A DNA stretch of 64,000 nt from Escherichia phage 4MG. Positions 1 to 64,000 of this stretch are shown here, piece by piece. Under the pieces are notes generated by a model, which made no database searches, had not been told where the DNA came from, and was given only the letters and a program-made list of their open reading frames with translations. The stretch lies in sequence record NC_022968.1. One strand, 5' to 3'. Numbering within the stretch: the first letter of the stretch is position 1; each line of letters opens with the position of its first letter. The translations under genes were made by a program, and so were the position numbers.

Positions 1-347
1 GACTGTTTTATTGTATTGCTCTCAGTCTGGATGATTGCGGTAATCATTTTATTGAATACTTCAATATCCACACTGTTGCACCAACTTCTGTTAAGTCTTT
101 TGCCCGTAGTCTGCTCCCGGAAGATGAGCAATGGGAAGTTAAGGAAAAGCTTGACAAAAAGAAGAATAAAATGGTATCATCCAAGTCCAAAGTTAAGATG
201 GACAAAGCCATGATGGTTAAGGCTGTCAATTACGACTGCCCTGGCTGGTTGGATGGTGTTACTCTTGCAGCAGGAAAGGCTGACTATGCAGATGCATATT
301 TGATTGGGAAAAAGTTCTTGGAGGACCTATCCGCAGGAAAAGAGTAA
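1..347 (+). CDS. 5'-truncated CDS running in from the window edge (C-terminal ~115 codons), unknown function
   Basis: Open frame from position 3 to TAA at 345-347 with protein-like composition; absent from ORF track because no start codon lies inside the window. Confidence 0.35.
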   Translation, partial: LFYCIALSLDDCGNHFIEYFNIHTVAPTSVKSFARSLLPEDEQWEVKEKLDKKKNKMVSSKSKVKMDKAMMVKAVNYDCPGWLDGVTLAAGKADYADAYLIGKKFLEDLSAGKE

Positions 348-388
348 AGAGTCCTGCATCTAAACCCAAGGCAAGGAAGAAACCTGTC

Positions 389-877
389 GTGGTGCCATTG
401 ACGGCAGAACTTTGGGTTAAGGATGCAAGACAGATAGCAGCATTCAGGGAGAAGTTAATTCTGGAACAAGGCGGTCTTGATCCTGTACTTGGTGAGCCAC
501 TTCGCAAACCATGTCTCGATCATGATCACTTCGACGGAAAGTGTCGAGGAGTCCTTAGCCAGTGTGTGAATACGTTTGAAGGATATGTCCTGAAGGCTTG
601 GATGAAGTACGTTTCTGCTTACACAGAGACCTCGTTGTCCACAGCGCTTAGAAATCTTGCTGACTACTTGGAACAAGATTTCAGTGGGTATCCTATTCAT
701 GCTGGCTACAAGGACGACATGCTGAAGTTTTTGAGAAGATGTACCAATGAGAAGATCATTGAAAGGGCTGAGTCGGATCTCGGCCTCATCATTCCGAAAG
801 GAACTCAGAAGCATGACAGCATCACACTTTACCTTACGGAGTTTGTCAGACAGACGGAGGAAAGATTTGCTGAATAA
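389..877 (+). CDS. Endonuclease VII-like (T4 gp49 family) nuclease
   Basis: Motif LDHDHFDGKCRGVLSQCVN matches the Endo VII DHDH..G..RGLLC..CN signature; GTG start. Confidence 0.55.
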   Translation: MVPLTAELWVKDARQIAAFREKLILEQGGLDPVLGEPLRKPCLDHDHFDGKCRGVLSQCVNTFEGYVLKAWMKYVSAYTETSLSTALRNLADYLEQDFSGYPIHAGYKDDMLKFLRRCTNEKIIERAESDLGLIIPKGTQKHDSITLYLTEFVRQTEERFAE

Positions 878-878
878 T

Positions 879-1079
879 TTGAGTAAGCCCCTGAAGTTCT
901 ATTACAAGAACTGGCGCGGGGAATACGGTTACCGTACCGTGGTGGACCCGGTGATGTGGTATGGGTCTACAGAGTTTCACAAAAAGCCTCAATGGATGAT
1001 CAAGGCATATGATGTCGAGAAAGATGCCGTGCGAGACTTTGCTGTGAATGATATCGTTGAATTTATCCGAGAGGTGTAA
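879..1079 (+). CDS. hypothetical small protein (start uncertain)
   Basis: Track ORF 747-1079 trimmed to TTG just after the upstream stop; no clear RBS. Confidence 0.3.
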   Translation: MSKPLKFYYKNWRGEYGYRTVVDPVMWYGSTEFHKKPQWMIKAYDVEKDAVRDFAVNDIVEFIREV

Positions 1080-2053
1080 TGCTGAGTGCAGAAGAAATCC
1101 TTGATTTAAAAGCTAAAGGCCTGAGTAACCGTGAAATTGCTCGTCGTTATCTGGGAAAAGAAAGCAAGGAATCCCACATCCGTCTTATTCTTAAGGCGCA
1201 TGAGTATAACAAGGAAGCTGAGAGAGTGATCAGTGATGTTATTGAGCAGCATCCCGGTGCTAAGATCTTCCTCGGTGACGTAGAAGTATCACCAACACTG
1301 GCTTGGGTCTTTAACCGATTCAAGGCGTTTGTAACACCTTCCCACGTAGAGCATGAACCTTACATGTACACATGGGCTGGTAAGTGGTTACATAACCCTG
1401 CGATCATCAGTCGCAAACTTCCTGACTACGAAACGTTCAAAACAGATATCCACGACGACCGTGAACTGGTTGAAGAACTGTGGCATATTTTGGATGAGTG
1501 TGATATCTTCATCGCACACAACGCTCGCTTCGACAAAGGTTGGGCTAACCAGCGTTTCGCGTTCCACGGAATGAAACCGCCATCTCCGTACATCGTGATC
1601 GATACGCTTGCAGAACTCAAGTCAGCATTCTCCTTGCCTTCTAACGCTCTGGAAGCTGCGTGTAATTACTTCCAACTGGACGCTCGTAAGCGCCACCACG
1701 AAGGTATCACGCTGTGGATTCGTTGTTTCCACGGAGAGATTGAAGCATTCGAAGAAATGGAATACTACAACATCGGGGATATCCCGACACTTGAAGGTAT
1801 CTACTTGAAAGTCCGTCCTTTCATGAAGAAACACCCTAACGTGACCCTGTACAATGATGAAGACGAAAACACGGTCCTGCGCTGTGTCCGTTGTAACTCT
1901 GATCAGGTTGTTGAGATGCCGGGTAAGGTCGGTACTACGTACCTGTCTAAGTTCCAGGCATACCGTTGTGAGTGCTGCGGTTCTGTGATGCGTGACCGCC
2001 GTAACATCCGTACTAAGGAAGAAATGGCTAACACGCTTGTGAATATCATTTAA
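1079..2053 (+). CDS. DEDDh-type 3'-5' exonuclease (DnaQ-like)
   Basis: IFLGDVEVS (Exo I DxE) and IAHNARFDKGW (Exo III HxAxFD) motifs; ATG overlaps upstream stop. Confidence 0.55.
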   Translation: MLSAEEILDLKAKGLSNREIARRYLGKESKESHIRLILKAHEYNKEAERVISDVIEQHPGAKIFLGDVEVSPTLAWVFNRFKAFVTPSHVEHEPYMYTWAGKWLHNPAIISRKLPDYETFKTDIHDDRELVEELWHILDECDIFIAHNARFDKGWANQRFAFHGMKPPSPYIVIDTLAELKSAFSLPSNALEAACNYFQLDARKRHHEGITLWIRCFHGEIEAFEEMEYYNIGDIPTLEGIYLKVRPFMKKHPNVTLYNDEDENTVLRCVRCNSDQVVEMPGKVGTTYLSKFQAYRCECCGSVMRDRRNIRTKEEMANTLVNII

Positions 2054-2084
2054 GGGCTTCGGCCCTTTTGCAAAGGAGAGAAGA

Positions 2085-2690
2085 TTGGATATTATTGTTC
2101 TTAACGCCCCGCCACAAAGCGGTAAAGATGAGATCTCTGCGTATCTGTGCAAAGGTAATCCCAACATCAACCACGAAGAGGTAAAGGAACTCCTGTTTGA
2201 GGTTGCTATTCGTTCAGCGGGGATTTCCCGTGAGTTGTGGGATGCAATGTATACTCGTCGGTATAAAGAGATCCCAAGCCCATATCTGATGATTGATGGT
2301 GTGAATGTATCTCCACGTCAGTGGATGATCCATTGCTCTGAGAAGGTTATCAAGCCGTTGTTTGGTAAGTCTGCATTTGGTAAGGCCGCTGTAGAGCACC
2401 TGAAAAAGACCTATGCGAATGATGAAGTCATTGTGTATTCTGATGGTGGTTTCAGGGAAGAAATCAAAGAGTTATCCGATTACGCATATTCAACTGGTGG
2501 TGAATTCTTCCTTGCACGTATCCACCGAAAAGGTTATGATTGGGGTAATGACAGTCGTAACTGGTTGTACCTTGATGGTATCAGAGGCCACGAACGTGAC
2601 TTTGACAACAAAGAGGGCGGCATGATAGACTGTGCTGAAGAGGTTCTCGAATGGGCGAGAACTATTAGCTACGGAGAAGAGAATGCGTAA
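2085..2690 (+). CDS. P-loop deoxynucleoside monophosphate kinase-like
   Basis: Walker A-like LNAPPQSGKD resembling T4 gp1 dNMP kinase (LSGVKRSGKD); RBS AAAGGAGAG upstream. Confidence 0.5.
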   Translation: MDIIVLNAPPQSGKDEISAYLCKGNPNINHEEVKELLFEVAIRSAGISRELWDAMYTRRYKEIPSPYLMIDGVNVSPRQWMIHCSEKVIKPLFGKSAFGKAAVEHLKKTYANDEVIVYSDGGFREEIKELSDYAYSTGGEFFLARIHRKGYDWGNDSRNWLYLDGIRGHERDFDNKEGGMIDCAEEVLEWARTISYGEENA

Positions 2691-3285
2691 ACCGCTAAAT
2701 ATCGGTATTGATGTTGACCTGACTTTTGTCGATTCAGGGTCCCCTTGGATTCTATGGATGGAACAGGTGTATGGTGTGAGTGCTGACTACAAGCTTCCAC
2801 CACCAAACCCACAAGGGAAACTCTACTACAACGTTTCCAAGTATTTTCCACCTGCAAAGGTAAATCAGGTTCCACCATACGAGTTCTGGGAAGACCCATA
2901 CCTCTATGACAAACTGAAGCCTCTGCCTGGTGCAGTTGAAGCAGTAGCGGCTTGGGCCGAAGCTGGACACTTCAACCAGTTTGTGTCTTACTGTAAGAAA
3001 GGCCACTTCTCGTCTAAGGTGCGATTCCTGAAACGTGAAACGGAAGAGTTTTTCAGTATCGAGCCAGGCTCAGGCCACGGGTTCTATGCAACGAAAAACA
3101 AAGCTGGTATCAAACTCGATGTCATCATTGATGACCGCAACGAGTTCCTGAATCAGTTCGGTCCTGAAGTGATCAAGATTAAGTTCAAGACACCTTACGA
3201 TCAGTCCGAAGAACTTCGTGTCTCGATTGACCTTGAGACCGATAACTGGGACGACATCCGGAAGTTTGTTCTGGACATTGCATAA
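2683..3285 (+). CDS. HAD-superfamily phosphatase, probable 5'-(deoxy)nucleotidase
   Basis: N-terminal IGIDVDLTF = HAD motif I DxDxT; start trimmed to ATG with GGAG RBS, overlapping the kinase stop. Confidence 0.5.
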   Translation: MRKPLNIGIDVDLTFVDSGSPWILWMEQVYGVSADYKLPPPNPQGKLYYNVSKYFPPAKVNQVPPYEFWEDPYLYDKLKPLPGAVEAVAAWAEAGHFNQFVSYCKKGHFSSKVRFLKRETEEFFSIEPGSGHGFYATKNKAGIKLDVIIDDRNEFLNQFGPEVIKIKFKTPYDQSEELRVSIDLETDNWDDIRKFVLDIA

Positions 3286-3479
3286 TGAAGAGATGCCCCA
3301 CAGGAGACTTCGTTGTCCACTATGGGGATTGGGTGGAGGTTTTCACCGAGGACGGAACCTTCCTCATATCCTTCAAAGCAACAAGCGACATGTGTCAGGA
3401 CATCCTGACACGTTATCTGGTGTTTAAAGCAGGAATGAACCCTGAGACACCATATCGAATCAAAAGGAGAGGCAAATGA
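3285..3479 (+). CDS. hypothetical protein
   Basis: ORF with TAATG stop/start overlap. Confidence 0.45.
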   Translation: MKRCPTGDFVVHYGDWVEVFTEDGTFLISFKATSDMCQDILTRYLVFKAGMNPETPYRIKRRGK

Positions 3480-3799
3480 CATTAAAACAAGAATCTTTCG
3501 ACATCCTGAAAAATGAATTGCAACGCCGTGTGGATAAGGTTCCACAGGTTATGGGGTTTGATGCCTATGGTATCACCGCCGCAGATATGGGTCTCGATGC
3601 CGATTTCATTAACCGACTGATCACTGAAGCCTACCTTGGTATCTTCACTGCCGAAGAAGCTGAAGAAATGATCGCATTCCAGCAACGCTTTGCTGATCGC
3701 ACCGCGATCCTTGAAAAGGTTGTGGAAGAAGCTGTTGGAAAGGTAATGGAAGCCAACAAAGAAAACATCCTGAAAAAACTGCAAGAAGGGGTTAAGTAA
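3476..3799 (+). CDS. hypothetical protein
   Basis: ORF with ATGA overlap, RBS AAAGGAGAGG. Confidence 0.5.
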   Translation: MTLKQESFDILKNELQRRVDKVPQVMGFDAYGITAADMGLDADFINRLITEAYLGIFTAEEAEEMIAFQQRFADRTAILEKVVEEAVGKVMEANKENILKKLQEGVK

Positions 3800-4764
3800 T
3801 GACAGAAGCTGTAATCGCTCGCGTAGTAGCGGATAGTGTTTCTCCGCAGGGACAACGTATTACAACTTTTGAGCTTGAATACCCGCGTATCATCCACAGT
3901 GAGTTGATGACGCACCGACTATTCAGTCGTAATGCTATGAGTAGCCGTGCAATTCCGATCAAGAAGATGATCGAGCAGGTTCAGCAAAATCCAGCAATGC
4001 CTGTTAAGTTCGGGAAGAACCAGCCCGGTATGCAAGATGCAGGTGACCATAACCAGTTGATCGATGCGGGTTATGAACCCGCAACTTGGTGGGGACTAGC
4101 AGGGCTGAGTGCAGCACGATTTGCTGAGGCATTTGCAGAAGCTGGGTATCATAAGCAGATTGCAAACCGCCTTCTGGAGCCATTCCAGCGTATGAAGACG
4201 GTCCTGACTGCTACCGACTTCGAGAACTTCTGGTGGTTGCGTGTGGATAAGGATGCAGATCCTACCATCTTCGCACTGGCTGAAGCCATGAAGAAGGCCT
4301 TTGATGAGTCCTTACCAGAACTTCTGGAACCGGGACAGTGGCATACGCCGTATGTTGATCACGTCTACGAATACGAAGACATTGACGACAAAGAATGTGT
4401 TGTGTTTGTTGGGTATTGTGTTCTTGACGAGAACGACAAGCCTGTTATGCTTACCGTTGAGGAAGCAAAGGCAATATCTGCCTCGTGTTGTGCTCAGGTC
4501 TCTTACCGTGTCCTGAACAACACAAAAGATAAGGCGCTGGACATTTATGGGAAACTTTTGAGCGGTAATAAGGTTCATGCTTCTCCGTTCGAACACCAGG
4601 CTACGCCACTTGTTCATGCTTCCTGTGATGAACTGGAGAATGGGGCATTCGCTTGGGAAGAGGGCGTTACCCACGTTGACCGGAATGGGATGTTCTGGAG
4701 TGGTAATTTCCGTGGTTGGTCACAACACCGCCAGTTAGTTCCCAACAACGTAGTTTCAGGTTGA
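3799..4764 (+). CDS. putative flavin-dependent thymidylate synthase (ThyX-like)
   Basis: THRLFSRNAMSSR resembles the ThyX RHR-x7-S-x-R signature; sits in nucleotide-metabolism module; 321 aa is long for ThyX. Confidence 0.4.
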   Translation: MTEAVIARVVADSVSPQGQRITTFELEYPRIIHSELMTHRLFSRNAMSSRAIPIKKMIEQVQQNPAMPVKFGKNQPGMQDAGDHNQLIDAGYEPATWWGLAGLSAARFAEAFAEAGYHKQIANRLLEPFQRMKTVLTATDFENFWWLRVDKDADPTIFALAEAMKKAFDESLPELLEPGQWHTPYVDHVYEYEDIDDKECVVFVGYCVLDENDKPVMLTVEEAKAISASCCAQVSYRVLNNTKDKALDIYGKLLSGNKVHASPFEHQATPLVHASCDELENGAFAWEEGVTHVDRNGMFWSGNFRGWSQHRQLVPNNVVSG

Positions 4765-4845
4765 CAAAGGTTCCAGTAATCCGTATCTTGGTTGTATGAA
4801 TTGCGGGGAGAGTTTCTCCCCGATTATAGGCAGAATGGAGAATAC

Positions 4846-5322
4846 ATGAGTAAAACAAAACGCAAACCTACCCAACACATTTCGGTCACTTTGGACTTCC
4901 TGAGAACCGTTCCTGGATTCGATGTGACACAAGAAAGTGGACTCCGCGCTGCCCTTTATGCAGTAGGATTCCAAGTCTCCGACAGTGAGGGTAATCCTAA
5001 GCAAGTAACTATGCTTAACAACAAAAATGTACGATGTGCTAATTTGCCATATTTGTACCGTAAGACCACGATCTTTGTCGGTGACATGCGTCCGGACTAT
5101 CCGTATGCAAAAATTTATAACGGCGTTGACATCCTTGATGTCGGTGTGTATTCAGAGCGCGACATGGAGTTCGTTATCGACTTGCCTTATGACATCCCGG
5201 TAAACGAAAAAGTCAACACCCGTAAGTACACAAAACGCGGTGACCGCCCAGACTCGTTCGATATTACGTTCAATAGTGAAGATGAAGCACGTCTGAGTGA
5301 CGCATTTGGTCTGGGGGACTAA
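4846..5322 (+). CDS. hypothetical protein
   Basis: Track ORF 4792-5322 trimmed to ATG with GGAG RBS; preceded by hairpin CGGGGAGAG-TTT-CTCCCCG. Confidence 0.5.
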   Translation: MSKTKRKPTQHISVTLDFLRTVPGFDVTQESGLRAALYAVGFQVSDSEGNPKQVTMLNNKNVRCANLPYLYRKTTIFVGDMRPDYPYAKIYNGVDILDVGVYSERDMEFVIDLPYDIPVNEKVNTRKYTKRGDRPDSFDITFNSEDEARLSDAFGLGD

Positions 5323-5552
5323 TGAGTAAAGAGAAGACCAAGTGGAAAGACCGTGGCTTTGATGATAAGCATCACTACGCCGGGTGGCTCTACTTCAATG
5401 ATTTGACCGATGACAGTAAGATGTACGATGATGTTTACTATGATCAATATTCTGGTAAAATAATCAATGTCACTGCTCCGTCTGAAGAAACACCTCAAGA
5501 CGAGGAAGTTGACGAAGCCGATAAATATCTTGCTCAATTCGAAGAGAAATAA
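5322..5552 (+). CDS. hypothetical acidic protein
   Basis: ORF; start overlaps upstream stop. Confidence 0.5.
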   Translation: MSKEKTKWKDRGFDDKHHYAGWLYFNDLTDDSKMYDDVYYDQYSGKIINVTAPSEETPQDEEVDEADKYLAQFEEK

Positions 5553-5561
5553 GGAGAAAGT

Positions 5562-7877
5562 TTGATCAATACAGTTGTAAAGAGTGATGGAACAGAAGTT
5601 GTGTTCGAGCCGGAACGTCTTAACAAAGCAGCAATCTTTGGTGATGACGGCAATGGCAACTGGTCACATATCTCAATGGACGCTTACAAGCGTCTGTATG
5701 ACGGTTGCACCACTCGTGAAGTAAACCAGGCATTGATCGACGCTTGTGTAAGTCGTAAAGATGAAGCTCACTCCCGCATGGCTGGACGTGTTCTCATCGG
5801 GCAGATCTACAAAGAGGCGTATGGTGGTTTTACAAAGATCCCTACGCTGTTTAACTTCTACCACTACATGACCAATATCGGCTACTGGGAAGATATGGGT
5901 TATGACTCTTTCGACCTGATTAAGCTGGAAGAAGCTATTGATCACTCGAAAGACCTGAGTTATGGTTATGCGGTTCTGAAACAGTTCCGCGATAAGTACG
6001 GTATCAAGGACAACATCAACGATGTTCTGTTTGAATCTCCGCAGATGATGTTCATGGGTATCGCAATGGCAGTAATGAAACGTATGCCGAAGGAACGCCG
6101 TATCAATGACGTTATCCAACTGTACACGTACCTGTCTGATCTGAAGATCAATGCTCCAACGCCGTACCTGAATGGTCTGCGTACTGGTCGCACTGGCTAT
6201 GCGTCATGTTGCATCATCAAAGCAGACGACACAGCTAAGAGCATCGGTGTTGCTCGTGAAGTTGCGTACACAATGACGGTTGCACAGGCCGGGATTGGGT
6301 ATTACCTGTCCTCCCGTTCAATCGGTGATGGTGTCCGTGGCAATACGATCAAACACATGGGTAAAATCCCATATTACCGTGGGATTGACTCTGGTGTGAA
6401 AGAGAACCGTCAGTCAACTCGTGGTGGCTCTGCAACAGTTTCGTTCTTGGCTATCGACCCACAAGTCGAAGACCTGATGAAGCTGAAGAACCCGCTCACA
6501 GTGACCTCTAAACGCCTGAACACAATGGATTACTCCATCGGTATTAACCAGTCGTTCATGAACCGTGTGGCTAAGAACCTTGACTGGATGCTGGTCTCTT
6601 ACAAGGATGCACCTCAGTTACACGAGGGTATGTTTAAGATGACCATGCAGGAGTTCGATGCGGAAGTTGCTCGTATCGCAGCGGATAAGAAGATCCCTAA
6701 GACTTGGGTTAAAGCCCGTGACTTAGCTCTGGAGATCATCACACAACGAGCAGAAACAGGTCGCCTGTACGTGTACTGGCCTGATGAGATGAACCGACAC
6801 ACGCCGTTCCTGGAGACAATTTACTCCTCTAACCTGTGTCAGGAAATCTGTCTGCCGACCAAGGGCTACAAAGATATGCGTAATATCTTCAACCCTGTTG
6901 CAGACGATGGTGAGGTTGCGCTATGCTTCCTGTCCTCTTTGGTTGCTGGTCGTGTTACTCCTGAAGAGTACGAGGATGTTGCTTACTACACCGTCCTGAT
7001 GATCGATAACGTTATGGATATCATGGAATATCCGTATGAGAACATGAAGCACACAGCCGAATCTCGTCGTTCGATTGGTGTTGGCCTGACTAACCTTGCT
7101 CACTACATCGCGAAACACAAAGTCGCGTATGGTTCTCCGGAAAGCAAGCAGTTGGTTCACGATCTGGCAGAACTGCACAGCTACAGCCTGCACAAGGCAA
7201 GCTTGCGACTGGCGAAAGAGCGTGGTGTGGCACCGTGGATGCATAAGACCAAATACCCTCAGGGTTGGTTGCCTATCGACACCTATAACAAGGCAGTTGA
7301 TAGTGTTGTGAAGAATCCGAGTCTGAAGCAGGACTGGGAAACTCTGCGACAGGAAATCATCAAGAATGGTGGTATTCGTAACAGTGTTCTGGAAGCGTAT
7401 ATGCCGAACGAAAGTTCCTCATTGGCTACCAACACAACCAACGGTCTGTATCCGGTACGTGATCATGTGATCTTCAAGAAATCGCCTCAAGGCTCTGTGC
7501 TGTTTATTGTGCCTGAGTATGAAGAACTGAAGGATTACTACACCTCTGCGTGGGATATCAACACAAACGACCTGATTGACATTTACGCCATCATTCAGAA
7601 GTTCGCAGGCCAGGCAATCAGTGCTGACCTCTACATCGACTACACCCAGTTGAAAGACGGGAAGATTTCGATGAAAGACCAGATTGGTTATCTGATCCGT
7701 GCGACGAAGATGGGGATGAAGACCTGGTACTACCTGAACTCGAAGGTTGGTGCTGGCGACTCCCTCACCGCAGAACTTCAGGCGAAGAAAGAAGCAGAAG
7801 AGGCCACCCGCAAGGATTATCCTCTGATCGCTGACAACTCTGTCGAAGATCCGTACTGTGAAGGTTGTGCATTGTAA
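5562..7877 (+). CDS. nrdA: ribonucleotide reductase class Ia large subunit
   Basis: 771 aa; N-terminal ATP-cone-like segment, SSNLCQEI active-site motif, C-terminal YCEGCAL Cys pair; TTG start after AAGGAG. Confidence 0.9.
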   Translation: MINTVVKSDGTEVVFEPERLNKAAIFGDDGNGNWSHISMDAYKRLYDGCTTREVNQALIDACVSRKDEAHSRMAGRVLIGQIYKEAYGGFTKIPTLFNFYHYMTNIGYWEDMGYDSFDLIKLEEAIDHSKDLSYGYAVLKQFRDKYGIKDNINDVLFESPQMMFMGIAMAVMKRMPKERRINDVIQLYTYLSDLKINAPTPYLNGLRTGRTGYASCCIIKADDTAKSIGVAREVAYTMTVAQAGIGYYLSSRSIGDGVRGNTIKHMGKIPYYRGIDSGVKENRQSTRGGSATVSFLAIDPQVEDLMKLKNPLTVTSKRLNTMDYSIGINQSFMNRVAKNLDWMLVSYKDAPQLHEGMFKMTMQEFDAEVARIAADKKIPKTWVKARDLALEIITQRAETGRLYVYWPDEMNRHTPFLETIYSSNLCQEICLPTKGYKDMRNIFNPVADDGEVALCFLSSLVAGRVTPEEYEDVAYYTVLMIDNVMDIMEYPYENMKHTAESRRSIGVGLTNLAHYIAKHKVAYGSPESKQLVHDLAELHSYSLHKASLRLAKERGVAPWMHKTKYPQGWLPIDTYNKAVDSVVKNPSLKQDWETLRQEIIKNGGIRNSVLEAYMPNESSSLATNTTNGLYPVRDHVIFKKSPQGSVLFIVPEYEELKDYYTSAWDINTNDLIDIYAIIQKFAGQAISADLYIDYTQLKDGKISMKDQIGYLIRATKMGMKTWYYLNSKVGAGDSLTAELQAKKEAEEATRKDYPLIADNSVEDPYCEGCAL

Positions 7878-7914
7878 TTCTTATGGGGCTTCGGCCCCGT
7901 TTTAGAGGGGAATA

Positions 7915-9003
7915 ATGGCTGTATTTAACGTTGAGAACACCGCTCATAAAACTGGTGACTATCCGCTGTTCTTAGGGCAGCAAATGGGGATGTATGACTC
8001 CATCAACAAAAAGTACCCGCAACTGTTCGACCTGTACAAAAAGCAGAAAGAGCAGGACTGGTCTGAAGATGAAGTTGAACTGAACCAATCCATTACCGAT
8101 TTCGCGACCTGTAGCAAATCAACCTACGATGTCATGGTCCAGACGATCATGTGGCAGTGGGAAGCCGACAGCGTTGCAGCACAGGCGATTATTTGTCTGT
8201 TCGCACCATTCATCACCAATAGTGAACTGTTTGCTATGATGATGAAGCAATCTGAGATTGAAGTTCTTCATGCTTTAACGTATTCTGATATTGTCCGTCA
8301 GTGTCTGCCAAACTCACGACAGATCATTGAAGACATTCAGAATAACCAAGCTGTTCTCGAACGCTCTGGTGTAATCGTGAAGTATATGCGTGAACTGGAA
8401 GTTCTCGGTGCAAAATACCGTATCGATCCTGAGTCCGTGGACAAAGAAGAGATTCGCCGTGGTATTCTGCGAGCGCTGTTCTCTCTGCTTGGTCTTGAAG
8501 GTATCGAGTTCATCTCCAGCTTTGCATGTACCTTTGCACTGGCAGAACAGGGTGTGTTCGTTCAGGTCGGTCAGCTTGTCCAGAAAATCATGCTGGATGA
8601 AATGCTGCACACCAAGATGGACTTCGGTGTTATTGACATTCTCCTGAAAGACCCTGTGTGGAAAGATAGTTTCTACGCTATCAAGTCAGAACTGAAGGCG
8701 ATCCTCGATGAGGTACGTACAAACGAGTATGCATGGGGTGATTACCTGTTCAGTGAAGGCCGTGCGATCATCGGGCTTAACGCTCCATTACTGAAGGACT
8801 GGACAGACTGGAACTGCGCCCCGATCTACGATTACTACGGTATCGAACGTGACTTCGAAGCACCAAAACGCGATCCTCTTCCGTTCATGGACACTTGGAT
8901 GAACCCAAGCAAACAGCAGAATGCGAATCAGGAACAAACCAACACCGATTATCGTGTCAACGCGGCAATTGATGACACTGAAGGCGAAACCTGGGATTTC
9001 TAA
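7915..9003 (+). CDS. nrdB: ribonucleotide reductase class Ia small subunit
   Basis: 362 aa directly downstream of nrdA with RBS GGGGAATA; size and position as expected for NrdB. Confidence 0.8.
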   Translation: MAVFNVENTAHKTGDYPLFLGQQMGMYDSINKKYPQLFDLYKKQKEQDWSEDEVELNQSITDFATCSKSTYDVMVQTIMWQWEADSVAAQAIICLFAPFITNSELFAMMMKQSEIEVLHALTYSDIVRQCLPNSRQIIEDIQNNQAVLERSGVIVKYMRELEVLGAKYRIDPESVDKEEIRRGILRALFSLLGLEGIEFISSFACTFALAEQGVFVQVGQLVQKIMLDEMLHTKMDFGVIDILLKDPVWKDSFYAIKSELKAILDEVRTNEYAWGDYLFSEGRAIIGLNAPLLKDWTDWNCAPIYDYYGIERDFEAPKRDPLPFMDTWMNPSKQQNANQEQTNTDYRVNAAIDDTEGETWDF

Positions 9004-9013
9004 GGAGAAAAAT

Positions 9014-9370
9014 ATGACAGTGCAAGACAACGTTCCACTTAAACCGCTACGCTTAGTGGCTTACGACCCACAGAAACTCCATCTTTTCCTTGGTGGCGAA
9101 CGGGTTAGTGGATTCATGCCATACCGTAAGATTTCCTTGCGCCGTGGTCTGAACGGCACGTTTGAAATGGAAATTTTCCTAAGTGGGGTGTCTTCTTGGG
9201 TCCCTAAGTTGCGTCAACTTTTAGGTTATGAAATGGCTATCAGTGTTCAGTATCCAAATGAATTTGCTGATAATCTTGGTTTTGAGGATGTTGGTGTCCT
9301 CTCCGGATTCGACCTGCACTTCACCAACGAAGTTCCGGAAATTGTGTTCTACTTTAAAAATAAGGATTGA
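9014..9370 (+). CDS. hypothetical protein
   Basis: Track ORF 8921-9370 trimmed to ATG after TAAGGAGAAAAAT. Confidence 0.5.
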   Translation: MTVQDNVPLKPLRLVAYDPQKLHLFLGGERVSGFMPYRKISLRRGLNGTFEMEIFLSGVSSWVPKLRQLLGYEMAISVQYPNEFADNLGFEDVGVLSGFDLHFTNEVPEIVFYFKNKD

Positions 9371-9371
9371 T

Positions 9372-9638
9372 ATGAGTATCAAAGACAATACCTTCGTGAT
9401 CTATGGCAAAGATAGCTGCCCTCACTGTGTTCGTGCGAAAGAATTCGCAAAGTCAAAAGGTCTTGACTTCCTGTACATGACCCTTGACAAGAACTATACA
9501 AAGGAAGAACTGGTTGCCAAATGTGCTCCAGTGATCCCGACAACCGTCCCACGCGTATTTATGGAAGTAGACGGTACTGAGCGTTATGTAGGGACCGCAG
9601 ATGAGTTTATCGCATTTGTGAAATCTCATAACATCTGA
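9372..9638 (+). CDS. glutaredoxin/NrdH-like redoxin
   Basis: CPHC active-site motif in an 88 aa protein next to nrdAB; trimmed start. Confidence 0.65.
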   Translation: MSIKDNTFVIYGKDSCPHCVRAKEFAKSKGLDFLYMTLDKNYTKEELVAKCAPVIPTTVPRVFMEVDGTERYVGTADEFIAFVKSHNI

Positions 9639-9716
9639 TTGACAGTCGTCTAAAAACCATATAAGATTAACTAAGCCCATCCTCATGTTGTTGGTGGGCC
9701 ACAAAGGAGAAAAGAA

Positions 9717-9857
9717 TGAGCAAACGTACTCTGCGTAAGGCATATCAAAAGGAACTGGCACTGGAACTGCGTGGTAAAAAGCGTAAGACTAAACGTGCCA
9801 CTGAAGACGAACTCCTGCAACTGGTAGCTGACGCTGCTGCCCGTAGCACATACTGAG
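9717..9857 (+). CDS. small basic protein (46 aa)
   Basis: Below track cutoff; ATG preceded by AAAGGAGAAAAGA. Confidence 0.35.
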
Positions 9858-9864
9858 GTAACCC

Positions 9865-10290
9865 ATGACTGACGTTATCAATGATGAAGGACAAACATTC
9901 GTCCCAATGCCACAATCAGAGCTTGACACTATTCTGTTTGGTGACCACGAGCAACTGGCCCGTGACTTTGTTGGTCTTGTATTCCCACGACTGATTAATC
10001 AGTTCAGTGAACAGACTCAATACCAGATCGAGGCAATGCGCCAGATGAAGTCTAGTTCAAAAGACCCGGCTTTCGAAAAGGAACTGAATGCCGCTCAGGT
10101 TCGCCTGAAAAAGGCTCTTTCCGAAGAGGTTATGCAAAAAGTTATGGATAAGATGGTCTATCTCCTGAAAGAAGAGCTTGCGCCACATGAGCTGGCCTAT
10201 GCTATCTACCAGGAACGTATTACCATCAAGATCTCTGGGATTGCCGCCCAACTTGAAACGGCTTTTGAAGAGGCGCTAGGAGAGGGTTAA
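9865..10290 (+). CDS. hypothetical protein
   Basis: ORF with RBS-like GAGGTAACCC upstream. Confidence 0.5.
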   Translation: MTDVINDEGQTFVPMPQSELDTILFGDHEQLARDFVGLVFPRLINQFSEQTQYQIEAMRQMKSSSKDPAFEKELNAAQVRLKKALSEEVMQKVMDKMVYLLKEELAPHELAYAIYQERITIKISGIAAQLETAFEEALGEG

Positions 10291-10309
10291 TCCGTAAGGA
10301 GGTCTTCTT

Positions 10310-10864
10310 TTGAAACTAACGCTTGAACAACTCAACAAGATTTTTCCAGTAGGTGCATCCGCTGGGCGTAACGCAAAGTTCATTGATGCACTGAACGACT
10401 TGTTTGAGAAGGGTGGTATTAATACTGTCAACCGTATCGCCGGATTCCTCTCCCAAATTGGTGTGGAGTCTGCCGAGTTCCGTTACGTCAAGGAGCTTGG
10501 GAAGGATTCGTACTTTGATAAGTATGATACTGGCTCTATCGCAAAGCGTCTTGGTAACACCCCAGAGAAGGATGGGGATGGGGCCAAGTACAAGGGGAGA
10601 GGCCTGATTCAGGTAACCGGACTTGCAAACTACAAAGCTTGCGGTAAGGCACTTGGTCTGGACCTCGTTAACCACCCAGAATTGCTTGAACAGCCTAAGT
10701 ATGCAGTTGCCAGCGCTGGTTGGTATTGGAACATGAGAAACATCAACGCCGCTTGCGATGCTGATGATATCGTTAAGATTACCAAGCTGGTAAACGGTGG
10801 TACAAACCACCTGGCCGAGCGCACAGCCTATTACAAAAAGGCAAAATCTGTTCTAACCTCGTAA
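10310..10864 (+). CDS. glycoside hydrolase family 19 lysozyme-like endolysin
   Basis: KYKGRGLIQVTGLANYKACG matches the GH19 catalytic signature (GRGxIQ[LV]T..NY); TTG start after TAAGGAGG. Confidence 0.7.
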   Translation: MKLTLEQLNKIFPVGASAGRNAKFIDALNDLFEKGGINTVNRIAGFLSQIGVESAEFRYVKELGKDSYFDKYDTGSIAKRLGNTPEKDGDGAKYKGRGLIQVTGLANYKACGKALGLDLVNHPELLEQPKYAVASAGWYWNMRNINAACDADDIVKITKLVNGGTNHLAERTAYYKKAKSVLTS

Positions 10865-10875
10865 GGAGAACCAAT

Positions 10876-11676
10876 ATGGGAAGAAGCAAAGAGGCTCGTG
10901 CAACAAAACTGAGCGCCCGTCAACAGCAACGTGCTGAACGTCAGGCCGCTAGTCAGGCAAAGCACCACCCGAAATTCGATGAGGAACGAAAAAGCGCACC
11001 ACCGCTAGTTGCTCTGAATGAAAAGCAGCAGGATTACCTTCACAAGTTGCAGACATGCAACATTATCATCGCGAAGGGGATCTTCGGAACAGGTAAAACC
11101 TACCTTGCATCCGCTCATGCTGCCGACTTGCTGCGTAGAAACGAACTCGACAAGATCATTGTCGCTCGTCCATACGTGCAGACGGGTAAAACCTCCGGCT
11201 TCAAACCGGGTACTTCACTGGAAAAGCTGTTCCCTTACGTCCGAAATATGCTGGATACCATCCGTAAGCGTATGGGTGATGGGGCTTACTACAATGCCCT
11301 GAAGGACGGCTTGAATGGGCGTATCGAAGTTCAGGAACTGGAAAGCATCCGTGGTCGTTCATTCGACGAAAAGAGCTTCCTGCTGATCGACGAAGCGCAG
11401 CAGAGCACCCCGGAAGAAATGCTGAGTATCATCACTCGTATTTCTGATAACTGTACGCTCGTAGTCATGGGTGATGCAAGTCAGAAAGATATTCATGGTC
11501 AGTCAGGCCTTGAATGGTTGATCGAGTTCACTCAGCGTCACAATCTTGCAGGCGTGGGATCTGTTTCCTTTGATGACCCGAATGAGGATATCGTTCGTGG
11601 TGGTATGGTTCGCGACATCGCTCTTGGCCTCATGGCTGACCGCGAAGAGAAGCGCTATACCCCGATGGCTTCTTAA
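10876..11676 (+). CDS. phoH: PhoH-like ATPase
   Basis: Walker A GIFGTGKTYLA, Walker B LLIDEAQ, typical PhoH size. Confidence 0.8.
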   Translation: MGRSKEARATKLSARQQQRAERQAASQAKHHPKFDEERKSAPPLVALNEKQQDYLHKLQTCNIIIAKGIFGTGKTYLASAHAADLLRRNELDKIIVARPYVQTGKTSGFKPGTSLEKLFPYVRNMLDTIRKRMGDGAYYNALKDGLNGRIEVQELESIRGRSFDEKSFLLIDEAQQSTPEEMLSIITRISDNCTLVVMGDASQKDIHGQSGLEWLIEFTQRHNLAGVGSVSFDDPNEDIVRGGMVRDIALGLMADREEKRYTPMAS

Positions 11677-11686
11677 CAGGAGGATT

Positions 11687-12319
11687 ATGGCATATTACAC
11701 TGGGGTAGGATCTCGCGAAACACCCCCAGAGGTTATCAGCGTCATGGAAGACGCTGCTTTCCGATTAGCAAGACTTGGATTCACACTGCGAAGTGGAAAA
11801 GCCGGGGGTGCTGATGAGGCATTTCAGGTAGGAATGCAAAAATATTACGAATCTCTTGACAATGGAAAACAAGAAGAGTATCGTACACGCTTGGCAGAGA
11901 TTTACATACCGTGGGACGGGTTTGCAGCAGATAATGACAAGCTCTGGGATTATTGGGATTATCCTTTGAGTTATGTCGATTACCTAATGCCGGAGCAAAA
12001 AGTGGTCAGGGACTCACTGGTCGAGGAAATTCATCCTAATTTCGAGGCACTTAAGAAGAAGCGTGGTGCTTTTGCACTTCACTCTCGCAACGTGCATCAG
12101 GTTTTGGGTGCAAATATTCTTGAGCCGCGCCCCTCTGCGTTTTGCCTGTACTATGCATCCGAGGATAAGCATGGTAATCCGAAAGGTGGTACGGCTACTG
12201 CGGTAAATCTTGCCAAAAAATATGGCGTGAGAACGCTTAATCTAAACACTCCGGAGCGCTTGGCCTTACTTGAGCAGTTCCTGACCAATCTTGAGAGGAA
12301 AAGAGGTGTCCAGGTTTAG
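11687..12319 (+). CDS. Rossmann-like nucleotide-binding protein (SLOG/DprA-like), function unknown
   Basis: N-terminal YTGVGSRETP ... SGKAGGADEAF pattern; trimmed to ATG after CAGGAGG. Confidence 0.4.
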   Translation: MAYYTGVGSRETPPEVISVMEDAAFRLARLGFTLRSGKAGGADEAFQVGMQKYYESLDNGKQEEYRTRLAEIYIPWDGFAADNDKLWDYWDYPLSYVDYLMPEQKVVRDSLVEEIHPNFEALKKKRGAFALHSRNVHQVLGANILEPRPSAFCLYYASEDKHGNPKGGTATAVNLAKKYGVRTLNLNTPERLALLEQFLTNLERKRGVQV

Positions 12320-12614
12320 AGATAAGCTGAATCAGTCCTATTGTCTCGTGAAATATGACAAAAAGGGCTGGGTTCTGGCTAAAAAGACAGGAAAACGGAT
12401 TTATGTCACTGAAAGTAATGGTGAAATCCGCTATATCTGCACCACAGATGATACTGACCAGTTCAAACATCTTACCGAGTCCTTGGAATATGAGTCAAGG
12501 AAGACCCTTGTAGTGGGTGATGTGGTGAGATTGGACAATTTTGGGCCATATCATGTGGTTGATTCCGGTTACCGTGGGGATGACGGTGAAGTGAAATATC
12601 TGATAGCTCGATAG
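12291..12614 (+). CDS. hypothetical protein
   Basis: ORF. Confidence 0.45.
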   Translation: MRGKEVSRFRDKLNQSYCLVKYDKKGWVLAKKTGKRIYVTESNGEIRYICTTDDTDQFKHLTESLEYESRKTLVVGDVVRLDNFGPYHVVDSGYRGDDGEVKYLIAR

Positions 12615-12621
12615 GAGGAGT

Positions 12622-13104
12622 ATGACAGTTAGTATTCATGGGGTTATCTCCCATCGAAAACTGATGGAGTTGAAGAATTGTGGGGTTGTTTCTCCGGGGC
12701 TGTTTGATGCTGAAGCGGAAAGCCTCTTCAATTTTTATCGTAAGGTTGTGGCTCAGTCTCTGTATGAGATGAACGATGGGTTCTTTACCCGAATGATTTA
12801 TAACACTGCCGCAGCAGAACGCGATGCACGGTGGATGTTCCCGGATCGTCGTGATTTGCTGAATCACCTGATCTACCTGGATGGTAAATCCAAGTATGTG
12901 ACTGTCGAAAAGGAAGAACTTGACAAGTTCACAATGCTGCACACCGCAGCCGTAGCCTCTGAAAGGGCGAGAAAAGTTCTCGTGACATTCAAGTACAGCG
13001 ACCAGGTACTTGTCGATGACGAAACAGGGTATTACATCGACTGGCTGATGAAGAATGCATACATTCTGAAAGGCTATATTGCAAACGCTCGTGAGGAGGA
13101 TTAA
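12622..13104 (+). CDS. hypothetical protein
   Basis: ORF after TAGGAGGAGT. Confidence 0.5.
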   Translation: MTVSIHGVISHRKLMELKNCGVVSPGLFDAEAESLFNFYRKVVAQSLYEMNDGFFTRMIYNTAAAERDARWMFPDRRDLLNHLIYLDGKSKYVTVEKEELDKFTMLHTAAVASERARKVLVTFKYSDQVLVDDETGYYIDWLMKNAYILKGYIANAREED

Positions 13105-13105
13105 T

Positions 13106-14029
13106 ATGGAACAGAACAAGAACTTTTTCGGAATGCCGGGATTCAGTGGCAACGTGTACAGCTACCCTGTCCACTCTCACGATCATGTTATCTACATTGA
13201 TGACCTGTCATGGTTAGAAGATCATCAGGACCGCTTGCAGGTAATTCGCCAGGCATCTCCTGATGATACCATTCGTGTGGTAATTAACAGTCCTGGTGGG
13301 GTTGTTTCTATCGCAATGGCTTATGTAAGTGCTATTCGTGAAAGCCAGGCGTCGATTGTTACCCACGCAGAAGGTAACGTGTGTTCTGCTGGTACTGTTC
13401 TGTGGCTTGCCTGTAAGGATCGCACGGTCTCTCCCCTGACTATGTTCATGTTCCACAACTACCAGGGCGGTACGTATGGTGACGGTGCAAACATGTACAG
13501 CCAGATTGCCTTTGAAAAGCACTACTTTGATCGCCTGATGGATACCTTCTACACCGGGGTTCTGACAGAGACTGAAATTGCTACGATCAAAGGTGGTGGT
13601 CAGGTGTGGATGGATGAAGTTGAGATCCTGAAGCGCACCCCAGCGGTTCTGCTCGATGAACGAAACATTAAGCGTATGCAAGAGGGGCAGCGTCCGATCA
13701 TCTCCGGTGAGAAGCCGAAAGAAAAGACCGTGGTCGAGAATGTTGATCTGAATAACCTCCCTGAAGACGGCGTGCCAGAAAGCATTTTCCTGAGAATTGA
13801 AGTTGAGGGTGAGACCTTTAAGTTCGACGTATCGACTCTCCAGGCAAAAGACTTTGATCCTTTCAACGTTGCTGAACTGCAAACCATCTACTCTCAGATT
13901 GGTGCAATCGCCTCAGGGTCAGAGGAAGCCTTGATTGTGAATACTCGAAACCGTCAGGACCTGATCGATGCGATTCTCGCCGCTTCTGAAGAGATTATGG
14001 CTGATGTGCTGGAGAAAATGGGGAAATAA
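13106..14029 (+). CDS. ClpP-like serine protease
   Basis: VINSPGG and GNVCSAGT motifs resemble the ClpP fold; trimmed to ATG after GTGAGGAGG. Confidence 0.55.
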   Translation: MEQNKNFFGMPGFSGNVYSYPVHSHDHVIYIDDLSWLEDHQDRLQVIRQASPDDTIRVVINSPGGVVSIAMAYVSAIRESQASIVTHAEGNVCSAGTVLWLACKDRTVSPLTMFMFHNYQGGTYGDGANMYSQIAFEKHYFDRLMDTFYTGVLTETEIATIKGGGQVWMDEVEILKRTPAVLLDERNIKRMQEGQRPIISGEKPKEKTVVENVDLNNLPEDGVPESIFLRIEVEGETFKFDVSTLQAKDFDPFNVAELQTIYSQIGAIASGSEEALIVNTRNRQDLIDAILAASEEIMADVLEKMGK

Positions 14030-14709
14030 TGTCTGCGCCTTTGAAGAAGAAGGGGGAACGTAGGGATTATGACGTGTATGAGACACCAGAATGGGCTGTC
14101 ACGGCCCTTTTGGATGTTATCCCTATCAACCCACACTGGAAATATTTAGAGCCGTGTAGAGCGTCTGGGAGATTCTACAACCACATGCCAATAGGTTCAG
14201 CCTGGGGTGAAATCCGTCATGGTGTGGATTATCTCAACACAGAGTACAAGCATGTGGATTGTATCATCACAAACCCGCCTTATTCTTTGGCTCAGGAGTT
14301 CGTTACAAAGGCCCTTGAAGATGCGGATGTGGTAATTATGCTCCTCAGGTTAGGATTCCTTGAAAGCCAGATCCGGAACAAGTGGTGGCAGGACAATAAA
14401 CCGTCCAGCCTGATGGTCTTATCACAAAGGCCTTCATTCACCGAAGACGGTAAGACTGATGGTTCTGGGTACGCTTACTTTGTGTGGGATAAGAAGAACC
14501 GCCTTAACCTTGAACCATTCTATTTCTTGGAGGGTCAAAGCGATGAGTGTCGCAAACAAGATGCGAGAGATCGCAAACAACGCAGAAAAGCAAACGCCAG
14601 CAGAAATGAAGGACATCTTCGAACAGATAGTGAGCGGGATAGCTCAGTGTGCGAGGAAGGGGATGTACGGGATGGGACTCTCAATGGACTTCCCGGTGGA
14701 GATGAGTGA
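14029..14709 (+). CDS. N6-adenine DNA methyltransferase (NPPY class)
   Basis: CIITNPPYSL catalytic motif; C-terminal ~55 codons are low-complexity and overlap the next ORF. Confidence 0.55.
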   Translation: MSAPLKKKGERRDYDVYETPEWAVTALLDVIPINPHWKYLEPCRASGRFYNHMPIGSAWGEIRHGVDYLNTEYKHVDCIITNPPYSLAQEFVTKALEDADVVIMLLRLGFLESQIRNKWWQDNKPSSLMVLSQRPSFTEDGKTDGSGYAYFVWDKKNRLNLEPFYFLEGQSDECRKQDARDRKQRRKANASRNEGHLRTDSERDSSVCEEGDVRDGTLNGLPGGDE

Positions 14710-14821
14710 TTACCTGCCTCATATTGTTGGGGATCTTCGTAATGGAGGTTTCACAGTTGACATCATCGGATACCAGCCGACAATGCAAGGCACTTCGATA
14801 AACTTCTTTGTTACCTGGTAA
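14543..14821 (+). CDS. hypothetical protein (overlaps methyltransferase 3' end; boundaries uncertain)
   Basis: Alternative-frame ORF with internal ATG; ends just before a terminator. Confidence 0.3.
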   Translation: MSVANKMREIANNAEKQTPAEMKDIFEQIVSGIAQCARKGMYGMGLSMDFPVEMSDYLPHIVGDLRNGGFTVDIIGYQPTMQGTSINFFVTW

Positions 14822-14826
14822 ATTAA

Positions 14827-14854
14827 CCCGCTTCGGCGGGTTTTTTCGTTTTTG
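14827..14854 (+). terminator. rho-independent terminator
   Basis: CCCGCTTCGGCGGG hairpin followed by TTTTTTCGTTTTTG. Confidence 0.8.
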
Positions 14855-14857
14855 TGC

Positions 14858-14886
14858 TTGACATCAATTTTACCGAGGATTATTAT
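14858..14886 (+). promoter_or_regulatory. sigma70-type promoter
   Basis: TTGACA - 17 nt - TATTAT, about 20 nt upstream of the AAGGAG/ATG of the next gene. Confidence 0.7.
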
Positions 14887-14907
14887 CTACCCAACAAAGG
14901 AGAACAC

Positions 14908-15180
14908 ATGAAATTTTTCATCTATTACCGACCACTGGAAACGATTCGATTCAAAGAGTACATGGGTGACTTGATCCATCTCTCCACTGAAGAGAAAGAA
15001 TATTCCCCGGATGGGAAAGTTTGGAAAATTAGACGTTGCAATCGTCCACAGAGTGTGTATACTCGTTTAGTAAAGATGCTGGCACATGGTGGGATGGAGA
15101 GTGACATGGTTTACCCTCTTGACGGCAAACGGTCAGTAAGAGATCTTGTTAACTACATGAATAAATGGGAGAACAAATAA
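14908..15180 (+). CDS. hypothetical protein
   Basis: Trimmed ORF; AAAGGAGAACAC then ATG. Confidence 0.55.
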   Translation: MKFFIYYRPLETIRFKEYMGDLIHLSTEEKEYSPDGKVWKIRRCNRPQSVYTRLVKMLAHGGMESDMVYPLDGKRSVRDLVNYMNKWENK

Positions 15181-15398
15181 TGTCAAAACGCCTTACGAAA
15201 GAGCAAGCGATTATCATCACCGGGTTTACAGGGCGCACAGCTTGTGGTTTTAGCCTTTTTCACGAGGATGTTGAAAAGCGTCTTGGGCGTCCTGTTTGGA
15301 CGCATGAGTTTGCCAACAAACAATTCTCTGAAGAGCTTCGCGATCTCTATCGTGAAGATTACCTGGCGATCTGTTACAGTGAGGAGGAAGCAGAATGA
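15180..15398 (+). CDS. hypothetical protein
   Basis: TAATG overlap with upstream gene. Confidence 0.5.
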   Translation: MSKRLTKEQAIIITGFTGRTACGFSLFHEDVEKRLGRPVWTHEFANKQFSEELRDLYREDYLAICYSEEEAE

Positions 15399-15784
15399 GC
15401 GAACTGAATGCTCGTGAAAAGCTGTTAGCCATTGCTGACTGGTTGGGTTGGCAGAATGAAGATCTATCTTTCGGCCTGAAGTCTCCTGAAGATGCAGTCA
15501 AGCTGTACAACTACTGGCAGGAACGTGCCGACACCCTACCTGAAATGGCAGACGAGGTAGAGGACGACGAAGGTCGTTATGTGTTCATGTTCCGTAAACA
15601 TGCCTTGGGCTATGACCCGCTTGGACAGGATGTTGAGATCCTTGCAAGCCTTGCACGGGACAAGTATGAAGAGAACAACGAAACACCGTGCTGTGATTTC
15701 AATGGACTCCGTAAACACGTTCGTACAATGTACATGAACGATGCCGAGTGGAAACTGCAAAAGGAGTATGGCCTTGTTCGATGA
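15395..15784 (+). CDS. hypothetical protein
   Basis: ATGA overlap; RBS GAGGAGG. Confidence 0.5.
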   Translation: MSELNAREKLLAIADWLGWQNEDLSFGLKSPEDAVKLYNYWQERADTLPEMADEVEDDEGRYVFMFRKHALGYDPLGQDVEILASLARDKYEENNETPCCDFNGLRKHVRTMYMNDAEWKLQKEYGLVR

Positions 15785-15926
15785 AAAATTTGAAGCGTGG
15801 TTCAATGAGAACTACCCTCATGTGACCGATCCAATCACTCGTGCCATTGCTCACTGTGCGTGGGATGCCCGGTGGGAGCTTCTGGTTGAAGAATTCCGTG
15901 AAGTTCACGGGGAGAAACAAAAATGA
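15768..15926 (+). CDS. hypothetical small protein
   Basis: Trimmed ORF with AAAAGGAG upstream. Confidence 0.4.
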   Translation: MALFDEKFEAWFNENYPHVTDPITRAIAHCAWDARWELLVEEFREVHGEKQK

Positions 15927-16174
15927 ACGGGGTCTCCATCAAGTATCGAGCATACTGGGGTGGGACTCGAAAACAACCGCTCGCAGGGTTCTCTGTAGGC
16001 AACAAACCCTGGGTGACTGTTCGCGAGAACTACGAAAAGCCTCTGCTTGTTCTCTGCACATGTGGGGCAAACGACTGGACCGATAACGGTCGCACAATGA
16101 ATGAATACGAATGTGGCTGTTGTGGCGAATTCGTACTAACAGAACCTAAACAGGAGAAACACAATGACCAATAA
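15923..16174 (+). CDS. Cys-rich small protein, possible zinc ribbon
   Basis: CTCG ... CGCCG cysteine pairs. Confidence 0.45.
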   Translation: MNGVSIKYRAYWGGTRKQPLAGFSVGNKPWVTVRENYEKPLLVLCTCGANDWTDNGRTMNEYECGCCGEFVLTEPKQEKHNDQ

Positions 16175-16475
16175 AACGTACACCGTTGTAAAAGACCAGT
16201 GCCATGAAAACATGGGTACTCCGTCTACCGTGGGTCAGTCAGTGACCACAATTGTGGCAGTTCCTTCTGGAACACAGATCGTGATAGTAGACCAAAACGG
16301 AGCCAAAGGCTTTTCACGGGTTCGTCGTGATGTTTATCTTACTCTTGGCGGTACATCACGAATTGCAGACAGATTCGGAAATGTTTCAGATTGTACATTC
16401 TCTGTGTACATTGGTGGGGTCGCCTATAATGGTAACGATGTGTACACCGCAGAGGAACTGGGGATCACCGAATGA
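16164..16475 (+). CDS. hypothetical protein
   Basis: ORF with AACAGGAGAAACAC RBS. Confidence 0.5.
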   Translation: MTNKTYTVVKDQCHENMGTPSTVGQSVTTIVAVPSGTQIVIVDQNGAKGFSRVRRDVYLTLGGTSRIADRFGNVSDCTFSVYIGGVAYNGNDVYTAEELGITE

Positions 16476-16738
16476 AAGTAACCGCGTTTTTAAAGTACGA
16501 TTTATACCCGTACTACATTGTTCTTGAAGGGGAACTCCAAGAGAACTTTGATGTGAAAACCAGTTGTGGAACCTATTCCCACACAAAAGTTCTGCGTGTT
16601 AAGCCTTTCTCTGAGTACGATTTACACTCTAAAATACACAGAGATATCAAACAACAGCATGATCGTTGTCTTCGTAAATTAAAAGTTGACTTGTTGAAGC
16701 AAAATGGTATAGACTTCATCAACACAGAAAATTTCTAA
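16472..16738 (+). CDS. hypothetical protein
   Basis: ATGA overlap. Confidence 0.45.
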   Translation: MKVTAFLKYDLYPYYIVLEGELQENFDVKTSCGTYSHTKVLRVKPFSEYDLHSKIHRDIKQQHDRCLRKLKVDLLKQNGIDFINTENF

Positions 16739-16747
16739 GGAGAAAAG

Positions 16748-18001
16748 ATGAAAGTATATCTGGTAGGTGGCGCAGTACGTGACGGTTTGCTTGGTCGTGA
16801 AGTTCATGACCGTGACTACGTGGTTGTGGGTGCAACGCACGAAGAAATGATCAATAAAGGTTTCACCCAGGTTGGCGCTGCTTTTCCAGTATACCTGCAT
16901 CCTGAAACCAACGAAGAGTATGCTTTGGCCCGTACCGAGCGCAAGACGGGCAACGGTCATACAGACTTCGAAACATTCTTCAGCCCGGACGTGACTTTGG
17001 TTGAGGATTTGTCTCGTAGAGACCTGACGATCAACGCTATGGCTAAAGATTTGGAAACAGGAGAGATCATCGACCCGTTTGGTGGTCAGTATGATATCGA
17101 AAAGAAAATTCTGCGTCATACAACGCTGGCATTCCTTGACGATCCTCTCCGCATCCTGCGTGTGTACCGATTCAAAGCACAACTGGGCAAAGACTGGGAA
17201 ATCCATGCCGACACTAAAGCTCTGTGCTTTAATAACCGTTATGGGCTGTCCCACATCAGCGGTGAGCGTAAGTGGAAAGAGATGGAGAAAGCCCTTGGTT
17301 CTGACAACTTCCGGGCATATGCTGAAGCAATGGCAGAGCTTGGTGAGTTGCCAGAACTGGATGCCCTGCGTGGAGTAGCACAACCACCAGAACACCACCC
17401 GGAAGGTGATGCTTTCGTTCATACACTGCTGTGTTTGGATGTGGCTGACCTTTACGAGGCTAACCCGTATACCAAATTTGCAGTGCTGTGCCATGACTTC
17501 GGTAAGGCGATCACTTTCCGTAAATACGGCAATCTGATCGGGCATGAAGAGGCAGGTCTGGAACCAGTACGTACATTGTGTGAGCGTATCCGTGTGCCTA
17601 ACGACTTCCGTGATGTTGCACTGTACGTAACAGAGCACCACACCCGTGTTCACTGTATCGCCCCTCGTGGCGGCAATAAGGGTGCAAAGCCACGGTCACT
17701 GATGAAACTGTTTGAGGCAGCAGGTAATGTGGCGAGCGCCAAAACAGCGATGAAGGTTGGTTCTTTGGCAGATGCGTGTTTCTGCGATGCAAAAGGTCGT
17801 GGTCCAACAAAAATTGCAGAGCCGTATCCGCAGGGTTATGTTCTGATGGATGCTTTCCGTTGCATGAAGGCTGTTGACACTAAGGTGATCTCTGCTGAGT
17901 GCCTTGCAAAAGGTAAGAGCGGTATCGAGATTGGTGAAGCTATTCGTGTTGCACGTATTGATGCTATCCGTAGCATCACCCAGCGTGAAATTAAGTGGTA
18001 G
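16748..18001 (+). CDS. cca: CCA-adding tRNA nucleotidyltransferase with HD domain
   Basis: MKVYLVGGAVRDGLLGREVHDRDYVVVG ... RRDLTINAMA ... HD-domain residues; close resemblance to E. coli Cca recalled from memory. Confidence 0.85.
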   Translation: MKVYLVGGAVRDGLLGREVHDRDYVVVGATHEEMINKGFTQVGAAFPVYLHPETNEEYALARTERKTGNGHTDFETFFSPDVTLVEDLSRRDLTINAMAKDLETGEIIDPFGGQYDIEKKILRHTTLAFLDDPLRILRVYRFKAQLGKDWEIHADTKALCFNNRYGLSHISGERKWKEMEKALGSDNFRAYAEAMAELGELPELDALRGVAQPPEHHPEGDAFVHTLLCLDVADLYEANPYTKFAVLCHDFGKAITFRKYGNLIGHEEAGLEPVRTLCERIRVPNDFRDVALYVTEHHTRVHCIAPRGGNKGAKPRSLMKLFEAAGNVASAKTAMKVGSLADACFCDAKGRGPTKIAEPYPQGYVLMDAFRCMKAVDTKVISAECLAKGKSGIEIGEAIRVARIDAIRSITQREIKW

Positions 18002-18009
18002 GAGAGACT

Positions 18010-18471
18010 ATGACCCTATTTGATTTTCCAAAACCGAATGGCAAGACGGTGCAGGAGAAGTACGAATATGCCAAGTTCCTAGTGTTGTGCAAGGAGCCTA
18101 CACTGGAACTTCTGCGATTCCTTGAAAGGGAGAAAGATAATTTTACGTACCGTCATCTTATGGTTGGTGGTTACACGTTTAGCTATGACCTTGTGTGGAG
18201 CAAAGGACTGCTCTTTGATAATCTTTCCCGGCAGGATACTACCTATCCACACTACGGTGTGGGCGGGTATGTAAGCAATGTCACCAGCAGGTACTATGGT
18301 TTTTCGTGGGCGAACCCTTATGAGGCATCTTTGTTGGAAAAGGCTGTTGACAACCTTATATTGTGGTCGGAAGAGCGTACAAGACTGGCAGAGATCCAGA
18401 GGGAAAAGGATATTCAAAATGCTCACCGAACTCGTGTCAAAGAATGGTTGAATACCCATGAAGAAAGCTGA
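18010..18471 (+). CDS. hypothetical protein
   Basis: Trimmed ORF after TAGGAGAG. Confidence 0.5.
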   Translation: MTLFDFPKPNGKTVQEKYEYAKFLVLCKEPTLELLRFLEREKDNFTYRHLMVGGYTFSYDLVWSKGLLFDNLSRQDTTYPHYGVGGYVSNVTSRYYGFSWANPYEASLLEKAVDNLILWSEERTRLAEIQREKDIQNAHRTRVKEWLNTHEES

Positions 18472-18664
18472 CAAGGAAGAGTACACATACGAGAAACACC
18501 ATTTCTACGCAGACAAACATGCAGGGAAGCAGGTCTGCGCCTGGTGCGGCCTTGTAGCCTTGAGAAACAAGGCAAGTGACTGGTGCGTTGACAAGGGGTG
18601 CAACTACAAACTGCACCCGTCTTATCGCAGCGCCATGTACAAATTTACGCAATTCTTCAAATAG
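18458..18664 (+). CDS. Cys-rich small protein
   Basis: CAWCG ... CNYK cysteine pairs. Confidence 0.45.
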   Translation: MKKADKEEYTYEKHHFYADKHAGKQVCAWCGLVALRNKASDWCVDKGCNYKLHPSYRSAMYKFTQFFK

Positions 18665-18672
18665 GAGAGCAT

Positions 18673-18993
18673 ATGTTCTGGTGGATTGATAATGTTGTAG
18701 GGCCATATATGTTCTTCGTGAACGAGTGGTTTGAGTGGCTGACGCTTGGTGTACTGATCGTGTCTTCTGCATTGATAGGTAAATTCTTCCATCCAAGAAG
18801 TTTTGATAGCTGGGAGGACTATTTCTGGCCCGTGTTGTTTATCACGGTGGCGACAGTGCTTATTCCAACTGCATCGGTACTGATAATGTTTATACTTCCG
18901 ATAATCGCCGTTGTCCTCTTGATCGCAGCGGTAGGTGGTGGAATATTCTGGGCTGTGCAGAATAACTTCTGGATAAAAAGGGGAAAACAATGA
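18673..18993 (+). CDS. small membrane protein
   Basis: Hydrophobic segments; RBS AGGAGAG. Confidence 0.5.
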   Translation: MFWWIDNVVGPYMFFVNEWFEWLTLGVLIVSSALIGKFFHPRSFDSWEDYFWPVLFITVATVLIPTASVLIMFILPIIAVVLLIAAVGGGIFWAVQNNFWIKRGKQ

Positions 18994-19208
18994 CTATTGA
19001 ACTTGTAATTTACCTGTGCATCGGTATACTGTGCATGGTCGCTGTAATAGCTGCTGATTGGTTCTTGGCAGATAGATTATCTGGACAAGGAATTGGTATT
19101 GGGCTGCTGGCTGTTGTGTTCTGGCCTTTATTTGGGATTTGCCTTATTGGTGGCCTGATAGCTGCCCTGTTTGAAGAAGATTTTGTAATCGCAAGGAGAA
19201 AGAGATGA
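18990..19208 (+). CDS. small membrane protein
   Basis: Two hydrophobic segments; ATGA overlap. Confidence 0.5.
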   Translation: MTIELVIYLCIGILCMVAVIAADWFLADRLSGQGIGIGLLAVVFWPLFGICLIGGLIAALFEEDFVIARRKR

Positions 19209-19693
19209 AGACACGCATGTACTGCGTAGTAAACCAATATATTGCTGGCATCCATGCCGGGATTCAGTCGGCACACGCGATGTCGGAGATGTTCCTTGAT
19301 TACTCTCAGCGCCGTAACAATGCCGGAAACCTGTTGTGGGACTGGGCTGATCGCGACAAGACCGTAATCGTGCTCAACGGTGGCTACCAGTCTTCATTGC
19401 AGGAACTATGTGAGAAACTGAAGCCTCTGAGCGGCACTTACCCTTGGGCTTCCTTCTGTGAGGAACAGGATGCCCTGAACGGTGCGATGACCGCAGTTGC
19501 TGTTGTGCTGCCTGAGTATATGTACTCACCGCAATACGCAGAAGTTGTTGACTTGGTGAAATTACCAGGTTACAATCCACCACAAGTTGCTAATCAGTAT
19601 CGTGACGAGATGGGAAATACCATCCACAACTATACGCAACCTGAAAAAGACCTGATCACAATGATCAAATCATTCCGACTGAAAGGAGAATAA
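19205..19693 (+). CDS. hypothetical protein
   Basis: ATGA overlap; RBS AGGAGAAAG. Confidence 0.5.
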   Translation: MKTRMYCVVNQYIAGIHAGIQSAHAMSEMFLDYSQRRNNAGNLLWDWADRDKTVIVLNGGYQSSLQELCEKLKPLSGTYPWASFCEEQDALNGAMTAVAVVLPEYMYSPQYAEVVDLVKLPGYNPPQVANQYRDEMGNTIHNYTQPEKDLITMIKSFRLKGE

Positions 19694-19695
19694 AT

Positions 19696-20031
19696 ATGAT
19701 CTACACTATCTTTTTACTCTGGACCCTCTTTGGCCTTGGCATCTGTACATATTCTTGGCTGAAAGGCGAAGATACCGTTGCCGACCCGAAATCGTTTGGT
19801 GTATTCGTTGTTCTGGCAATGGTCGAGGGGCTGATGTTGGTAACAACCCTGATCCCACCAAGCGCGGGTCTGTTTGCAGGGTGCTTGTTTGGTTTCTGGC
19901 TGTTCCGTCACCTGGTGGCAGCAAAAGCAATTCTCACCGGGAAGACCTGCAAAAACAAGAATATGGGTTATGGCATTCTTGTTAACGCCGTGTTCCTTGG
20001 CCTTGTGACCATCTCTTACTTCGGAGGGTAA
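19696..20031 (+). CDS. small membrane protein
   Basis: Hydrophobic segments; RBS AAGGAGAAT. Confidence 0.5.
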   Translation: MIYTIFLLWTLFGLGICTYSWLKGEDTVADPKSFGVFVVLAMVEGLMLVTTLIPPSAGLFAGCLFGFWLFRHLVAAKAILTGKTCKNKNMGYGILVNAVFLGLVTISYFGG

Positions 20032-20032
20032 T

Positions 20033-20209
20033 ATGAAAGTTGAAGAACTGAACCCGGAAATCCTTGTAGCCATGATAAATGCAGCGAGCAACATCGCCGC
20101 TGCTAAAATCAGGACAATTGGTGACGAATTCAACCGTGACCACAACTTTTTTAGCCGGGAATTTGGACGTGTTATCGAAGGCGTAATGAAAGAGGTCAAC
20201 AAAGAATGA
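20033..20209 (+). CDS. hypothetical small protein (58 aa)
   Basis: Below track cutoff; CGGAGGG RBS. Confidence 0.35.
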   Translation: MKVEELNPEILVAMINAASNIAAAKIRTIGDEFNRDHNFFSREFGRVIEGVMKEVNKE

Positions 20210-20547
20210 AAGACGTTCGTGGTGAAACCCTGAATGTTGGTGATGAGGTTTATATCTACTGGGGGTATAACCAATTGCGCCCAGCCGTGGTAAAGCAGAT
20301 CACTAAAAACAAGGCCAAAGTGTTTTGTGACGGGTCACTCTCCAAATGGAAGTCAGGTGAGTGCATGATCAAGGCAGAAGAACCAACAGGCTACTACCCT
20401 GACGAGGTGATCATGCTTCTTGAAGAGATTCGTCGTATTCGGGATGAGGCTCCGATGAATAAAGAGGGTCTTCCAACAAAACAACTGTGCCAGGGGCTTC
20501 TGAATTTTTGGGATATGAAGCGCCCAATGAAACTGGTTACCTCTTAA
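20206..20547 (+). CDS. hypothetical protein
   Basis: ATGA overlap. Confidence 0.45.
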   Translation: MKDVRGETLNVGDEVYIYWGYNQLRPAVVKQITKNKAKVFCDGSLSKWKSGECMIKAEEPTGYYPDEVIMLLEEIRRIRDEAPMNKEGLPTKQLCQGLLNFWDMKRPMKLVTS

Positions 20548-20555
20548 GGAGAGAT

Positions 20556-21629
20556 ATGAAAACTTTTGATATGATGCGATGCTACTCAGGTAGCCTCGCG
20601 TATGGGACTAATCTCCCAACATCGGATGTTGATATCCGTGGTCTGTTCTGTGCGGAACCTAAGTTCATCCGTACTCCATTCTTCAATATCAAAGAGCAGA
20701 CGCTCGCTGATGAAGAGGATGGTAAGATCTACGAACTGACAAACTTCATGAAGTTGTTTGTGGAGATGAACCCCAACATCATCGAACTGATGTTTGTTGA
20801 TGAAAAAGATATCATTTCCAGTTCAGACGCTTACGCATACCTGCGTACAATGGCACCTGAGCTTATGTCAAGTAAGGTTGCATTTAGCTTCTCTGGTTAT
20901 GCTATGGCACAGCTTAAGCGTATCCGTGGTCATGATAAGTGGATCACCAATCCGCAACCGGAGGAAAAGCCAACGCAAAAGGACTTCTTCCGTTTAGTCC
21001 ACAACTACAGTGAGCACCCTTTCCTTGCTGGTGTAATTAAGCACGAACGCTTCATGGAGGCCATGACAAATCTGAACGATATGTGCGTCCTCGTTCCTTA
21101 TGGCAACGACATCTATGGTGTGATGGAGAACTTCAGTAGCTCAGGTATGTTCAACGCAGATGGTTCTATTCGTCATGTTGACTACCAGCAACTGTCTGAT
21201 ACAGACAAGCGCCGGAAACCTGTGTTCATTGTAAAGTATCTGGCAGAAGAGCACAAACAGGCAAAGGAGAAGCACCGTAACTACTGGGCCTGGAAGCAGA
21301 ACCGTAACGAAGTGCGTCATCAGCTTGAAGTGAACTTTGGGTACGACACCAAACACGCCATGCATCTTGTACGTCTGATGCGCATGGCTGAAGAGATCCT
21401 GACTGATGGAAAGGTTCTGGTGAAGCGTCCTGACGCTCAAGAACTCTTAGATATCCGTGGTGGCAAGTGGACTCTTGACGAGCTTCTTAAATGGGCTGAT
21501 GAAAAAGATCATTACATTCGCGAAGTTCTGTACAAAAAGACAGACCTGCCGAAGTACACCGATCTTGAGTTAGCTTCTCGTGTTCTCATGACAGCGCAGG
21601 ATATCTGCTGGGCGAGTATGGATGTTTGA
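20556..21629 (+). CDS. Pol-beta superfamily nucleotidyltransferase (minimal NTase or CD-NTase-like)
   Basis: SGSLAYGTNLPTSDVDIRG = GS-x9-13-DxD nucleotidyltransferase motif; RBS TAAGGAGAG. Confidence 0.55.
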   Translation: MKTFDMMRCYSGSLAYGTNLPTSDVDIRGLFCAEPKFIRTPFFNIKEQTLADEEDGKIYELTNFMKLFVEMNPNIIELMFVDEKDIISSSDAYAYLRTMAPELMSSKVAFSFSGYAMAQLKRIRGHDKWITNPQPEEKPTQKDFFRLVHNYSEHPFLAGVIKHERFMEAMTNLNDMCVLVPYGNDIYGVMENFSSSGMFNADGSIRHVDYQQLSDTDKRRKPVFIVKYLAEEHKQAKEKHRNYWAWKQNRNEVRHQLEVNFGYDTKHAMHLVRLMRMAEEILTDGKVLVKRPDAQELLDIRGGKWTLDELLKWADEKDHYIREVLYKKTDLPKYTDLELASRVLMTAQDICWASMDV

Positions 21630-21834
21630 GGCAATCGTAGGCATAATTGGGGTTGCATATGCTGTGATTGCTGTGGTATACTCCGTGAAGATGGAGAACG
21701 ATAAGGTTCTTAAGCAGGTATATAAAGCAAAGTCAGATCATGACTGGTCAGAAATATGCTTTGCGGTCGGGTTCGCCTGGCCGCTGGCTACTTTGCTCCA
21801 CTATGTTATGAGGAGAAGAAATGCGTCAGCTTGA
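21622..21834 (+). CDS. small membrane protein
   Basis: Hydrophobic N-terminus. Confidence 0.45.
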   Translation: MFEAIVGIIGVAYAVIAVVYSVKMENDKVLKQVYKAKSDHDWSEICFAVGFAWPLATLLHYVMRRRNASA

Positions 21835-21996
21835 ATTTTCAGGAAAAATGCTTGAGCTTGTTGCTGAGTGGATGGATGACTATAAACGTCAACGTAGCTT
21901 CAGCGACGAGCCTGAGAACTGGCCTTATGAGCGCACCCAAGAAGACTGGATGAGTGACTTCTTTGTGTGGCTCCAGTGTAAGGGGTATCCGGTATG
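21821..21996 (+). CDS. hypothetical small protein (58 aa)
   Basis: Below track cutoff; AGGAGAAGAA RBS. Confidence 0.35.
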
Positions 21997-22224
21997 AGCT
22001 TCGGGACACTAACAGCAGAGCAGGCACAGATCCTGCAAGACCGTTATAAAGAACAGCAAGGTATTGAGAAGGTCGTATGGCCCTCACCAGGTAACTCCGG
22101 TGTTATCAAATGCCTGCATGACCAATGTCCTAATTGCGGGGGAACAGGTGTTCGCAAAGACGGCTTAGGACTGTGCTTCCACGGGATAGCCTGTCCTTGC
22201 CCTAAATGCAGTTTTACTTGCTGA
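21994..22224 (+). CDS. Cys-rich small protein
   Basis: CPNCGG and CPCPKC cysteine clusters. Confidence 0.45.
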   Translation: MSFGTLTAEQAQILQDRYKEQQGIEKVVWPSPGNSGVIKCLHDQCPNCGGTGVRKDGLGLCFHGIACPCPKCSFTC

Positions 22225-22231
22225 GGTATTA

Positions 22232-22882
22232 ATGGAAGAGATGCTATTGGTTGGTGGTGGAAAATCACCTGGGGTCACTGTCCTTGATATTGACCCATCA
22301 AAACAAACCCTTGGACAAACAAACCTTGTAGATGTCTACGGGCATCCGTTTACAAAGGTTGGGGCTGGCAATGCCATAATTCAGGATGTCTCTGGTCAAG
22401 GAAGGGTCATGTCCTTCCCAGGATCAGCATACTTCGAGACACCAATGACGGCAGACATAAGCATGGCAGTAGGTAAATTTGAAGTTCGTTCTGAGTTTTA
22501 TCTCAACAATACCGCAACTATGGCAGTATGGGGTACAGGGGATTATGTCTCTACAGGAAATATTGTTGGTGGGGTATTGCAGGTGGCGAACCTGTCTGGA
22601 GGTTCTCAGTATTTTGTTACAGACAATATTGGAAACTTTGTGAGGGCATTCTTCAGTCCGGCTGCTCCGGGGTGGAATGATTTCTCAATGATTTGGGACT
22701 CAACAACCAAAGTTATGAAAGTAGTGAATAACAACAATCCTTTAGCGACACAACAATACATAATTCCATATGGCTTTGGAAACGGGACAAAGTTGAGTGT
22801 CGGGGGAAGCTATCCACGAGGAGTCGGTTCTTATACCCTACAGGGATACCTGAAGCGGTTGCGGATCATTAAGTTATCATGA
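22232..22882 (+). CDS. hypothetical protein
   Basis: ORF. Confidence 0.5.
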   Translation: MEEMLLVGGGKSPGVTVLDIDPSKQTLGQTNLVDVYGHPFTKVGAGNAIIQDVSGQGRVMSFPGSAYFETPMTADISMAVGKFEVRSEFYLNNTATMAVWGTGDYVSTGNIVGGVLQVANLSGGSQYFVTDNIGNFVRAFFSPAAPGWNDFSMIWDSTTKVMKVVNNNNPLATQQYIIPYGFGNGTKLSVGGSYPRGVGSYTLQGYLKRLRIIKLS

Positions 22883-22955
22883 TTCATCCTGTCTCCTATA
22901 TAATATCTTGACTAACCATGATAAAATGGAGGTTAATAATATGATAGGAGGTAGT

Positions 22956-23444
22956 ATGTTTCAGAAATTAGTTCGTGAACACCCTACCCTACAAGAACAC
23001 TGGCAGACCCTGCTGGAAAAGGGGTTCATAGAGAACTCTAAGGGTTGCATCGCGCTTGTACGCAAGTACGCCGCTGATGAAAGAGTGCTTATTATCAGGG
23101 ATGCTAAAAACAGTATCCTTTATACCATTCGTGTAGGGCGATTGGAAGTTACTCGTGGCGTAGACACACAAAACCCGGTGACGTATACATTCCGTGTGGG
23201 TGATATGGGGAAGCTCGACCCAGAGCATCTGGAAGAGGCATTTGACCAATATGAGGGTTTTGAGACTTCCATCCGTGATCTCTATCGTACAATCGACAGG
23301 ATCATTAACGAGTATAAGAAGTCTCTTGGATGGGGATACAGAATCAAAGATTGGTTCAGAAACCCGCCGAACAAGGTGTTCTTTGCTGTATTCGTTATCT
23401 ATGCAATAATTAGCATGGTTGTGTATTTCTATCCACTTTTCTGA
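22956..23444 (+). CDS. hypothetical protein with C-terminal membrane anchor
   Basis: Trimmed to ATG after ATAGGAGGTAGT; hydrophobic C-terminus. Confidence 0.5.
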   Translation: MFQKLVREHPTLQEHWQTLLEKGFIENSKGCIALVRKYAADERVLIIRDAKNSILYTIRVGRLEVTRGVDTQNPVTYTFRVGDMGKLDPEHLEEAFDQYEGFETSIRDLYRTIDRIINEYKKSLGWGYRIKDWFRNPPNKVFFAVFVIYAIISMVVYFYPLF

Positions 23445-23455
23445 GGAGATTGTCT

Positions 23456-23851
23456 ATGAGGGACAGAGGAGATTATTACCGTAAGTACGCCGAGCGGAGG
23501 CGAATGATAGACCGTGAGCGTCGTTCTACGCCAGAAGGAAAGGCAAGGCAGTTACAGATCAGGCTTGAGCGTATCGAGGCTGAGAAACGTGCAACCATGC
23601 ACAGTGAGTGGGACATCTTTGTAAGAGAAGAGGCCAACCATCTTTGCAACGTGAGGATGTGTGAAACTGGCATCCGTTGGGAGCCAGACCACATGCTGCC
23701 CCTCCGGGCAAAGATTGTCTCCGGCCTTAACTGTGGTGATAATATCCAGGTAATCCCTGCAAAGATGAATCGTAGCAAAAAGAACCACATGATTTATACC
23801 AACCGCTTTGAGTGGATTAAGGATTTGGAGACCGTATGCAGGATGAAATGA
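23456..23851 (+). CDS. HNH endonuclease-like protein
   Basis: C-x4-C ... EPDHMLP ... N.Q..P ... NRSKKNH resembles the HNH motif. Confidence 0.45.
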   Translation: MRDRGDYYRKYAERRRMIDRERRSTPEGKARQLQIRLERIEAEKRATMHSEWDIFVREEANHLCNVRMCETGIRWEPDHMLPLRAKIVSGLNCGDNIQVIPAKMNRSKKNHMIYTNRFEWIKDLETVCRMK

Positions 23852-24330
23852 TTAGACTGTTTGTAAAAGACACCAGCCACGAGGTGATAAGCAAACTCCC
23901 CGGAATATCTAGTGCTGTTGCACAGGTAAAGTCCGGGGTTTGTGGGGCAATTGTTTTTGTCGTGAAGTCAAAACACAACATTGATTCTGAAGGCATACTC
24001 AATCCAAGATTGGTTATCACAAAGAGTGCTGGTAAGAATGAGCAGATATTTATGATAGCCACGAGTAAGGATGAGAAGATTTGGATTCATCCGGACGAAG
24101 TTTTCATTGGTAACACCCAGGTCTACAACCGGGACATGTTCTTTGATGCTTCTGCTCCAACTGAGGAAGAAGTCCAAATGCTGAGAATGGCTAAAGGTGC
24201 GGATTTGGATGCCCTTATGAAGGCATTTGGGAAAGTCCCCGGAAGGATTATGGAAAGGATAATGTCCGGGACTTTTGTGGAAGAGTACACAGCGGTAACC
24301 AAAGAAAAGGTAATCGTTTTAATGGGATAA
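23836..24330 (+). CDS. hypothetical protein
   Basis: ORF, last plus-strand gene before a terminator. Confidence 0.5.
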   Translation: MQDEMIRLFVKDTSHEVISKLPGISSAVAQVKSGVCGAIVFVVKSKHNIDSEGILNPRLVITKSAGKNEQIFMIATSKDEKIWIHPDEVFIGNTQVYNRDMFFDASAPTEEEVQMLRMAKGADLDALMKAFGKVPGRIMERIMSGTFVEEYTAVTKEKVIVLMG

Positions 24331-24356
24331 CCCGCCTTGAGCGGGTTTTCTTTTAT
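24331..24356 (+). terminator. rho-independent terminator
   Basis: CCCGCCTTGAGCGGG followed by TTTTCTTTTA. Confidence 0.75.
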
Positions 24357-24667
24357 CTGTCTTTTGACATTTTCTCAATAACGAGCCTGTCAGAATCATC
24401 CAACAGCATGAGGTGCTCTAAAGGAATGTCAATTGTTACTGGCATACCCCTAACGTGACATTCAAACCAGATGTCGTCTGGTGGGTATGGGATACGATCA
24501 GGTCCAAACTTTGATCGTTGGATCACAAAGCATTCACGACCATTAAGTTGCCCGGTAAGAGGGTTTTTAGGGCTGAATCCGTACAGAAGGCAAATGGTGT
24601 CCTCGCGTACACGGTTATCTGGTTCATTGCGGTCTGGACGACCACCCTTATCTTCGAGTAATTGCAT
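24353..24667 (-). CDS. hypothetical protein
   Basis: Minus-strand ORF in a two-gene inverted island. Confidence 0.45.
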   Translation of the reverse strand: MQLLEDKGGRPDRNEPDNRVREDTICLLYGFSPKNPLTGQLNGRECFVIQRSKFGPDRIPYPPDDIWFECHVRGMPVTIDIPLEHLMLLDDSDRLVIEKMSKDR

Positions 24668-24915
24668 TATTTGACTCCAAAGTTGAGTTTGCCATTGAGC
24701 TTCTGCACACGATGCGGCAGTATTTCTTCATACCACCAATCTTTCTCATGAAGACGGTATGATACGTGGGTCCCATAAGTATCTTCCTGACCGTTCTCAC
24801 CCTTGATGCGGTAAGTCCTGGTGAAGATGTCACGGATTGTTGCTTCAAACTGACCATCGATCAAGACGATCTCATTGTATTTGTACTTATCTTGTTCTAA
24901 GATTTCTTGAGACAT
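24667..24915 (-). CDS. hypothetical protein
   Basis: Trimmed to ATG preceded on the minus strand by AAAGGAGAAACATA. Confidence 0.5.
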   Translation of the reverse strand: MSQEILEQDKYKYNEIVLIDGQFEATIRDIFTRTYRIKGENGQEDTYGTHVSYRLHEKDWWYEEILPHRVQKLNGKLNFGVK

Positions 24916-24975
24916 TATGTTTCTCCTTTGTGTTGGTAAGGTAAGATTATCAGTGAAATTATTTTTAGTCAATAG

Positions 24976-25003
24976 TTGACATCATCTTTATTCCTGCCAT
25001 AAT
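24976..25003 (+). promoter_or_regulatory. sigma70-type promoter
   Basis: TTGACA - 16 nt - CATAAT upstream of the GHKL ATPase gene. Confidence 0.6.
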
Positions 25004-25034
25004 GGTTGAACACAAACCGTTTCAAGGAGAAACC

Positions 25035-26183
25035 ATGAAAAGCATTAAACTGAGCATTGCACCAACCTACGTAGCCCATTGGTCATGGTGGGAGGGCGTT
25101 CGTGAACTCATTCAGAACGCCATTGACGCTGGTGACCACGAAGTTGTGTTCATTAAGGACACCATTTCAATTGCATCCTACGGTGGTAAGCTGCCTATCC
25201 AATCCCTCCTGATGGGTAAGACCACTAAGGAAGATGATGATACCAAGATCGGTAAGTTTGGCGAGGGGATGAAGGTAGGTTTCCTGTGCCTGTTACGTGA
25301 AGGTGCAGACATTACCATGTACAACGGTCGAGATCTGTGGAAACCAGAGCTTGCGATGGATGATGTGTTCGACGAGAAGGTTCTCTCTGTCAATATCGAG
25401 GAGGGGCGTTTCCCTAATCGCTCTGAGGATTGTGTTACCATCCATATCAAGAATGTTCCTGAACACGCCATACGTGAAATAAAGAACAACTATGCCCCGG
25501 AACGTGCTAATCTTGAGGTGGTGTTTGAAGCAGAGGGCTATGGTAAGGCCTACGCGAAAAAGAACGAGCGTGATTACAAGGATTGCCGTCTATACGTTAA
25601 TGGCCTGTACGTAACCACCGTTGAGGGTAAGTACAAGTTCGATTATGACTTCCCGGCAGACCGATTCACTCTGGATCGTGACCGTAACCAGGCAAGTGAG
25701 TTCGAAGTTCGCTGGAATGCAACCCGTCTTCTGTCACAATCTGACGATGTGCTTATGCTGGCAGACCTGGGTGTTGGTCAGTACGATGACCTTGAGCACT
25801 TCGATAGTCAGAACGAGTCAAGCTATTATGTTCGTGGTTATGAACAGGACACTCTCGAAGAACGGGCGGTATCCATCTTCCGTGAACAAAATGGTTGGAA
25901 GGCATTCCCTATCAATGCCAATTGGTCTGATAGTCGTAAACGATTAGTTACTGAAATGGCGATCAGCCACGGCAAAACTCCGGTGACAGTCAAGAAAGCA
26001 GCCTACCAGATGCTGAAACACGAGTTTTCTGTGCCTGAGGAGATCAACGAAATGGTTGAATTCAAGGCTCTTAGCTACCTTGAGAAATTCCTTGCAAAAC
26101 ACGGTCGAAAACTGTACAGTAAGCCGCGTAAGGACCTGGAAAAAACAATCCATATGCTAAAAGTGGCTAAAGGGGAAGCATGA
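25035..26183 (+). CDS. GHKL-superfamily ATPase (Hsp90/MutL/MORC-like)
   Basis: N-terminal ELIQNAIDAG matches the Bergerat N-box E-x3-N-x2-D-A; GKFGEG matches the G2 box; RBS CAAGGAGAAACC. Confidence 0.5.
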   Translation: MKSIKLSIAPTYVAHWSWWEGVRELIQNAIDAGDHEVVFIKDTISIASYGGKLPIQSLLMGKTTKEDDDTKIGKFGEGMKVGFLCLLREGADITMYNGRDLWKPELAMDDVFDEKVLSVNIEEGRFPNRSEDCVTIHIKNVPEHAIREIKNNYAPERANLEVVFEAEGYGKAYAKKNERDYKDCRLYVNGLYVTTVEGKYKFDYDFPADRFTLDRDRNQASEFEVRWNATRLLSQSDDVLMLADLGVGQYDDLEHFDSQNESSYYVRGYEQDTLEERAVSIFREQNGWKAFPINANWSDSRKRLVTEMAISHGKTPVTVKKAAYQMLKHEFSVPEEINEMVEFKALSYLEKFLAKHGRKLYSKPRKDLEKTIHMLKVAKGEA

Positions 26184-26327
26184 CATACTCGATCTACGGC
26201 AGAATGTCAAAAGACTCGGCCTCCCGCGAGGGGGCCTGGTACTGTTTGAAAACTAAGGTTTCTGTTGACAATGTTCAGCAGGTTATGGAATACTACGCTA
26301 AGACATGGCGATATGTGGAGAAAAGAA

Positions 26328-26576
26328 ATGAAATTGAGTGAAATCAAAAAGGTCCTTGAGCAGTCCCGCTCTAATGGTATTTATTTTCACGATAAGGGTT
26401 GGAATCAGGACCCAGGAAGTGTTCGTGGACTGGCCTACCTCTCTAAGGATGGTCATTTGTTCATGACCTACTTACACCCACTTAAAAATAGGCGTGTGGT
26501 ACGTCCATTCACGCCGGACATGGAAAACATGCTCAGACCGTCAGAGGGCCTTGTCATCTGGGAGGGTTCTGTATGA
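26328..26576 (+). CDS. hypothetical protein
   Basis: Trimmed ORF with GGAGAAAAGAA RBS. Confidence 0.45.
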   Translation: MKLSEIKKVLEQSRSNGIYFHDKGWNQDPGSVRGLAYLSKDGHLFMTYLHPLKNRRVVRPFTPDMENMLRPSEGLVIWEGSV

Positions 26577-26767
26577 AAATTTCAAGCAATATGAAGAACT
26601 TCCTCATCGGCTTTCCGGTAGTGATTTTCGTTCTGGTAACTCTCGGCTTCCTGATCTCAACTTTCGGCCCAGGCTCCCTATTAATCCTTGGATTTTTGGC
26701 ATTTTTCGGGATGATCGGGATTGTTGTTGGGGATTTTATTCGTGATAAGTTCGGGGTCTGGAAATGA
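26573..26767 (+). CDS. small membrane protein
   Basis: Two hydrophobic segments; ATGA overlap. Confidence 0.5.
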   Translation: MKISSNMKNFLIGFPVVIFVLVTLGFLISTFGPGSLLILGFLAFFGMIGIVVGDFIRDKFGVWK

Positions 26768-26940
26768 CAGAACAAGAACTACGTGTGCAACAGGCAGGTG
26801 ACCTGTTGCATTACATTGAGAAAACGCTGCTGTTTGAGGCGGTTTTTAATTACTGGGAAGACCGTTGTCGGGTTGCAGACAAGATTAAAGAGCTTCACGA
26901 AATGGCTGTAGAGCCACGGGAGCCGTATGCAAAGTCGTGA
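26764..26940 (+). CDS. hypothetical small protein (58 aa)
   Basis: Below track cutoff; ATGA overlap. Confidence 0.35.
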   Translation: MTEQELRVQQAGDLLHYIEKTLLFEAVFNYWEDRCRVADKIKELHEMAVEPREPYAKS

Positions 26941-27175
26941 TTATCGTGAGCTACTGAAAGAGATCCACGGGGATTCTATTGATAACTGGTATCTCCCAGA
27001 AGAAGAGTGGGGAAAGGAGAACGCTATGGGCGGTGAAAATATTCTGGAGTTCATTAACCACGAGGTGTGGAAAGACACCGACACAGGGCAATGGCGATTC
27101 AAGGACAAGCTTTTCAAGCGAGAGGGTCAGGCCCGTAAAGCGGCACGTCTGTACTTTCGCAAGAAATTCTCCTGA
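26927..27175 (+). CDS. hypothetical protein
   Basis: ORF. Confidence 0.45.
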   Translation: MQSRDYRELLKEIHGDSIDNWYLPEEEWGKENAMGGENILEFINHEVWKDTDTGQWRFKDKLFKREGQARKAARLYFRKKFS

Positions 27176-27214
27176 TTTTGTGATAAAATAAAGGTTTACA
27201 AATAGGAGGAAATA

Positions 27215-27868
27215 ATGTTAGAAGCGATGTTAACAGCGGGTAAGAGTGCCCCAGTTGTGGGTAATAAGACTCTTCTTCTGCTACAGGCAGATAAAGGCGG
27301 TGTCGATCAGGCAAAAAGTGACAGGGTGTTCTCTAAAGTGGCGACAGTTAGTACCACAACCACAGCAAAGTTCAACAACAAGCAGTTTGATTGCCTGTCT
27401 GCGGCAAGTTATTTTGAAATAATGGCGGCAAACAAAACAGACCTTGTTTTTGGGTCAACAGATGACTACACTATCGAATTCTGGTGTAAGAACTCCAGTG
27501 TTGCATCCTCGTGGTGGTTGTATTTTGGAACCGGAACACAAAGTTGCTTGAAGGTATATCAGAGCGTTGTCTACTTACAGGATCAACTGAGGTATCTAAG
27601 TTTTAACTCAAACTTCTGGCCTTTATCAACATGGGCGCATATAGCAATTGTTAACAAGGACGGTATAACAAAGCTTTATATCAACGGGTCAACCGCTGTG
27701 ACTGGGGCTGGTTTTGCTTCTGGGGGTTGGAGTCTCCCATCTGTCTATGCGCGAATTGGGTATGGTGAGGCTACAGCGTTTGCATACATGGACCAAATCA
27801 GGATCAGTAAGGTTGCCAGGTATAGCGGTAACTTCTCTGTTCCAACAGCACCCTTTATTCTTGATTAA
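27215..27868 (+). CDS. hypothetical protein
   Basis: RBS AATAGGAGGAAATA; followed by a terminator. Confidence 0.5.
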   Translation: MLEAMLTAGKSAPVVGNKTLLLLQADKGGVDQAKSDRVFSKVATVSTTTTAKFNNKQFDCLSAASYFEIMAANKTDLVFGSTDDYTIEFWCKNSSVASSWWLYFGTGTQSCLKVYQSVVYLQDQLRYLSFNSNFWPLSTWAHIAIVNKDGITKLYINGSTAVTGAGFASGGWSLPSVYARIGYGEATAFAYMDQIRISKVARYSGNFSVPTAPFILD

Positions 27869-27890
27869 GGCCCTTAGGGGCCTTTTTTGT
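27869..27890 (+). terminator. rho-independent terminator
   Basis: GGCCCTTAGGGGCC hairpin followed by TTTTTTGTTGTT. Confidence 0.8.
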
Positions 27891-27948
27891 TGTTGACATC
27901 CAGAAAAATAGCTGGTACGCTCTTGGTAGATAACTAACAGGAGAAACT

Positions 27949-28065
27949 ATGGACACTATTTTAACAATCATCTTCCTTCTTGTGATGGTAGGTGTTGGTT
28001 TACGAGGACTGCCCTTCTGGGCCTGGGTTGTTTTGGCACACGAATCTAAAAGGAGGGATCGATGA
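27949..28065 (+). CDS. small membrane protein (38 aa)
   Basis: Below track cutoff; CAGGAGAAACT RBS; hydrophobic. Confidence 0.3.
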   Translation: MDTILTIIFLLVMVGVGLRGLPFWAWVVLAHESKRRDR

Positions 28066-28256
28066 AGCGAAGATACCGAGTTGTTACAGCAATTTCAGAG
28101 GGCGGCACTGAAATGTTTGTGCTACAGACCCGGAATATCTTCTGGCCCTTCTGGGCTGATGTGAGTCGGCATATGTACGAGGAATATGCTACAAGGGCCT
28201 TAGAGACAGAGAAGAAAAAAGATGCCTACAAGGGACGTGTCGTTCGCTTAGGCTGA
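28062..28256 (+). CDS. hypothetical protein
   Basis: RBS AAAAGGAGGG; ATGA overlap. Confidence 0.45.
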   Translation: MKRRYRVVTAISEGGTEMFVLQTRNIFWPFWADVSRHMYEEYATRALETEKKKDAYKGRVVRLG

Positions 28257-28468
28257 TATTTGCTGCCGTCAGGCAGCGCCGCAAAAATCCAATAGGAGAT
28301 TTTCGTGAAAAGAGGTGTAACTTTTGAGAAAGCGGTAGCCCTCGTTGAGGACACGCTTTCCAAAACAGGGGCCGGAAAATACATTAACGAGTACGTGGTG
28401 AAAATTATGGAGATCACGTATGATATGGGCTTCAAAGCCGGGGCAAAGACCTTAGAGAAGGAGAGGAA

Positions 28469-28714
28469 ATGAACATTTTTATTGACGAGCGTCGTGGAAC
28501 GCCGATCACCCAGGAAGAGCGCGAGTGGATCGAGAAAGAGATCCGTGAACTCGAAGCGTACCGTGTAGATGAGGATGCGCTAGCCGCTGAAGCGCAGTCT
28601 ATGAGGGAGGAAGGCATGTCTGCTTTTGATCGTGACGTGATCATTATGTGTATTGATGCTGATATCTACGGAATGAAACGAACCCTCGAACAGGGTCGTG
28701 TTATTTTGTGGTAA
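28469..28714 (+). CDS. hypothetical protein
   Basis: RBS GAAGGAGAGGAA. Confidence 0.45.
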   Translation: MNIFIDERRGTPITQEEREWIEKEIRELEAYRVDEDALAAEAQSMREEGMSAFDRDVIIMCIDADIYGMKRTLEQGRVILW

Positions 28715-28787
28715 TTCGCTTGACAGCCAGTTAATGCTGGCTTAAAATCACTGCATACAAAACAAATCCATAAAGGAGAAATAAAAC

Positions 28788-28958
28788 ATGCTGTCATTAA
28801 CCACTATCGCTTTTACCCTGAACCTTATCGCGGCGGTACTAAATACCTACATCGGTTTCCAGGGAAAGTCTACGTTCAATCTCGGCCTTGCGATGTTTAA
28901 CTGGCTCCTGACAGGGGCATTTCTGGCTGCGTTGGCACACGAGACAGGGTTATAATGA
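28788..28958 (+). CDS. small membrane protein (56 aa)
   Basis: Below track cutoff; AAAGGAGAAATAAAAC RBS. Confidence 0.35.
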
Positions 28959-29202
28959 AAGCTCATCGCTGGAACGTACCAAAAACGAAAAAGATGACAG
29001 ACATTCAGTACCTGTTCGGCGTTGCCGGGGTGCTTATGTGTGTGGTAGCATTCATTGGTTTTTGGTTGCTCATCCTTGCGGCGCTGCTGTCATGAAGCCG
29101 ATGAGCGAGTACCTGCTGTGCTTCCTGTACTTCGTTATGGTCTTTGCCATTGGAAGCGTTGTCTGGGGCATGTTTATTTTCCTTACCAACTGAGGATAAA
29201 AG

Positions 29203-29385
29203 ATGACACATGAAGATTATGTAAAAGATATGGATGACAAATCCCTGCGACAGCATGTTGAGCATGGAAGACAATTCCTCATTGACCACCCTGAGCCGGA
29301 GGCCCTGAAAGGTCGTAGTCAGGTCCGTAAGTGGGTTGAGTGTGCAGAGCGTGAACTGAAACGGCGATTCCCTGATGAATCGTAG
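29203..29385 (+). CDS. hypothetical protein
   Basis: RBS TGAGGATAAAAG. Confidence 0.45.
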   Translation: MTHEDYVKDMDDKSLRQHVEHGRQFLIDHPEPEALKGRSQVRKWVECAERELKRRFPDES

Positions 29386-29683
29386 CATCACCTATGCCGA
29401 TATCAGCGCGTTGACCAGAGACCTTCTTCAAAGAACCTATCCTAAAGGGAAGGCTCTTTGCATTCGTGCTGACTCTGACTTCTTCCGTGTTGGGGAGTCT
29501 TACGATATCGTCCGTATCGATCACTGGGAAGATACAGTCCACATAGCCACCGGGAATTATTTTGACGATGTTCTGGTCTGCGGAAGAACAATGTACGAAG
29601 GCATTGTTGCGGCTAAGGTCGAGAACGAAGAAAATGTTTACGTGTTTGATATTTGTGAGAGGAGACAAAAACGTGAAAGTTAA
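29375..29683 (+). CDS. hypothetical protein
   Basis: Overlapping start. Confidence 0.45.
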   Translation: MNRSITYADISALTRDLLQRTYPKGKALCIRADSDFFRVGESYDIVRIDHWEDTVHIATGNYFDDVLVCGRTMYEGIVAAKVENEENVYVFDICERRQKRES

Positions 29684-29903
29684 TGTAACACAGAAGAACA
29701 AAGCCAGAGCGATCATTGGTGAACTGGAGGCTGGCGACGGATTCCTTTTTGACGGGTATCCATATATGGTTTGTGAGAACGGCTTGCTGGTGAACTATAA
29801 AGGCTACGTGCCTGCGGTTTGCCTTCGTAATGCAAGAATTGTGACCATCCGATTTGAAACGGAGGTCCAGTTAACGCAGATCGATGTGGAGTACACCGTA
29901 TGA
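29673..29903 (+). CDS. hypothetical protein
   Basis: GTG start after GAGGAGACAAAAAC. Confidence 0.4.
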   Translation: MKVNVTQKNKARAIIGELEAGDGFLFDGYPYMVCENGLLVNYKGYVPAVCLRNARIVTIRFETEVQLTQIDVEYTV

Positions 29904-30292
29904 GTGAAATGCGAATAACCGATGACCCTATCAAGGCCATTGAGGGGACAGTTGGTGATATTACCATCACAGGGACTGGGGTTTACTACCCAGCACACAG
30001 AACGATCAGCATCAGCCAACCGAATGCAAATCGGCCAGACGACGAAGATTTTGTCCTGATGTGCGACGTTTCAGATTTGCCTAAACTGATCGCTGCCCTG
30101 AAAGAAATCCAGAAAGCATATGAGGGGCCGATCTCCTATAGTGGAGAACGATCTGCACACTACGCTAGTGGCTGGGATGATTGCATGAGACATCACAGAG
30201 GCCCACAACTACCAGACGGTTACCGTGGACCCTTGGGTGTTGTAAATAGCGAATATGATGAAGGCTGGAATGATGCCTGGGATTTCTTATAG
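29900..30292 (+). CDS. hypothetical protein
   Basis: ATGA overlap. Confidence 0.45.
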   Translation: MSEMRITDDPIKAIEGTVGDITITGTGVYYPAHRTISISQPNANRPDDEDFVLMCDVSDLPKLIAALKEIQKAYEGPISYSGERSAHYASGWDDCMRHHRGPQLPDGYRGPLGVVNSEYDEGWNDAWDFL

Positions 30293-30300
30293 GAGATGCC

Positions 30301-30720
30301 ATGATTGATTATGATATGCTGAATGAGTATTTCCTCCATGAACGCCATGAGCGGTTGATGGTTGTTTACAAAGAGGGCAGTGTTTCACAGGCAGAGCTAT
30401 ATCGCAGACAAAAGTACCTGAAGGCTTACTACTTCGTCAGTGATAAGCGAGAACTGCGGATGATGATCTGCGGAATCCGGTTCAGTGGTGTCATCATTGA
30501 GCCTGGTGCAGACCTGACCTACGAGAATTTCCGTTACTCGATGAGCCGTATGCGGTCAGAAGATGATGACCTGTTATTTGTGATGGACGATAAACATAAG
30601 GAACGTCTGGACGATATCATGGAAGAGTTCTGGGAAAGTTCCAGCAACAAAGAACTCATGGATAAATTCAAGGAGCGGATCAAGTTTGTAAAAATGGAGG
30701 ATACGAAATGTCAGCATTAA
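30301..30720 (+). CDS. hypothetical protein
   Basis: RBS TAGGAGATGCC. Confidence 0.5.
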   Translation: MIDYDMLNEYFLHERHERLMVVYKEGSVSQAELYRRQKYLKAYYFVSDKRELRMMICGIRFSGVIIEPGADLTYENFRYSMSRMRSEDDDLLFVMDDKHKERLDDIMEEFWESSSNKELMDKFKERIKFVKMEDTKCQH

Positions 30721-30899
30721 TGGTTGTGCTCTGGGTATTGTGGTTTGTGATCGCCGTGCGACTGAACTTCGAATTCGTTGGAATGCGGAGCATGGTTCAG
30801 TTCTTCCCGGAAGGCTGGCGTTGGTGGATGTTGCCAGTACAACTGTTGACACTCTTCAACTTCGCCATGTGTGTACTCTTCAATCCGTTTTCGGGGTGA
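30708..30899 (+). CDS. small membrane protein
   Basis: Hydrophobic; overlapping start. Confidence 0.45.
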   Translation: MSALMVVLWVLWFVIAVRLNFEFVGMRSMVQFFPEGWRWWMLPVQLLTLFNFAMCVLFNPFSG

Positions 30900-30903
30900 T
30901 ACC

Positions 30904-31332
30904 ATGATAAAACATTGCCACAATTGCAGTGCCTGTTGTGAAGTTATCGCTATAGACAACATCACACACGAAGACTTCCACGAAAAGATCAGGACCGGAA
31001 GAATATCCGCTATCCACGGGGAGATGATGAAACCAATCTCCAGGGATGAGGCCTACAAACGGAATCCTCTTGTTGTTACAGGTCGTGAGGAAGTTGGTAA
31101 AGGAACAAAACACTTCACCAGCTACTTTACCTGCACAAAGCTGAAAGACAACAAGTGCTCAATGTACGAGGATCGCCCGTACATGTGCAGCGGGTATCCG
31201 TTCTATGACCGGGAGCCTGTTGACACACAATCCCACGCTTCTCTGTGCAAGACACAGCTACGCAGGAAGGACACCCCGTACTCACCAACATGTACGTATG
31301 TCCCAACACTAATCGCGGTCAGAAATATCTAA
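30904..31332 (+). CDS. Cys-cluster protein (YkgJ-like CxxCxxCC)
   Basis: CHNCSACC near N-terminus plus further conserved Cys residues. Confidence 0.45.
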   Translation: MIKHCHNCSACCEVIAIDNITHEDFHEKIRTGRISAIHGEMMKPISRDEAYKRNPLVVTGREEVGKGTKHFTSYFTCTKLKDNKCSMYEDRPYMCSGYPFYDREPVDTQSHASLCKTQLRRKDTPYSPTCTYVPTLIAVRNI

Positions 31333-31356
31333 CCCACACAATAATGGAGCTTAAAG

Positions 31357-31914
31357 GTGACTAAGAAAAGAACAGAACTCAAGTTGTATAGACTAGTTTT
31401 CATGCTGGACCATATCAAAGAGTGCGATGTTGATGAGACTGGGTATTTGATATATCCAACAACAGACAATAAGTTGTACGACATATACATACTTGCTGAA
31501 AATAAAGAAAGTGTCATATTCAGGGCGGGAAGCTCCATAGCGGATCGCCAATCCTATTTTGGGATTGGTAATTTTTGGGGTGATGTAGAGGTCCTGAAAG
31601 TGGAAGAGATCCCCAGTGAAGACTATAAGGAATATATCATCACCGACACCCCTTTTGAAGGGGGTGGATTAAAGGTCTGGTGTTCAGGACCTGGTTATGA
31701 AAAGAGTAAATGGGAAGAGCTATGCGATGTCAAAGAAGGTACTAATATGCTCCGTGTATCAGACCTCAATGCTCACGCCGGGTGTGGTGCAGTACCTGCC
31801 AAAACGATAGAGGCTGCGCTTGAGAGATACAGGCTAGAAAGGGCAGAGCAAGAGCGCAGACACAAGGAGCGGGAGGAACGGAAGCTCAAGAGGCAGGCAA
31901 AGAAAGTAAAGTAA
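31357..31914 (+). CDS. hypothetical protein
   Basis: Lys/Arg/Glu-rich C-terminus; followed by a terminator. Confidence 0.5.
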   Translation: MTKKRTELKLYRLVFMLDHIKECDVDETGYLIYPTTDNKLYDIYILAENKESVIFRAGSSIADRQSYFGIGNFWGDVEVLKVEEIPSEDYKEYIITDTPFEGGGLKVWCSGPGYEKSKWEELCDVKEGTNMLRVSDLNAHAGCGAVPAKTIEAALERYRLERAEQERRHKEREERKLKRQAKKVK

Positions 31915-31925
31915 CACACAACAAG

Positions 31926-31952
31926 GGAGCCTGAAGAGGCTCCTTTTCTTTT
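31926..31952 (+). terminator. rho-independent terminator
   Basis: GGAGCC-TGAAGA-GGCTCC hairpin followed by TTTTCTTTT. Confidence 0.8.
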
Positions 31953-31977
31953 ATCTAAAGTGGCACATCAATTTCCC

Positions 31978-32006
31978 TTGACCTGAAGTGTCCCGTCGAT
32001 TATACT
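31978..32006 (+). promoter_or_regulatory. sigma70-type promoter
   Basis: TTGACC - 17 nt - TATACT, then GAGGAG RBS and ATG at 32037. Confidence 0.7.
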
Positions 32007-32036
32007 CCATCTATCAATTACACGAGGAGAAATTTT

Positions 32037-32150
32037 ATGACTGGACTTGAATTTTTAGTGCTAAGTGCGTGGGTGTGCTTCATGCTGTTCGGAAGCATTG
32101 GCCTGCTTCTGTGGGTATCTGTTGGTCCAGTGGCTAAGAAGGACGAATGA
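32037..32150 (+). CDS. small membrane protein (37 aa)
   Basis: Below track cutoff; strong promoter and RBS; hydrophobic. Confidence 0.4.
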   Translation: MTGLEFLVLSAWVCFMLFGSIGLLLWVSVGPVAKKDE

Positions 32151-32326
32151 TGGAACTGATTATCTTGTGGGGACTGCTGATCCTCTGTGTTGTCCTGATA
32201 GTGCTTGCTATCTGCGCCATCTTCAGCGATGACGATGACGACACGCCTTCCTCCGGCTCAGGCACTGTTGATACCGCTATGCTGATCACCACACAACAGG
32301 CTATGGTTGTCACCATGATTTTATAA
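32150..32326 (+). CDS. small membrane protein (58 aa)
   Basis: TGATG overlap; hydrophobic N-terminus, acidic DDDDD tract. Confidence 0.4.
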   Translation: MELIILWGLLILCVVLIVLAICAIFSDDDDDTPSSGSGTVDTAMLITTQQAMVVTMIL

Positions 32327-32338
32327 GGAGAACACAAC

Positions 32339-32566
32339 ATGTTTATATTCAGCAAAGAAGTGGTCAACACCCTTCTGAAAGAGGCCCACCAGGAATTAAC
32401 AAGGGTTGAGGATGCCCTGCTTGCACTTCACGACAGGGGGTACGGAATGTGCTCTGAAGAGTTCGTTTCCCTGATGGAGTATCGCAGACTGACAAAGAAT
32501 TCCATTGAAGATCTGGAGAAGAAGTTCAAAAGACTTGGGCTGATTGAGGAGATCCTGAAGAAATGA
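32339..32566 (+). CDS. hypothetical protein
   Basis: RBS TAAGGAGAACACAAC. Confidence 0.5.
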   Translation: MFIFSKEVVNTLLKEAHQELTRVEDALLALHDRGYGMCSEEFVSLMEYRRLTKNSIEDLEKKFKRLGLIEEILKK

Positions 32567-32802
32567 AAGAGCACGAGTTCAAAATACGTTTCGACAAAGC
32601 CACAGGTGAGTGGCGTGTATGGGTGAAGGTTCCGTTCCTGTTCTTCTGGACCTGCTGGCAGGTTGTTTTCAAAACCCAGAATGGCATATACGGAAATCCG
32701 TTCTTTGATAGCGAAAGAGACTGCGAGAAAGGCATCGAGAAGTGGAAGCTGGAAAACGCACCGGACTATGAGCGTTACAACACAACCCACCGCAAACTCT
32801 AA
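32563..32802 (+). CDS. hypothetical protein
   Basis: ATGA overlap. Confidence 0.45.
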   Translation: MKEHEFKIRFDKATGEWRVWVKVPFLFFWTCWQVVFKTQNGIYGNPFFDSERDCEKGIEKWKLENAPDYERYNTTHRKL

Positions 32803-32811
32803 GGAGAACAC

Positions 32812-33099
32812 ATGGCTTTCCACAAGGTTGTAAAAGCGCCTGCGAAACGGGCGCATATAAAGAATTACCCACACAAGAAGTCTGAAGCGAGAGACCGAAG
32901 AGTGAAGTGGTTATGGGACTATACAAAATCACTTCTTGGGGTTATCCTCGTAAACAGCGGCTATCATAAGTTTCACTTCTACGAACAATGGAGTGCTGTG
33001 AAAAAAGAGCTTAAAGAACTCGATGCTTACGATGAGCGAAACACCTGGCTCATTATCTCAGATGTTAAGTGGGAGCACAACAGATTTTATCGGTGGTGA
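32812..33099 (+). CDS. hypothetical protein
   Basis: RBS TAAGGAGAACAC; last gene before the non-coding region. Confidence 0.5.
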   Translation: MAFHKVVKAPAKRAHIKNYPHKKSEARDRRVKWLWDYTKSLLGVILVNSGYHKFHFYEQWSAVKKELKELDAYDERNTWLIISDVKWEHNRFYRW

Positions 33100-33112
33100 C
33101 CACACAAAAGGG

Positions 33113-33141
33113 TTGACGTAAACTGTCAGCCCTGTTATAGT
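33113..33141 (+). promoter_or_regulatory. sigma70-type promoter with no ORF downstream
   Basis: TTGACG - 17 nt - TATAGT directly after the last plus-strand gene; no RBS or ORF follows. Confidence 0.55.
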
Positions 33142-34805
33142 CATTATACGCCACATCTCCTGAAGCGGGAGGATACAATCACCAGACCTGCGTGAAAGGT
33201 TGTACACCCTGTTAACATTCTGTCATGTCGATAAAACACCATTTCATAAACATATACCCCACAACATGTCGATGCTATAAACATGTCTGAAGTGACCCAG
33301 CAAATTAGCCGGGGACTAATCGCCTTGCGATATACCCACCCCTCCCCCGCCCGGAGGGAAACGTAAACAGGCCCCTCTCTTTGTGTTTTCTGGCACGAAA
33401 ATATCCTGAAGAGGCAGGGCCTCGAAGACAGGTGTTTCTGGGCGCAATCTCTATGTCTGATGTGTTAGACGGACAATCACAGCCCCTCCGGGTTGTCAAG
33501 GATCTTTACAAAATATCTGAGAGGTCTGACCACGAGACCCTATCGAGTTTTTGGCACGATGATTGCATGATGATTACGTGGCGCAACTAATGATTACAAG
33601 TGCAACTATTAGCAATGTGACAGTTTACACCTGTTACAGCACGATTTGCTCTTGACTTGCTTATATTTGTGTGAATGAGCCTATTTAACATAATACACGT
33701 TATGCGAACCACAGATCACCGGGAGACAGGCCATATAGTCACATATGTTATCATTGCATCAGTGAACCATACCACAAGGCAACCAATAGCCTGCTACATG
33801 TTACCACCACGACAGTTTCACGCTGTTATTATTCATTTTGTGGGGTGTTTTGTCGATGAGAATACAAATGATAATCATTCTGAATACGATTTCGATTTCA
33901 GTTTCGAAATGAAAACCATTCTCAAATGGAAAATATTTTGTAAATCTGCCATAAAAAGCTTGACACAGAGGGAAAAATGTGTTTAGCATTTAAGCCTATC
34001 TTGAGCATCCAACCGCAATGATAATCATTAACGTTAAGCCTTGCTACGCCTGGCTTTAATAGACTTTTCCTATCAATAAAAAGCTTGACAGTTTACACCT
34101 TTTCATGCTCAAGAAAACCGCTTTTCATCGGGCATCTAGCCCGGTTTACAACATGATTAATCATGATTTGTCAATCATTAAACATGATTAAACCGCTTTT
34201 GATCTTCATAACCTGGCGACACAATAACACGAGGGCGATCATGCGATAGCGTGATCGGTGTTATCGTGGCGAGGTTATAAAATACTTCAACTATGCAATA
34301 GTTGCATTATGAATTATTCATTGTTCTAGTCATCTTGTCTGTTAACGCTTAGGCGCTAACGAGCCACGATAACGCGAACGAAAACGATATTTATTATCGT
34401 TTGAGTTACCCTCGTGTTATTGTGTCGCTCGCTCCGCTCGCGCCACTCACCCCGATAACGCGAACGATATTTTTATTTGACAAAAGATGATTACTATGCT
34501 CAAAAAAGACAGTTCACACAAAGGGTTAGATGAGAAAAGTTATCATTTCAGGGCTTTTGCTTCGTATTCACTCAATTTGCATAAAAACACGGTGTTTATT
34601 CACTTGATAACCTGCGTTATCATTTTTGGGGTGTGAGTGAGTCAAAGGCGGGTAATGATACACGATTAAACGCAATATAACGCGTTTTGAGAGGGTTTAT
34701 CTGTTAGGCTTGCCGTTGTATGGCTTCAAAGAGATCTCTTTAAATTCACTTTTTTGCATAAAGACGGGTAAAGATTTAGTGTTTTGTTTGGGGTGTTGGT
34801 ATGAT

Positions 34806-34834
34806 ATGCAAAAAGCCGGGGATTATCCCGGCCT
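34806..34834 (-). terminator. rho-independent terminator (minus strand)
   Basis: Minus-strand hairpin GGCCGGGATAATCCCCGGC followed by TTTTTGCATAT, just after the stop of gene 34853-35062. Confidence 0.7.
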
Positions 34835-34852
34835 TACTTGGTGTGACTTTGA

Positions 34853-35062
34853 TCAGATAAACATTGCAGCATAATGATCGTAAAGGTCTTGCGCTTGTCT
34901 GGCAGGCCAGCGGCTTTCATCCACCGGGACACGTAGATCAATCGGGCGGCGATCTTTCAATCCGTTAACATGAAAAAATGTTTCACCTGTAAGCTGTACG
35001 ATCTCCAGTTTAACGAGGTTGTCAGAATCTTTTACGGTCTGCTGAATGAGAATAGTAGTCAT
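34853..35062 (-). CDS. hypothetical protein
   Basis: Trimmed ORF; minus-strand GTGGAG RBS. Confidence 0.45.
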   Translation of the reverse strand: MTTILIQQTVKDSDNLVKLEIVQLTGETFFHVNGLKDRRPIDLRVPVDESRWPARQAQDLYDHYAAMFI

Positions 35063-35068
35063 TTGCAA

Positions 35069-35434
35069 TTACTCCACAATTGTGATGGTTTGACCTGGTA
35101 ACAGGAAATTCCCGGTTTTATCGTCAAAAATTCCGGTTGCACTTGTTACGGTGACCGTTTCGCCTGATGTCACGATCATAACTTGGGATTCAGTTGGATA
35201 ATCAAAGGTGTAAAGGCGAGGTGTTAACGGCTTGCCGCTTTCTTTCGAATAGTTAACATCATAATCATAAACGGCTTGACATTTGATCGCTACCGTTTCG
35301 GCCTTGTAATAGTGGTTATCATAGCCATAGCCACGCATAAACGGCGCGGATATTTCCAGGACTTCACACAGCGAACCACGAAACAACATATCGCCTTTTT
35401 TCAGGTCTAAAAGGTTGATTTTCTTAAGATCCAT
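35069..35434 (-). CDS. hypothetical protein
   Basis: Leader hairpin plus AGAGGTAAACAAAATG. Confidence 0.5.
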   Translation of the reverse strand: MDLKKINLLDLKKGDMLFRGSLCEVLEISAPFMRGYGYDNHYYKAETVAIKCQAVYDYDVNYSKESGKPLTPRLYTFDYPTESQVMIVTSGETVTVTSATGIFDDKTGNFLLPGQTITIVE

Positions 35435-35457
35435 TTTGTTTACCTCTCAAAGTGTAA

Positions 35458-35474
35458 CGGGGCGACTAGCGCCC
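35458..35474. repeat. GC-rich leader hairpin (family member)
   Basis: GGGGCG-ACTAG-CGCCCC between two minus-strand genes, about 20 nt upstream of the start codon. Confidence 0.6.
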
Positions 35475-35484
35475 CCGATGATTA

Positions 35485-35862
35485 TTACTGATAAGCGGGA
35501 TCGTTGGTGATGTCGATCCAATGAGTTAAATCAATTTTGCCTTTTTCTTTCATTTTCTCGATCAGGCGGTCGGCTAATGTCTCAGAACGAACATAAACAT
35601 TCTCGCTAAAATCCTGGCCTGTTTCATCGTCGATCATTTCGCAATATTCGATTTTACCGATGAAAGCATGATTCAAGGCGTAAGTTTTACCAGTAAACCA
35701 GTTGTGTAAATGAATCTCGCATTTATAATCATCGCTACGGCCTTCAGTAGTCATAACGTCGATCAGATCACCTTTGAAAACTGAAAGATTCCACATGAGA
35801 TCTTTAGTTTTACCGCCAAAATCTTTAGTTTCTACGGTTGAAGCCAGGTTAATGATCGACAT
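35485..35862 (-). CDS. hypothetical protein
   Basis: First gene of a minus-strand unit; RBS AGAGGTAAATCA. Confidence 0.5.
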   Translation of the reverse strand: MSIINLASTVETKDFGGKTKDLMWNLSVFKGDLIDVMTTEGRSDDYKCEIHLHNWFTGKTYALNHAFIGKIEYCEMIDDETGQDFSENVYVRSETLADRLIEKMKEKGKIDLTHWIDITNDPAYQ

Positions 35863-35899
35863 TTGATTTACCTCTTAGTCTGTTTTGTTTGATTTCGTT

Positions 35900-35945
35900 T
35901 GTTTGCCCTACGAGATAAATATTACTATAGGGGGATCAGCACGTC
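35900..35945 (-). promoter_or_regulatory. sigma70-type promoter (minus strand), conserved family
   Basis: Minus-strand TTGACG - 17 nt - TAATAT followed by conserved CGTAGGGC. Confidence 0.5.
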
Positions 35946-36358
35946 AATAGCTCTTTACATAACTTTACACTATTCACTGTTTGCATCTTTATGCATCGCT
36001 ATGCAATTCATTTCATGGTGAAATTACTTTTTAGGCGTTTTTCCGTGTCAAGCTATTTTTATATAGCCTTTAAACGTCCTGTAACGCGTTTTAAGCGGTT
36101 TTGCGTCCAGGCTGTACCCTAGCCCGTTTTAACGGAGATCTCCCCATATTCACTATTTTGCATAGGATTTGAGGGTGTAGTGATAATCATTCTCATCGCC
36201 CAGCGATTAGCCCCCGGCTAACTATCTAAATGATAGTGATTCTCATTACCGGAATAACAGGCACCTCCGGTGGCTTTCCTCCGGTGTCCATCGTTGCCGC
36301 TTCCACAAAAGAATAACAAAAACCGGGACAGAAAACAAGCCCCGGAATTGTAAAGATT

Positions 36359-36676
36359 TTAGCGGATATTTATCCCGGCGGGTAGCCAGTAGCCAGAATA
36401 ATGATCATGAGGTGTGAACCCGTGGGACGGCTTTATATATGTAACTGATAACCATTCTCGATCATCCAGATAAAGCGCCTCATCTATTGCCACCACAAAA
36501 CACAATTCACCTTCACGATCTTTAACGGTTGCGATAGCGTGTTTTTCTATCGCCTTTTCAAGTGCAGCCAGGCCGCGCCGGAATTGTTCCGGGCGTGTGC
36601 GGTAACCTAAGTTATCCTCAGGGCAAAGTCTGTTTAAGGTAGCCCAGCTAACCGCAATCATTTTTTGAAGTGTCAT
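36359..36676 (-). CDS. hypothetical protein
   Basis: Trimmed to ATG with minus-strand AAGAGG RBS. Confidence 0.45.
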   Translation of the reverse strand: MTLQKMIAVSWATLNRLCPEDNLGYRTRPEQFRRGLAALEKAIEKHAIATVKDREGELCFVVAIDEALYLDDREWLSVTYIKPSHGFTPHDHYSGYWLPAGINIR

Positions 36677-36686
36677 TGTCTGCCTC

Positions 36687-37163
36687 TTATCTGTAACGGT
36701 GCATTGATTCACGATAGACCGATCCGCCGTCGAACTTCTCCGCACTTCTCAGGGCGTCCACTAGCTCGCACATTTTGCGGAGTACATACGAACAATGATC
36801 ATTAAAGTCAATGGCTTTTTTAATCATTTCCTCTTTACTCTCCCCATCAATAAAGACAAGTTGATCAAGGGCGTTATAGTGATCAAGCCAGGCGCGGATC
36901 GCGTCATGCTCCAGGGGGCGATCTGTCTGGCTAAAACTTGACAGGCCGAAAGATTCAAAAGTGTTTACATTGTCCATTAATTCATCATAAGCGGTTTCCC
37001 AGCTACTAGCCCAGAACTCAACCGCATCAGATTGAAAATCAGGATCATCAGGGTCAATAAAACAGATTGAAAAAAGTTGCAGGCCTTCACGCTTTGTTAA
37101 GGTATAGCGAGCACTATCAAGGGCGCGTGTTTTGGTGTCTTCTGGGGTGATTTCATATTTCAT
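36687..37163 (-). CDS. hypothetical protein (start uncertain)
   Basis: Track ORF trimmed to internal ATG. Confidence 0.4.
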   Translation of the reverse strand: MKYEITPEDTKTRALDSARYTLTKREGLQLFSICFIDPDDPDFQSDAVEFWASSWETAYDELMDNVNTFESFGLSSFSQTDRPLEHDAIRAWLDHYNALDQLVFIDGESKEEMIKKAIDFNDHCSYVLRKMCELVDALRSAEKFDGGSVYRESMHRYR

Positions 37164-37305
37164 TCTTTGATACCTATAAACGGAAAATGTGAGAGATCTG
37201 CGGGGCGTAAGTGTTGACTTTGAACCCATTCACCAGACATCAGAGCCAGGACACGGGAACCGCGCCAGCGGTAGCGATTCCCATTCAAAAGGTTAACGTA
37301 AATGA

Positions 37306-37533
37306 TCATGCGCCGTAAAGACCATCACTATTAAAATCATCCTCAAAAGAGGCCAAGTATTCGAAAAATTCAAACTCCATCGCGACAACATGTTTAACCA
37401 AATCAGCATTTTTGTATTCAGCCGGGGACAGGCGGATCGGCGCGTCACTATATAGATCCGTAAGTTCGATGTATTCCCCGACCTTTTGAGCGGTTACCGT
37501 GTTTTTCTTGTTGTCGAAAATTACTTGTTTCAT
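37306..37533 (-). CDS. hypothetical protein
   Basis: ORF with ATGA overlap to upstream gene. Confidence 0.45.
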   Translation of the reverse strand: MKQVIFDNKKNTVTAQKVGEYIELTDLYSDAPIRLSPAEYKNADLVKHVVAMEFEFFEYLASFEDDFNSDGLYGA

Positions 37534-37754
37534 GATATACGCTCAATAATAATGATTGCTTGCGGGATAGAATCAGGAGTAACGATCAGGGCTTTTGATT
37601 GACGAATTTTAAAGCCTAGTTTCGCTTTGCACACCGTGGCGGTCATTTTCCGCATTTCAGGATCTACGTTTGCACCTTCACAGAACCATACAGCCTTTTC
37701 ACCTGCGATAAGGTTGCGTAAAAATTCAGTTTGCCCGGTTTGATTCTTTAACAT
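37530..37754 (-). CDS. hypothetical protein
   Basis: Leader hairpin plus GAAAGGTAAACGAAATG. Confidence 0.5.
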   Translation of the reverse strand: MLKNQTGQTEFLRNLIAGEKAVWFCEGANVDPEMRKMTATVCKAKLGFKIRQSKALIVTPDSIPQAIIIIERIS

Positions 37755-37775
37755 TTCGTTTACCTTTCAAAGTAT

Positions 37776-37794
37776 GCCGGGGACGTTCCCCGGC
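37776..37794. repeat. GC-rich leader hairpin (family member)
   Basis: GCCGGGGA-CGT-TCCCCGGC, 8-bp stem and 3-nt loop. Confidence 0.65.
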
Positions 37795-37801
37795 TTGCTG
37801 A

Positions 37802-38062
37802 TTAGATTGATTTTTCGATATCGGCTAAAATCTCTTTTGCAAGAGTATAGTTTACATTCAGATCCCGCGCTATGTCTTCGGCTAACAGTTTACGACCTAC
37901 GTTACCGAAACTTAACATTCTTTTAACTTCTGGTAACCCTTTGCCCCAATAGTTATAGCAGGAATCACCGATATATTTTGAGTAAAACGCGTTATCGTTG
38001 CGAACTCCACCTAAAACAGCGACATTAACAGAGATAACGTGTTTAAAATTGTGCTTTTCCAT
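37802..38062 (-). CDS. hypothetical protein
   Basis: Leader hairpin plus AAAAGGTAAACAAAATG. Confidence 0.5.
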   Translation of the reverse strand: MEKHNFKHVISVNVAVLGGVRNDNAFYSKYIGDSCYNYWGKGLPEVKRMLSFGNVGRKLLAEDIARDLNVNYTLAKEILADIEKSI

Positions 38063-38082
38063 TTTGTTTACCTTTTCGGCTT

Positions 38083-38103
38083 GCCGGGGAGGTATTCCCC
38101 GGC
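38083..38103. repeat. GC-rich leader hairpin (family member)
   Basis: GCCGGGGA-GGTAT-TCCCCGGC. Confidence 0.65.
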
Positions 38104-38147
38104 CTCAAAAAGATATTAACCGATCCGCGCCTTGCTTGCAAGCGTTT

Positions 38148-38480
38148 TTATTCATCTTCCCCGTAATCATCGCCAATGTTGAAAATGTCCAGCATATCAC
38201 CAGCAGCGATCCACAGCAGGTACATTTCCAGGGTATGGCGATCCATATTATCGATCCCGTCTACCCCTTCACGCTCGATCCCGGTTTCAGCCAGATAATC
38301 CCGGATCATTTGATCGGTGTAGGCGCTAAACTGTAAACCGTCCCGGAAATAGGGCAGGGCTTCAACGGTGGAGGCTTCACAATCCCCAGAGTGGGCGATC
38401 TCTTCTACCTGGTCACGGTCACGGAAAATCAGACACAACCGACCACAGGAGGAAGACCAATAAACGTTTTTCTTTTTCAT
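38148..38480 (-). CDS. hypothetical acidic protein
   Basis: Trimmed start; acidic C-terminus DDYGEDE. Confidence 0.45.
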   Translation of the reverse strand: MKKKNVYWSSSCGRLCLIFRDRDQVEEIAHSGDCEASTVEALPYFRDGLQFSAYTDQMIRDYLAETGIEREGVDGIDNMDRHTLEMYLLWIAAGDMLDIFNIGDDYGEDE

Positions 38481-38482
38481 GA

Positions 38483-38716
38483 TTAAGCCCACACTTTAGC
38501 ATAAGAGAAGAGATCGGAAATATAGCCACGATACCCGCCGCGCTTGTGATTGCTTGCGTTATTCTTCCAGGCAACAACCACAGATCCCGAACGTTTTACA
38601 CCACAGAAGATCCCGCGATCCCCACCTTTTCCGGCTTCTACCCATTGCCCCGGCTGCAATTTTGCAACGTTGGTTTGAGCGTCCCAGATATCCACGGTTT
38701 TAGTGTATCGTGCCAT
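38483..38716 (-). CDS. hypothetical protein
   Basis: Leader hairpin plus GAAAGGTAAATATTATG. Confidence 0.5.
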   Translation of the reverse strand: MARYTKTVDIWDAQTNVAKLQPGQWVEAGKGGDRGIFCGVKRSGSVVVAWKNNASNHKRGGYRGYISDLFSYAKVWA

Positions 38717-38737
38717 AATATTTACCTTTCATTATGA

Positions 38738-38756
38738 CCGGGGACAATCCCCGGCC
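38738..38756. repeat. GC-rich leader hairpin (family member)
   Basis: CCGGGGA-CAA-TCCCCGG. Confidence 0.65.
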
Positions 38757-38768
38757 TGTTAGAATACT

Positions 38769-39110
38769 TTAGCCGATCTGGTTTTCAGAGTCAACCGGGA
38801 AAACATCATTTACAATCTCAACAACTACCGCGAAAACATCCAGAGCATCACGGATCGGCAGGCTATCCGCTTGCTTTACATAGCCTTTCACGCTTTCAAG
38901 CTGATAAGAGATGTAATGAGCTTTGCAGGGTTTTTGTGTGCCGTGATCAATGCTGTTTTCCGTGCGGATCATGATATCCAGGCGATCCCCGTTCACAGCG
39001 TCATTGATATGACAAAAACGCAATAACGTTTTATCATCGAAACGACGAAAATCACATTTTGCTTTGTCAGTAACGCCAGCCAGGAAGAAAAATTTATTTG
39101 CCAGTTCCAT
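38769..39110 (-). CDS. hypothetical protein
   Basis: ORF. Confidence 0.45.
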   Translation of the reverse strand: MELANKFFFLAGVTDKAKCDFRRFDDKTLLRFCHINDAVNGDRLDIMIRTENSIDHGTQKPCKAHYISYQLESVKGYVKQADSLPIRDALDVFAVVVEIVNDVFPVDSENQIG

Positions 39111-39126
39111 TTTTAAAACCTCGTTT

Positions 39127-39243
39127 TAGAATAAAGATAATAACAGCAGGAAGATCACGAAAGACCACACCAGACGACACATGATCCGCGCCTCAGTGTA
39201 AACCGGGTTTTCGGTAGTGTATTCTACTTTGTAACCTTTCATG
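39127..39243 (-). CDS. small membrane protein (38 aa)
   Basis: Below track cutoff; leader hairpin plus GGTGAGGTGAATCATG. Confidence 0.3.
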
Positions 39244-39261
39244 ATTCACCTCACCAGGTGA

Positions 39262-39280
39262 CCGGGAACCGCTCCCGGCC
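39262..39280. repeat. GC-rich leader hairpin (family member)
   Basis: CCGGGA-ACCGC-TCCCGG. Confidence 0.6.
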
Positions 39281-39321
39281 TTGTCTGATAATTATTGATC
39301 AACCGTTCCCCGTTGTCAAAT

Positions 39322-39618
39322 TTATTTTTTGGCCTCTTGTGTGGCGTACATTTCAACCAAACTTTGAGCGCTCAAATTATCCACAAAAAAGGATGTCACG
39401 GCAACCGCCGGATCACCTTCCACGGCTTCACCTTCCGGCATTGGTTCGACTTCCGGCGATGGTATGCAAGCCGGATTAATCCAGCGGCGATCCTCGGAAT
39501 AGCCACGCGCTACAATGTAGCAGGTTAGCGGATCGTCGTATGATTCAACAATAAAATCATCACACTGTTTAAGCGCAAGGGCGCTATAAAAACACATTCC
39601 GGCGAATACTTCAAACAT
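39322..39618 (-). CDS. hypothetical protein
   Basis: ORF. Confidence 0.45.
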   Translation of the reverse strand: MFEVFAGMCFYSALALKQCDDFIVESYDDPLTCYIVARGYSEDRRWINPACIPSPEVEPMPEGEAVEGDPAVAVTSFFVDNLSAQSLVEMYATQEAKK

Positions 39619-39627
39619 GATCTTTAC

Positions 39628-39846
39628 CTACTTTTTGAGGGTGAGGATAGGGCGTTTATCGCCTTCTTTAACTCCGGGATCTAGCTCATCACAGATCCCG
39701 ATCTGCTCGCCTTTGCCTAACGTGTATTCGTTTTCGTACACGTTGCAAGCCTGCTCGGTGGGGAATGTTTTTTTAACATCCCAGCTACATTCTAACTTCA
39801 TTGAAGTTAGCGAGATATGGCAGGCCATAACGATAAACCCGAACAT
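39628..39846 (-). CDS. hypothetical protein
   Basis: ORF. Confidence 0.45.
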   Translation of the reverse strand: MFGFIVMACHISLTSMKLECSWDVKKTFPTEQACNVYENEYTLGKGEQIGICDELDPGVKEGDKRPILTLKK

Positions 39847-40082
39847 TACGCCACCTCTTCAAAAGTCGATTCCCAGGCCCCGTGATAATCAACGCCGTTT
39901 TCGGTGTCCTCATCACAAGAGTGGATATTATCAAAAAGTTCGCCGGATGTATAGCCCTCATTCAACATTTCGAAAATTCTTTCTTGTGCTGATTCTTCTA
40001 AAAAATCCGCGTGGCGGTCTAATACTTCACCGTTATTATCTGACTTTTTCCACCAATAAGAGATTTTGATTTCGCGTTTCAT
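39846..40082 (-). CDS. hypothetical acidic protein
   Basis: Trimmed to ATG (MKREIKISYWW...). Confidence 0.45.
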   Translation of the reverse strand: MKREIKISYWWKKSDNNGEVLDRHADFLEESAQERIFEMLNEGYTSGELFDNIHSCDEDTENGVDYHGAWESTFEEVA

Positions 40083-40189
40083 TTTTCGGACTCCAGAATG
40101 ATATGGATAGCGACAACAGAGCAAGCCGCTACGATGAAAGATACCAGCGCCGCCACACACCAAAGGTTTGTATAATCTAACATTTTCAT
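40079..40189 (-). CDS. small membrane protein (36 aa)
   Basis: Below track cutoff; minus-strand AGAGAGG RBS; ATGA overlap. Confidence 0.3.
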   Translation of the reverse strand: MKMLDYTNLWCVAALVSFIVAACSVVAIHIILESEK

Positions 40190-40259
40190 TACCTCTCTTT
40201 AAGTGGTGGCATTATTGCCGCCTATGAATAAAGATACCATAAGCGGCGCAGATTGCAAG

Positions 40260-40550
40260 TTATTTTTTGATCTGGTTTGTGCGGTTATAGTCCTCATACC
40301 GTACACGGGACACGGTGACCGATTGAGGGAGGAGGCAACGCACACGATCCGCGCGGTTGTCATATTTCTGGATATGTGCCGGGGTATTGTTGCGGGTAAA
40401 CTTCACGCGTAAACGTAATTTTGTTGGATCACGGTCATCGATCCCGGTGACCACACCGAACCCAATTTGACCATAATTATGATAAACCATTTTGCCCAAG
40501 TATTTGTTTTCAAGAGCATTTTTAGTCAGAGCATTCATTACTTTACACAT
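40260..40550 (-). CDS. hypothetical protein
   Basis: First gene after promoter region; RBS AAAAGGTAAATATCATG. Confidence 0.5.
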   Translation of the reverse strand: MCKVMNALTKNALENKYLGKMVYHNYGQIGFGVVTGIDDRDPTKLRLRVKFTRNNTPAHIQKYDNRADRVRCLLPQSVTVSRVRYEDYNRTNQIKK

Positions 40551-40589
40551 GATATTTACCTTTTGGTTGTGTGGGCTTCACTATGTCGC

Positions 40590-40635
40590 CCTACGTGTTA
40601 AATATTAACAGATTCACGCCAGGACGCAAGAAAAT
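40590..40635 (-). promoter_or_regulatory. sigma70-type promoter (minus strand), conserved family
   Basis: Minus-strand TTGCGT - 16 nt - TAATAT followed by conserved CGTAGGGCGAC. Confidence 0.45.
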
Positions 40636-40839
40636 TATTAAATCTTTACAATATTCACTGTTTTGCATAAGTATTCAATGATATGCAAATAGTTTCACGT
40701 TGTTACTAAATTTAAGCCCTTTTGAGCGTGGCGCGGTTTCGTGATACCGCTTTAAAGCTCCTGTAAGCCTCTCTAAGCGCTTCAACGTCGAACCCTGGCA
40801 AGTGCATCACCTCGCGGAGAAGTCCCCAAATTCACTTTT

Positions 40840-40873
40840 TTGCATAGAAAAAAGGCCGGGGATCGTCCCGGCC
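40840..40873 (-). terminator. rho-independent terminator (minus strand)
   Basis: Minus-strand GGCCGGGACGATCCCCGGCC followed by TTTTTTCTATG, just after the stop of gene 40879-41082. Confidence 0.75.
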
Positions 40874-40878
40874 TCTTG

Positions 40879-41082
40879 TTAGTCAGTTTGTACGGCTTGC
40901 CACTGTAAAGCACGTTTGCGATCCGCCAACCGTTTATTGAGATTTGGATCATAACGGTCTGGCGTCCAGGTTTTGGCAACGCGTTCCGGCTTGTGTAATT
41001 TGTCGTTACGTTGGCGGCGCTCGTTTACTTCACCATAAGCCAGGCGATCACGCTTGCTTGTCATCTTCTCAATATTTCGCAT
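40879..41082 (-). CDS. hypothetical basic protein
   Basis: ORF ending at the terminator. Confidence 0.45.
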   Translation of the reverse strand: MRNIEKMTSKRDRLAYGEVNERRQRNDKLHKPERVAKTWTPDRYDPNLNKRLADRKRALQWQAVQTD

Positions 41083-41096
41083 TCTAAACCCTCGTT

Positions 41097-41444
41097 TTAT
41101 TTTCGTTTGTTGTATACATGTTCAATGATCCGGCCTTGCTGTTCTGCTAGCTCATTAGCTCGCCATTCTATGATCTCGGTTATCTGCTCTTTTGTGCCTT
41201 CTTTGTGATACGTGATAAACCCGCCACGCTTTTTCACTTCACACAATAGCCCGTTACCCTCAAGATCATTTAATGCCCCAGATCGCCGGGTGTGGTAGTG
41301 CTTACCGTGGAACCTATATTCAATATAATGATACACTTTCCCGATCCTGTATTCGTAGTAAATCCAGAGCACTCCCCGCCATAGCCTGGCGGGGATCTTC
41401 CAGTAAATAGCAGCAGCAGCTACCAAAAACAGGATTTTAAACAC
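41097..41444 (-). CDS. hypothetical protein with N-terminal membrane anchor
   Basis: Hydrophobic N-terminus. Confidence 0.45.
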   Translation of the reverse strand: MFKILFLVAAAAIYWKIPARLWRGVLWIYYEYRIGKVYHYIEYRFHGKHYHTRRSGALNDLEGNGLLCEVKKRGGFITYHKEGTKEQITEIIEWRANELAEQQGRIIEHVYNKRK

Positions 41445-41446
41445 TG

Positions 41447-42013
41447 TTAATAATCCTCTAACATTTCGCGCAGGGCTTCCAGTTCCTCACCTGTAAAGAT
41501 CTTGCGGAGTTCCTCGCCTGTTTTCTGGCAAGCAAGATAAATCTCTAAACCTTTGCGGCTATCCTCATCATAACCCATGTTAGCGCAAAAATCAGCATGA
41601 GTTTCTGATCCACAATCAGCATCAGCTAGCAGGCAGTAAAGCACGTTTGCGGCGCAAGGTGTCGCAACATATACACGGTAACCGAAAGACATTGCTTTAT
41701 TATTGTTGCGTTTGTAATCGTCGCGTGTCCAGTTTTTCTGATCCACTTGTGCAACTTTCGCGCCAACTTTCGCAAGCTCTCGCGCATCAGTCGGAGTTAC
41801 GCCACCGTTACGGCCTACACGGTGCCCGGTTCCCGTTTTAAATTCAGTGCGGTAAACGTTAGCGCCCTTTTCGAAACTCACAAAAAACAGATCCGCTTCC
41901 CACTTAGGATCATTGTTAACGCCGCCATATTGAGCATTAAAAGTAATGCCCTTTTCTTTCAGGAAGTTAGAAACGGCTACGTCTTGATCGTTGAAAGTGA
42001 TTTTGTTATTCAT
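41447..42013 (-). CDS. hypothetical protein
   Basis: 188 aa ORF. Confidence 0.5.
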   Translation of the reverse strand: MNNKITFNDQDVAVSNFLKEKGITFNAQYGGVNNDPKWEADLFFVSFEKGANVYRTEFKTGTGHRVGRNGGVTPTDARELAKVGAKVAQVDQKNWTRDDYKRNNNKAMSFGYRVYVATPCAANVLYCLLADADCGSETHADFCANMGYDEDSRKGLEIYLACQKTGEELRKIFTGEELEALREMLEDY

Positions 42014-42108
42014 GATATTTTACCTTTTGTTTGGTTTGGCATTATTGCCGGGTTATTTCTCTTACTTGGTGGAGCTATCTTAAAGCCCCACCTATTAAGA
42101 GTCAACAA

Positions 42109-42294
42109 CTATTTAATAATTTCTTTGCCGAAAGAATCAAAAGAGGCGATCACTTTTAGATTATCATCTAACAGCTTGCCGGGGATCTTTAGATTGTTGA
42201 TCCGTTGGCTAGCCTCTTGTTTAACGTCCTCAATAGTGCGGCTTGCCGAATTGAAGATCGTTAAAACTTGCCCGTTATCCATGCTTACAACCAT
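42109..42294 (-). CDS. hypothetical protein
   Basis: ORF. Confidence 0.4.
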   Translation of the reverse strand: MVVSMDNGQVLTIFNSASRTIEDVKQEASQRINNLKIPGKLLDDNLKVIASFDSFGKEIIK

Positions 42295-42295
42295 T

Positions 42296-42691
42296 TCACA
42301 CCGCCTTTAAATAATTGTTAGTTACTCGGTAAACGTGGCGATAAGCTTGTTTTTTGGTGTGCGGCGCATAGGTCATAGACTGATAAGCCAGATCATAACC
42401 GATTTTTTCAAGCCAGTAAAGCGCGGCGCTTTGCCCTTCATTGTGTGATTGTTCCCGGCGGCGTGGCGATTCCAGGACGGTGACGCCGAACCCGGTATAA
42501 CCATTTTGCACGGACAGAAGATCCCCACGGTGAAGCGTGGCGCGGTATTTGTTGATCGTGTTACCGTTGACATCTCGCCCAAAATCAAAGGAATCAATGA
42601 CCACGAAAAAATCCCCGGTTGTCTGGCGTGAAACTTCTTTCAGGCGGTTAACAGCGTCATACAGATTGATTGAGGTTTTAAACTTTGCCAT
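42296..42691 (-). CDS. hypothetical protein
   Basis: Leader hairpin plus TAAAGGTAAAGAAAATG. Confidence 0.5.
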   Translation of the reverse strand: MAKFKTSINLYDAVNRLKEVSRQTTGDFFVVIDSFDFGRDVNGNTINKYRATLHRGDLLSVQNGYTGFGVTVLESPRRREQSHNEGQSAALYWLEKIGYDLAYQSMTYAPHTKKQAYRHVYRVTNNYLKAV

Positions 42692-42711
42692 TTTCTTTAC
42701 CTTTAGTCAGT

Positions 42712-42729
42712 GCCGGGAACCGTCCCGGC
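42712..42729. repeat. GC-rich leader hairpin (family member)
   Basis: GCCGGGA-ACCG-TCCCGGC. Confidence 0.6.
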
Positions 42730-42770
42730 TTGAGTAGAATTATCGGCTTTTCTTGCCGGGGTGTCAATAC

Positions 42771-43064
42771 TTACAGAAGATTTTTTAATTCTTCGTAAGT
42801 GGCGGCGCTAATCTCGGTTACAGATTTAACACGTACAACATGAGCGCCACAATCAGACCAATAACCGCTTTCGTTCACTTCGTCGATATCATCGAAAGAA
42901 TAATGGGCGGCGGCGCAACGGTTTTCCGCTTCGTTGGTTGCATCTTCCAGGGAGTGATCAACAATAAGATCCACGGTCGGGAATTCTTTCCCATCATACA
43001 TGCAATAGATACGGGCAAGGAAAAATTTTGCTGGGGCGGTAGTGGTTTTGTTTGTAGTAGTCAT
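42771..43064 (-). CDS. hypothetical acidic protein
   Basis: Leader hairpin plus AAAAGGTAATACAAAATG. Confidence 0.5.
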   Translation of the reverse strand: MTTTNKTTTAPAKFFLARIYCMYDGKEFPTVDLIVDHSLEDATNEAENRCAAAHYSFDDIDEVNESGYWSDCGAHVVRVKSVTEISAATYEELKNLL

Positions 43065-43085
43065 TTTGTATTACCTTTTTTGTGT

Positions 43086-43104
43086 GGCGGGAACTATTCC
43101 CGCC
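43086..43104. repeat. GC-rich leader hairpin (family member)
   Basis: GGCGGGAA-TAG-TTCCCGCC. Confidence 0.6.
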
Positions 43105-43144
43105 TTGATTTGTAATATAATCGATCTAGCTTAGGATTGCAAAT

Positions 43145-43342
43145 TTATTTTGCAACATAATCCGGGTTAGGTGTACGGCGTTCAATGATCCGGGCTTCGT
43201 ACCCGTTGCGGCGATAATCTTTCTTTGTTGCTCTCGCATCAGACCAATTTGCCTCGGCGCAGGAATCCTCCCAGCCGTTGCAGGTTCTTTCCTGTACGAT
43301 GATTTCATAAAGCCATTTATTAACACGCGGAGCCTTTGCCAT
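43145..43342 (-). CDS. hypothetical protein
   Basis: RBS GAGGTAAACGAAATG; preceded by a hairpin-containing promoter. Confidence 0.5.
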   Translation of the reverse strand: MAKAPRVNKWLYEIIVQERTCNGWEDSCAEANWSDARATKKDYRRNGYEARIIERRTPNPDYVAK

Positions 43343-43373
43343 TTCGTTTACCTCGTTTTGTTTCGGTTTTGGT

Positions 43374-43403
43374 ATTATGCGCCGGATTCCCGGCGCTTGT
43401 CAA
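43374..43403 (-). promoter_or_regulatory. sigma70-type promoter whose spacer is a GC-rich palindrome
   Basis: Minus-strand TTGACA - AGCGCCGGGAATCCGGCG - CATAAT; spacer is a family hairpin. Confidence 0.5.
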
Positions 43404-43405
43404 AT

Positions 43406-43735
43406 TTATTTTCTTGCCATATGAGCAGCAAGCCGGGCGGCAACCTGGGATCGCTTATGCATTACCGGGATCGGCTTGCCGTTTGCGTCGTGTACATAGG
43501 ATACACGGGGCGCTTTGCGGTTGCGATAGCCTGCTTTTACTTCCAGCGTAACAACCGGGGCGCGTTCCATTTCAGCACGTTGATCGGCGGTGTCCTGGAT
43601 TGCTTCAACCATAACGCCGGGGATCACTTGCCAGCGTTTACCAGCAGGGGCGGCGGTGCCGTTGTCGATCACTTTGCCACCGTTAGATTTTGCAGCAGTA
43701 CGGGCAAGGGCGCGAGAATTGAAATAGTTATTCAT
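43406..43735 (-). CDS. hypothetical basic protein
   Basis: Track ORF trimmed to ATG (MNNYFNSRAL...). Confidence 0.45.
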   Translation of the reverse strand: MNNYFNSRALARTAAKSNGGKVIDNGTAAPAGKRWQVIPGVMVEAIQDTADQRAEMERAPVVTLEVKAGYRNRKAPRVSYVHDANGKPIPVMHKRSQVAARLAAHMARK

Positions 43736-43825
43736 GGTGTAACCTCGTTTAGTGTGGTTGTTTGTTTCGCTTGTCAATGTCCGGGAAGTATAACCCCAGA
43801 CATTAACCAGCGTCAACAATTATTT

Positions 43826-44122
43826 TTATTCTTCGGTGTCGTCATCAGGATCACCGTAAGCACTAGGGATCGGGGTGTTACAGTTATCACAAGGCAGATC
43901 CGCGCCTTCCCAGTAGACATCCACGCCAGCAGGCATCCAGGCCGGATCGCATTCGTCCCTTAATTCTTCCAGCAGGCGGGGGAAGTTTTCACGGGTACAC
44001 TTTGAACAAAGGCAACCGCCATCACGCATGATCAAAATTTTCGGATACCCGCCGAACTCATACGGGTGACGGATATAATTTTTTACAGTGCCGATCAATT
44101 GCTTGTTAGCGGAAATTTTCAT
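43826..44122 (-). CDS. Cys-rich acidic protein
   Basis: CLCSKC ... CDNC cysteines; leader hairpin plus GAAAGGTAAAACAGAATG. Confidence 0.5.
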   Translation of the reverse strand: MKISANKQLIGTVKNYIRHPYEFGGYPKILIMRDGGCLCSKCTRENFPRLLEELRDECDPAWMPAGVDVYWEGADLPCDNCNTPIPSAYGDPDDDTEE

Positions 44123-44143
44123 TCTGTTTTACCTTTCGTTAGT

Positions 44144-44162
44144 GCCGGGGCGCGTCCCCGGC
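44144..44162. repeat. GC-rich leader hairpin (family member)
   Basis: GCCGGGG-CGCGT-CCCCGGC. Confidence 0.65.
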
Positions 44163-44195
44163 TTGTTAGTAAGATAGCCGATCCGAACCTGGGGA

Positions 44196-44726
44196 TCAAG
44201 CTACTTTTAAAATATTTTTCAGGCCGTCGATATTAGACAGCAGATCCGCGCCTGCTTTCTTTGCAGCTTCCAGGGCTTCGGAGTCGATCCCGTTTTCCTT
44301 GTAAACATCTTTTGCAGCGTCGATCAATGTTTCATCGTCATCATAGGAATAATCGAAACTACATCCCATCGTTTCGCCGTCCAGGAGTGTGATCCCGTTT
44401 GCGGTAGCAGTTACCACGAAACCATAATCACTAGCGTTTAAATCGCGCTCTAATGCCTCTTGTGCGGCCTTGTAAGCGTTAGCCGATGGATTCTCATCAC
44501 CCTGGCTTATCAGGTGTGCGATCCTTTCTTTCAAGCTGTATTGAAGCGGGATCGCGTACTTGTAAGAGTTTCGGCAGGCTTGCGGATTTTTAACCGTTAC
44601 CCCACCTTCGTGATCGTCGGTCATTTCCCATTGATCCGCGAACCCGGTAAACTCATTAAAGTTAACAACGTTAACAGTAAAATCAATGCCGTTTGAAGAG
44701 TAGTTGAAAGTTTCGATAGTGTCCAT
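44196..44726 (-). CDS. highly acidic protein, first gene of a minus-strand unit
   Basis: 176 aa rich in Asp/Glu; RBS AAAAGGTAAAGCAAATG; directly downstream of a promoter. Confidence 0.5.
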   Translation of the reverse strand: MDTIETFNYSSNGIDFTVNVVNFNEFTGFADQWEMTDDHEGGVTVKNPQACRNSYKYAIPLQYSLKERIAHLISQGDENPSANAYKAAQEALERDLNASDYGFVVTATANGITLLDGETMGCSFDYSYDDDETLIDAAKDVYKENGIDSEALEAAKKAGADLLSNIDGLKNILKVA

Positions 44727-44764
44727 TTGCTTTACCTTTTGTGTGTGGGCGGCGGTGTGTCGCC

Positions 44765-44800
44765 CTGATGAGATGAATAGTAAGCGCTTTACTAATTGCC
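44765..44800 (-). promoter_or_regulatory. sigma70-type promoter (minus strand), conserved family
   Basis: Minus-strand TTGACG - 17 nt - TACTAT followed by CAGGGCGAC. Confidence 0.5.
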
Positions 44801-44850
44801 GTCAATACCCCTGGATGAAAATATTTTAAAAATCTTTTTGCCCGGTGTGG

Positions 44851-44878
44851 TTGCATCCCGGCGGGGATCGTGTACTAT
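44851..44878 (+). promoter_or_regulatory. sigma70-type promoter (plus strand), divergent from the minus-strand promoter
   Basis: TTGCAT - 16 nt - TACTAT, preceded by AAAATCTTTTTGCC element. Confidence 0.45.
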
Positions 44879-44908
44879 ATAAAGACACACACAAGAGAGG
44901 TAAACGAA

Positions 44909-45100
44909 ATGGAAAACGGGAAAGTAGTTGCAAGCGAAACAATGGTAACCCTGTACACCTGGGAGAGTGAGCGCGGAGCGCCCCAGGTTAGGATCGTGCC
45001 TTTGCCGTTTGCAGAACGTGCGAGCGTGTCCGGGTTTTACTATGGCACAAAGGCGGTGAGTGAGTCCGGCGCGGTGTTATGGGATAGCAGGGAAGACTAA
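44909..45100 (+). CDS. hypothetical small protein
   Basis: Trimmed to ATG after AGAGAGGTAAACGAA. Confidence 0.4.
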   Translation: MENGKVVASETMVTLYTWESERGAPQVRIVPLPFAERASVSGFYYGTKAVSESGAVLWDSRED

Positions 45101-45120
45101 AAAATCTTTTTGCCTGGGGC

Positions 45121-45149
45121 TTGCAATCCGTGCGGCCCTGGGTTATATT
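45121..45149 (+). promoter_or_regulatory. sigma70-type promoter with no ORF downstream
   Basis: TTGCAA - 17 nt - TATATT, preceded by a second copy of AAAATCTTTTTGCC; no RBS-led ORF follows. Confidence 0.45.
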
Positions 45150-45475
45150 TATCAGACAGAAGAGAAAACGCCACTCCACGGCGAAAAGGCGGGGCTAACG
45201 TACCGGGCGCGGGTGCCAGGTCGGAAGGTGGATCGCCGGTAGTTCGTCTGAATGACATTTGTAAAGATTTGTAAAGATGGTTGATCCTGGGGTTGGTTCT
45301 GCTATTATTATCACATAGCGGGAACATTGAAACCGGAGTACAAAACACCGGGGGTGCCTGTCATTCTGCAAATGATAATGATTATCATTCAACAAGCTAA
45401 ATGAGAATGCTTCTCATTCCGCATAAAAATTTATCTTGACATCGAGTGTGCTTGTGTGAGAAAATTATTGATCCC

Positions 45476-45681
45476 AAAAAATTTTTTCGCGTCTATAGAA
45501 AAAATACGTTTTTGAAACTGAAAAGTCGATCGAGAACCGGGCGCAAAAATTTTTTCGAGAGCGAGAAAAAATACGATCTCGATTTTGAAAAATCGATCGA
45601 GAACCCAATCTCTACCGAGAAAAATTTTTTGAGCAGTATAGAAAAAATACGATCTTGAAAACGAAAAAGTGATCGAGTACC
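45476..45681. repeat. three imperfect tandem direct repeats (~62 bp unit)
   Basis: Units at about 45476, 45545 and 45621 sharing AAAAATTTTTTCG...AGAAAAAATACG...TCGATCGAGAACC. Confidence 0.7.
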
Positions 45682-45907
45682 TGAAGTTTTACTCCCGAAA
45701 TATTGGAGATAAGTTTTGCAGTTTTTTGAGATATTTGTCCAGATGTGACAGTTGTTTTTGCAGTAAATTCATACAGTTACGTGCATGTTTTTGAGATATG
45801 TGGCAGGTTGTTTTCGAGATCTTTATTCACAAAATATTGGATTTACCTGGACACTTCAGCAGAGGCCGTTTCGAAAACCATTTCGATTTTCATTTTGATT
45901 TCTGGTT

Positions 45908-45942
45908 CAAAATATCCAGGCAAATATCAGGTCAAATATCAC
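45908..45942. repeat. short iteron-like repeats
   Basis: CAAAATATCCAGGCAAATATCAGGTCAAATATCAC (AAATATC three times). Confidence 0.5.
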
Positions 45943-45949
45943 ACGGTTT

Positions 45950-46774
45950 TCATTTCGGTTCCTTACCGAAAATATCTCTCCACATACAAATATCATAGCT
46001 CTTGTGGTGCGCCATCTCATACATCTGAATTTCTTCGTCTGTTGGATGCAAGATATCCATGAAAAGATGCTTTATATCTGAGGTGTTAAACGTTGAAGAA
46101 ACCCCGTCTATGGTGGTATGGATAGCCAGTTCACCATATGCCTTTGTCAGGTGGATACGGTCTTTACCATTCATGATGGTTACACGATCATCTTGCACTG
46201 CAATCCAACTATCCACACCGATAACCATATCACTTGGTGTGCTTGCATGGACCAAAAGCTCTATGACCGTGCTGGTTGGGATGATACTGTTCAGGTAATC
46301 CCTTTGCCACTCATTCCATCCACGCTCCTGGAGGCATCTACGCAATACAAAATCGCATCTAAGCTCGTTAGTGGCATCTCCAACGATATAGTTAAACTCA
46401 TCCGAGATCTCGGCTCTGTCCATTTTGTTGTCGAGGGATAAAATATCTTTTGCCATGTTATCAGCACGGCGAGCAACATTAATCAAGCTCCACGTCAAGG
46501 CCTCTATTTGACGTTCAAGCGCCTCAACGTAGGCTTGGTAATCAGCAATCTCAGAACTCTTTGCATAGGACTTAAGTTCTTCAAGCTCCGACGCGACCTT
46601 GCCCTTCTGCTTATCAAAGTCAGTTTCATCATCTGGATCACTTGAAAACTCAAGATATGATAGCTCATGCTCTGTGCTTTCATAGATCTTTTTCAGGTCT
46701 GTCTCGATGTCTGGGACATCAAACTTCTTTTTGTGGTGTGGGACGATCTCTGTTGTGTGAAATACTGTAGTCAT
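45950..46774 (-). CDS. hypothetical protein
   Basis: 274 aa ORF. Confidence 0.5.
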   Translation of the reverse strand: MTTVFHTTEIVPHHKKKFDVPDIETDLKKIYESTEHELSYLEFSSDPDDETDFDKQKGKVASELEELKSYAKSSEIADYQAYVEALERQIEALTWSLINVARRADNMAKDILSLDNKMDRAEISDEFNYIVGDATNELRCDFVLRRCLQERGWNEWQRDYLNSIIPTSTVIELLVHASTPSDMVIGVDSWIAVQDDRVTIMNGKDRIHLTKAYGELAIHTTIDGVSSTFNTSDIKHLFMDILHPTDEEIQMYEMAHHKSYDICMWRDIFGKEPK

Positions 46775-46896
46775 CTAAAAGCTCCTGTAAGCTCTTCTGA
46801 GCGTTTCTAATCAAAGGCTGTACGTTCGCCTACCTTACATGCTAAAAACCCCGTAGAACTCGATTGGTGAGCTTTACGGGGCATTGTGGTGTCATT

Positions 46897-47046
46897 TTAC
46901 TGACCGTGCTTCTGACTCATCTGATATTTCATCCAAGCCATGTTCATTTTGTGCTTCACATCGTATGTGATCGGGAGATTACCGAATAGAAAATAGCTCA
47001 GGTCATAAAGCTTCTCCCAAAATTTAAATATCAGTTTCTCTTTCAT
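46897..47046 (-). CDS. hypothetical small protein (49 aa)
   Basis: Below track cutoff; minus-strand AAGGAG RBS. Confidence 0.3.
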   Translation of the reverse strand: MKEKLIFKFWEKLYDLSYFLFGNLPITYDVKHKMNMAWMKYQMSQKHGQ

Positions 47047-47167
47047 CCTCGATCTCCTTCAGTAGTCGTTTTGCTTTCGCAAATATGAATCCTCTAGCTG
47101 AACCTCTTGGAGATGCATCGCACAACTCTTTCAGCATCTCATATAGTTTGGTTTCTTTATCTGTCAT

Positions 47168-47512
47168 TCACCCTCCGTTCTTTTCTATACCAAGGATCAT
47201 CCCCTGGAGTTGTTGTTTCATCGGGATCAATGCTGGGAAGTCGTCTACCCAGACATCCGGAACCCAACCCGCTTTTGCACAAACTGTAGCCTTCTGTACA
47301 CCACCACAGTAGATGATGTCAATGCCAAGTTTCTCAGCCCAGTATTCGATGTCTTCATTGCGATCCGTTTCATGTCGGAAGGTAACGAACTTCACCGACC
47401 AACCAGACCCACGAGAACAAAACAGGTGGACAAACTCAGCCCACCGTTGAGGGTCGAGGGTGAAGGTATCATCGAAGTCAAGCGCTATCCGCTTACTTTC
47501 AAATGGCTTCAC
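47168..47512 (-). CDS. small HAD-like protein
   Basis: IALDFDDTFT contains the DxDxT motif; GTG start. Confidence 0.4.
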   Translation of the reverse strand: MKPFESKRIALDFDDTFTLDPQRWAEFVHLFCSRGSGWSVKFVTFRHETDRNEDIEYWAEKLGIDIIYCGGVQKATVCAKAGWVPDVWVDDFPALIPMKQQLQGMILGIEKNGG

Positions 47513-47847
47513 AGCGCCCCCGGATCTGCATTCTCACAACGATCCCACTTGCCACACTTCTTATCAACGTAGTGCTCAAGGCGACGTTGGACTGTTTCTA
47601 CGATTGCTGGCATGTCATCCTCACGAGGATTAATGCAGTCCTGAAGTTCAAGCAGGAAGGCCAGATCGATTACACAGTTGATAACATCAGCAATCTCACC
47701 GATTGCAGGTTCATCGCAACGCCAAGGGCGATTAAGCGCTCTTGACAGTTCACCAACTTCCTCTACGAGATTCTTAAACACTGAATCAACAGTCCGGGCT
47801 TGCGCCCGAACCGAGGACTGGAGTACGCGTTCAGCGATTCCTGTCAT
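47509..47847 (-). CDS. MazG-like nucleotide pyrophosphohydrolase
   Basis: EEVGELSRAL ... EIADVINCVIDLA matches the MazG fold motif. Confidence 0.5.
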   Translation of the reverse strand: MTGIAERVLQSSVRAQARTVDSVFKNLVEEVGELSRALNRPWRCDEPAIGEIADVINCVIDLAFLLELQDCINPREDDMPAIVETVQRRLEHYVDKKCGKWDRCENADPGAL

Positions 47848-48491
47848 TTAGACTCCTTCTCCTTTGCCTTTTCTGCTTCGGCAGCTTTGGCAGAAGCATC
47901 AAGCTCTTCAGTGTACTTCTTGATTTGAGCATCAAGGTACTTGATCGTGCTATCAGCCAGTTGCTGAGTACGAGGTGACTCAACCACGTTCTGACCTACA
48001 TATGCTGCCAGCATCTTGTACGCAGTCTCTTTCTGAGGCATGAAGTTGGCATACAGAATACCGATGAAGCAAACAATCATGCCAAACACAGCGATCTTAC
48101 GTGGTCCTTTGGTCATATCACGCTTAGGAACAGGTTGTTGTTCTTGTTCACGGCGTGGCGGTGCAGTAACTTCGCCAAGAACTTCAAATCGCAGCCAACC
48201 GGAAGTCTCGCCATTTGGATACCGAACTTTCAAAGTTCCATCGTTATCGACGGTTGTGATTACCAGCACATCCCCAGTCTTTAAATTGATCCAGTCCTTA
48301 GTCAGGACAAGGTTCTGACCGAGATAGAAGCCGTAGCTCTCTTTTTTACCGTCAGTCTCTTCATAACATTTCTGGATAGCATACATGATCACATATGCTG
48401 CGCCAGCGATAAACATCAGGAAACCCCAACCGCTGTAAGTACCGTCAGTGGTGAGTACATCAATTAAGTAAATCAGAAAAGGCCATGACAT
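47844..48491 (-). CDS. membrane protein
   Basis: Multiple hydrophobic segments; Lys/Glu-rich C-terminus. Confidence 0.5.
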   Translation of the reverse strand: MSWPFLIYLIDVLTTDGTYSGWGFLMFIAGAAYVIMYAIQKCYEETDGKKESYGFYLGQNLVLTKDWINLKTGDVLVITTVDNDGTLKVRYPNGETSGWLRFEVLGEVTAPPRREQEQQPVPKRDMTKGPRKIAVFGMIVCFIGILYANFMPQKETAYKMLAAYVGQNVVESPRTQQLADSTIKYLDAQIKKYTEELDASAKAAEAEKAKEKESK

Positions 48492-48748
48492 CAGTTATTC
48501 TCCTCTACGTAAGAAACAGTTGTGGAAGGATCATTTTTACTTCCACCGTAATTTGTGTGGGTGGTTGAGTTAGGGCAGCGAACTACGTACAGAGTTCTCT
48601 GTCCACGCTCAGATGAAGACACCCGGTAAATATGACAATCCCGAAGACCATCTGGTAGTTCATAAATTCCAGTTTTTTCCTCTGAAGGATATGGACCACA
48701 ACCAGATAATATCATCGTAACAGCCAGCAATGCAAGAACTTTTCTCAC
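48491..48748 (-). CDS. lipoprotein
   Basis: Signal peptide MRKVLALLAVTMILSGC with lipobox LSGC. Confidence 0.55.
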   Translation of the reverse strand: MRKVLALLAVTMILSGCGPYPSEEKTGIYELPDGLRDCHIYRVSSSERGQRTLYVVRCPNSTTHTNYGGSKNDPSTTVSYVEENN

Positions 48749-48759
48749 TTAATTTCCCC

Positions 48760-48963
48760 TTACGGAATCTCAGCCTTTCGATTATCAACACACATGACAG
48801 TGGGGATAGGTTTGGTAGAGAAATCCTTGATCTTATCTTTGCCGTTGCAAAACTCAACAGCCCACTTGAATGCCCCTTCATCACGGCTAACGCCAGAAAA
48901 GACCACAGCAAAAACAAACAATGAAAGAAAAATACCAACCATAAAATAGTATGGATTACTCAT
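48760..48963 (-). CDS. small membrane protein
   Basis: Trimmed start; one hydrophobic segment. Confidence 0.4.
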   Translation of the reverse strand: MSNPYYFMVGIFLSLFVFAVVFSGVSRDEGAFKWAVEFCNGKDKIKDFSTKPIPTVMCVDNRKAEIP

Positions 48964-49232
48964 GTTGTTGTCGGCTCCGCGCCGCCCCCAGTTGATTCGT
49001 CGCATTTAGAAGCTCCTGTCGCCCATGCCTCCGAGCACATTGAACTTCCACACACATCTGAAGTGACTCACATCACTTCCTCTTGGAACTAACTATACAC
49101 TAACAAATCTTTAGATCAAGTGTTTTTTATAAAGATCTTATTTTTATTTGTTTATATCTTTATTATTTAGTTCTTTATTATATCGTAGGTCGTTTTTGTC
49201 ACCCCTCCACCTACGTTTTTGGCAGGGGTTGG

Positions 49233-49529
49233 TTACTTCTTAATCAGTTCATCAAGAGGAATGTACAGACTGGTTTTGCCGGGTCTTTCTACCACTTCGA
49301 GGTAACCTAGTGCCTCTAAAGTTTTAAGAGACCTCTGTACACTTCGTGGGCTAACACTAGTTGCTTCCGCAATGGTGTTAACTGACTCTACAAACTCTGC
49401 TCCCTTGCTCTGGAAGAACTGCCACCTGAACTTAATATACAGGTAGACCCGGAGGTCTGTTGACGAGACCTCCGGATTTGACAGGATTCCATACGAGCAT
49501 AAAACACTGAAAGACTTATCTATTCTCAT
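49233..49529 (-). CDS. helix-turn-helix DNA-binding protein
   Basis: IAEATSVSPRSVQRSLKTLEALGYL resembles a winged-helix HTH. Confidence 0.45.
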   Translation of the reverse strand: MRIDKSFSVLCSYGILSNPEVSSTDLRVYLYIKFRWQFFQSKGAEFVESVNTIAEATSVSPRSVQRSLKTLEALGYLEVVERPGKTSLYIPLDELIKK

Positions 49530-49912
49530 GCTGTCTCCAGATAGTCTTTCAGATATTCGATGACGTAGCTACGTGCATAGTTCTCATCAGCATCGTTATG
49601 CCACATTTTAGTGACAACACCAGTCAATTTGTATAGTGAACGTTCAAAATGGTTCATCCCCGGAAGAATACTCACCATAAAATCCTCTTCCTCACTAATT
49701 TCAAGAGGATTAACAGTGAAGTCTGGTTGAACTAGTGTCTCCCAGGCTCCATTTTTGAACCGTTTTAAGGTCAAGGCACGACGATTTGAAGAGGTAAGAT
49801 ACTCAGAGTAGTCATCCCCCTGGTGAAAACCGATCCTGACCATAGCCCCACTGTACATAAAATCAACATCCACAGTGAGGCGCTCTACCTTCAGCCTATT
49901 TTGCGTGTTCAT
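49526..49912 (-). CDS. hypothetical protein
   Basis: ATGA overlap. Confidence 0.45.
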   Translation of the reverse strand: MNTQNRLKVERLTVDVDFMYSGAMVRIGFHQGDDYSEYLTSSNRRALTLKRFKNGAWETLVQPDFTVNPLEISEEEDFMVSILPGMNHFERSLYKLTGVVTKMWHNDADENYARSYVIEYLKDYLETA

Positions 49913-51332
49913 CTAAGTCAACAGCCCTCCCAAATGGTGGGTCGTACTTGGATTTGTTACGTCCACACAGCACCCACAACGTATCCCACTTCTTACCCCA
50001 GTCTTTTTTGCGTGAGGTAAGGTCTTCAATGTACCCATCAGTGAAGATTATCACATCTTTTGCATCAGGGATATTCTTTTCGATGTATTCAAAGGCAACA
50101 CCAGCGCGTGTACCACCTGTGGAAGTCACATTATAGTCCAGCATCTCCTTGATGTTATCCTGTGTGTACACTTTCACTTCCCCAACCATCGTAGACCAGC
50201 AGAAAAGTGTTACCCGGAAGCACTTATACAGGGTGCACAGGCCAATAATCTCATTGAATATCCTGGTCATGGTCTGTCTGCTGATAGAACCCGACACATC
50301 GAAGCATACAACGATGTCGATTGTCTCAGATTGCTTCCTTCCCGGAAGAATAATGCTCTGTTTGTGGGTGATTGCCCCATAATTACGCAGTACCTGGGTC
50401 ACCGAGCCAGACCTACGAGCGGGTTTACGGTACGAAAGGTGCGACCTCACACGAGAAACCATACGTTGTTTAATGATTTTCATGTAGTCAATGTGTGGTT
50501 TCCGCATTCTTGCAATCAATTCCCGCGCTTCTTTCGGCCCTTCACCCCCGGCAGCACTCATTGCAGCATCAATCAGCCCAGCAGACCACGCAAGATTCTC
50601 ATCTTTGGCGATTGGGCCGAGGCTTGGGTGCGGGTCTACATACCCAAGGATGTCACGCTCAGGGTCATAATCCCCGATATGTGTACCCATAGGGTTGCCA
50701 GTAACCGCTTTCCCATTGTAGATCATCTCGTAAATTTCTTCTGCTGTCTTGTTTTGGAATGCAAAATCACAATAGCAGTAGGCAAGGAATCCAAATTCTT
50801 TGTCTTTATTGAACTTAGTTTGCGCCCCCAGAGGGAAGAACTTCAGGGTTTTATTCCTTGGCCCCAAGTCTCCAGCCACCAAATCTGTGTTGATGTACTG
50901 ATCCGCTGCGATATTGTACATCTTGGAGTTGAAGCTTTTACCACGGGCCATATGGTCGTTGGTGATATGGCGTATTTCATGCATGAGAATAACCACCACT
51001 TCTTTTGGTGTTTTCTTGCGATAGAATACGTCTACATACGTCTTGTAATCATCCTTCTGTTGTTGTGTCATTGTTGGATGATTGTCAATACGATCAAACA
51101 CTTTCTTTTTGCGCTCTGCTGGCATACCCATAATGAACTCAGGGTTGTAATACAGATTACGATGGTCTGTTGCAGCCGTTGGCAACCAACGCCAGTCAGC
51201 GATGATCGGTAAAGAACTCAGCAAAGTTCCGTAAAATGGGCGATGTTGCAGCAATGCAATACGTGCTGACTGAATTAGTTTTAGCGCTTCATCTTGAAGC
51301 TTAGAGATCATCTCAGATTCATCTTTGTACAC
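49896..51332 (-). CDS. metallopeptidase-like / von Willebrand factor A domain protein (DUF2201-like architecture)
   Basis: HEIRH (HExxH) in N-terminal half; DVSGSI (MIDAS DxSxS) in C-terminal half; start set at GTG with GGAG RBS. Confidence 0.55.
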   Translation of the reverse strand: MYKDESEMISKLQDEALKLIQSARIALLQHRPFYGTLLSSLPIIADWRWLPTAATDHRNLYYNPEFIMGMPAERKKKVFDRIDNHPTMTQQQKDDYKTYVDVFYRKKTPKEVVVILMHEIRHITNDHMARGKSFNSKMYNIAADQYINTDLVAGDLGPRNKTLKFFPLGAQTKFNKDKEFGFLAYCYCDFAFQNKTAEEIYEMIYNGKAVTGNPMGTHIGDYDPERDILGYVDPHPSLGPIAKDENLAWSAGLIDAAMSAAGGEGPKEARELIARMRKPHIDYMKIIKQRMVSRVRSHLSYRKPARRSGSVTQVLRNYGAITHKQSIILPGRKQSETIDIVVCFDVSGSISRQTMTRIFNEIIGLCTLYKCFRVTLFCWSTMVGEVKVYTQDNIKEMLDYNVTSTGGTRAGVAFEYIEKNIPDAKDVIIFTDGYIEDLTSRKKDWGKKWDTLWVLCGRNKSKYDPPFGRAVDLDEHAK

Positions 51333-51344
51333 AGTTATCTCCAA

Positions 51345-51372
51345 ATAAAAAAGGCCATCTATATGATGGCCT
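51345..51372 (-). terminator. rho-independent terminator (minus strand)
   Basis: Minus-strand GGCCATCATATAGATGGCC followed by TTTTTTATTT. Confidence 0.65.
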
Positions 51373-51381
51373 GATTATAAT

Positions 51382-51645
51382 TCACTCTTCTACAGGATGC
51401 AAGAACTTTTGTGGTAAAAAGTGATCAAGCCCTTCTATTCTGAAACACCAGGCCAACTGAGCACCAGGAGCACCGGGGAAATGTGGGATAGCAAACAAGA
51501 CAATCCCATCAACTTTTCCAATTACGAGTCGCCCCATAGAGGTTGTTGATACCTTTTGACCGAACTTGATATCCGGAATAAAGCCTGCATCCAACATTTT
51601 CTTTTCAGGAGCCGACGCGGGTCGGCCCAGCATTTCTTCGTACAT
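51382..51645 (-). CDS. hypothetical protein
   Basis: TAATG overlap with upstream gene. Confidence 0.45.
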   Translation of the reverse strand: MYEEMLGRPASAPEKKMLDAGFIPDIKFGQKVSTTSMGRLVIGKVDGIVLFAIPHFPGAPGAQLAWCFRIEGLDHFLPQKFLHPVEE

Positions 51646-52577
51646 TACACCACCTTGTTGAGCATCGCAGCAATCTTAGGCAGGCCCATCTCTGTCTGAA
51701 TGATCAGTTGGGTCAGCGCCTTTTCCATTTTCTTCGACACAATGATGAAGTTGTCTTTAGCAAAACCAACTTTAAGGTCCATAATCAGGATCGCCTTTGG
51801 TTCACCAGACAGCTTCTCTCCGGTCAGAGAGCAGGTATTGCGAATATACTTCGCTTTGAACTGTGCATAGGTCACAGAAACGTTCATACCAGCGTCGGAG
51901 AATGTCTTGCAGTAGTTGGCGTAGGCCAGCGCTACAGCAACATCATCAGGCAGTTTTTGCTTCTCTTCCGCTGGTGCTGTAGTTTCTTCTGCAACCGGAG
52001 GCTGTTTATGGAAGTGCTGTTCAGCAAGTTCCATTGCGGAAGACGCGGTGCGCTCTTTAGGTTCCGGGTGACGTGGAAAATCTTCTGCAACAACAGGTTT
52101 TTCTACAACTTCTGAAGTATCTACTGGCATTTCTTTCTCCTCTTTTGGAATATATTTGGTTTTCAGTTTTTCCATGTGCTCTTTTGACATGTTGAGCATC
52201 ATTGCTTGTACGATTTCACGGTCAAGTGGCTCAATTATAGTGATTGCCGTCTTCTTGTCAACCAAACAATCTTTCAGTTCGTTAGCACGTTGAAGAACAA
52301 CACAGACGTTACCACGTACATAACCCTTCTTATCGTTGATACGCTCAACGGTTGGGTACAGCGGGTCTTTTTCACCATGCACAGAGCGCATACTGAAGTC
52401 CATATTGGTATAGTCACATTTACCCATACCAAGAAGCTTTTCACCCATCATGAACCAGTCATCAAGGGTCAGACTGAATTCCAGGCCACGTTTCTTTGTG
52501 CGTTCAACCTTTTTACGGTAACGTTCCTCTAGACTTTTGATCTCACTGGCGGTAAATTTCTTTTTCACATCAAACAT
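51645..52577 (-). CDS. hypothetical protein with degenerate HNH_3-like segment
   Basis: ERINDKKGYVRGNVCVVLQRANELK resembles the C-terminal half of HNH_3; minus-strand AAGGAG RBS. Confidence 0.45.
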   Translation of the reverse strand: MFDVKKKFTASEIKSLEERYRKKVERTKKRGLEFSLTLDDWFMMGEKLLGMGKCDYTNMDFSMRSVHGEKDPLYPTVERINDKKGYVRGNVCVVLQRANELKDCLVDKKTAITIIEPLDREIVQAMMLNMSKEHMEKLKTKYIPKEEKEMPVDTSEVVEKPVVAEDFPRHPEPKERTASSAMELAEQHFHKQPPVAEETTAPAEEKQKLPDDVAVALAYANYCKTFSDAGMNVSVTYAQFKAKYIRNTCSLTGEKLSGEPKAILIMDLKVGFAKDNFIIVSKKMEKALTQLIIQTEMGLPKIAAMLNKVV

Positions 52578-52647
52578 TTTCTACTCCTTGGGTTATTCCC
52601 GTTCTTGTTGGGAGAATTATCCTGGATTGTGTCCCCACTGTCAACAC

Positions 52648-52676
52648 TTGATTTCAAAATTTTTACAGTGTATGCT
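52648..52676 (+). promoter_or_regulatory. sigma70-type promoter
   Basis: TTGATT - 17 nt - TATGCT, then GAGGAA RBS and ATG at 52708. Confidence 0.55.
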
Positions 52677-52707
52677 TTCTATACATTCAGTAAGCAGAGG
52701 AATAAAA

Positions 52708-53739
52708 ATGAGTAAGTTTAACGTTGATGTGCGACCCGTGTCTGTCCCAAAAGTGACTGCGGATATAGACTGGAGCCTGTTGAAAGATGACCAAACAACC
52801 CGTGACATGCTGGAACAGCTACAGAGAGAAAGGGAGTATCGACAAATGGCAATGATAGGTATGTGGGAAAACCCACGAGCCAGTAAGGATGAGTTTATCT
52901 CCCGTTTGCAACCCAAGATGGTGGAGGATAATCCTTTCGTAGAACTGCTCAGAGAACTTGTTGATAGGGTTGATGTCAGAGATGGCCCATATTCATGGTT
53001 ATGGGGGACATATGAAGACCGCCGTGGTGGTATGGACAGACGCCAAATGGCAAGATTAGAAGTAGAAATAAGAGAAAGAAACCCTTCCTCAAGCCCTTTT
53101 GAGCGCGCGCCGGGTGAGGATGTATCACGGGGTAGTGTTATCGCTTCTATTCGTGGTCATGGTGATGGTGCAGCGCTTATTGATAGTCATAACTGGCGTT
53201 TGTCTTCACGCACAAGGAACTTTCTCTCTATCTTGAAGCCACTGATCCGGCAAATGGGCCGCTGTGAGCCTGACCTGGTGATAAAGGCAGATTTCAGAAG
53301 GTATAGTGCCAGTACATCGAGCTTTATGCAGCCGCGCTCTGATATCGACCTGCTGGGTATTTCTTTAACCATTGGCGACCTGCTTGTATATTGTGATTTC
53401 AGAGATCGTGATAATTTTGATGTACACTGCAATCACATTGGACACAGTGTTTTCCATTTGCGTGACCAAGGTGTAAGGGTGCAGAATGCTCGTGAGGCGA
53501 TGTTGATTTGCAATAAATATGAAACGCTCTTCACTTTTAAGTGGGACGAACGTCTGAGAAACATGATGGCAGGTGAATCTCCAACGGAAGATGAACTGCT
53601 AATGATGGAAATGGCTGGTTATAAAGATGAATTTTGGCTTGACAAGATAGATTACTTTGATACACTCAAGATCAAACCTTTTAACATGATGGAGCAATCA
53701 CGATGGTACGAACAAACAATTCCTCGATTCCAGTTTTAA
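52708..53739 (+). CDS. hypothetical protein
   Basis: 343 aa, trimmed start. Confidence 0.5.
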   Translation: MSKFNVDVRPVSVPKVTADIDWSLLKDDQTTRDMLEQLQREREYRQMAMIGMWENPRASKDEFISRLQPKMVEDNPFVELLRELVDRVDVRDGPYSWLWGTYEDRRGGMDRRQMARLEVEIRERNPSSSPFERAPGEDVSRGSVIASIRGHGDGAALIDSHNWRLSSRTRNFLSILKPLIRQMGRCEPDLVIKADFRRYSASTSSFMQPRSDIDLLGISLTIGDLLVYCDFRDRDNFDVHCNHIGHSVFHLRDQGVRVQNAREAMLICNKYETLFTFKWDERLRNMMAGESPTEDELLMMEMAGYKDEFWLDKIDYFDTLKIKPFNMMEQSRWYEQTIPRFQF

Positions 53740-54212
53740 CCCCGGCACAAGAACTCGCTTTAGCGATTAAAATTGCAGCAGAAGGCCACCTGAATCAGAA
53801 AGATAAGGGTGGTAACCCGTATATTCTTCACCCGCTGAAGGTGATGCACTACCTGAAGACCGATGATTTTCAGCTTATGGCTATCGCCGCGCTTCATGAT
53901 GTGGTTGAAGACACCGATGTTACCGCTTCGGATCTGGTAATGCTGGGCTTCTCGAATCGTGTGAAGGATGCTGTGGTTCTTCTGACGAAAACCCCTAATC
54001 AGACACCGGAAGAGTATTTTAACCGCCTAGCCCAAAACTACGATGCGGTACGTGTGAAGCTTGCAGACCTGCGCCATAACTCTGATGTTCGTCGTCTGAA
54101 AGGGCTGACGGATAAAGATTTGTTGCGTGTTCGTAAGTATCACGACATGTACCTTCGTCTGACAAAGATGAAAGAACACCATGAAGCAATCAATATGTTG
54201 TCGCAACTATGA
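53703..54212 (+). CDS. HD-domain (p)ppGpp hydrolase-like protein (small alarmone hydrolase)
   Basis: HLNQKDKGGNPYILHP ... AALHDVVEDT ... LADLRHN match the RelA/SpoT hydrolase motifs. Confidence 0.6.
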   Translation: MVRTNNSSIPVLTPAQELALAIKIAAEGHLNQKDKGGNPYILHPLKVMHYLKTDDFQLMAIAALHDVVEDTDVTASDLVMLGFSNRVKDAVVLLTKTPNQTPEEYFNRLAQNYDAVRVKLADLRHNSDVRRLKGLTDKDLLRVRKYHDMYLRLTKMKEHHEAINMLSQL

Positions 54213-54562
54213 ACCTCTTGACACTGCTCCGCACAAACAAGTATACTCAGAAACAGATGGGGTTCCTGCTGGGAATTCCCTCGTGGAAAGTGAGTAAGCT
54301 CGTTCTCAAGCTTGAGAGCCGTGGTTACATACAGGTTAATCGTAGATACAAACTGAGTGGTCCAGTGTCAAGACCTTTTTTGATTTACGATCAGAATCTT
54401 TACAAAGTGACTCTATACAGGAGCAAAGAATGTCCAGAAATCAAGGTTACACCCACAAAGGAACAGTCCAGAAGCCGCGACTCGGTTGGGCGTGGACTGA
54501 GAAACTTCGCGAAACATCTCGTTACTGGATGTCTTACCAGCATTCGGAGACCGGAAAGGTAG
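54209..54562 (+). CDS. hypothetical protein (3' end overlaps next ORF)
   Basis: ATGA overlap with upstream gene. Confidence 0.35.
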   Translation: MNLLTLLRTNKYTQKQMGFLLGIPSWKVSKLVLKLESRGYIQVNRRYKLSGPVSRPFLIYDQNLYKVTLYRSKECPEIKVTPTKEQSRSRDSVGRGLRNFAKHLVTGCLTSIRRPER

Positions 54563-54642
54563 TGAAGTACCGTAAAACTGACGGTAAAGTTGTGGGTGGT
54601 GAAGACTACCTTGATCTCGAATCCATTAAGGAGCTTAAATGA
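54430..54642 (+). CDS. hypothetical protein
   Basis: CAGGAGCAAAGA RBS; overlaps previous ORF in another frame. Confidence 0.4.
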   Translation: MSRNQGYTHKGTVQKPRLGWAWTEKLRETSRYWMSYQHSETGKVVKYRKTDGKVVGGEDYLDLESIKELK

Positions 54643-55127
54643 ATATCAAATCAAGCAAACAGCTTTACGAAGAGCACCTTGAAAAAGGTACACCACTTGA
54701 GAACATCCTCAAGGTTATGGTCAACAGGGCTGATCGTTATCAGAACTATTACAACGATATGAAGATCCGTGCAAAGAACTACGAAAAGCAATATGATGAC
54801 CTGCTTCGTAGTTCTGGACGGCTTATCACTGTTAAGGTTGATCATATAGCACAGGACAACTGGGTGTCATACACCTGGTACAAGCACAACAAATATCGCT
54901 GGAACGGTAAATGCTGGCACAAAACTGATGATAAAGGGCCGCATTACAATGCAAAACACTACCAAGGGAAGTTTACTGTGGATATTCTTCTTTCAGAAGA
55001 AGATATGCCAGAAGTTTTCGTTGGTAAATGCACGGGTAGTGTCTTCGGAGAAAAGGTGATCACAGCCAAAGGGCATATGATCGGGTACGGTGATGAATTT
55101 GAATTGAGGAAAATAACCAATGGCTAA
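54639..55127 (+). CDS. hypothetical protein
   Basis: ATGA overlap. Confidence 0.5.
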   Translation: MNIKSSKQLYEEHLEKGTPLENILKVMVNRADRYQNYYNDMKIRAKNYEKQYDDLLRSSGRLITVKVDHIAQDNWVSYTWYKHNKYRWNGKCWHKTDDKGPHYNAKHYQGKFTVDILLSEEDMPEVFVGKCTGSVFGEKVITAKGHMIGYGDEFELRKITNG

Positions 55128-55500
55128 CTGGAAAACACGGTTTGACATACGTGATGTATGGGGTCAACGAAATGGTGAATGCGGTCCTGAAGAATGGACT
55201 GATAAAACTGTTCATGAGTTGGCAAAAGAGGTTGCTCGTCGCATAAAGCGTAAGTGGCCTCAACACATGATTGACGGTCATGACTGGGACCCTAATCTCA
55301 CAGAAATCTACGACTGGTTTGTGTCGGTTCCTTCTTTGAAAGAACATCGTGATATGCTGGCGCGTCTGATTGCGAATGAGAATGTCAGTGATGATGAGAT
55401 CTGCGATCTTTCAAACAACACACCGATGAAAGAGTTCAATGACGCAATGGACCTTTTCTACGACTGGTGTGATCGTAACTTGGTATGGGTGGAAAAGTGA
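55120..55500 (+). CDS. hypothetical protein
   Basis: ORF. Confidence 0.45.
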   Translation: MANWKTRFDIRDVWGQRNGECGPEEWTDKTVHELAKEVARRIKRKWPQHMIDGHDWDPNLTEIYDWFVSVPSLKEHRDMLARLIANENVSDDEICDLSNNTPMKEFNDAMDLFYDWCDRNLVWVEK

Positions 55501-55713
55501 AGCCTTTAGATTTTAACAGGGACGTTCCTCGTCATCGACACCGCCTTAGTCGTCGTGCATGGTATGTGGTTTTTGGTGCTGGTAGGGTGCATCAAACAGA
55601 TAAGTTATTGCCGAAAGACCTTGCAGAGAGAATCCATACCCTATACAATGATATAGACCCCATTGATATTGAGGGGGTAATTGAAAGTTATCTTGAACAA
55701 AGGAGACAAACTA

Positions 55714-56922
55714 ATGTCGAGTCGTAACATTTTTGATGAGAACCGTATCACACTTCGGGATGTTCCTGATCTGATGAAGTTCTGTCAGCGTCGTGGACGC
55801 GCTTTGATGATGTTTGGTGGTGCTGGTCTTGGCAAGAGCCAGGCAATGAAGCAGGTAGCCAATATGATGTTTGGTGAGCGTGACGACAACCTGATCGACT
55901 TCCGTCTTGCGGATAAAGAACCGTCTGACGTTGTTGGGGTGCAGATCCCCGTTACCGACAACAATGGTATTACACGTACTGTGTACGCTATCCCAAGCTT
56001 CTGGCCTGATGATCCGAACTGGCAGGGCATTGTGTTCCTGGATGAGTTGCTCCATGCGGAGCCATATCTCCAGAAAGTTGCCTATCAGATCATGCTTGAT
56101 CATAAGATCGGTACATATAAGTTCCCGGTAGGCGCGGTGTTTGCAGGTGCAGGTAACCGCCCTGGTGATGGTACTGCGGTAAGTATGCTGGAAGCTCCAC
56201 TGGCTAACCGTATGATCCTCGTTGAACTGGATTACGACACAACTGTTTGGTTACAGGACTTCGCTATGCACAACGATGTTCACCCATCCGTTGTTGGTTT
56301 TGTGAGCGCAAACCCAAGTAAGATCGAAAACTATGAAGAGATGCTGGAGATTAACTCCCCTTCATACGCCACTCCGCGTACTTGGGTCACCGCAAGTGAT
56401 ATTCTGTACGATTATGACGCAGGCCTGCTCTCTGCTCGTCTGGCACTGGCATCGTTGCAGGGTAGTATCGGTAAGCCTCTGGCTAACGAACTGTGGGAAT
56501 ACCATACCCGTATCTCCAAAATGGTCTCTATCGAGGATGTGATGAGCGGTAAACTTACTAAACATACCGGGGCTGACTCATCCGACATCCTGTGGACACT
56601 GGGTTCTCAAGGTTCTATCTGGCTTCGTAAGGCTATCCAGAACAAGGAGTACACTGATGATGAGGTTATCGCGTTTGCTGCTAACTTCCTGAAGTATATG
56701 TATGATAACTTCGGGCAGGATGACACGGCATCCAACCGTGACTTCGTAAGTTCGGTGTTTATGTCCTTCATCCAGGAGAACTCCTTCGGGAAGGCGATCC
56801 TGATGTCGGGTAACCGTGAGCGTTTACCTGCTAAACTACTCCAGAAATACCCGGTGGTTATGGAGATCATCACAGAATACCGTAAGAACTTCTCTGACGG
56901 TGTAGATGCAATCGTGAACTAA
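55714..56922 (+). CDS. MoxR/CobS-like AAA+ ATPase
   Basis: Walker A GGAGLGKSQ, Walker B IVFLDELLHAEP; trimmed to ATG after AAAGGAGACAAACTA. Confidence 0.65.
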   Translation: MSSRNIFDENRITLRDVPDLMKFCQRRGRALMMFGGAGLGKSQAMKQVANMMFGERDDNLIDFRLADKEPSDVVGVQIPVTDNNGITRTVYAIPSFWPDDPNWQGIVFLDELLHAEPYLQKVAYQIMLDHKIGTYKFPVGAVFAGAGNRPGDGTAVSMLEAPLANRMILVELDYDTTVWLQDFAMHNDVHPSVVGFVSANPSKIENYEEMLEINSPSYATPRTWVTASDILYDYDAGLLSARLALASLQGSIGKPLANELWEYHTRISKMVSIEDVMSGKLTKHTGADSSDILWTLGSQGSIWLRKAIQNKEYTDDEVIAFAANFLKYMYDNFGQDDTASNRDFVSSVFMSFIQENSFGKAILMSGNRERLPAKLLQKYPVVMEIITEYRKNFSDGVDAIVN

Positions 56923-56931
56923 GGGGGCGTT

Positions 56932-57621
56932 GTGTCTGGAGATCGCTGGATTCTGTATCGTCAACAGCATGAGCTTGGGTTTTATGAGCTTAAACTCTGC
57001 CTGAACAGTGGTGATGAGTGGGCGTATGCCCCTATCATCTCTCTTGGCTCTGGAAGCCAACAGGCAGATTTTGCTGCTGAGGATTATTTTAAAAGGTCTT
57101 TACCTTTGCTAGGAGAAGAGGGCTACGACAGAAGTATAGACCTGAAGCAGAAGAGAAGCTATGTTGAGGTGGAGACAGACACACAACGCAGACACCTTAG
57201 TTTTATCGAAAGGGGAATATTCCCCTTTGGTGAATGGGCGGGTGTTGCTTTCGAGGACTGTCCCCCACCCCTGCTGTTGTGGTATATCAACGGGGGTGAT
57301 TTTGATAACCTCAAAATTTCTTGCTCTCTGAAGGCAGCGTGTCTTGGTGCGTATCTTTCAATTCAGGATCGTGCTGATTATTACAAACCATCAAGGGACA
57401 AGGTGAGTCTTTCTGGAACCATATTACGCTGTGAAAGGTTCAGAGAGATGTACAGCGTTCATATGGTAACAGAAGACAGGAATTACTTGACCTTCCTGAG
57501 CAAGACACAATACGAATGTGGTGATGAGGCCTGTTTTAATGGCTACATTATTGAGAACATGGAATGGGGTGGTATCTGCTACAATCGTGGTTCTTCTAAA
57601 AAACCTGCTAAAAACATTTGA
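56932..57621 (+). CDS. hypothetical protein
   Basis: GTG start after CTAAGGGGGCGTT. Confidence 0.45.
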   Translation: MSGDRWILYRQQHELGFYELKLCLNSGDEWAYAPIISLGSGSQQADFAAEDYFKRSLPLLGEEGYDRSIDLKQKRSYVEVETDTQRRHLSFIERGIFPFGEWAGVAFEDCPPPLLLWYINGGDFDNLKISCSLKAACLGAYLSIQDRADYYKPSRDKVSLSGTILRCERFREMYSVHMVTEDRNYLTFLSKTQYECGDEACFNGYIIENMEWGGICYNRGSSKKPAKNI

Positions 57622-57646
57622 CAGCCTCTTCGGAGGCTGTTAATCT
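57618..57646 (+). promoter_or_regulatory. sigma70-type promoter whose spacer is a hairpin (may also act as a weak terminator)
   Basis: TTGACA - GCCTCTTCGGAGGCTGT - TAATCT. Confidence 0.4.
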
Positions 57647-57680
57647 TTGTGCATACCAAACAGAACGAGGATAAACTCAA

Positions 57681-58022
57681 ATGCAAATTACTGAAACTCT
57701 GAATGACCAACAACGTCTGATGTCTCTTGGACACAAAGAGGCTCTGCAACAGAACTTCCCGATCTTCAACGAACTGACCACCGATGGTTATGAGGTTGAG
57801 TTCTATTATGTTGATGGTTTTGGTGGCCTGACCATCGTTCCAAGCGTGAAGCGTATCCGCGTTAAAGCGAACCAGGAAGCGCTGTCTGACGTGGACTACT
57901 GCTCTAAACTGGCACATAAGGTCCGTCAATCCTTTGAATCTCGTCTGACAAATCCGAAATTCCTGTCAGGTCAGAAGATCTCCAGTGCATTCAAAAACAA
58001 GAAGGGGAAATACCGTGTATAA
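57681..58022 (+). CDS. hypothetical protein
   Basis: RBS GAGGATAAACTCAA. Confidence 0.5.
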   Translation: MQITETLNDQQRLMSLGHKEALQQNFPIFNELTTDGYEVEFYYVDGFGGLTIVPSVKRIRVKANQEALSDVDYCSKLAHKVRQSFESRLTNPKFLSGQKISSAFKNKKGKYRV

Positions 58023-58206
58023 CTTAACCTGGGAACAAGCAAAGCAGGCAATGCGTGAAGGTAAGCGTGTACGCAACCAATATTTCACCAGCGATGAGTG
58101 GTTTGAAATGGTTGATGGGCGTATCTACGCAGAGGACGGTTGCCCTATGGCAGGCTGGTATCGTGGTGAGGCGTGGCAGGATGAAGGCTGGAGTGTGATC
58201 GAATGA
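58015..58206 (+). CDS. DUF2829-like small protein, possible Thoeris anti-defence (Tad2-like) signal sponge
   Basis: N-terminal YNLTWEQAKQAMREGKRVRNQYF resembles the DUF2829 pattern; GTG start overlapping upstream stop. Confidence 0.35.
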   Translation: MYNLTWEQAKQAMREGKRVRNQYFTSDEWFEMVDGRIYAEDGCPMAGWYRGEAWQDEGWSVIE

Positions 58207-58351
58207 TCTACAAAAACCAATTCTGTAATGTTTGGCGCAAGTTTGTTAACGGTAAAGGCTATGTATCTGGTGACCAAGGCCTTACTTGGACAGAGAACGG
58301 CGCTCCTGAAGACCTGATCAAGCGTTTACCTTACTATGTGGAGAGCAAAGC

Positions 58352-58552
58352 ATGACAACAAAGTGGATCGAGACCCCCAATGGTGTTAATGACATCCCTG
58401 TTGGTTACTGGTGTGTTGTCATGAAAGATGGGAAACCCGGCTTTTGCGAAGCCAGTAAGGGTAACGGTTGCATTCACTACATCATCAACGGGCATTTCTA
58501 TTTCGATATGGAACCTGTTGTTGCGTATTGTAAATTCCCACTTTGGCTTTAG
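58352..58552 (+). CDS. hypothetical protein
   Basis: ATGA overlap. Confidence 0.45.
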   Translation: MTTKWIETPNGVNDIPVGYWCVVMKDGKPGFCEASKGNGCIHYIINGHFYFDMEPVVAYCKFPLWL

Positions 58553-58562
58553 GAGAGAAAGT

Positions 58563-58856
58563 ATGAGCCGCAGACCCGGTTTCGGTTATATCTACATTGT
58601 TGATAAAGAAGGTGATGATCGCCTGGTGCGTCTTGGTTCTCTCGATATCGACTACGTGAAGGACCAGTATGGTCCTGATGCAAAGAACTGCCATATCCGT
58701 GAAGATAGTGGCTTCTGCCAGTCGTCATGGACAGCGGGTGAATCTGCTGGTGCAATTCTGGCTAAAATCTCAGAGCACGATAAAGAGTATGTCCATTTTG
58801 TCCGTGACTTTGCTCAACGGAACCACATTGTCCTGATGAAGGGGGAGTTATGGTAG
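58563..58856 (+). CDS. hypothetical protein
   Basis: Trimmed to ATG after TAGGAGAGAAAGT. Confidence 0.5.
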   Translation: MSRRPGFGYIYIVDKEGDDRLVRLGSLDIDYVKDQYGPDAKNCHIREDSGFCQSSWTAGESAGAILAKISEHDKEYVHFVRDFAQRNHIVLMKGELW

Positions 58857-59047
58857 AATTTAGACCTGTTCCGGATTATGCAGATGTTATGTCAGCGGAA
58901 GATTGGTCAAACTGTGTAAGGGTCGGTGCATTTATTCCCGATGATGGTGATGGGTACTGGTGCAAAAATGATATATCCGAATCCAATATCAGTTGCTGGA
59001 AGCCTAAGCCGGAGTGGGCCACCCATGTTGCGTGGTACAATCGCTAA
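58850..59047 (+). CDS. hypothetical protein
   Basis: ORF. Confidence 0.4.
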   Translation: MVEFRPVPDYADVMSAEDWSNCVRVGAFIPDDGDGYWCKNDISESNISCWKPKPEWATHVAWYNR

Positions 59048-59219
59048 TGGCTAAGTTTAAATTCCAGAAATCCGAACTAAATGAGCGTTGGTGGCTTGAC
59101 ACCGCCAACCTTGTTGTGGGAGGATACACCTACAAAAGGCATCGGGTGTTCGTTGTCTGTGCTAAAACCAAAGCAGAAGCTCGTGAGAGCATGGCTGCTT
59201 TCATTGAGAGGAGTTGTAT

Positions 59220-59732
59220 ATGACGATTGAATTAAAACTGGACACAGCGGCAGTAGAAAAGCTTTTCCCAGAGGGGACAGAACTGCGTGTAAACCTACAA
59301 CAATCTGTGGTGAACAATATCGCCAAGCGGATTCTTGATCGCGATATCTCTGTTCGCCTGGAAACCTTGATCCGTACCCATGTGGCGCATGAGTGCGGCA
59401 TGATGGACCTGAATACCCTGGTCAAGAATGCTCTTGATGCACACCTTGAGAAAACTGGCTGGCATGATCACCGTCTTAAGGATAGCACCACCTCACAGAT
59501 CCGTGAATTGGTTAAGAAAAAGGTGCAACAGCTTGCGGATTCAGAAATGCAAAAGATCATTAACGATACCCTTTCTCGTTCTACCAATACGATGAAGGAT
59601 ACCCTTGATCGCCATATCGACAATGCGCTTCAGGATGTGGAAAAACACATCGCTACACGCCTTAACCAGAAATTCGCTGCGGTTGTTGATGCTGCGATTG
59701 CTGCTAAACTCGGTATGGAGGTGAAGAAATGA
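59220..59732 (+). CDS. hypothetical protein
   Basis: RBS GAGGAGTTGTAT. Confidence 0.5.
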   Translation: MTIELKLDTAAVEKLFPEGTELRVNLQQSVVNNIAKRILDRDISVRLETLIRTHVAHECGMMDLNTLVKNALDAHLEKTGWHDHRLKDSTTSQIRELVKKKVQQLADSEMQKIINDTLSRSTNTMKDTLDRHIDNALQDVEKHIATRLNQKFAAVVDAAIAAKLGMEVKK

Positions 59733-60223
59733 GCTTCAAATACAAAGTTGGTGACCTGATCGAAGCGGTCAAGAATGGTGAGGTTAATGTTTTTGCGCAT
59801 GGCTGCAACTGTTTTTGCACAATGGGTAGCGGTATCGCACCACTGATCAAAGAAGCGTTTCCGAAAATGTACGCTGCGGATCTGAAGACCGAGAAGGGTG
59901 ATAAGCATAAGCTTGGAACCTACACAATGGCCTTCCTGAAGGACGGCGAAGCTGCTGGTTTTAATCTGTATTCGCAATATGGCTATAATCGCCGTAAACA
60001 GGGCCTCAGGGACCTCGATTACAATGCCCTGTATGATTCGTTGGATTTGATGAAGAAGGCCTTACAGAGCTTTACAGACGGTTCTGTGGCTGACTACAAA
60101 ATCGGCTTCCCTAAAATCGGTGCTGGTCTTGCAGGCGGCGACTGGAACGTCATCGAAGCGATGATCAAGTCCGTGTTTTGGGATTGCGATGTCACAATCT
60201 ACATCCTTCCGGAGAAAAAGTGA
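59729..60223 (+). CDS. macro domain protein (ADP-ribose binding or hydrolysing)
   Basis: VFAHGCNCFCTMGSGIAPLI and IGFPKIGAGLAGGDW match the two glycine-rich macro-domain motifs; ATGA overlap. Confidence 0.55.
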   Translation: MSFKYKVGDLIEAVKNGEVNVFAHGCNCFCTMGSGIAPLIKEAFPKMYAADLKTEKGDKHKLGTYTMAFLKDGEAAGFNLYSQYGYNRRKQGLRDLDYNALYDSLDLMKKALQSFTDGSVADYKIGFPKIGAGLAGGDWNVIEAMIKSVFWDCDVTIYILPEKK

Positions 60224-60411
60224 TGTTCGTGATAATCTATTTGGCTATGTGGGTTCTGGCAACAACTGTATTCATCAGGCGCTGGCAGCGTCAGTTTGGA
60301 AGGGTTGATGCCTTTATCTTGGTATCGGCTATCTTTGCAGGGTTCTTTTGGTTCGCATACTTCCCGATTTTGGTAATCCTTCGCTTAATAAACGGAGACT
60401 GGAGATCATGA
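60223..60411 (+). CDS. small membrane protein
   Basis: Two hydrophobic segments; overlapping start. Confidence 0.4.
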   Translation: MFVIIYLAMWVLATTVFIRRWQRQFGRVDAFILVSAIFAGFFWFAYFPILVILRLINGDWRS

Positions 60412-60608
60412 TCGAATTAAAAGATGGTATGGTTGCACATACTAAAAAGATCGACCTTCATGTCGGTAATACGGTGTTCACCTATAACGCCCCTCGTGGT
60501 CAGAGCTTTGCTATCCTACTCCTTGGTGCAGAGAAGCCAAGTGGTGACGGCACTGGTATCCAGATCGATGAGTGGCTGAAGAATCGCGGTTGGAAACTGG
60601 AGGACTAA
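60408..60608 (+). CDS. hypothetical protein
   Basis: Trimmed start. Confidence 0.45.
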   Translation: MIELKDGMVAHTKKIDLHVGNTVFTYNAPRGQSFAILLLGAEKPSGDGTGIQIDEWLKNRGWKLED

Positions 60609-60850
60609 TGTATTATAAACATAAAAGCGCAGACCAGCAGAAAGAATTATTCGCTATTTTGGATACGGATAACAACTCTTTCTGGTTCTCAGGTATGAAT
60701 CGTGTAGCATATTCATCCTCTGGGATTGCAAAGACAGCGTTCTCTTCCAGCGCGAAAAATCCTCTCCGCTGCAAGTTCGGAGAACAGACTCGCTTTAAGA
60801 TTGTTCGCGTAGCGATTACACCAGAGGGGATTATTGCTCATGAGGTATAA
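60608..60850 (+). CDS. hypothetical protein (paralog pair, copy 1)
   Basis: Shares D-T-x-FW-x-G-x-AW/Y-x-S-xG-AK-xA...RxK...Q-TR-x-V-V pattern with next gene. Confidence 0.5.
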   Translation: MYYKHKSADQQKELFAILDTDNNSFWFSGMNRVAYSSSGIAKTAFSSSAKNPLRCKFGEQTRFKIVRVAITPEGIIAHEV

Positions 60851-61088
60851 AAAACGACTTGACACAGTTTTCTTAATCTTCGATACTGAGGACGGTATTT
60901 TGTGGAGTCATGGGCCAAAGGCTGCTTGGATAAGTACCGGGGCAGCAAAGAATGCCTGGAACTTATGCTCTAAGTCATACTATGACGACAAAGGCGACCG
61001 CATAAAACCGAAGTTTGACGATCAAACGCGTTATGTCATCGTTGAAATTCATGAAAATTTTGTTAGAAATCTTGTAGAGGAGAAATAA
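60840..61088 (+). CDS. hypothetical protein (paralog pair, copy 2)
   Basis: Tandem duplicate of previous gene. Confidence 0.5.
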   Translation: MRYKKRLDTVFLIFDTEDGILWSHGPKAAWISTGAAKNAWNLCSKSYYDDKGDRIKPKFDDQTRYVIVEIHENFVRNLVEEK

Positions 61089-61475
61089 ATGACTATGAGT
61101 AAATCTTTGGGCCAAACTACCCCTGCACAGCCTACAGAAATTGGGGGTAAGCGTTTCGCTGGTATCCTGCGTGATGTGGAACCGTTCTTCGGTTTCGGTA
61201 CGCATAAAGAGGTTCGTTGCATCTATGGTATCTTGGGCCGTGACCACAAAAACCGTGGCTTTGATGGTGGGCCGGTCCGTACTTCTGTTGTGCAGGATCT
61301 GATTGTCCATGAAGGTGATATTTATGCTATCACTATGAATAGCGCCTATCTGCTGGAAAGCGTACAGCTTCAGCATTTTATCGCCAGCGATATTTGGCGT
61401 GATGACATTGCCAAGCTCATTGCTCTCGCAATGATTGGTCAGGCAGCAAAGAATGAGGAGTCTAAAATTGACTAA
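61089..61475 (+). CDS. hypothetical protein
   Basis: ORF. Confidence 0.45.
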   Translation: MTMSKSLGQTTPAQPTEIGGKRFAGILRDVEPFFGFGTHKEVRCIYGILGRDHKNRGFDGGPVRTSVVQDLIVHEGDIYAITMNSAYLLESVQLQHFIASDIWRDDIAKLIALAMIGQAAKNEESKID

Positions 61476-62514
61476 ACCTATTAAGTACCCAAGCACCAAC
61501 CAGTTCCGTCAGGTTATTAAGGCGATTCATGATCGCCTGACCTTTGATGGTATTGATGAGAATGGAAACATCAAGCGCAAGGTTGTTGCGCCAGATCAGT
61601 ACCTGATCCCGTACATCGGTACAGTTAAGATCCACGGGACCAACGGCAGCATTGTCTTCCACTCTGAAGATGAGGTTGTTTTCCAGTCCAAAGAGCGTAT
61701 CGTTCAGGTTGGGGATGACAACAACGGCTTTGCTGCGTTCATGACCCGTAAAGATACCAAAGAGCTTCTGGAGCAGGTCAAGTACCTGTGTGAATGCAAT
61801 GACACACCATTCTCTTTCCCAGTTGAGATCGCTGGTGAGTGGGCTGGTCGCGGTATCCAGAAAGGCGTTGCTGTAAGCGAAGTTGAGCCGTTCTTCACGA
61901 TCTTCCGTGTTGCGGTTGGTCGCAATGAAGAGGGAAATTCCCTGAACTGGATGCCACCAAACTTCCAGTACGGCATTGGCCTGCCACAACAGCGGATCTT
62001 CAGTGTTCTTGACTTTGGTTTCTGGTCTGTGCAGATCCCATTCAACGAACCTGAACTGGTACAGAACGATCTGACCACACTGACGATGCAGGTTGAAGCC
62101 TCCTGCCCGGTTGGGAAACACTTCGGCGTTGAAGGTGTTGGTGAAGGCATTGTGTGGTCTCCTCTGCAACCTGAACTGGCTAAAGACTCCGGTCTGTGGT
62201 TCAAGGTGAAAGGCGAGAAGCACTCTGTGTCTAAGGTGAAAACTCTGGCTGAAGTTGACCCAGTACGTCTTCAGAACATGCGTGAGTTTGTTGACTACGC
62301 TGTGACTGAGAATCGCCTTGAGCAGGCTCTTGGTGAGGTTGGTCTCGACCAAACCAAGATCGGTGAGTTCATCGCATGGGTTAGTCGTGACATCAACAAG
62401 GAAGAAGGCGATGTTCTGGAAGCTAACTCCCTGACCATGAAGGATGTTGCGAAGTTCATCAGTAACAAATCTCGTGGCTGGTACATGCAGAAACTGAACG
62501 AGAGTCCACTGTAA
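61468..62514 (+). CDS. Rnl2-family RNA ligase
   Basis: VKIHGTNGSIV (motif I KxHGxN) and AGEWAGRGIQKG parallel T4 Rnl2 EKIHGTNFSL and FGEFAGPGIQKN as recalled; TTG start after GAGGAG. Confidence 0.6.
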   Translation: MTKPIKYPSTNQFRQVIKAIHDRLTFDGIDENGNIKRKVVAPDQYLIPYIGTVKIHGTNGSIVFHSEDEVVFQSKERIVQVGDDNNGFAAFMTRKDTKELLEQVKYLCECNDTPFSFPVEIAGEWAGRGIQKGVAVSEVEPFFTIFRVAVGRNEEGNSLNWMPPNFQYGIGLPQQRIFSVLDFGFWSVQIPFNEPELVQNDLTTLTMQVEASCPVGKHFGVEGVGEGIVWSPLQPELAKDSGLWFKVKGEKHSVSKVKTLAEVDPVRLQNMREFVDYAVTENRLEQALGEVGLDQTKIGEFIAWVSRDINKEEGDVLEANSLTMKDVAKFISNKSRGWYMQKLNESPL

Positions 62515-62699
62515 TGGCGCTGATCGTATGCACCTCACGGCCTGTTAAGGACAGGCCAGTGAAGTCTGAAGTTGATACTCTTATCTTCGAAGATGAAGAA
62601 ATGGGTAGACAATACGTAGAGGAACATGGTACGTTTGTCTTCTCAGTTCAAAAAGCGAGGATTATTCATGCAACAGACAGAGCCGAAGTTCGAAGTTAA
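62514..62699 (+). CDS. hypothetical protein
   Basis: ATGG overlap. Confidence 0.4.
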   Translation: MALIVCTSRPVKDRPVKSEVDTLIFEDEEMGRQYVEEHGTFVFSVQKARIIHATDRAEVRS

Positions 62700-62847
62700 T
62701 CATTTTGTTCGCGATAAGCACACGGGTAGAGTTATGAGAATCACCGATGTGCAATGGCAAGATGGTTGGTGTTATTCTTTTGATATGTTGGGTTGGCGTT
62801 TGTACCCAGAAGAGGATTTAGAGCCAATTGTTCCGATGCGTGGGTAA
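62668..62847 (+). CDS. hypothetical small protein
   Basis: Trimmed ORF. Confidence 0.35.
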   Translation: MQQTEPKFEVNHFVRDKHTGRVMRITDVQWQDGWCYSFDMLGWRLYPEEDLEPIVPMRG

Positions 62848-62875
62848 GCTTAAGGATTTATTAAGAGGAGAAAGT

Positions 62876-63238
62876 ATGGTAAAATCGAATGTTATTACTA
62901 TCAATGGACAGACCATTGTCAATGGTAGTATTAATTTCAATGGTGACCTGAACATCACCTCGAATGGAGATAACGTCTTCATCAATGGTGAACTTGTTCA
63001 CACCACACAGGAAAAGAACATCACTGTCGTTATTAACGGTGACACTAAGGGGATCAGCACAGTCTCTGGTGATGTCAACGTATACGGCACAGTGGCTGGT
63101 AACATCAAAACCACCTCTGGTGATGTTCACGTTGAAAACGGCGCACTTGGTGACGTTACCACAGTGTCCGGAGATGTACGTGCAAAAACAATAGAAGGCA
63201 ATGTAAAAACTGTCTCAGGCGATATCTCCCGCCGTTAA
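62876..63238 (+). CDS. repeat protein with beta-helix-like periodicity (bactofilin-like?)
   Basis: Repeated SGDV/NGxx units; RBS AAGAGGAGAAAGT. Confidence 0.5.
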   Translation: MVKSNVITINGQTIVNGSINFNGDLNITSNGDNVFINGELVHTTQEKNITVVINGDTKGISTVSGDVNVYGTVAGNIKTTSGDVHVENGALGDVTTVSGDVRAKTIEGNVKTVSGDISRR

Positions 63239-63243
63239 TTGAT

Positions 63244-63266
63244 AGCCCCTGCCCTGGGGCTTTTTA
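63244..63266 (+). terminator. rho-independent terminator
   Basis: GCCCCTGCCCTGGGGC followed by TTTTT. Confidence 0.7.
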
Positions 63267-63280
63267 ATTTGGAGCGTAAT

Positions 63281-63811
63281 TTGAAAGTAAAAAATCTGAT
63301 CCTGGCAACCGCCTGTGTGTTTTCTCTAGCCACCACGCCTGTACTGGCTAAAGACAACGCAAAGAAGCCCAAGGTGATTCATCTCTGCAAAAAAGATGAT
63401 TCAGCGGTAAATATCTTGGCATGTAATATGTATCGTGAAGCCCGTGGTGAGAGCGATTCTGGGATGATGTCTATCGCCTTTGTCACCCTTAACCGAAAGG
63501 ACAACGATAAGTTCCCTCACACCGTAAAGAAGATCGTGTACCAGTCCGGGCAATTCTCCTGGACATCTGGTAGTTCTTCCTTCAAAGTGTATGAAAAGGA
63601 GCGTTGGGAAAAGGCAAAAGAGTTTGCCTCGTTTCTAATCAAGGTGCATACCACGAACAAAATTGTGTATGATGCCCTTGACATCACTAAGGGTTCTACG
63701 TATTATCACTCAAAGAAGGTTAAACCATACTGGACGAAAGTTATGATTCGCACTGTAAGGATTGATAACCACATTTTCTATAAAGAGAAGCCTGAATCCC
63801 AGGGAGCCTGA
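63281..63811 (+). CDS. secreted SleB-like cell wall hydrolase
   Basis: N-terminal signal peptide (LILATACVFSLATTPVLA); NMYREARGES ... VTLNR ... YQSGQFSWT match Hydrolase_2/SleB motifs; TTG start after GGAG. Confidence 0.55.
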   Translation: MKVKNLILATACVFSLATTPVLAKDNAKKPKVIHLCKKDDSAVNILACNMYREARGESDSGMMSIAFVTLNRKDNDKFPHTVKKIVYQSGQFSWTSGSSSFKVYEKERWEKAKEFASFLIKVHTTNKIVYDALDITKGSTYYHSKKVKPYWTKVMIRTVRIDNHIFYKEKPESQGA

Positions 63812-63815
63812 ACGT

Positions 63816-63989
63816 ATGAAGAGTATTTTGCTACTTTGTGTTTGCATTATCCCGTATCTTGTGATACTGTCTCTTACTCAATGGATGTTCTGGGAGCAAG
63901 TGTCTGGGGCTTACGCTCTTGGCCTGCTGGCAGGTATCTATATCGTGCGGAAGGCTCGCAAAAGAAACCCCATAAATAACTGCAAATAG
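63816..63989 (+). CDS. small membrane protein
   Basis: Trimmed to ATG after AGGGAG; hydrophobic. Confidence 0.4.
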   Translation: MKSILLLCVCIIPYLVILSLTQWMFWEQVSGAYALGLLAGIYIVRKARKRNPINNCK

Positions 63990-64000
63990 AGGAGAAGCGG

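Follow-up and report, generated by a model that had tools for sequence, protein, structure and literature searches.

In the genome of the Escherichia phage 4MG (NC_022968.1) the gene for a DNA methyltransferase and a small downstream gene, termed gene 2 in the following, share 167 nucleotides in two different reading frames. The comparison with related phages suggested that this is very probably (rough probability of 85%) a genuine, maintained same-strand gene overlap, which would have arisen via overprinting, and that both proteins would be initiated separately from one mRNA. The analysed stretch of 64,000 nucleotides, which is called the window, stems from a Seunavirus-like phage of the Vequintavirinae.

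The locus and its two overlapping genes

The original prediction had proposed that the methyltransferase reading frame extends to position 14709, that it overlaps by about 170 nt with an ORF in a second frame beginning at about 14543, and that its last ~55 codons are charged and of low complexity. This was verified. The ORF spans 14029-14709 and encodes 226 aa, gene 2 begins with the ATG at 14543 and shares 167 nt with it, and the last 55 methyltransferase codons (aa 172-226) encode 12 lysine or arginine, 14 aspartate or glutamate and 6 glycine residues. The locus has the following features:

13079-14029, + strand: ClpP-like protease gene (Pfam CLP_protease match, E = 6e-12), part of the operon, upstream of the methyltransferase gene
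14029-14709, + strand: methyltransferase ORF, complete long form, 226 aa, with the motif DCIITNPPY
14029-14541, + strand: methyltransferase catalytic core, aa 1-171, with NPPY at aa 82-85; equals the entire protein in short-form homologues
14529-14534, + strand: Shine-Dalgarno motif GGAGGG of gene 2, inside the methyltransferase codons L166-E167-G168, 8 nt upstream of the ATG
14542-14607, + strand: proximal tail, aa 172-193, DECRKQDARDRKQRRKANASRN, basic, net charge +5; aa 172-191 predicted to be helical (AF2)
14543-14821, + strand: gene 2, 92 aa, predicted small alpha/beta fold (tblastn, PHROG 12158, AF2)
14543-14709, + strand: putative dual-coding stretch of 167 nt; gene 2 codons 1-56 correspond to methyltransferase codons 172-226 plus the stop
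14608-14706, + strand: distal tail, aa 194-226, acidic, glycine-rich, predicted to be disordered (AF2)
14707-14709, + strand: conserved methyltransferase stop TGA; in gene 2 its T is the third base of codon 55 (AGT), and its GA begins codon 56 (GAT)
14825-14852, + strand: intrinsic terminator closing the ClpP-methyltransferase-gene 2 unit, stem AACCCGC/GCGGGTT followed by a T-run
14858-14886, + strand: sigma-70-like promoter of the next gene (ATG at 14908), TTGACA-17-TATTAT, 11 of 12 positions matching

The TAA stop codon of the ClpP-like gene and the ATG of the methyltransferase gene share one base (TAATG), and the order of the two genes was the same in every relative compared. Gene 2 lies in the +1 frame relative to the methyltransferase gene; its frame is open from 14459 to 14821 on the + strand, with the conserved start ATG at 14543. 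The assignment of 14543-14709 as dual coding is based on stop avoidance, on the composition of the wobble positions and on a change of codon periodicity. In relatives without gene 2 a similar terminator was observed directly downstream of the short methyltransferase gene.

The methyltransferase matched PHROG 799 ("DNA methyltransferase") with residues 1-225 (E = 4e-85). It contains the motif IV, (D/N)PPY, as DCIITNPPY at aa 77-85, and the residues N82, P83, P84 and Y85 were invariant in 25 homologues. The score against the Pfam family Dam (PF05869) was 19.4 bits at a cut-off of 28.1, and that against TIGR01712 was 15 at a cut-off of 97. The protein belongs to the PHROG 799 group and falls short of the curated Dam families of Pfam and NCBIfam. 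AF2 confidently predicted a class I SAM-dependent, Rossmann-type fold for the core, and Foldseek matched the core with a probability of 1.00 to Dim1/Erm adenine methyltransferases and Type I M subunits (E = 3e-5 to 3e-4); a sequence search of the PDB with a methyltransferase profile yielded nothing meaningful. Most homologues comprise 166-180 aa and end just past the motif PFYW(V/I)S, and the enzyme of phage FV3 is 65% identical over the core. The orthologue of the rV5-like phage Bas51 is a GATC-specific N6-adenine methyltransferase that triggers retron Asa1/Squ1 (PMC12548924), and its escape residues D69, D79 and T83 correspond in the alignment to D67, D77 and T81 of the enzyme described here. 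Transfer from the 65% identical orthologue, together with the matching residues, suggests that the enzyme would also generate m6A at GATC. These sites are not avoided in the window (384 versus 246 expected).

For the tail AF2 predicted a helix at aa 172-191 with a pLDDT of about 70 and disorder at aa 192-226, with pLDDT values of 30-38 in the distal part. The net charge of the proximal tail was +3 to +5 in 12 of the 15 lineages with a full-length tail, that of the distal tail was negative in 14 of them, and the amino acid sequence of the tail diverges fast among lineages. The tryptic peptides predicted for the tail are NEGHLR, TDSER, DSSVCEEGDVR and the C-terminal DGTLNGLPGGDE. Other branches of the family (P0028-31, P0070, P0071) have unrelated C-terminal tails rich in lysine and arginine.

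A match to PHROG 12158 spans the entire gene 2, and the AF2 model of its product has a pLDDT of 84. The family is tiny: an exhaustive search of 1.84 billion proteins retrieved about 10 cluster representatives, all of them short phage proteins. Matches to gene 2 were found neither in Pfam or NCBIfam nor, with Foldseek, in the PDB below E = 0.1. A word-indexed protein search retrieved just six gene 2 proteins of full length, as the gene is passed over by gene callers. The full protein of 94 aa is annotated in phages without the overlap, and in most deposited genomes of Seunavirus, Mydovirus, Henunavirus and Avunavirus the gene is shortened to 47-54 aa or left out; PHROG 15143 was built from such shortened entries of 49 aa (e.g., GAP31_128 and PVP-SE1 gp153). 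The peptides predicted for the gene 2 protein are the N-terminal EIANNAEK, DIFEQIVSGIAQCAR and also QTPAEMK.

Distribution of the overlap and selection on both frames

A methyltransferase ORF of 226/227 aa together with an overlap of 167 nt recurs in Seunavirus, Mydovirus, Henunavirus and Avunavirus and in many metagenomic lineages. Among 19 non-redundant lineages (nucleotide identity in the overlap of 52-85%) 15 have the full overlap, and the remaining four have shorter overlaps of 146, 104, 80 and 68 nt; these four stop early within gene 2, and the gene is still retained. The earliest stop in the methyltransferase frame is tail codon 22, and the first 21 tail codons are stop-free in all 19 lineages. 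Because four of the lineages have shortened tails, the distal 33 tail residues are dispensable in some backgrounds. In the rV5-like phages FV3, Bas49 and Bas55 the methyltransferase comprises 177 aa, and its stop lies in an ATGA junction at the start of gene 2. Since the rV5-like enzyme stops at this position and the wider homologues are short (about 170 aa), the methyltransferase tail is the younger, overprinting frame and gene 2 the older one. A literature search for the overlap in rV5 or PVP-SE1 phages yielded nothing relevant.

Resampling was used to quantify how readily such a frame stays open. The codons of gene 2 were swapped synonymously, and the openness of the methyltransferase frame was scored over 54 codons. 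For gene 2 of the window the frame was open in 0.35% of the trials with the codon usage of the window and in 1.3% after shuffling within the gene, and the median first stop occurred at codon 4-7, so that the overlap exceeds what is expected by chance. For each full-length lineage the probability of an open frame was 0.0005-0.016. The identity at fourfold sites between clades was 0.46 versus 0.30 expected, showing that the lineages are partly dependent. For eight clades that are near-independent at fourfold sites the probability of an open distal part was 0.02-0.13 per clade, and the representatives of seven of the eight were open. The equivalent frame of short-form controls contains 3-5 stops.

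The wobble positions of gene 2 were analysed at stop-risk sites, i.e., those preceding AA/AG/GA codons. A T was present at 0 of 106 proximal sites (38 expected) and at 9 of 117 distal sites (44 expected). At sites where no stop would arise, the values were 18 of 137 (48 expected) and 81 of 319 (125 expected). The fraction of wobble T in gene 2 was 7-19% within the overlap versus 28-50% outside. The wobble composition of the overlap (G.44, A.27, C.18, T.11) resembles that of codon position 1, and it was seen neither in the rest of gene 2 nor in short-form controls. In each of the 17 lineages whose methyltransferase frame reaches well into the distal tail, codon 55 of gene 2 is NNT, and it encodes eight different amino acids. 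Its T forms the methyltransferase stop in 16 of these 17, and L062, the remaining lineage, has the equivalent stop one codon before. The two early-truncated lineages have lost the T (AGG, TAC), and the short-form controls lack it.

Conservation extends to all three codon positions over the initial 33 nt of the overlap, and normal wobble variation of gene 2 is reached only after about 66 nt. Changes were classified as silent in gene 2 only (SN), silent in the methyltransferase only (NS) or non-silent in both (NN). For the proximal part a count of independent pairs gave SN = NS > NN, which hints at a dual constraint and comprises only 32 classified changes. The tree-based count of changes that alter the tail and are silent in gene 2 gave values of 0.85 for the proximal part, 1.08 for the distal part and 0.95 for a non-overlapped control. 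Stop-creating changes in the tree numbered 0 versus about 6 expected in the proximal part and 4 versus about 7.5 expected in the distal part, the latter alone not being significant. In the distal part gene-2-silent changes far outnumbered methyltransferase-silent changes in both pair and tree counts, and an amino-acid-level constraint on the distal tail was revealed by neither of the counts nor by the periodicity. Because the tree-based count weakened the impression gained from the pairs, only a modest claim is made for the proximal tail, namely that signs of a constraint on tail amino acids are confined to the first 11-22 residues. For gene 2 the substitution patterns clearly argue for purifying selection on the protein sequence. 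Taken together, at the level of the compared sequences both frames were shown to be conserved, and the younger one is kept stop-free, hydrophilic and closed by a conserved stop.

Proposed origin and alternative explanations

According to the proposed explanation, the ancestor would have been a small orphan N6-adenine DNA methyltransferase with a core of 171 aa, orthologous to the Bas51 enzyme. Its stop, which is part of the ATGA junction in rV5-like phages, would have been lost together with a change of register, and the methyltransferase would then read 55 additional codons across the first 56 codons of the 92-aa gene 2. Two initiations would occur on one operon mRNA, one at the ATG at 14029, which would be coupled to the ClpP stop via TAATG, and one at the ATG at 14543, which is preceded by GGAGGG. 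The tail, a predicted basic helix with an acidic disordered end, is probably useful to the enzyme, its distal part being probably only weakly needed. The most plausible use of the tail, albeit a conjecture, would be to strengthen the non-specific DNA binding of a minimal methyltransferase, which lacks a separate target-recognition domain.

A farther-reaching explanation, which is regarded as unlikely, is that the overlap as such is a functional device. The helix and the disordered tail would constitute a self-regulating or partner-binding module that alters DNA engagement or the recognition by a host sensor, and the extension of the tail across the ribosome binding site and start of gene 2 would link the production of the enzyme to that of the 92-aa protein. 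If this were true, the conservation of the open frame and of the exact stop position would be explained. With regard to host sensors, the rV5-like orthologue is a known retron trigger.

Still less probable is a tail peptide without function, with selection acting on ribosome traffic past the Shine-Dalgarno motif and start of gene 2 to a fixed stop. This would set the ratio of methyltransferase to gene 2 protein, or it would avoid termination and re-initiation in the 5' part of gene 2. The distal tail, which is open and ends at a fixed position, yet lacks an amino-acid constraint, would be in accord with this, as would the location of the gene 2 Shine-Dalgarno motif inside methyltransferase codons. 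In addition, the rV5-like pair is translationally coupled via ATGA, so that all relatives link the expression of the two genes in one way or another. However, wobble T is depleted also at sites without stop risk, which indicates selection on the composition of the tail (hydrophilic, no T-initial codons) beyond the mere openness of the frame. Furthermore, the conservation of the proximal 33 nt at all three codon positions, the conserved basic charge of the proximal tail, and the four lineages that terminate early in gene 2 without its loss speak against this explanation.

Maintained overprinting is also preferred over a neutral read-through, in which one frame change in an ancestor would have left a frame that is open only through chance and phylogenetic inertia. 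The quick divergence of the tail amino acids, the gain of earlier stops in 4 of 19 lineages, the distal stop-gain count in the tree that is not significantly low, and the incomplete saturation of synonymous sites between clades would all be compatible with neutrality. It is nevertheless very improbable in view of the low probabilities per lineage (0.0005-0.016), the seven open representatives of eight near-independent clades, the complete lack of wobble T at the 106 proximal risk sites, and the overlap-specific wobble composition. Moreover, the wobble T of the stop was kept over eight amino acids and was lost exactly where the frame was already closed upstream.

The original prediction had also considered that the start of gene 2 might be misplaced. 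If gene 2 started downstream, e.g., at the GenBank ATG of the 49-aa products, the overlap would shrink to about 38 nt, and the 5' part would be non-coding. Several deposited annotations give only a 47-54-aa product or none, and the 49-aa entries of PHROG 15143 likewise point to a downstream start. However, a misplaced start is contradicted by the conservation of all 92 residues, including residues 1-43, in 188 Vequintavirinae records (tblastn), among them rV5-like phages without the overlap. A start codon (ATG/GTG) and a Shine-Dalgarno motif are kept at the aligned gene 2 codon 1 or -1 in every lineage, and every long-form lineage carries GGAGGG, GAAGG or AAGAGG ahead of the start. Within codons 23-55 gene-2-silent changes exceed methyltransferase-silent ones by a factor of 5-7, and the helix 20-38 and the strand 43-51 are situated in the core of the predicted fold (AF2, pLDDT 84-93). 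A downstream start is thus hardly credible. As a refutation, the original prediction had named homologues in which the methyltransferase extends to 14709 and gene 2 starts after it. Only half of this was observed: the homologues confirm the methyltransferase end at 14709, while the start of gene 2 lies before this position.

Practically negligible, finally, is a frameshift introduced erroneously during sequencing or assembly, or a programmed +1 shift from the methyltransferase into gene 2: the overlapping frames, the low-complexity tail and the +1 position of gene 2, by which such a shift would yield a fusion, are outweighed by the presence of the arrangement in dozens of genomes and metagenomes that were sequenced independently, by the own Shine-Dalgarno motif and start of gene 2, and by its occurrence as a separate gene in rV5-like phages. 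Sequencing error was rejected in view of the over 19 independent lineages that share the arrangement. The original suggestion of a sequencing or natural frameshift does not hold for an error or a recent event, since the arrangement recurs across genera, and it survives only in an evolutionary sense, as an ancient frame change is likely. The suggested programmed recoding was discarded, because the window lacks any X XXY YYZ heptamer and any homopolymer of at least 6 nt, sporadic occurrences in other lineages show no conservation, and in most lineages a stop closes the frame of gene 2 at 4-12 codons before its start.

Comparison with known systems

The pair of overlapping genes represents an already known kind of phenomenon and not an error. 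Its value lies in offering a clean and well-sampled case in which a large dsDNA phage maintains an out-of-frame overlap as long as 167 nt, genome compression being no obvious driver there, and it should be useful for studying the origin and persistence of overprinted C-terminal extensions. It also exposed a systematic annotation error, i.e., a gene 2 that is shortened or missing in most deposited relatives. Because an rV5-like member methylates GATC and triggers retron defence, the clade-specific tail is a testable variable in phage-host conflict.

Programmed frameshift products are well known from phages, e.g., the tail assembly chaperones G/GT and the T7 gene 10A/10B products. They have in common with the locus described here that two frames are used over one DNA stretch near the 3' end of a gene. 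In contrast to them, the two frames here have separate starts and stops, a slippery site is absent, and no fusion is needed.

Another comparable system is the methyltransferase of rV5-like phages such as Bas51, which is orthologous, contains NPPY and occupies the same place between ClpP and gene 2. Unlike the long form, it comprises 177 aa and lacks the 55-aa tail and the long overlap. GATC specificity and retron triggering are features described for the rV5-like enzyme.

Out-of-frame remodelling of C-termini has been described for bacterial genes in the E. coli pangenome (PMC8788219), and in both cases a frame change at the 3' end replaces or extends the C-terminus from another register. Here, however, the new C-terminus stems from the coding sequence of a still functional neighbour, and it persists across several phage genera.

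Same-strand overlapping genes that arose by overprinting have been reviewed for viruses (PMC8227390, PMC3494269). As in these systems, a pre-existing frame, that of gene 2, would have been overprinted by a younger one with a charged, low-complexity and predicted disordered product, both frames are open across relatives, and the younger frame is under weaker amino-acid constraint. There are two differences. The phage has a dsDNA genome of roughly 148 kb, in which there is little pressure to compact the genome and long out-of-frame overlaps are rarely annotated, and the novel frame extends an existing enzyme at its C-terminus instead of forming a new gene that has a start of its own.

Arrangement of the locus and extent of gene 2

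The gene for the NPPY DNA methyltransferase and its downstream neighbour, gene 2, appear from comparative sequence evidence to be a real case of overprinting, a pair of overlapping genes that has been conserved. The original prediction was correct in the coordinates and in the description of the overlap. The features are the following:

Upstream, + strand: ClpP-like gene, its end joined to the methyltransferase start in a TAATG
14029-14709, + strand: methyltransferase ORF, 226 aa, motif DCIITNPPY
14529-14534, + strand: Shine-Dalgarno sequence GGAGGG of gene 2, 8 nt before ATG 14543
14543-14821, + strand: gene 2 ORF, 92 aa, from ATG 14543
14543-14709, + strand: dual-frame stretch, 167 nt in both ORFs, gene 2 being +1 to the methyltransferase
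14707-14709, + strand: methyltransferase stop TGA, including the wobble T of gene 2 codon 55
14825-14842 plus T-run, + strand: strong intrinsic terminator directly after gene 2
14858-14886, + strand: near-consensus sigma-70 promoter TTGACA-17-TATTAT (11/12 positions) before the next gene

Because of the TAATG junction, the terminator and the promoter of the next gene, the ClpP-like gene, the methyltransferase gene and gene 2 are taken to form the 3′ end of a single predicted transcription unit. The direct succession of terminator and promoter (14825-14886) places an operon boundary immediately 3′ of gene 2. By Megablast the window belongs to the Vequintavirinae and is 87% identical to GAP31 and EC152, both Seunavirus phages; the IMG/VR contig UViG_2595698946_000001 (148,567 bp) was identical over the region compared.

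It had been proposed that the overlap might be a sequencing error, which is excluded by its conservation across relatives, or a programmed frameshift, which is excluded by the same conservation, by the lack of slippery sites at the overlap and by the closure of the gene 2 frame upstream of the start (it is open on the + strand at 14459-14821). A third proposal, that the true start of gene 2 lies further downstream, did not hold either. Residues 1-92 were conserved in 188 phage records, all rV5-like or PVP-SE1-like (tblastn), every lineage with the long methyltransferase starts the gene with ATG or GTG (aligned codon 1 or -1) downstream of a Shine-Dalgarno sequence, and the full 94-aa protein is annotated in the Vequintavirus phages FV3, Bas49 and Bas55. 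AF2 modelled a small alpha/beta fold with confidence (pLDDT 84), and the overlap-encoded helix 20-38 and strand 43-51 lie within its best-predicted part.

In GenBank gene 2 is mostly a 47-54-aa fragment or not called at all. Only a 49-aa C-terminal fragment is annotated in GAP31 and PVP-SE1, and annotation is missing in EC152, VLCpiM5b, Hena1 and 19-1-2 (loci L001, 2273-2422; L003, 2230-2379; L002, L005, L006 and L010). PHROG 15143 (49 positions) is a family made from truncated calls, and the full-length rV5-like proteins reside in PHROG 12158. The tblastn matches also included 18 "Campylobacter phage" records (MG065xxx, hosts listed as C. jejuni), in genomes of about 128-141 kb and a single record of 35 kb. 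Their identity of 40.2% was the same as that of E. coli rV5-like phages; these records resemble coliphages of the rV5 type, and mislabelling or contamination may explain them.

Selection on the open tail frame

Nineteen non-redundant lineages with 52-85% nucleotide identity within the overlap were compared. The full overlap was kept in 15 of them, and the four with earlier stops had overlaps of 146, 104, 80 and 68 nt, none with fewer than 22 tail codons. When gene 2 was resampled synonymously, no more than 0.05-1.6% of the trials per full-length lineage left the methyltransferase frame open over 54 codons (0.35% for the window, 1.3% with a conservative within-gene shuffle). For a stop to arise in the tail frame, a gene 2 codon with T at its wobble position must precede a codon that begins with AA, AG or GA. 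Among these stop-risk sites T was present at 0/106 positions in the proximal tail (aa 172-193; 38 expected) and at 9/117 in the distal tail (aa 194-226; 44 expected), versus 23/83 in the non-overlapped part of gene 2. Controls without the overlap (FV3, L023, Bas49, Bas55) had 3-5 stops in the tail frame. Eight clades were nearly independent (fourfold-site identity 0.46 versus 0.30 expected), and the distal part, with a probability of being open of 0.02-0.13 per clade, was open in representatives of seven of them.

Wobble T amounted to 7-19% within the overlap versus 28-50% outside, and the wobble composition of the overlap (G.44, A.27, C.18, T.11) resembled that of codon position 1. Since T was depleted also at sites where no stop would arise, the bias suggests that hydrophilicity of the tail is selected for. 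The end of the frame was conserved as well: gene 2 codon 55 was NNT in all 17 lineages with a frame running well into the distal tail, despite encoding eight different amino acids. This T makes the methyltransferase stop in 16 of the 17; in L062 an equivalent stop lies one codon earlier. The two early-truncated lineages have AGG or TAC and the short-form controls TCA or ACG. Read-through of the TGA would append a hydrophobic stretch, e.g., LPASYCWGSS. Resampling, stop-risk sites, controls, clade independence, composition and the conserved stop all oppose neutral read-through, which is thus very unlikely to account for the open frame. Taken together, these sequence patterns argue strongly for selection for an open, hydrophilic and properly terminated tail frame.

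Codon periodicity shifted gradually along the region. Upstream of gene 2 the variable position was the methyltransferase wobble, over the initial 33 nt of the overlap conservation extended to all three positions (0.82, 0.69, 0.64), and beyond about 66 nt the variable position was the gene 2 wobble (0.41-0.47). Substitutions were classified as silent in gene 2 only (SN), in the methyltransferase only (NS) or in neither (NN). In independent pairs, SN and NS rates were equal in codons 2-22 (0.020 and 0.021; NN 0.006), and in codons 23-55 SN greatly exceeded NS, which was similar to NN. A tree-based parsimony count yielded SN/NS ratios of 2.1 (proximal), 4.8 (distal) and 8.2 (non-overlap control), with SN rates near those of the control; stop-creating changes numbered zero in the proximal tail (p = 0.005) and four in the distal tail (not significant). 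Because this count gave a softer picture than the pairs, strong selection is claimed for the frame, but only a modest constraint on the peptide, which would be confined to the first 11-22 residues. One rival has to be taken seriously: under it, selection would concern the passage of ribosomes over the start of gene 2 instead of the tail peptide. It could hold for the distal tail, but both the bias in composition and the conservation of the proximal part oppose it as the whole story.

Polarity of the overlap

Methyltransferase homologues are mostly 166-180 aa long and end right after PFYW(V/I)S. In FV3, Bas49 and Bas55 the protein has 177 aa, and its stop and the start of gene 2 are joined as ATGA; where relatives lack gene 2, a terminator comes straight after the short form. 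The 226/227-aa form was found only in the clade with gene 2 in +1 (Seunavirus, Mydovirus, Henunavirus, Avunavirus and metagenomic relatives). By this distribution, the tail is judged to be the younger frame. Because the short form prevails and the long form is confined to the +1 clade, a register change at the junction would have removed the ancestral stop, and the enzyme would have acquired a C-terminal extension read from the coding sequence of its neighbour.

An intermediate arrangement was present in L023 (IMGVR_UViG_3300026472_000003, 1501-2312), with a methyltransferase of 182 aa and a 22-nt overlap in the other register (frame difference 2); the junction was therefore remodelled more than once in this subfamily. 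An HNH endonuclease gene adjoins gene 2 downstream in one metagenomic relative (L056, 2040-2528), and in Klebsiella phage KP12 (database match H49) the feature under the gene 2 match is annotated as "HNH homing endonuclease", which suggests that the locus is a homing-endonuclease insertion site.

The methyltransferase and its tail

The enzyme matched PHROG 799 (E = 4e-85) and, both below threshold, Pfam Dam and TIGR01712; it shares the fold of the class I SAM-dependent adenine methyltransferases. The N6-adenine methyltransferase of Vequintavirus phage Bas51 methylates GATC and triggers the retrons Asa1 and Squ1, with the escape mutations D69G, D79G and T83P (PMC12548924). These positions are D, D and T in the orthologous 177-aa protein of FV3, Bas49 and Bas55, and their counterparts in the window enzyme are D67, D77 and T81. 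Orthology and the matching residues make GATC the probable specificity. Within window positions 1-64000, GATC was not avoided but enriched (384 sites versus 246 expected from base composition), CTAG was strongly avoided (33 versus 246) and GANTC was somewhat low (165 versus 246). Several relatives carry a GmrSD_N/DUF262 (PF03235) gene, located two to four genes 3′ of the methyltransferase gene (downstream genes of L055, L056, L058 and L060-L062; L009, 2862-3407). This domain stems from enzymes that restrict modified DNA, and its proximity to a DNA methyltransferase gene is notable.

AF2 predicted a tail helix at residues 172-191 (pLDDT about 70) and disorder at 192-226 (pLDDT 30-38). The 22 proximal residues are basic: in 12 of the 15 full-length lineages their net charge is +3 to +5, and in 14 of the 15 hydrophobic residues make up 0-5%; the distal tail is acidic and Gly-rich. 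Unrelated Lys/Arg-rich C-terminal tails of 15-45 aa occur in other branches of the family (P0028-P0031, P0054, P0070, P0071; for example ...KNRERKRKPKKSSRKSKRKEKNTS), and for this reason it is suggested that a basic tail may help these minimal methyltransferases.

The finding corrects the database annotation of gene 2, and the tail adds a testable variable to a methyltransferase family linked with retron triggering. The pair belongs to an already known kind of overlap. As a natural example it is tidy: its polarity is clear, and a control clade exists in nature.

Follow-up and report, generated by a model that had tools for sequence, protein, structure and literature searches.

The cca gene and its context

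The gene dealt with here, cca, is located in the window, which is the whole 64-kb stretch of phage DNA that was analysed. It is an open reading frame of 417 aa that starts with ATG and occupies positions 16748..18001 on the + strand. Direct reading of the sequence locates a Shine-Dalgarno motif (AGGAG) at 16738..16742 on the same strand, 5 nt before the ATG and overlapping the stop codon of an upstream 88-aa ORF. Another long frame, of 324 aa, runs antisense within cca (16679..17653, - strand). This frame shows no homology, all of it being confined to the + strand product, and it was rejected as a by-product of the coding frame.

The region upstream of the gene was inspected by means of consensus scans. 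A hairpin followed by U residues, similar to an intrinsic terminator, is located at 14825-14842 (+), and a near-consensus sigma-70 promoter (TTGACA-17-TATTAT) at 14858-14886 (+). Between this promoter and cca the scan detected no terminator as good as the one at 14825-14842. Transcription of the unit to which cca belongs probably begins here, and the promoter sequence suggests that the host RNA polymerase carries it out. As a whole, the window is a segment of a Vequintavirinae (Seunavirus-like) myovirus, colinear with Enterobacter phage EC152, Cronobacter phage GAP31 and Escherichia phage LNA4. These three are its nearest records in the phage collection searched, with DNA identities of about 88%, and the window corresponds approximately to positions 2.0-67.1 kb of GAP31, on the opposite strand.

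Several protein families recognise the cca product. Three Pfam domains were found, all of them above the gathering score: the PolyA_pol head (7.5e-21), PolyA_pol_RNAbd and HD. The best NCBIfam model is the multifunctional CCA addition/repair protein (NF008137/PRK10885; E 8e-123), which is matched over its full length (protein 1-413, model 1-406 of 409) with a score of 410.2 bits against the equivalog cutoff of 451; by NCBI's rule the product is classed as a divergent relative of NF008137 and not as an equivalog. PHROG 2244 (tRNA nucleotidyltransferase) is matched at E 1.3e-145 and 487 bits over profile positions 3-390 of 392. On these grounds the protein is predicted to be a class II CCA-adding enzyme of full length, with an HD phosphohydrolase domain in its C-terminal part, and the 417-aa CCA-adding enzyme that an earlier note on this DNA had placed at 16748-18001 is borne out by Pfam, NCBIfam and PHROG 2244. 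The gene belongs to a known phage family, of which it is an ordinary member that relatives already have annotated. Its homologues are present in 468 phage records, at full length in 203 of these, where they are usually annotated as tRNA nucleotidyltransferase, and the identity at the protein level is 96.9% with GAP31 and LNA4, 87% with SPLA5a, 75% with Klebsiella phages and 51% with phiTE, whose protein of 440 aa has all the motifs described below.

Catalytic motifs and selection

The Pol-beta-type nucleotidyltransferase head comprises residues 3-123 (16754..17116, +; Pfam PF01743, 75 bits vs a cutoff of 23) and contains the elements GGAVRD...D21xD23, the ARTERK loop and R90-R91-D92. The nucleotide-templating element of motif D, D131-D132-P-L-R135-I-L-R138, was located by homologue alignment at 17138..17161 (+), and the core of the HD phosphohydrolase domain corresponds to residues 224-300 (17417..17647, +; Pfam PF01966, 24.3 bits vs a cutoff of 22).

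Invariant positions were defined by aligning the protein with homologues from phages and cells, the most distant of which are about 45% identical. In motif A (GGxVRD...DxD) they are G7-D12 and the metal-binding carboxylates D21 and D23; in the loop for A76 addition, R62-T-E-R65, G68 and G70; in motif B (RRD, ribose discrimination), R90-R91-D92. Other positions counted with the head domain are D109, P110, G113, D116 and E173-R174, and in motif D, the template for CTP and ATP, D132, R135 and R138 are invariant. As for the HD domain, H217-P-E219, D221, H225, H249-D250, H266, H298, H302 and D347 do not vary, the complete set of HD metal ligands being present (H217, H249-D250, H266, H298, H302 and D347). 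The sole notable deviation is D131, by which motif D begins with DDxxR instead of the usual EDxxR. It is a conservative change: at this place the enzymes of the near phage clade have D, and those of distant phages and of cells have E.

Compared with the cca gene of GAP31, dN/dS is 0.031 (dN 0.021, dS 0.67), so cca is under strong purifying selection. A decaying or non-functional gene is ruled out by this dN/dS of 0.03 together with the invariant active sites. The reading best supported by the sequence is that the enzyme works in CCA addition and repair and that its phosphohydrolase domain is active, the enzymatic specificity being one that we infer from the motifs.

tRNA genes of the phage

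Within the 64-kb window ARAGORN detected no tRNA genes, and neither did Rfam at gathering score. No exact copy of the T-loop consensus GGTTCGANTCC is present in the window, and three sites match it with one mismatch, vs 3.7 expected from shuffled sequence. The earlier note had also recognised no tRNA here, and in this respect it agrees with the three scans. This does not carry over to the whole genome: the window covers about 43% of the genome (64 kb of ~149 kb), and around 27 tRNA genes are located 17-24 kb to its left.

The rest of the genome was reached through IMG/VR. An exact 46-mer taken from the start of the window matches a single contig, IMGVR_UViG_2595698946_000001 (148,567 bp), and window and contig show 0 mismatches in 3,484 overlapping bases. 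The region of this contig that holds the array (52,681-73,043) was recovered with a protein probe from inside the tRNA array of GAP31. In this stretch ARAGORN predicts 25 tRNAs forming a 6.7-kb array (stretch positions 6166-12865), and Rfam gives 22 tRNA matches at gathering score, two of which had been missed by ARAGORN. A sensitive re-scan of the stretch between 10.6 and 12.1 kb confirmed the ARAGORN calls for Ser-GCU, His-GUG and an odd 70-nt tRNA-like gene, and a divergent tRNA-Gly(UCC)-like gene was recognised in the array by eye only. Adding up ARAGORN, Rfam and manual inspection, the array consists of about 27-28 tRNA genes for nearly all amino acids.

The colinearity with GAP31 places the window at approximately 84.0-148.0 kb of the contig and the array at approximately 60.2-66.9 kb, which puts the array on the strand opposite to cca, at a distance of about 34-40 kb. 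In GAP31, 26 tRNA genes are annotated at 84.3-90.7 kb; ARAGORN predicts 25 at the same place, and the program found no tRNA in the other two thirds of that genome; the placement of the array in PVP-SE1 is like that in GAP31. The apparent lack of phage tRNAs is thus an artefact of the window, because the array sits outside it. A tRNA cluster elsewhere in the genome, which the earlier note had named as the observation that would speak against its view, is what ARAGORN and Rfam show on the IMG/VR contig. It is important to note that a feature absent from 64 kb, less than half of a 149-kb genome, is not thereby absent from the genome, and the puzzle of a Cca without tRNAs is gone once the rest of the genome is considered.

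CCA ends of the phage tRNA genes

The tRNA genes of E. coli encode the CCA end, and E. coli Cca is a repair enzyme. In the source genome of the window, N73-CCA is encoded in the DNA for 23 of the 25 tRNAs predicted by ARAGORN, the frequency expected by chance being 1/64. The proportions are similar in four related loci: GAP31 has 23/25, a PVP-SE1-type contig 24/25, and two other contigs have 23/24 and 22/24. Since 23 of the 25 phage genes encode CCA, its de novo synthesis is not generally needed.

Two genes depart from this pattern. One is the 70-nt tRNA-like gene, which has no CCA and is flagged as a pseudogene in GAP31. The other one is tRNA-Ser(GCU), a genuine tRNA according to Rfam (38.8 bits), in which the acceptor stem is followed by U-C-C, with no A76, and then directly by G+1 of the next predicted tRNA. 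Because this gene ends in U-C-C, A76 must be added after transcription, either by the phage enzyme or by that of the host.

Related to this, the spacers of the array are mostly of 4-9 nt, with one of 1 nt and one of 0 nt (ARAGORN coordinates). Such tight packing would mean that the 3' ends arise when the transcript is cut at the following tRNA and then trimmed by exonucleases, a situation in which the repair of CCA ends would be useful.

RNA-repair genes in the window and tRNA-poor relatives

Besides cca, the window contains three other genes whose products are related to RNA repair. The nearest one encodes a nucleotidyltransferase of the RlaP family (RNA-ligase-associated Pol-beta) at 20487..21629 (+; Pfam PF10127, 1.9e-13, 51 bits vs a cutoff of 23; PHROG 388). 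It lies 2.5 kb downstream of cca, in a neighbourhood that is conserved in GAP31 and phiTE, and its true start is probably internal to the ORF. An Rnl2-type RNA ligase is encoded at 61435..62514 (+; Pfam RNA_ligase, 1.9e-8; PHROG 548 at 4.5e-78), its homologue in GAP31 being annotated as RnlB. A macro-domain protein, annotated as a phosphatase in relatives, is found at 59729..60223 (+; Pfam Macro, 4e-5, 24 bits vs a cutoff of 22; PHROG 335). The GAP31 genome also has an annotated Rnl1 and an annotated metallophosphoesterase outside the region equivalent to the window. RlaP enzymes add one or two nucleotides onto the 3'-OH ends of damaged RNAs, which are then ligated (preprint PMC12776372), and Iyer et al. 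2021 (PMC7824862) already count the CCA-adding enzyme, together with RlaP and RNA ligases, among the means by which large phages repair RNA.

The number of tRNA genes varies widely among relatives that possess the enzyme. In phiTE, three tRNAs are predicted by ARAGORN (two of them annotated) at the syntenic site. Across the genus Certrevirus the counts range from 1 to 18, and CB7, with one tRNA, retains its tRNA nucleotidyltransferase (PMC7344957).

Proposed role of the enzyme

With high probability, then, the window encodes a functional phage Cca, transmitted vertically within the Vequintavirinae, that keeps the 3' ends of phage and host tRNAs chargeable. The enzyme would have been inherited vertically within these myoviruses, and during infection its most likely task would be the maintenance of chargeable tRNA 3' ends: C74, C75 or A76, when lost from tRNAs nibbled by exonucleases or cut, would be added again, the HD domain clearing 2',3'-cyclic or 3'-phosphate ends beforehand. 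As substrates during infection we infer both the phage's own ~27 tRNAs and, equally, the tRNAs of the host. The activity may consist in end repair or completion rather than in de novo CCA synthesis, because almost all the phage tRNA genes encode CCA, tRNA-Ser(GCU) being the clear exception. Given that CCA is encoded and that the enzyme is kept in relatives poor in tRNAs, the phage Cca is more aptly regarded as a factor that repairs 3' ends throughout the tRNA pool than as an accessory of maturation. Since the host has its own Cca, the sequence alone does not account for what the phage gains from a second one.

The earlier note had proposed the repair of host tRNAs as the role of the enzyme. 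The repair itself is plausible in view of the 23 of 25 genes that encode CCA, of phiTE with its three tRNAs and of the RNA-repair genes in the window; the premise of a phage without tRNAs did not hold, and the cuts in anticodon loops that were part of that proposal are beyond Cca itself. A repair role is the published, prevailing view and is not new: phage Cca has been described as a function for 3'-CCA synthesis or repair (PMC7344957, PMC7824862). As a discovery it carries little weight, the orthologue being already annotated in dozens of related phages.

A narrower proposal, which must be regarded as rather unlikely, is that in this phage lineage Cca serves primarily in counter-defence. It would mainly restore host tRNAs hit at their acceptor ends by defence or toxin systems, and together with RlaP, Rnl1/Rnl2 and the macro-domain protein it would form a suite acting on host and phage tRNAs attacked at acceptor ends or anticodon loops, the phage tRNAs being incidental. 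If this were true, it would explain why cca remains intact in relatives with one to three tRNA genes, such as phiTE with its motif-complete enzyme and CB7. The CCA ends already encoded by the phage tRNA genes fit this proposal, and so do the intact HD domain, the conserved synteny with RlaP, the presence of Rnl2 and the macro-domain protein in the window and of Rnl1 and the metallophosphoesterase elsewhere in GAP31, the biochemistry of RlaP (PMC12776372) and the framing of phage Cca as RNA repair by comparative genomics (PMC7824862). Nevertheless, general housekeeping repair fits the same data, the genes are spread over 45 kb with no operon, and Cca itself is incapable of repairing anticodon-loop cuts. 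Moreover, the literature search on defence systems that attack CCA ends yielded one unrelated AbiEii preprint and nothing that connects phage Cca with such a system.

It is improbable, and more so than a function in counter-defence, that the enzyme is purely an accessory of maturation, that is to say, that the phage tRNAs need CCA de novo and Cca exists to mature them. The large array in the genome, the Ser-GCU gene without A76 and the tRNA-like gene without any CCA point in this direction, as does the fact that phage Cca genes are generally found in large phages, many of which have tRNA sets. However, de novo synthesis would be needed for at most two of the 25 genes, and relatives with one to three tRNAs keep cca.

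Specificity of the enzyme

A different specificity, be it that of a poly(A) polymerase or that of an enzyme adding only CC or only A, is very improbable. The class II family includes enzymes of each of these kinds that are alike in sequence, D replaces E in the first position of motif D, and the score lies under the equivalog cutoff; these points could be taken as signs of another activity. Nevertheless, the scores of the corresponding models are far from their cutoffs: the PcnB models reach 66 bits vs 305.65 (TIGR01942) and 35 vs 702 (NF008634), and the A-adding model 45 vs 1440. The templating residues D132 and R135 are, besides, invariant. The loop between motifs A and B is needed for A76 addition and is shortened in CC-adding enzymes. 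In the phage protein this loop aligns without gaps with that of E. coli Cca, has the same length and conserves ARTERKxGxG. A poly(A) polymerase, A-adding or CC-adding identity was rejected on the model scores and the conservation of the loop.

Origin of the phage enzyme

Overall, the phage protein is 43% identical to E. coli Cca. The identity is unevenly distributed: 62% in residues 1-140, 37% in residues 141-210, 40% in the HD domain and 26% at the C-terminus, so the earlier note was right in that the likeness is strongest in the N-terminal part (62% vs 26-40% beyond it). It had also read this likeness as a sign that the gene came fairly recently from an enterobacterial host. Where a catalytic domain is conserved in all such enzymes, however, a high identity in it is uninformative on the age of a transfer, and the remaining comparisons go against a recent date.

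At the DNA level, the match to E. coli cca is marginal (~200 nt only, 67% identity, E 2e-4), and at the protein level E. coli Cca ranks 138th among 282 retrieved homologues. The first named cellular proteins in a large search are from Pseudoalteromonas, with 48% identity. When 1.8 billion cluster representatives were searched exhaustively, only two clusters gave more than 50% identity, both of them phage-like in appearance, and the remainder are at or below 50%; among the ten best cellular-looking clusters no donor lineage was found, all being tiny metagenomic clusters. The composition of the gene is that of the phage: GC3 is 47% in phage cca, 51 +/- 4% in 13 other phage ORFs and 58% in E. coli cca, and the RSCU of phage cca correlates with that of phage genes at r = 0.85 vs 0.38 with E. 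coli cca.

In a distance tree, the phage sequences form one monophyletic deep clade and E. coli Cca is found elsewhere. This is a neighbour-joining tree with no bootstrap and a star-like base, and it supports that the phage enzymes are not nested near E. coli, with no specific origin being indicated. The divergence inside the phage clade (to about 50%) is similar to that between E. coli and Pseudoalteromonas (48%), i.e. to the split of gammaproteobacterial orders. Related to this, GAP31 and the Certrevirus phiTE have a common gene order: ClpP, DNA methyltransferase, small ORFs, cca, membrane proteins and a second nucleotidyltransferase. As this neighbourhood is conserved in both phages, cca is older than the split of the genera Seunavirus and Certrevirus. 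From the tree and the protein comparisons, the phage enzymes are seen as a deep clade of their own across the Vequintavirinae and the gene as a long-established copy.

The recent capture of an enterobacterial cca from the host, to which the 62% identity of the head domain and the E. coli-like architecture with its HD domain might lend some colour, retains almost no probability and is already refuted, at the level testable from sequence, by the low overall identity and short DNA match, the rank of E. coli Cca, the lack of representatives above 50% identity outside phage-like clusters, the phage-like GC3 and codon usage, the deep phage clade and the synteny in both genera.

Comparison with known systems

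The closest counterparts are the tRNA nucleotidyltransferases of other Vequintavirinae (PVP-SE1 gp159, GAP31_120, phiTE_136 and CB7_179; PHROG 2244), which are orthologues at the same genomic position and from which the protein shows no substantive difference.

With E. coli Cca it shares the length, the organisation in three parts (Pol-beta head, RNA-binding neck/body and HD) and all the catalytic motifs, and both would act in end repair on tRNAs whose genes already encode CCA. The two differ in that the phage protein is virus-encoded, is 43% identical, does not reach the equivalog cutoff, begins motif D with DDxxR and not EDxxR, and has six extra residues around 305-314, an insertion that is common to the near phage clade. 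The closest solved structure is that determined for the CCA-adding enzyme of Bacillus stearothermophilus (PDB 1MIV), with which head and neck can be aligned (E 3.8e-22, residues 3-207, motifs A-E); the Bacillus enzyme, however, has no HD domain, and an alignment can be made for the N-terminal half only.

Finally, the presence of an RlaP nucleotidyltransferase, an Rnl2-type ligase, a macro-domain protein and Cca in one phage resembles the RNA-repair toolkits known from phages, such as T4 Pnkp/Rnl1 and the sets of jumbo phages. With respect to the T4-type set (Pnkp and RNA ligase), the scan of ten window proteins recognised no Pnkp; the Rnl2-type ligase and RlaP are present. Unlike those toolkits, the genes are here dispersed, and they belong to a genome of 149 kb, which is not that of a jumbo phage.

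Sequence features of Cca and the surroundings of its gene

The class II CCA-adding enzyme (Cca) encoded by cca (window 16748-18001, + strand) departs from the usual sequence at two points. In motif D (window 17138-17143, residues 131-132) it has DDPLR where EDPLR is usual; the DD form also marks the clade nearest to the 4MG enzyme (Seunavirus and Klebsiella phages), whereas the ED form is found in cellular Ccas and in the more distant phage enzymes. Besides, a six-residue insertion (APRGGNKGAK region, window ~17660-17690, residues ~305-314) lies past the last histidines of the HD domain and is common to the nearer phage Ccas; it has no counterpart in E. coli and Pseudoalteromonas Cca or in phage-like sequences that are further removed.

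A putative transcription-unit boundary, judged by its sequence, lies some 1.9 kb before cca (window 14825-14886, + strand): a strong hairpin resembling a terminator, with an 11/12 match to a sigma-70 promoter directly 3' of it. An antisense ORF of 324 aa (window 16679-17653, - strand), contained within cca, is probably a by-product of coding-strand composition.

An RNA-repair nucleotidyltransferase of the RlaP family (window 20487-21629, + strand) is encoded 2.5 kb downstream of cca, and the same gene surroundings recur in the close relative GAP31 and in the more distant phiTE. The phiTE homologue is divided in its annotation into three successive CDS (phiTE_130-132), which suggests that it is disrupted. 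Further downstream, a 400-aa protein classified by PHROGs as "thymidylate kinase" (window 52537-53739, + strand) gave no Pfam match, and its gene overlaps the start of that encoding a small HD-domain phosphohydrolase (window 53703-54212, + strand).

The tRNA array

The tRNA array lies outside the window in the source contig (L006). At L006 10546-10620, in the position occupied by tRNA-Gly in GAP31, there is a divergent tRNA-Gly(UCC)-like sequence with the acceptor GCGGTTA/TAACCGC, the anticodon loop CTTCCAA and the T-arm GGGTTCGATTCCC, followed by T-CCA; ARAGORN did not call it, nor did Rfam, whether run with the gathering cutoff or with sensitive filters in a second scan. A 70-nt tRNA-like gene (L006 10711-10780; Rfam tRNA, 38 bits) has an "anticodon" call of two bases and no encoded CCA. 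Its GAP31 counterpart is annotated as a pseudo "tRNA-OTHER", and because the gene is kept in both genomes it may not be junk. The reduced tRNA locus of phiTE (three tRNAs) adjoins an annotated pseudo-ToxI ncRNA (L019 10714-10772), an anti-abortive-infection element. Across the subfamily, the locus of the tRNA array may be a hotspot of counter-defence RNAs.

The same array contains tRNA-Ser(GCU) and a predicted tRNA-Ser(UGA) in tandem (L006 11315-11496), the downstream member being detected by Rfam with 34 bits only, as tRNA-Sec-like. The tRNA-Ser(GCU) gene ends in U73-C-C and G+1 of the next gene follows with zero spacer; A76 is therefore not gene-encoded, and, judging from this sequence, completion with A76 would require Cca. 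The layout of the pair is identical in GAP31, and the arrangement is similar to that of the dimeric tRNA precursors of T4.

Follow-up and report, generated by a model that had tools for sequence, protein, structure and literature searches.

The window analysed here, a stretch of 64,000 nt from Escherichia phage 4MG (NC_022968.1), carries on its + strand a nucleotidyltransferase (NTase) gene of the RlaP family, PHROG 388, which extends from 20556 to 21629 in the list of open reading frames and encodes 357 amino acids plus a stop codon; the 358 residues given in the initial annotation, which had rightly called the gene, included the stop. Direct reading of the sequence places the ATG at 20556 and the end of the stop codon at 21629. 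A Shine-Dalgarno-like AAGGAG (20546..20551, + strand) lies 4 nt 5' of the ATG and overlaps the TAA with which the upstream gene ends (20545-20547). A longer ORF starting with a GTG at 20487 was discarded, since it overlaps the upstream gene and lacks a ribosome-binding site, and the homologues begin at the ATG.

The gene is under strong purifying selection, with dN/dS values of 0.027 against phage EC152, whose 'putative nucleotidyltransferase' is 96.9% identical in amino acid sequence to the NTase of the window, and of 0.047 against GAP31. Clustered at 50% identity, the relatives amount to 5,490 representatives at E<=1e-3 and to 569 at E<=1e-30. Because of these numbers, the near-invariance of the catalytic residues and the low dN/dS, conservation of the ORF is far beyond chance. 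The copy of the gene in phiTE is a pseudogene and the nrdC.11 region of T4 can be deleted, and such dispensability in the laboratory fits a conditional function.

Catalytic site and domain organisation

The N-terminal Pol-beta NTase domain (residues 1-131; 20556..20948, + strand) was delimited from a Pfam match to residues 8-124, from an alignment of 62 sequences (A1), and from the strands of an AF2 model, located at residues 4-11, 26-32 and 55-60. Residues 11-29, SGSLAYGTNLPTSDVDIRG, contain the GS-x9-13-DxD signature that the initial annotation had recognised, in the form G12-S13-x10-D24-x-D26, and the catalytic carboxylates D24, D26 and D55 of a Pol-beta nucleotidyltransferase are intact. 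Loss of the catalytic Asp residues upon careful alignment, which the initial annotation had named as a finding that would count against its reading, is not seen: in alignment A1 G12 and S13 (codons at 20589-20594) and D24 (20625-20627) are invariant, and D26 (20631-20633), D55 (20718-20720) and E77 (20784-20786) are nearly so, D26 and D55 being conserved in at least 90% of the 62 sequences. In an alignment with MntA, D55 falls on the third Asp of that protein, and E77 is preceded by an N72-P73-N74 motif; all these codons are on the + strand.

A variable, beta-rich middle insert follows (residues about 133-228; 20952..21239, + strand), for which AF2 predicts strands at 145-150, 177-183, 186-191 and 224-228 with a lower pLDDT, 75-85 in parts. 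The insert corresponds to a poorly conserved region of A1 and is missing from the short canonical RlaP module, as represented by the N-terminal module of a tandem fusion protein (P0118). The contig neighbourhoods of this tandem fusion and of an exonuclease fusion (P0025) were uninformative.

The C-terminal domain (residues 230-354; 21243..21617, + strand) is predicted to be helical and KNTase-C/HEPN-like. E258, D264 (codon at 21345-21347, + strand), K266 (21351-21353, + strand) and R273 are invariant in it, and H270, R291 and D293 near-invariant. The helical motif is common to the NTase and T4 NrdC.11, and the canonical C-terminal half of PF10127 is unmatched. An RNase role for this domain was considered and rejected: an R-x4-H motif of the HEPN type (R250...H255) is present, but H255 is unconserved in A1. 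The structure prediction proposed in the initial annotation yielded a confident AF2 model (pLDDT 95), with an NTase domain and an all-helical C-terminal domain; in fold searches, the protein came closest to KNTase, MNT, HalB and HEPN-type structures.

Family membership and gene neighbourhood

RlaP was reportedly named by Burroughs and Aravind in 2016, and the family name rests on gene association with RNA ligases. The protein of the window matches the corresponding Pfam profile, PF10127, with 51.4 bits against a gathering cutoff of 23 (E 1.6e-13), over its NTase half only (residues 8-124 on profile positions 23-141 of 249). With PHROG 388, 'nucleotidyltransferase', the match is full-length (E 6.1e-78; residues 6-355 on profile positions 39-337 of 351). 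As judged from these profiles, the gene is shown to belong to the known RlaP family and, within it, to the phage subfamily PHROG 388. The initial annotation had named assignment to a well-known housekeeping NTase family as evidence against its reading; the profile search did return a named family, RlaP, but left the CCA/poly(A) and aminoglycoside families unmatched, and none of the CD-NTase, Cid1/poly(A) polymerase or aminoglycoside NTase families listed there as candidates includes the protein. In Pfam, PF01743 (PolyA_pol) does not match the NTase, whereas it does match the neighbour at 16748-18001, and TUTase and PAP structures came up in the fold search with a probability of <=0.04 only. 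For the aminoglycoside nucleotidyltransferases (ANT(4')/KNTase), neither a sequence match at the family level nor a close structural match was found. As regards MNT antitoxins, the NCBIfam MntA model scored 13.3 bits against a cutoff of 60, no separate HEPN gene was called nearby, and the NTase, with 357 residues, is too long for a minimal MntA-type enzyme. Whether queried with the protein alone or with the profile of its family, the PDB sequences yielded no solved relative, and a BFVD search yielded only other unannotated phage NTases. Identity to the canonical RlaP module is about 24% over just 78 N-terminal residues, and the subfamily carries an extra insert of roughly 95 residues with respect to that module. 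By sequence, the phage subfamily is thus remote from the RlaP enzymes that have been assayed.

Those enzymes, PfRlaP and PaRlaP of Pseudomonas, attach 1-2 NMP to RNA 3'-OH ends with a preference for a broken-tRNA mimic and for Mn2+, and use dATP efficiently on RNA ends; DNA and protein are not modified, E. coli proteins being non-substrates (PMC12776372). The crystal structure of PfRlaP shows that the C-terminal helical domain and the NTase domain form a cleft, and T4 NrdC.11 is itself a PF10127 member (PMC12776372). The description of the NTase as an enzyme of unknown substrate has therefore to be revised, while the broader suggestion of the initial annotation that it could modify nucleic acids survives. 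By analogy with these two distantly related enzymes, RNA would also be the substrate of the NTase of the window.

The CCA-adding enzyme at 16748..18001 (+ strand), which the initial annotation had correctly held apart from the NTase, has a class II PolyA_pol head (7.5e-21), followed by PolyA_pol_RNAbd and an HD domain, and matches PHROG 2244 (E 1e-145). The product of 19205..19693 (+ strand) matches PHROG 3668, 'hydrolase' (E 2e-58), and is tentatively assigned as a PTH2-like (peptidyl-tRNA-hydrolase-like) protein: its Pfam PTH2 match (E 0.0025) is below the cutoff, but PTH2 is matched by 7 of 10 members of its family, and the family profile matches the solved Pth2 structure 2zv3 with E 0.0026; PADLOC has no model that matches this protein. 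Small membrane and Cys-rich proteins do flank the NTase, as had been noted, but they are not alone, since a DUF7205 protein adjoins it directly upstream and the PTH2-like gene lies 860 nt upstream.

Nor does the gene stand alone in a wider sense, as had been proposed, for it is selectively linked to the CCA-adding enzyme and the PTH2-like protein across diverged phages. In 7 diverged lineages, represented by 19 loci, a CCA-adding enzyme is encoded <=3.7 kb upstream of the NTase and in the same orientation, and 14 of these loci, including L037, L065 and L081, also contain the PTH2-like gene. In L023, L037, L065 and L081, with 44-54 ORF clusters per locus, RlaP, CCA and PTH2-like clusters are essentially the only ones in common with the window, and the three lie side by side in L037. 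No tRNA genes were found in the window or, in the 80 related loci, within 10 kb of the NTase, and no RNA ligase gene within 10 kb of it in any of those loci. An IMG/VR contig that is identical over the window (UViG_2595698946) carries genes for a metallophosphoesterase, an Rnl1-type ligase, a cREC protein and a P-loop kinase; this cluster lies 30 kb upstream of the NTase, on the same strand and not adjacent to it. In the relative GAP31, 24 of 25 tRNA genes already encode CCA, which suggests that the phage CCA enzyme serves repair rather than maturation.

The three genes may belong to one transcription unit. A promoter-like site found in a consensus scan, TTGACA-17-TATTAT (11/12; 14858..14886, + strand), could be its start, but such sites are not enriched with respect to shuffled sequences and this one is weak evidence. 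Its putative upstream boundary is a terminator-like hairpin, AACCCGC-TTCG-GCGGGTT plus a T-run (14825..14842, + strand), and the next strong + strand terminator downstream is a near-identical hairpin, AACCCGC-CTTGA-GCGGGTT plus a T-run (24329..24347), the scan revealing no comparably strong + strand terminator between 14842 and 24329. Terminator-like sites numbered 19, against 8.9 expected.

Possible role of the NTase at nucleic acid ends

The fact that the NTase is kept next to two tRNA-end enzymes points most likely to a tRNA repair kit, not to a signalling enzyme. It is on balance probable that the protein is a tRNA-end repair nucleotidyltransferase, part of a phage kit for damaged tRNAs. 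An NTP with Mn2+ or Mg2+ would be held by the G12-S13 loop and D24, D26 and D55, possibly aided by E77, and one or two nucleotides would be added without a template to what would most likely be a damaged tRNA, replacing nucleotides lost at a 3' end, be it that of the acceptor or that left by a break in the anticodon loop. Afterwards, the co-located CCA-adding enzyme could rebuild CCA, or the phage Rnl1-type ligase reseal the break, while peptidyl or aminoacyl groups attached to tRNA ends would be removed by the PTH2-like protein. The end required by a 5'-phosphate ligase, a 3'-OH, is exactly the one that RlaP yields, and the ligase cluster of the contig is context in favour of repair. Points that speak against this reading are the restriction of the Pfam match to the NTase half, the remoteness of the subfamily from the assayed enzymes, the 30 kb between the NTase and the ligase cluster, the absence of tRNA genes from the window, the sub-threshold PTH2 match, and the exonuclease fusions and recombination loci of relatives described below. 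We infer tRNA to be the target, and the role to be one of counter-defence, by which translation would be sustained while host tRNA-targeting toxins and defence nucleases act during infection. RlaP, the CCA enzyme, Thg1 and PTH2 have been included among phage RNA-repair components (Iyer et al. 2021).

A more specific proposal, which we regard as possible but doubtful, is that the CCA enzyme, the PTH2-like hydrolase and the RlaP NTase make up a dedicated phage module for repair of the tRNA acceptor end, so far undescribed as a unit. The hydrolase would clear the 3' end of acyl or peptidyl groups, RlaP would restore nucleotides upstream of CCA that the CCA enzyme cannot replace, such as the discriminator base, and the CCA enzyme would rebuild CCA last. 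If so, the module would counter the trimming, extension or blocking of tRNA 3' ends by defences of the host, and its point of action would differ from the anticodon-loop repair that has been proposed for RlaP so far.

Features of other relatives could point to action on DNA. Of the 80 closest viral loci, 58, which come from 6 lineages, have the NTase directly after a RecA/UvsX-like recombinase gene, with a median gap of 78 nt. Upstream of it they encode a gp32-like SSB, and about 1 kb downstream an XPB/UvsW-like helicase; genes of clamp-loader-like and Pol III-alpha-like type are also in the vicinity. Moreover, 6 of 10 long relatives bear a fused C-terminal DEDD exonuclease domain closest to DnaQ, the epsilon subunit of DNA polymerase III (E 7e-21 to structure 1j53; TIGR00573 107 bits against a cutoff of 71.5). 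The subfamily might then work in phage replication, recombination or repair by adding a nucleotide or two to 3' ends of DNA, or to DNA ends primed by RNA, perhaps with a proofreading-type exonuclease as a counterweight, and the use of dATP on RNA ends by the Pseudomonas enzymes agrees with this. But the SSB-RecA-helicase block is syntenic throughout that clade and may represent one inherited arrangement instead of repeated selection; in the clade of the window those genes are not nearby, and the selective linkage is to the CCA enzyme and the PTH2-like gene. DnaQ-like DEDDh domains also act on RNA, their Pfam family being named RNase_T, and the RlaP enzymes assayed left DNA unmodified, so that we hold a DNA-end function to be rather unlikely. 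It is clearly improbable that the NTase modifies proteins or small molecules in the manner of MNT/KNTase enzymes, either as an AMPylating anti-defence enzyme that inactivates a host HEPN-type toxin or by modifying a metabolite or antibiotic. Its nearest solved folds are indeed kanamycin nucleotidyltransferase (Foldseek E 0.018), MntA antitoxin/HEPN complexes and HalB, its C-terminal domain is HEPN/KNTase-C-like, and weak sequence matches to MntA exist, but these are fold-level resemblances (TM 0.2-0.3, 12-15% identity; NCBIfam MntA 13 bits against 60), no HEPN partner gene lies by the NTase, the conserved partners are tRNA-end enzymes, and proteins of E. coli did not serve as substrates in the RlaP assays. 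The suggestion of the initial annotation that a nucleotide signal is made or capped, as by a cGAS/DncV-like CD-NTase, draws on the generic GS...DxD motif common to all Pol-beta NTases. This idea, and with it that of a phage enzyme interfering with such signals, has become very improbable, given that the family is already assigned to RlaP, that no CD-NTase, SMODS, Mab-21 or OAS family matches in Pfam at E<=1, that no PADLOC model matches the NTase, and that cGAS, DncV and OAS are absent among the top fold matches.

Taken alone, the NTase is an ordinary protein, belonging to a well-populated phage family that public records already call 'nucleotidyltransferase', and the founding enzymes of the parent family have a published activity. 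What is added by our analysis is that in one branch it travels with a CCA enzyme and a PTH2-like protein despite changed surroundings, which points to tRNA-end repair in infection, possibly at the acceptor end rather than the anticodon loop. The replication/recombination blocks of another branch, and the DnaQ-like fusions of some relatives, suggest that the RNA-only activity of the two Pseudomonas enzymes may not span the family. The substrate of phage RlaP enzymes bears on the ways in which large phages shield translation against host defences directed at tRNA.

Comparison with known systems

With kanamycin nucleotidyltransferase ANT(4') and the MNT-HEPN antitoxins, its closest solved folds, the NTase has in common the combination of an NTase domain and a HEPN-like helical bundle, in succession or as a pair, but identity is 12-15%, TM-scores are 0.2-0.3, no family HMM matches, and the substrates would be different. 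Class II CCA-adding enzymes and poly(A) polymerases (PF01743) are likewise template-independent Pol-beta NTases acting on RNA 3' ends, and the putative transcription unit of the NTase includes such an enzyme, 2.5 kb upstream. In contrast to them, the NTase has no PF01743 match and a different helical domain, and would be expected to add 1-2 nucleotides of any base instead of CCA or a tail.

The resemblance to the Pseudomonas RlaP enzymes comprises a score above the PF10127 threshold, the GS...DxD, third Asp and NP...E motifs, a predicted two-part build of NTase domain and C-terminal helical domain, and an encoding genome that also has an RNA repair ligase. On the other hand, just the NTase half of the window's protein matches the Pfam profile, the protein is about 100 residues longer, with a beta-rich insert, and the C-terminal motif GYDTKHAMHLVRLLRM is peculiar to its subfamily. 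The RtcB/RtcA operon context is absent as well, the linkage being to the CCA enzyme and the PTH2-like gene, with the ligase 30 kb away.

T4 NrdC.11 is also a phage-encoded long form (336 aa), non-essential in the laboratory, with a homologous NTase domain (24% identity, E 5e-8) and a homologous C-terminal D-x-K-x3-H-x2-R helix, and T4 has Rnl1 and Pnkp as well. It belongs to a different subfamily, with 19% identity overall in A1, and T4 lacks a CCA-adding enzyme or PTH2-like neighbour. The NTase's own family is PHROG 388 of Vequintavirinae and jumbo phages (GAP31_112, PVP-SE1 ADP02562, EC152 WZX10622, GAP32_154 and 121Q 506), whose members present no material difference from the copy in the window, and in GAP31 and EC152 the gene order is the same as in the window.

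An RlaP-family nucleotidyltransferase with an intact active site

The open reading frame at 20556-21629 (+), which encodes a nucleotidyltransferase (NTase) of 357 aa, begins with an ATG at 20556 located 4 nt after an AAGGAG sequence (20546-20551, +). The stop codon of the upstream gene is separated from this ATG by 9 nt, and the end of the frame at 21629 overlaps the ATG of the next gene at 21622. When 1.84 billion cluster representatives were scanned exhaustively with HMMER, 5,490 relatives emerged at E≤1e-3, 569 of them at E≤1e-30, and dN/dS was 0.027 against the orthologue of Enterobacter phage EC152 and 0.047 against that of Cronobacter phage GAP31. The frame is thus a genuine gene, and a strongly conserved one. 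Its EC152 counterpart, annotated as a 'putative nucleotidyltransferase', shows 88.6% DNA and 96.9% protein identity, and the gene order of the window is that of EC152 and GAP31, the phage being a Seunavirus-like myophage (Vequintavirinae). The gene is already labelled 'nucleotidyltransferase' in records of related phages, and alone is unsurprising.

The Pfam family PF10127, RlaP ('RNA repair pathway DNA polymerase beta family'), matches the protein at 51.4 bits (cutoff 23), the match being confined to the NTase half (residues 8-124), and PHROG 388 'nucleotidyltransferase' matches it over its full length (E 6e-78). Residues 11-29, SGSLAYGTNLPTSDVDIRG, contain the arrangement G12-S13-x10-D24-x-D26. 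In an alignment of 62 relatives, G12, S13, Y16, G17, S23, D24, P73, E258, D264, K266 and R273 are invariant, and D26, G29, D55, N72, N74, E77, H270, R291 and D293 are conserved in at least 90% of the sequences. An AlphaFold2 model made with this alignment (pLDDT 95, pTM 0.88) predicts an N-terminal alpha/beta NTase domain (residues 1-131), a beta-rich variable insert (residues about 133-228) and, at the C terminus, a domain made up of helices only (residues 230-354). In the model, D55 lies on the strand adjoining that of D24 and D26, and its counterpart in an alignment with MntA is the third Asp of that protein, so that D24, D26 and D55 form the catalytic triad, beside which E77 appears as a further conserved acid.

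The T4 protein NrdC.11, listed as a PF10127 member in a 2025 preprint (PMC12776372), is 24% identical to the NTase domain (E 5e-8), and a C-terminal helix with the motif D-x-K-x3-H-x2-R also aligns between the two proteins. A protein (P0118) encoded at 8001-9896 of a metagenome contig with bacterial-type neighbours (L011) is a natural fusion that carries in tandem a canonical short RlaP module in its N-terminal half (PF10127, E 1e-94) and a module of the window subfamily in its C-terminal half (35% identity over 339 aa). Since both modules stand fused in one protein, canonical RlaP and the window subfamily are related but distinct branches.

Family membership, active-site integrity and selection on the gene are thus firm. 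The observation of the initial annotation, a Pol-beta-type enzyme with a signature common to minimal nucleotidyltransferases and cGAS/DncV-like enzymes, is confirmed, and its interpretation is supported in part. An enzyme of the cGAS/DncV type was unsupported in profile, PADLOC and fold searches; neither the poly(A) polymerase/Cid1-type nor the aminoglycoside NTase families were supported by profile and fold searches.

Gene neighbourhoods in the window and among relatives

The description of the gene as stand-alone, also from the initial annotation, has to be abandoned, because two genes lie upstream on the same strand, one for an HD-domain-containing CCA-adding enzyme of class II (16748-18001, +) and one for a 162-aa PTH2-like protein (19205-19693, +; PHROG 3668 'hydrolase'). 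The latter matches Pfam PTH2 at an E of 0.0025, under the cutoff, but PTH2 is matched by seven of ten members of its family, and the sole meaningful match of the family profile in the PDB is an archaeal peptidyl-tRNA hydrolase (2zv3, E 0.0026); weakly but consistently, these matches point to a PTH2-like protein. Consensus scans detected a good match to a promoter at 14858-14886 and two hairpins resembling terminators and nearly identical to each other (AACCCGC...GCGGGTT followed by a T-run; 14825-14842 and 24329-24347, both +) that, 9.5 kb apart, bracket the stretch containing the three genes, which may therefore form one transcription unit. Two further proteins of this region are a 76-aa Cys-rich protein (21994-22224, +; PHROG 17149) with the motif CPNCGGTG (CxxCxGxG, DnaJ-zinc-finger-like), a protein that recurs just 3' of the NTase gene in the otherwise unrelated locus L037, and a 393-aa PHROG 6077 protein (25002-26183, +) with a faint resemblance to sacsin/HATPase_c_3 and a weak hit to TmtA in PADLOC (E 2e-4).

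A stretch of 21,071 bases of the window is identical to the IMG/VR contig UViG_2595698946_000001 (148,567 bp; L094), whose position 84,568 corresponds to window position 1. At 73036-76088 of this contig, about 8.5-11.5 kb ahead of window position 1, 30 kb upstream of the NTase gene and on its strand, there is a heal-and-seal RNA repair cluster encoding a metallophosphoesterase, an Rnl1-type RNA ligase (PF09511), a cREC 'cyclic-phosphate processing' domain protein and a P-loop kinase (AAA_33); GAP31 and EC152 have the cluster too. In the tRNA array of GAP31 (L008 28262-34669) the 3' CCA is encoded in 24 of the 25 annotated tRNA genes. Their maturation therefore does not require the phage CCA enzyme, which speaks for a role of this enzyme in repair.

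Among viral contigs, the 80 loci closest to the window gene (44-100% identity, with 10 kb of flank on either side and all ORFs clustered) were grouped by single linkage at 62% NTase identity into 14 lineages. Seven of these (19 loci; group A) bear a CCA-adding enzyme gene on the same strand no more than 3.7 kb upstream, accompanied in 14 of the 19 loci by a PTH2-like gene. In L023, L037, L065 and L081, with 44-54 clusters per locus, the only ones in common with the window neighbourhood are RlaP, CCA and PTH2-like, except that L037 and L065 share one small cluster more each and L023 is devoid of the PTH2-like gene; the linkage of the three genes is selective. The three adjoin one another in L037, and the CCA gene adjoins the NTase gene in L023. 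Six lineages from large environmental phages (58 loci within L029-L093, e.g. L056, L073 and L079; group B) present a fully syntenic block with the order gp32-like SSB, RecA/UvsX-like recombinase, NTase (median gap from the recombinase, 78 nt), two small genes and XPB/UvsW-like (SF2) helicase, followed further on by genes of clamp-loader-like and Pol III-alpha-like type; in six group-B loci a small metallophosphoesterase gene lies just 3' of the NTase gene. The remaining lineage (group C) has neither the CCA nor the replication/recombination arrangement. Within 10 kb of the NTase gene, the 80 loci contain neither an RNA ligase nor a tRNA gene. In jumbo phage GAP32, the NTase homologue is preceded, at a distance of 3 kb, by the gene of another tRNA-end enzyme, a Thg1-like tRNA-His guanylyltransferase (L005 2159-2938).

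Fusions, insertions and a decayed copy

In six of the ten long relatives scanned (P0025, P0049, P0060, P0078, P0079 and P0096) a DEDD exonuclease (Pfam RNase_T) is fused to the C terminus. This exonuclease has its nearest match in DNA polymerase III epsilon (1j53, E 7e-21) and scores 107 bits with TIGR00573 'dnaq' (cutoff 71.5); in P0025, about 140 residues past the exonuclease gave no match. Another of the ten, P0137 (623 aa), bears an APS-kinase-like P-loop kinase (PF01583, E 4e-60), APS kinase being an enzyme that phosphorylates a ribose 3'-OH. According to the RlaP preprint (PMC12776372), a 'missing RNA 3'-kinase' would be needed to feed RtcB and, speculatively, the P0137 domain could be that kinase.

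In 10 of 12 relatives of about 700 aa (P0002, P0004, P0007, P0009, P0039, P0066, P0076, P0083, P0111 and P0124) the chain is interrupted directly after D264, before residue 265, by 325-364 additional residues. These begin with Cys, close with Gly-Asn, the next residue being Thr, Ser or Cys, and form an intein-like element that divides the invariant motif GYD|TKH in two; P0030 shows a second insertion after about residue 130. Since inteins typically occupy functionally critical motifs, the position of this element places the C-terminal helix within the active centre.

The orthologue of Pectobacterium phage phiTE (L006 5920-7047), annotated as three separate ORFs (phiTE_132/131/130), is a pseudogene with two in-frame stops, one of them at the near-invariant W246, and with Gly in place of the near-invariant E77. 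The T4 nrdC.11-mobD.3 segment can also be lost (PMC9825161). On this basis the NTase gene is dispensable in the laboratory, which fits a conditional, conflict-related role.

Possible function and comparison with known RlaP enzymes

For two RlaP enzymes of Pseudomonas whose genes lie between rtcB and rtcA, Carruthers, Fatma and Huang (bioRxiv, Dec 2025; PMC12776372) reported that they favour Mn2+ and the 5' half of a broken-tRNA mimic, and add one or two NMPs to RNA 3'-OH ends from any NTP, and also from dATP, leaving DNA and protein unmodified; when a tRNA has lost one anticodon-loop nucleotide before ligation, they can, according to these authors, restore its aminoacylation. The reading best supported by our results, which we favour with moderate confidence, is that the window NTase is a template-independent RNA 3'-end nucleotidyltransferase acting in tRNA repair during infection; RNA as the substrate is inferred from distant relatives, and tRNA as the target from gene linkage.

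The main rival, that the enzyme works on DNA or primer 3' ends, finds a basis in the DnaQ-like exonuclease fusions and in the group-B synteny with SSB, recombinase and helicase, but group B may represent one inherited arrangement and the assayed RlaPs reject DNA; we consider it unlikely. Nucleotidylation of a protein or a small molecule gathered little support and is improbable, and CD-NTase-like signalling, also with little support, would be the most improbable of all.

The RlaP family and its conceptual role in RNA repair are already known, both from the preprint and from Iyer et al. 2021 (PMC7824862), who described RlaP as the most prevalent end-restoring NTase in jumbo phages, where it tracks RNA ligases, within a phage RNA-repair repertoire that also includes the CCA-adding enzyme, Thg1 and PTH2. 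Concrete, testable questions arise from the conserved module of CCA, PTH2-like and RlaP genes, and from the division of the contexts into an RNA type and a DNA type. The linked CCA-adding enzyme and PTH2-like protein both act at the tRNA 3' end; this suggests, though it is rather doubtful, that the window branch may carry out repair at the acceptor end of the tRNA, in contrast to the anticodon loop proposed in the literature.
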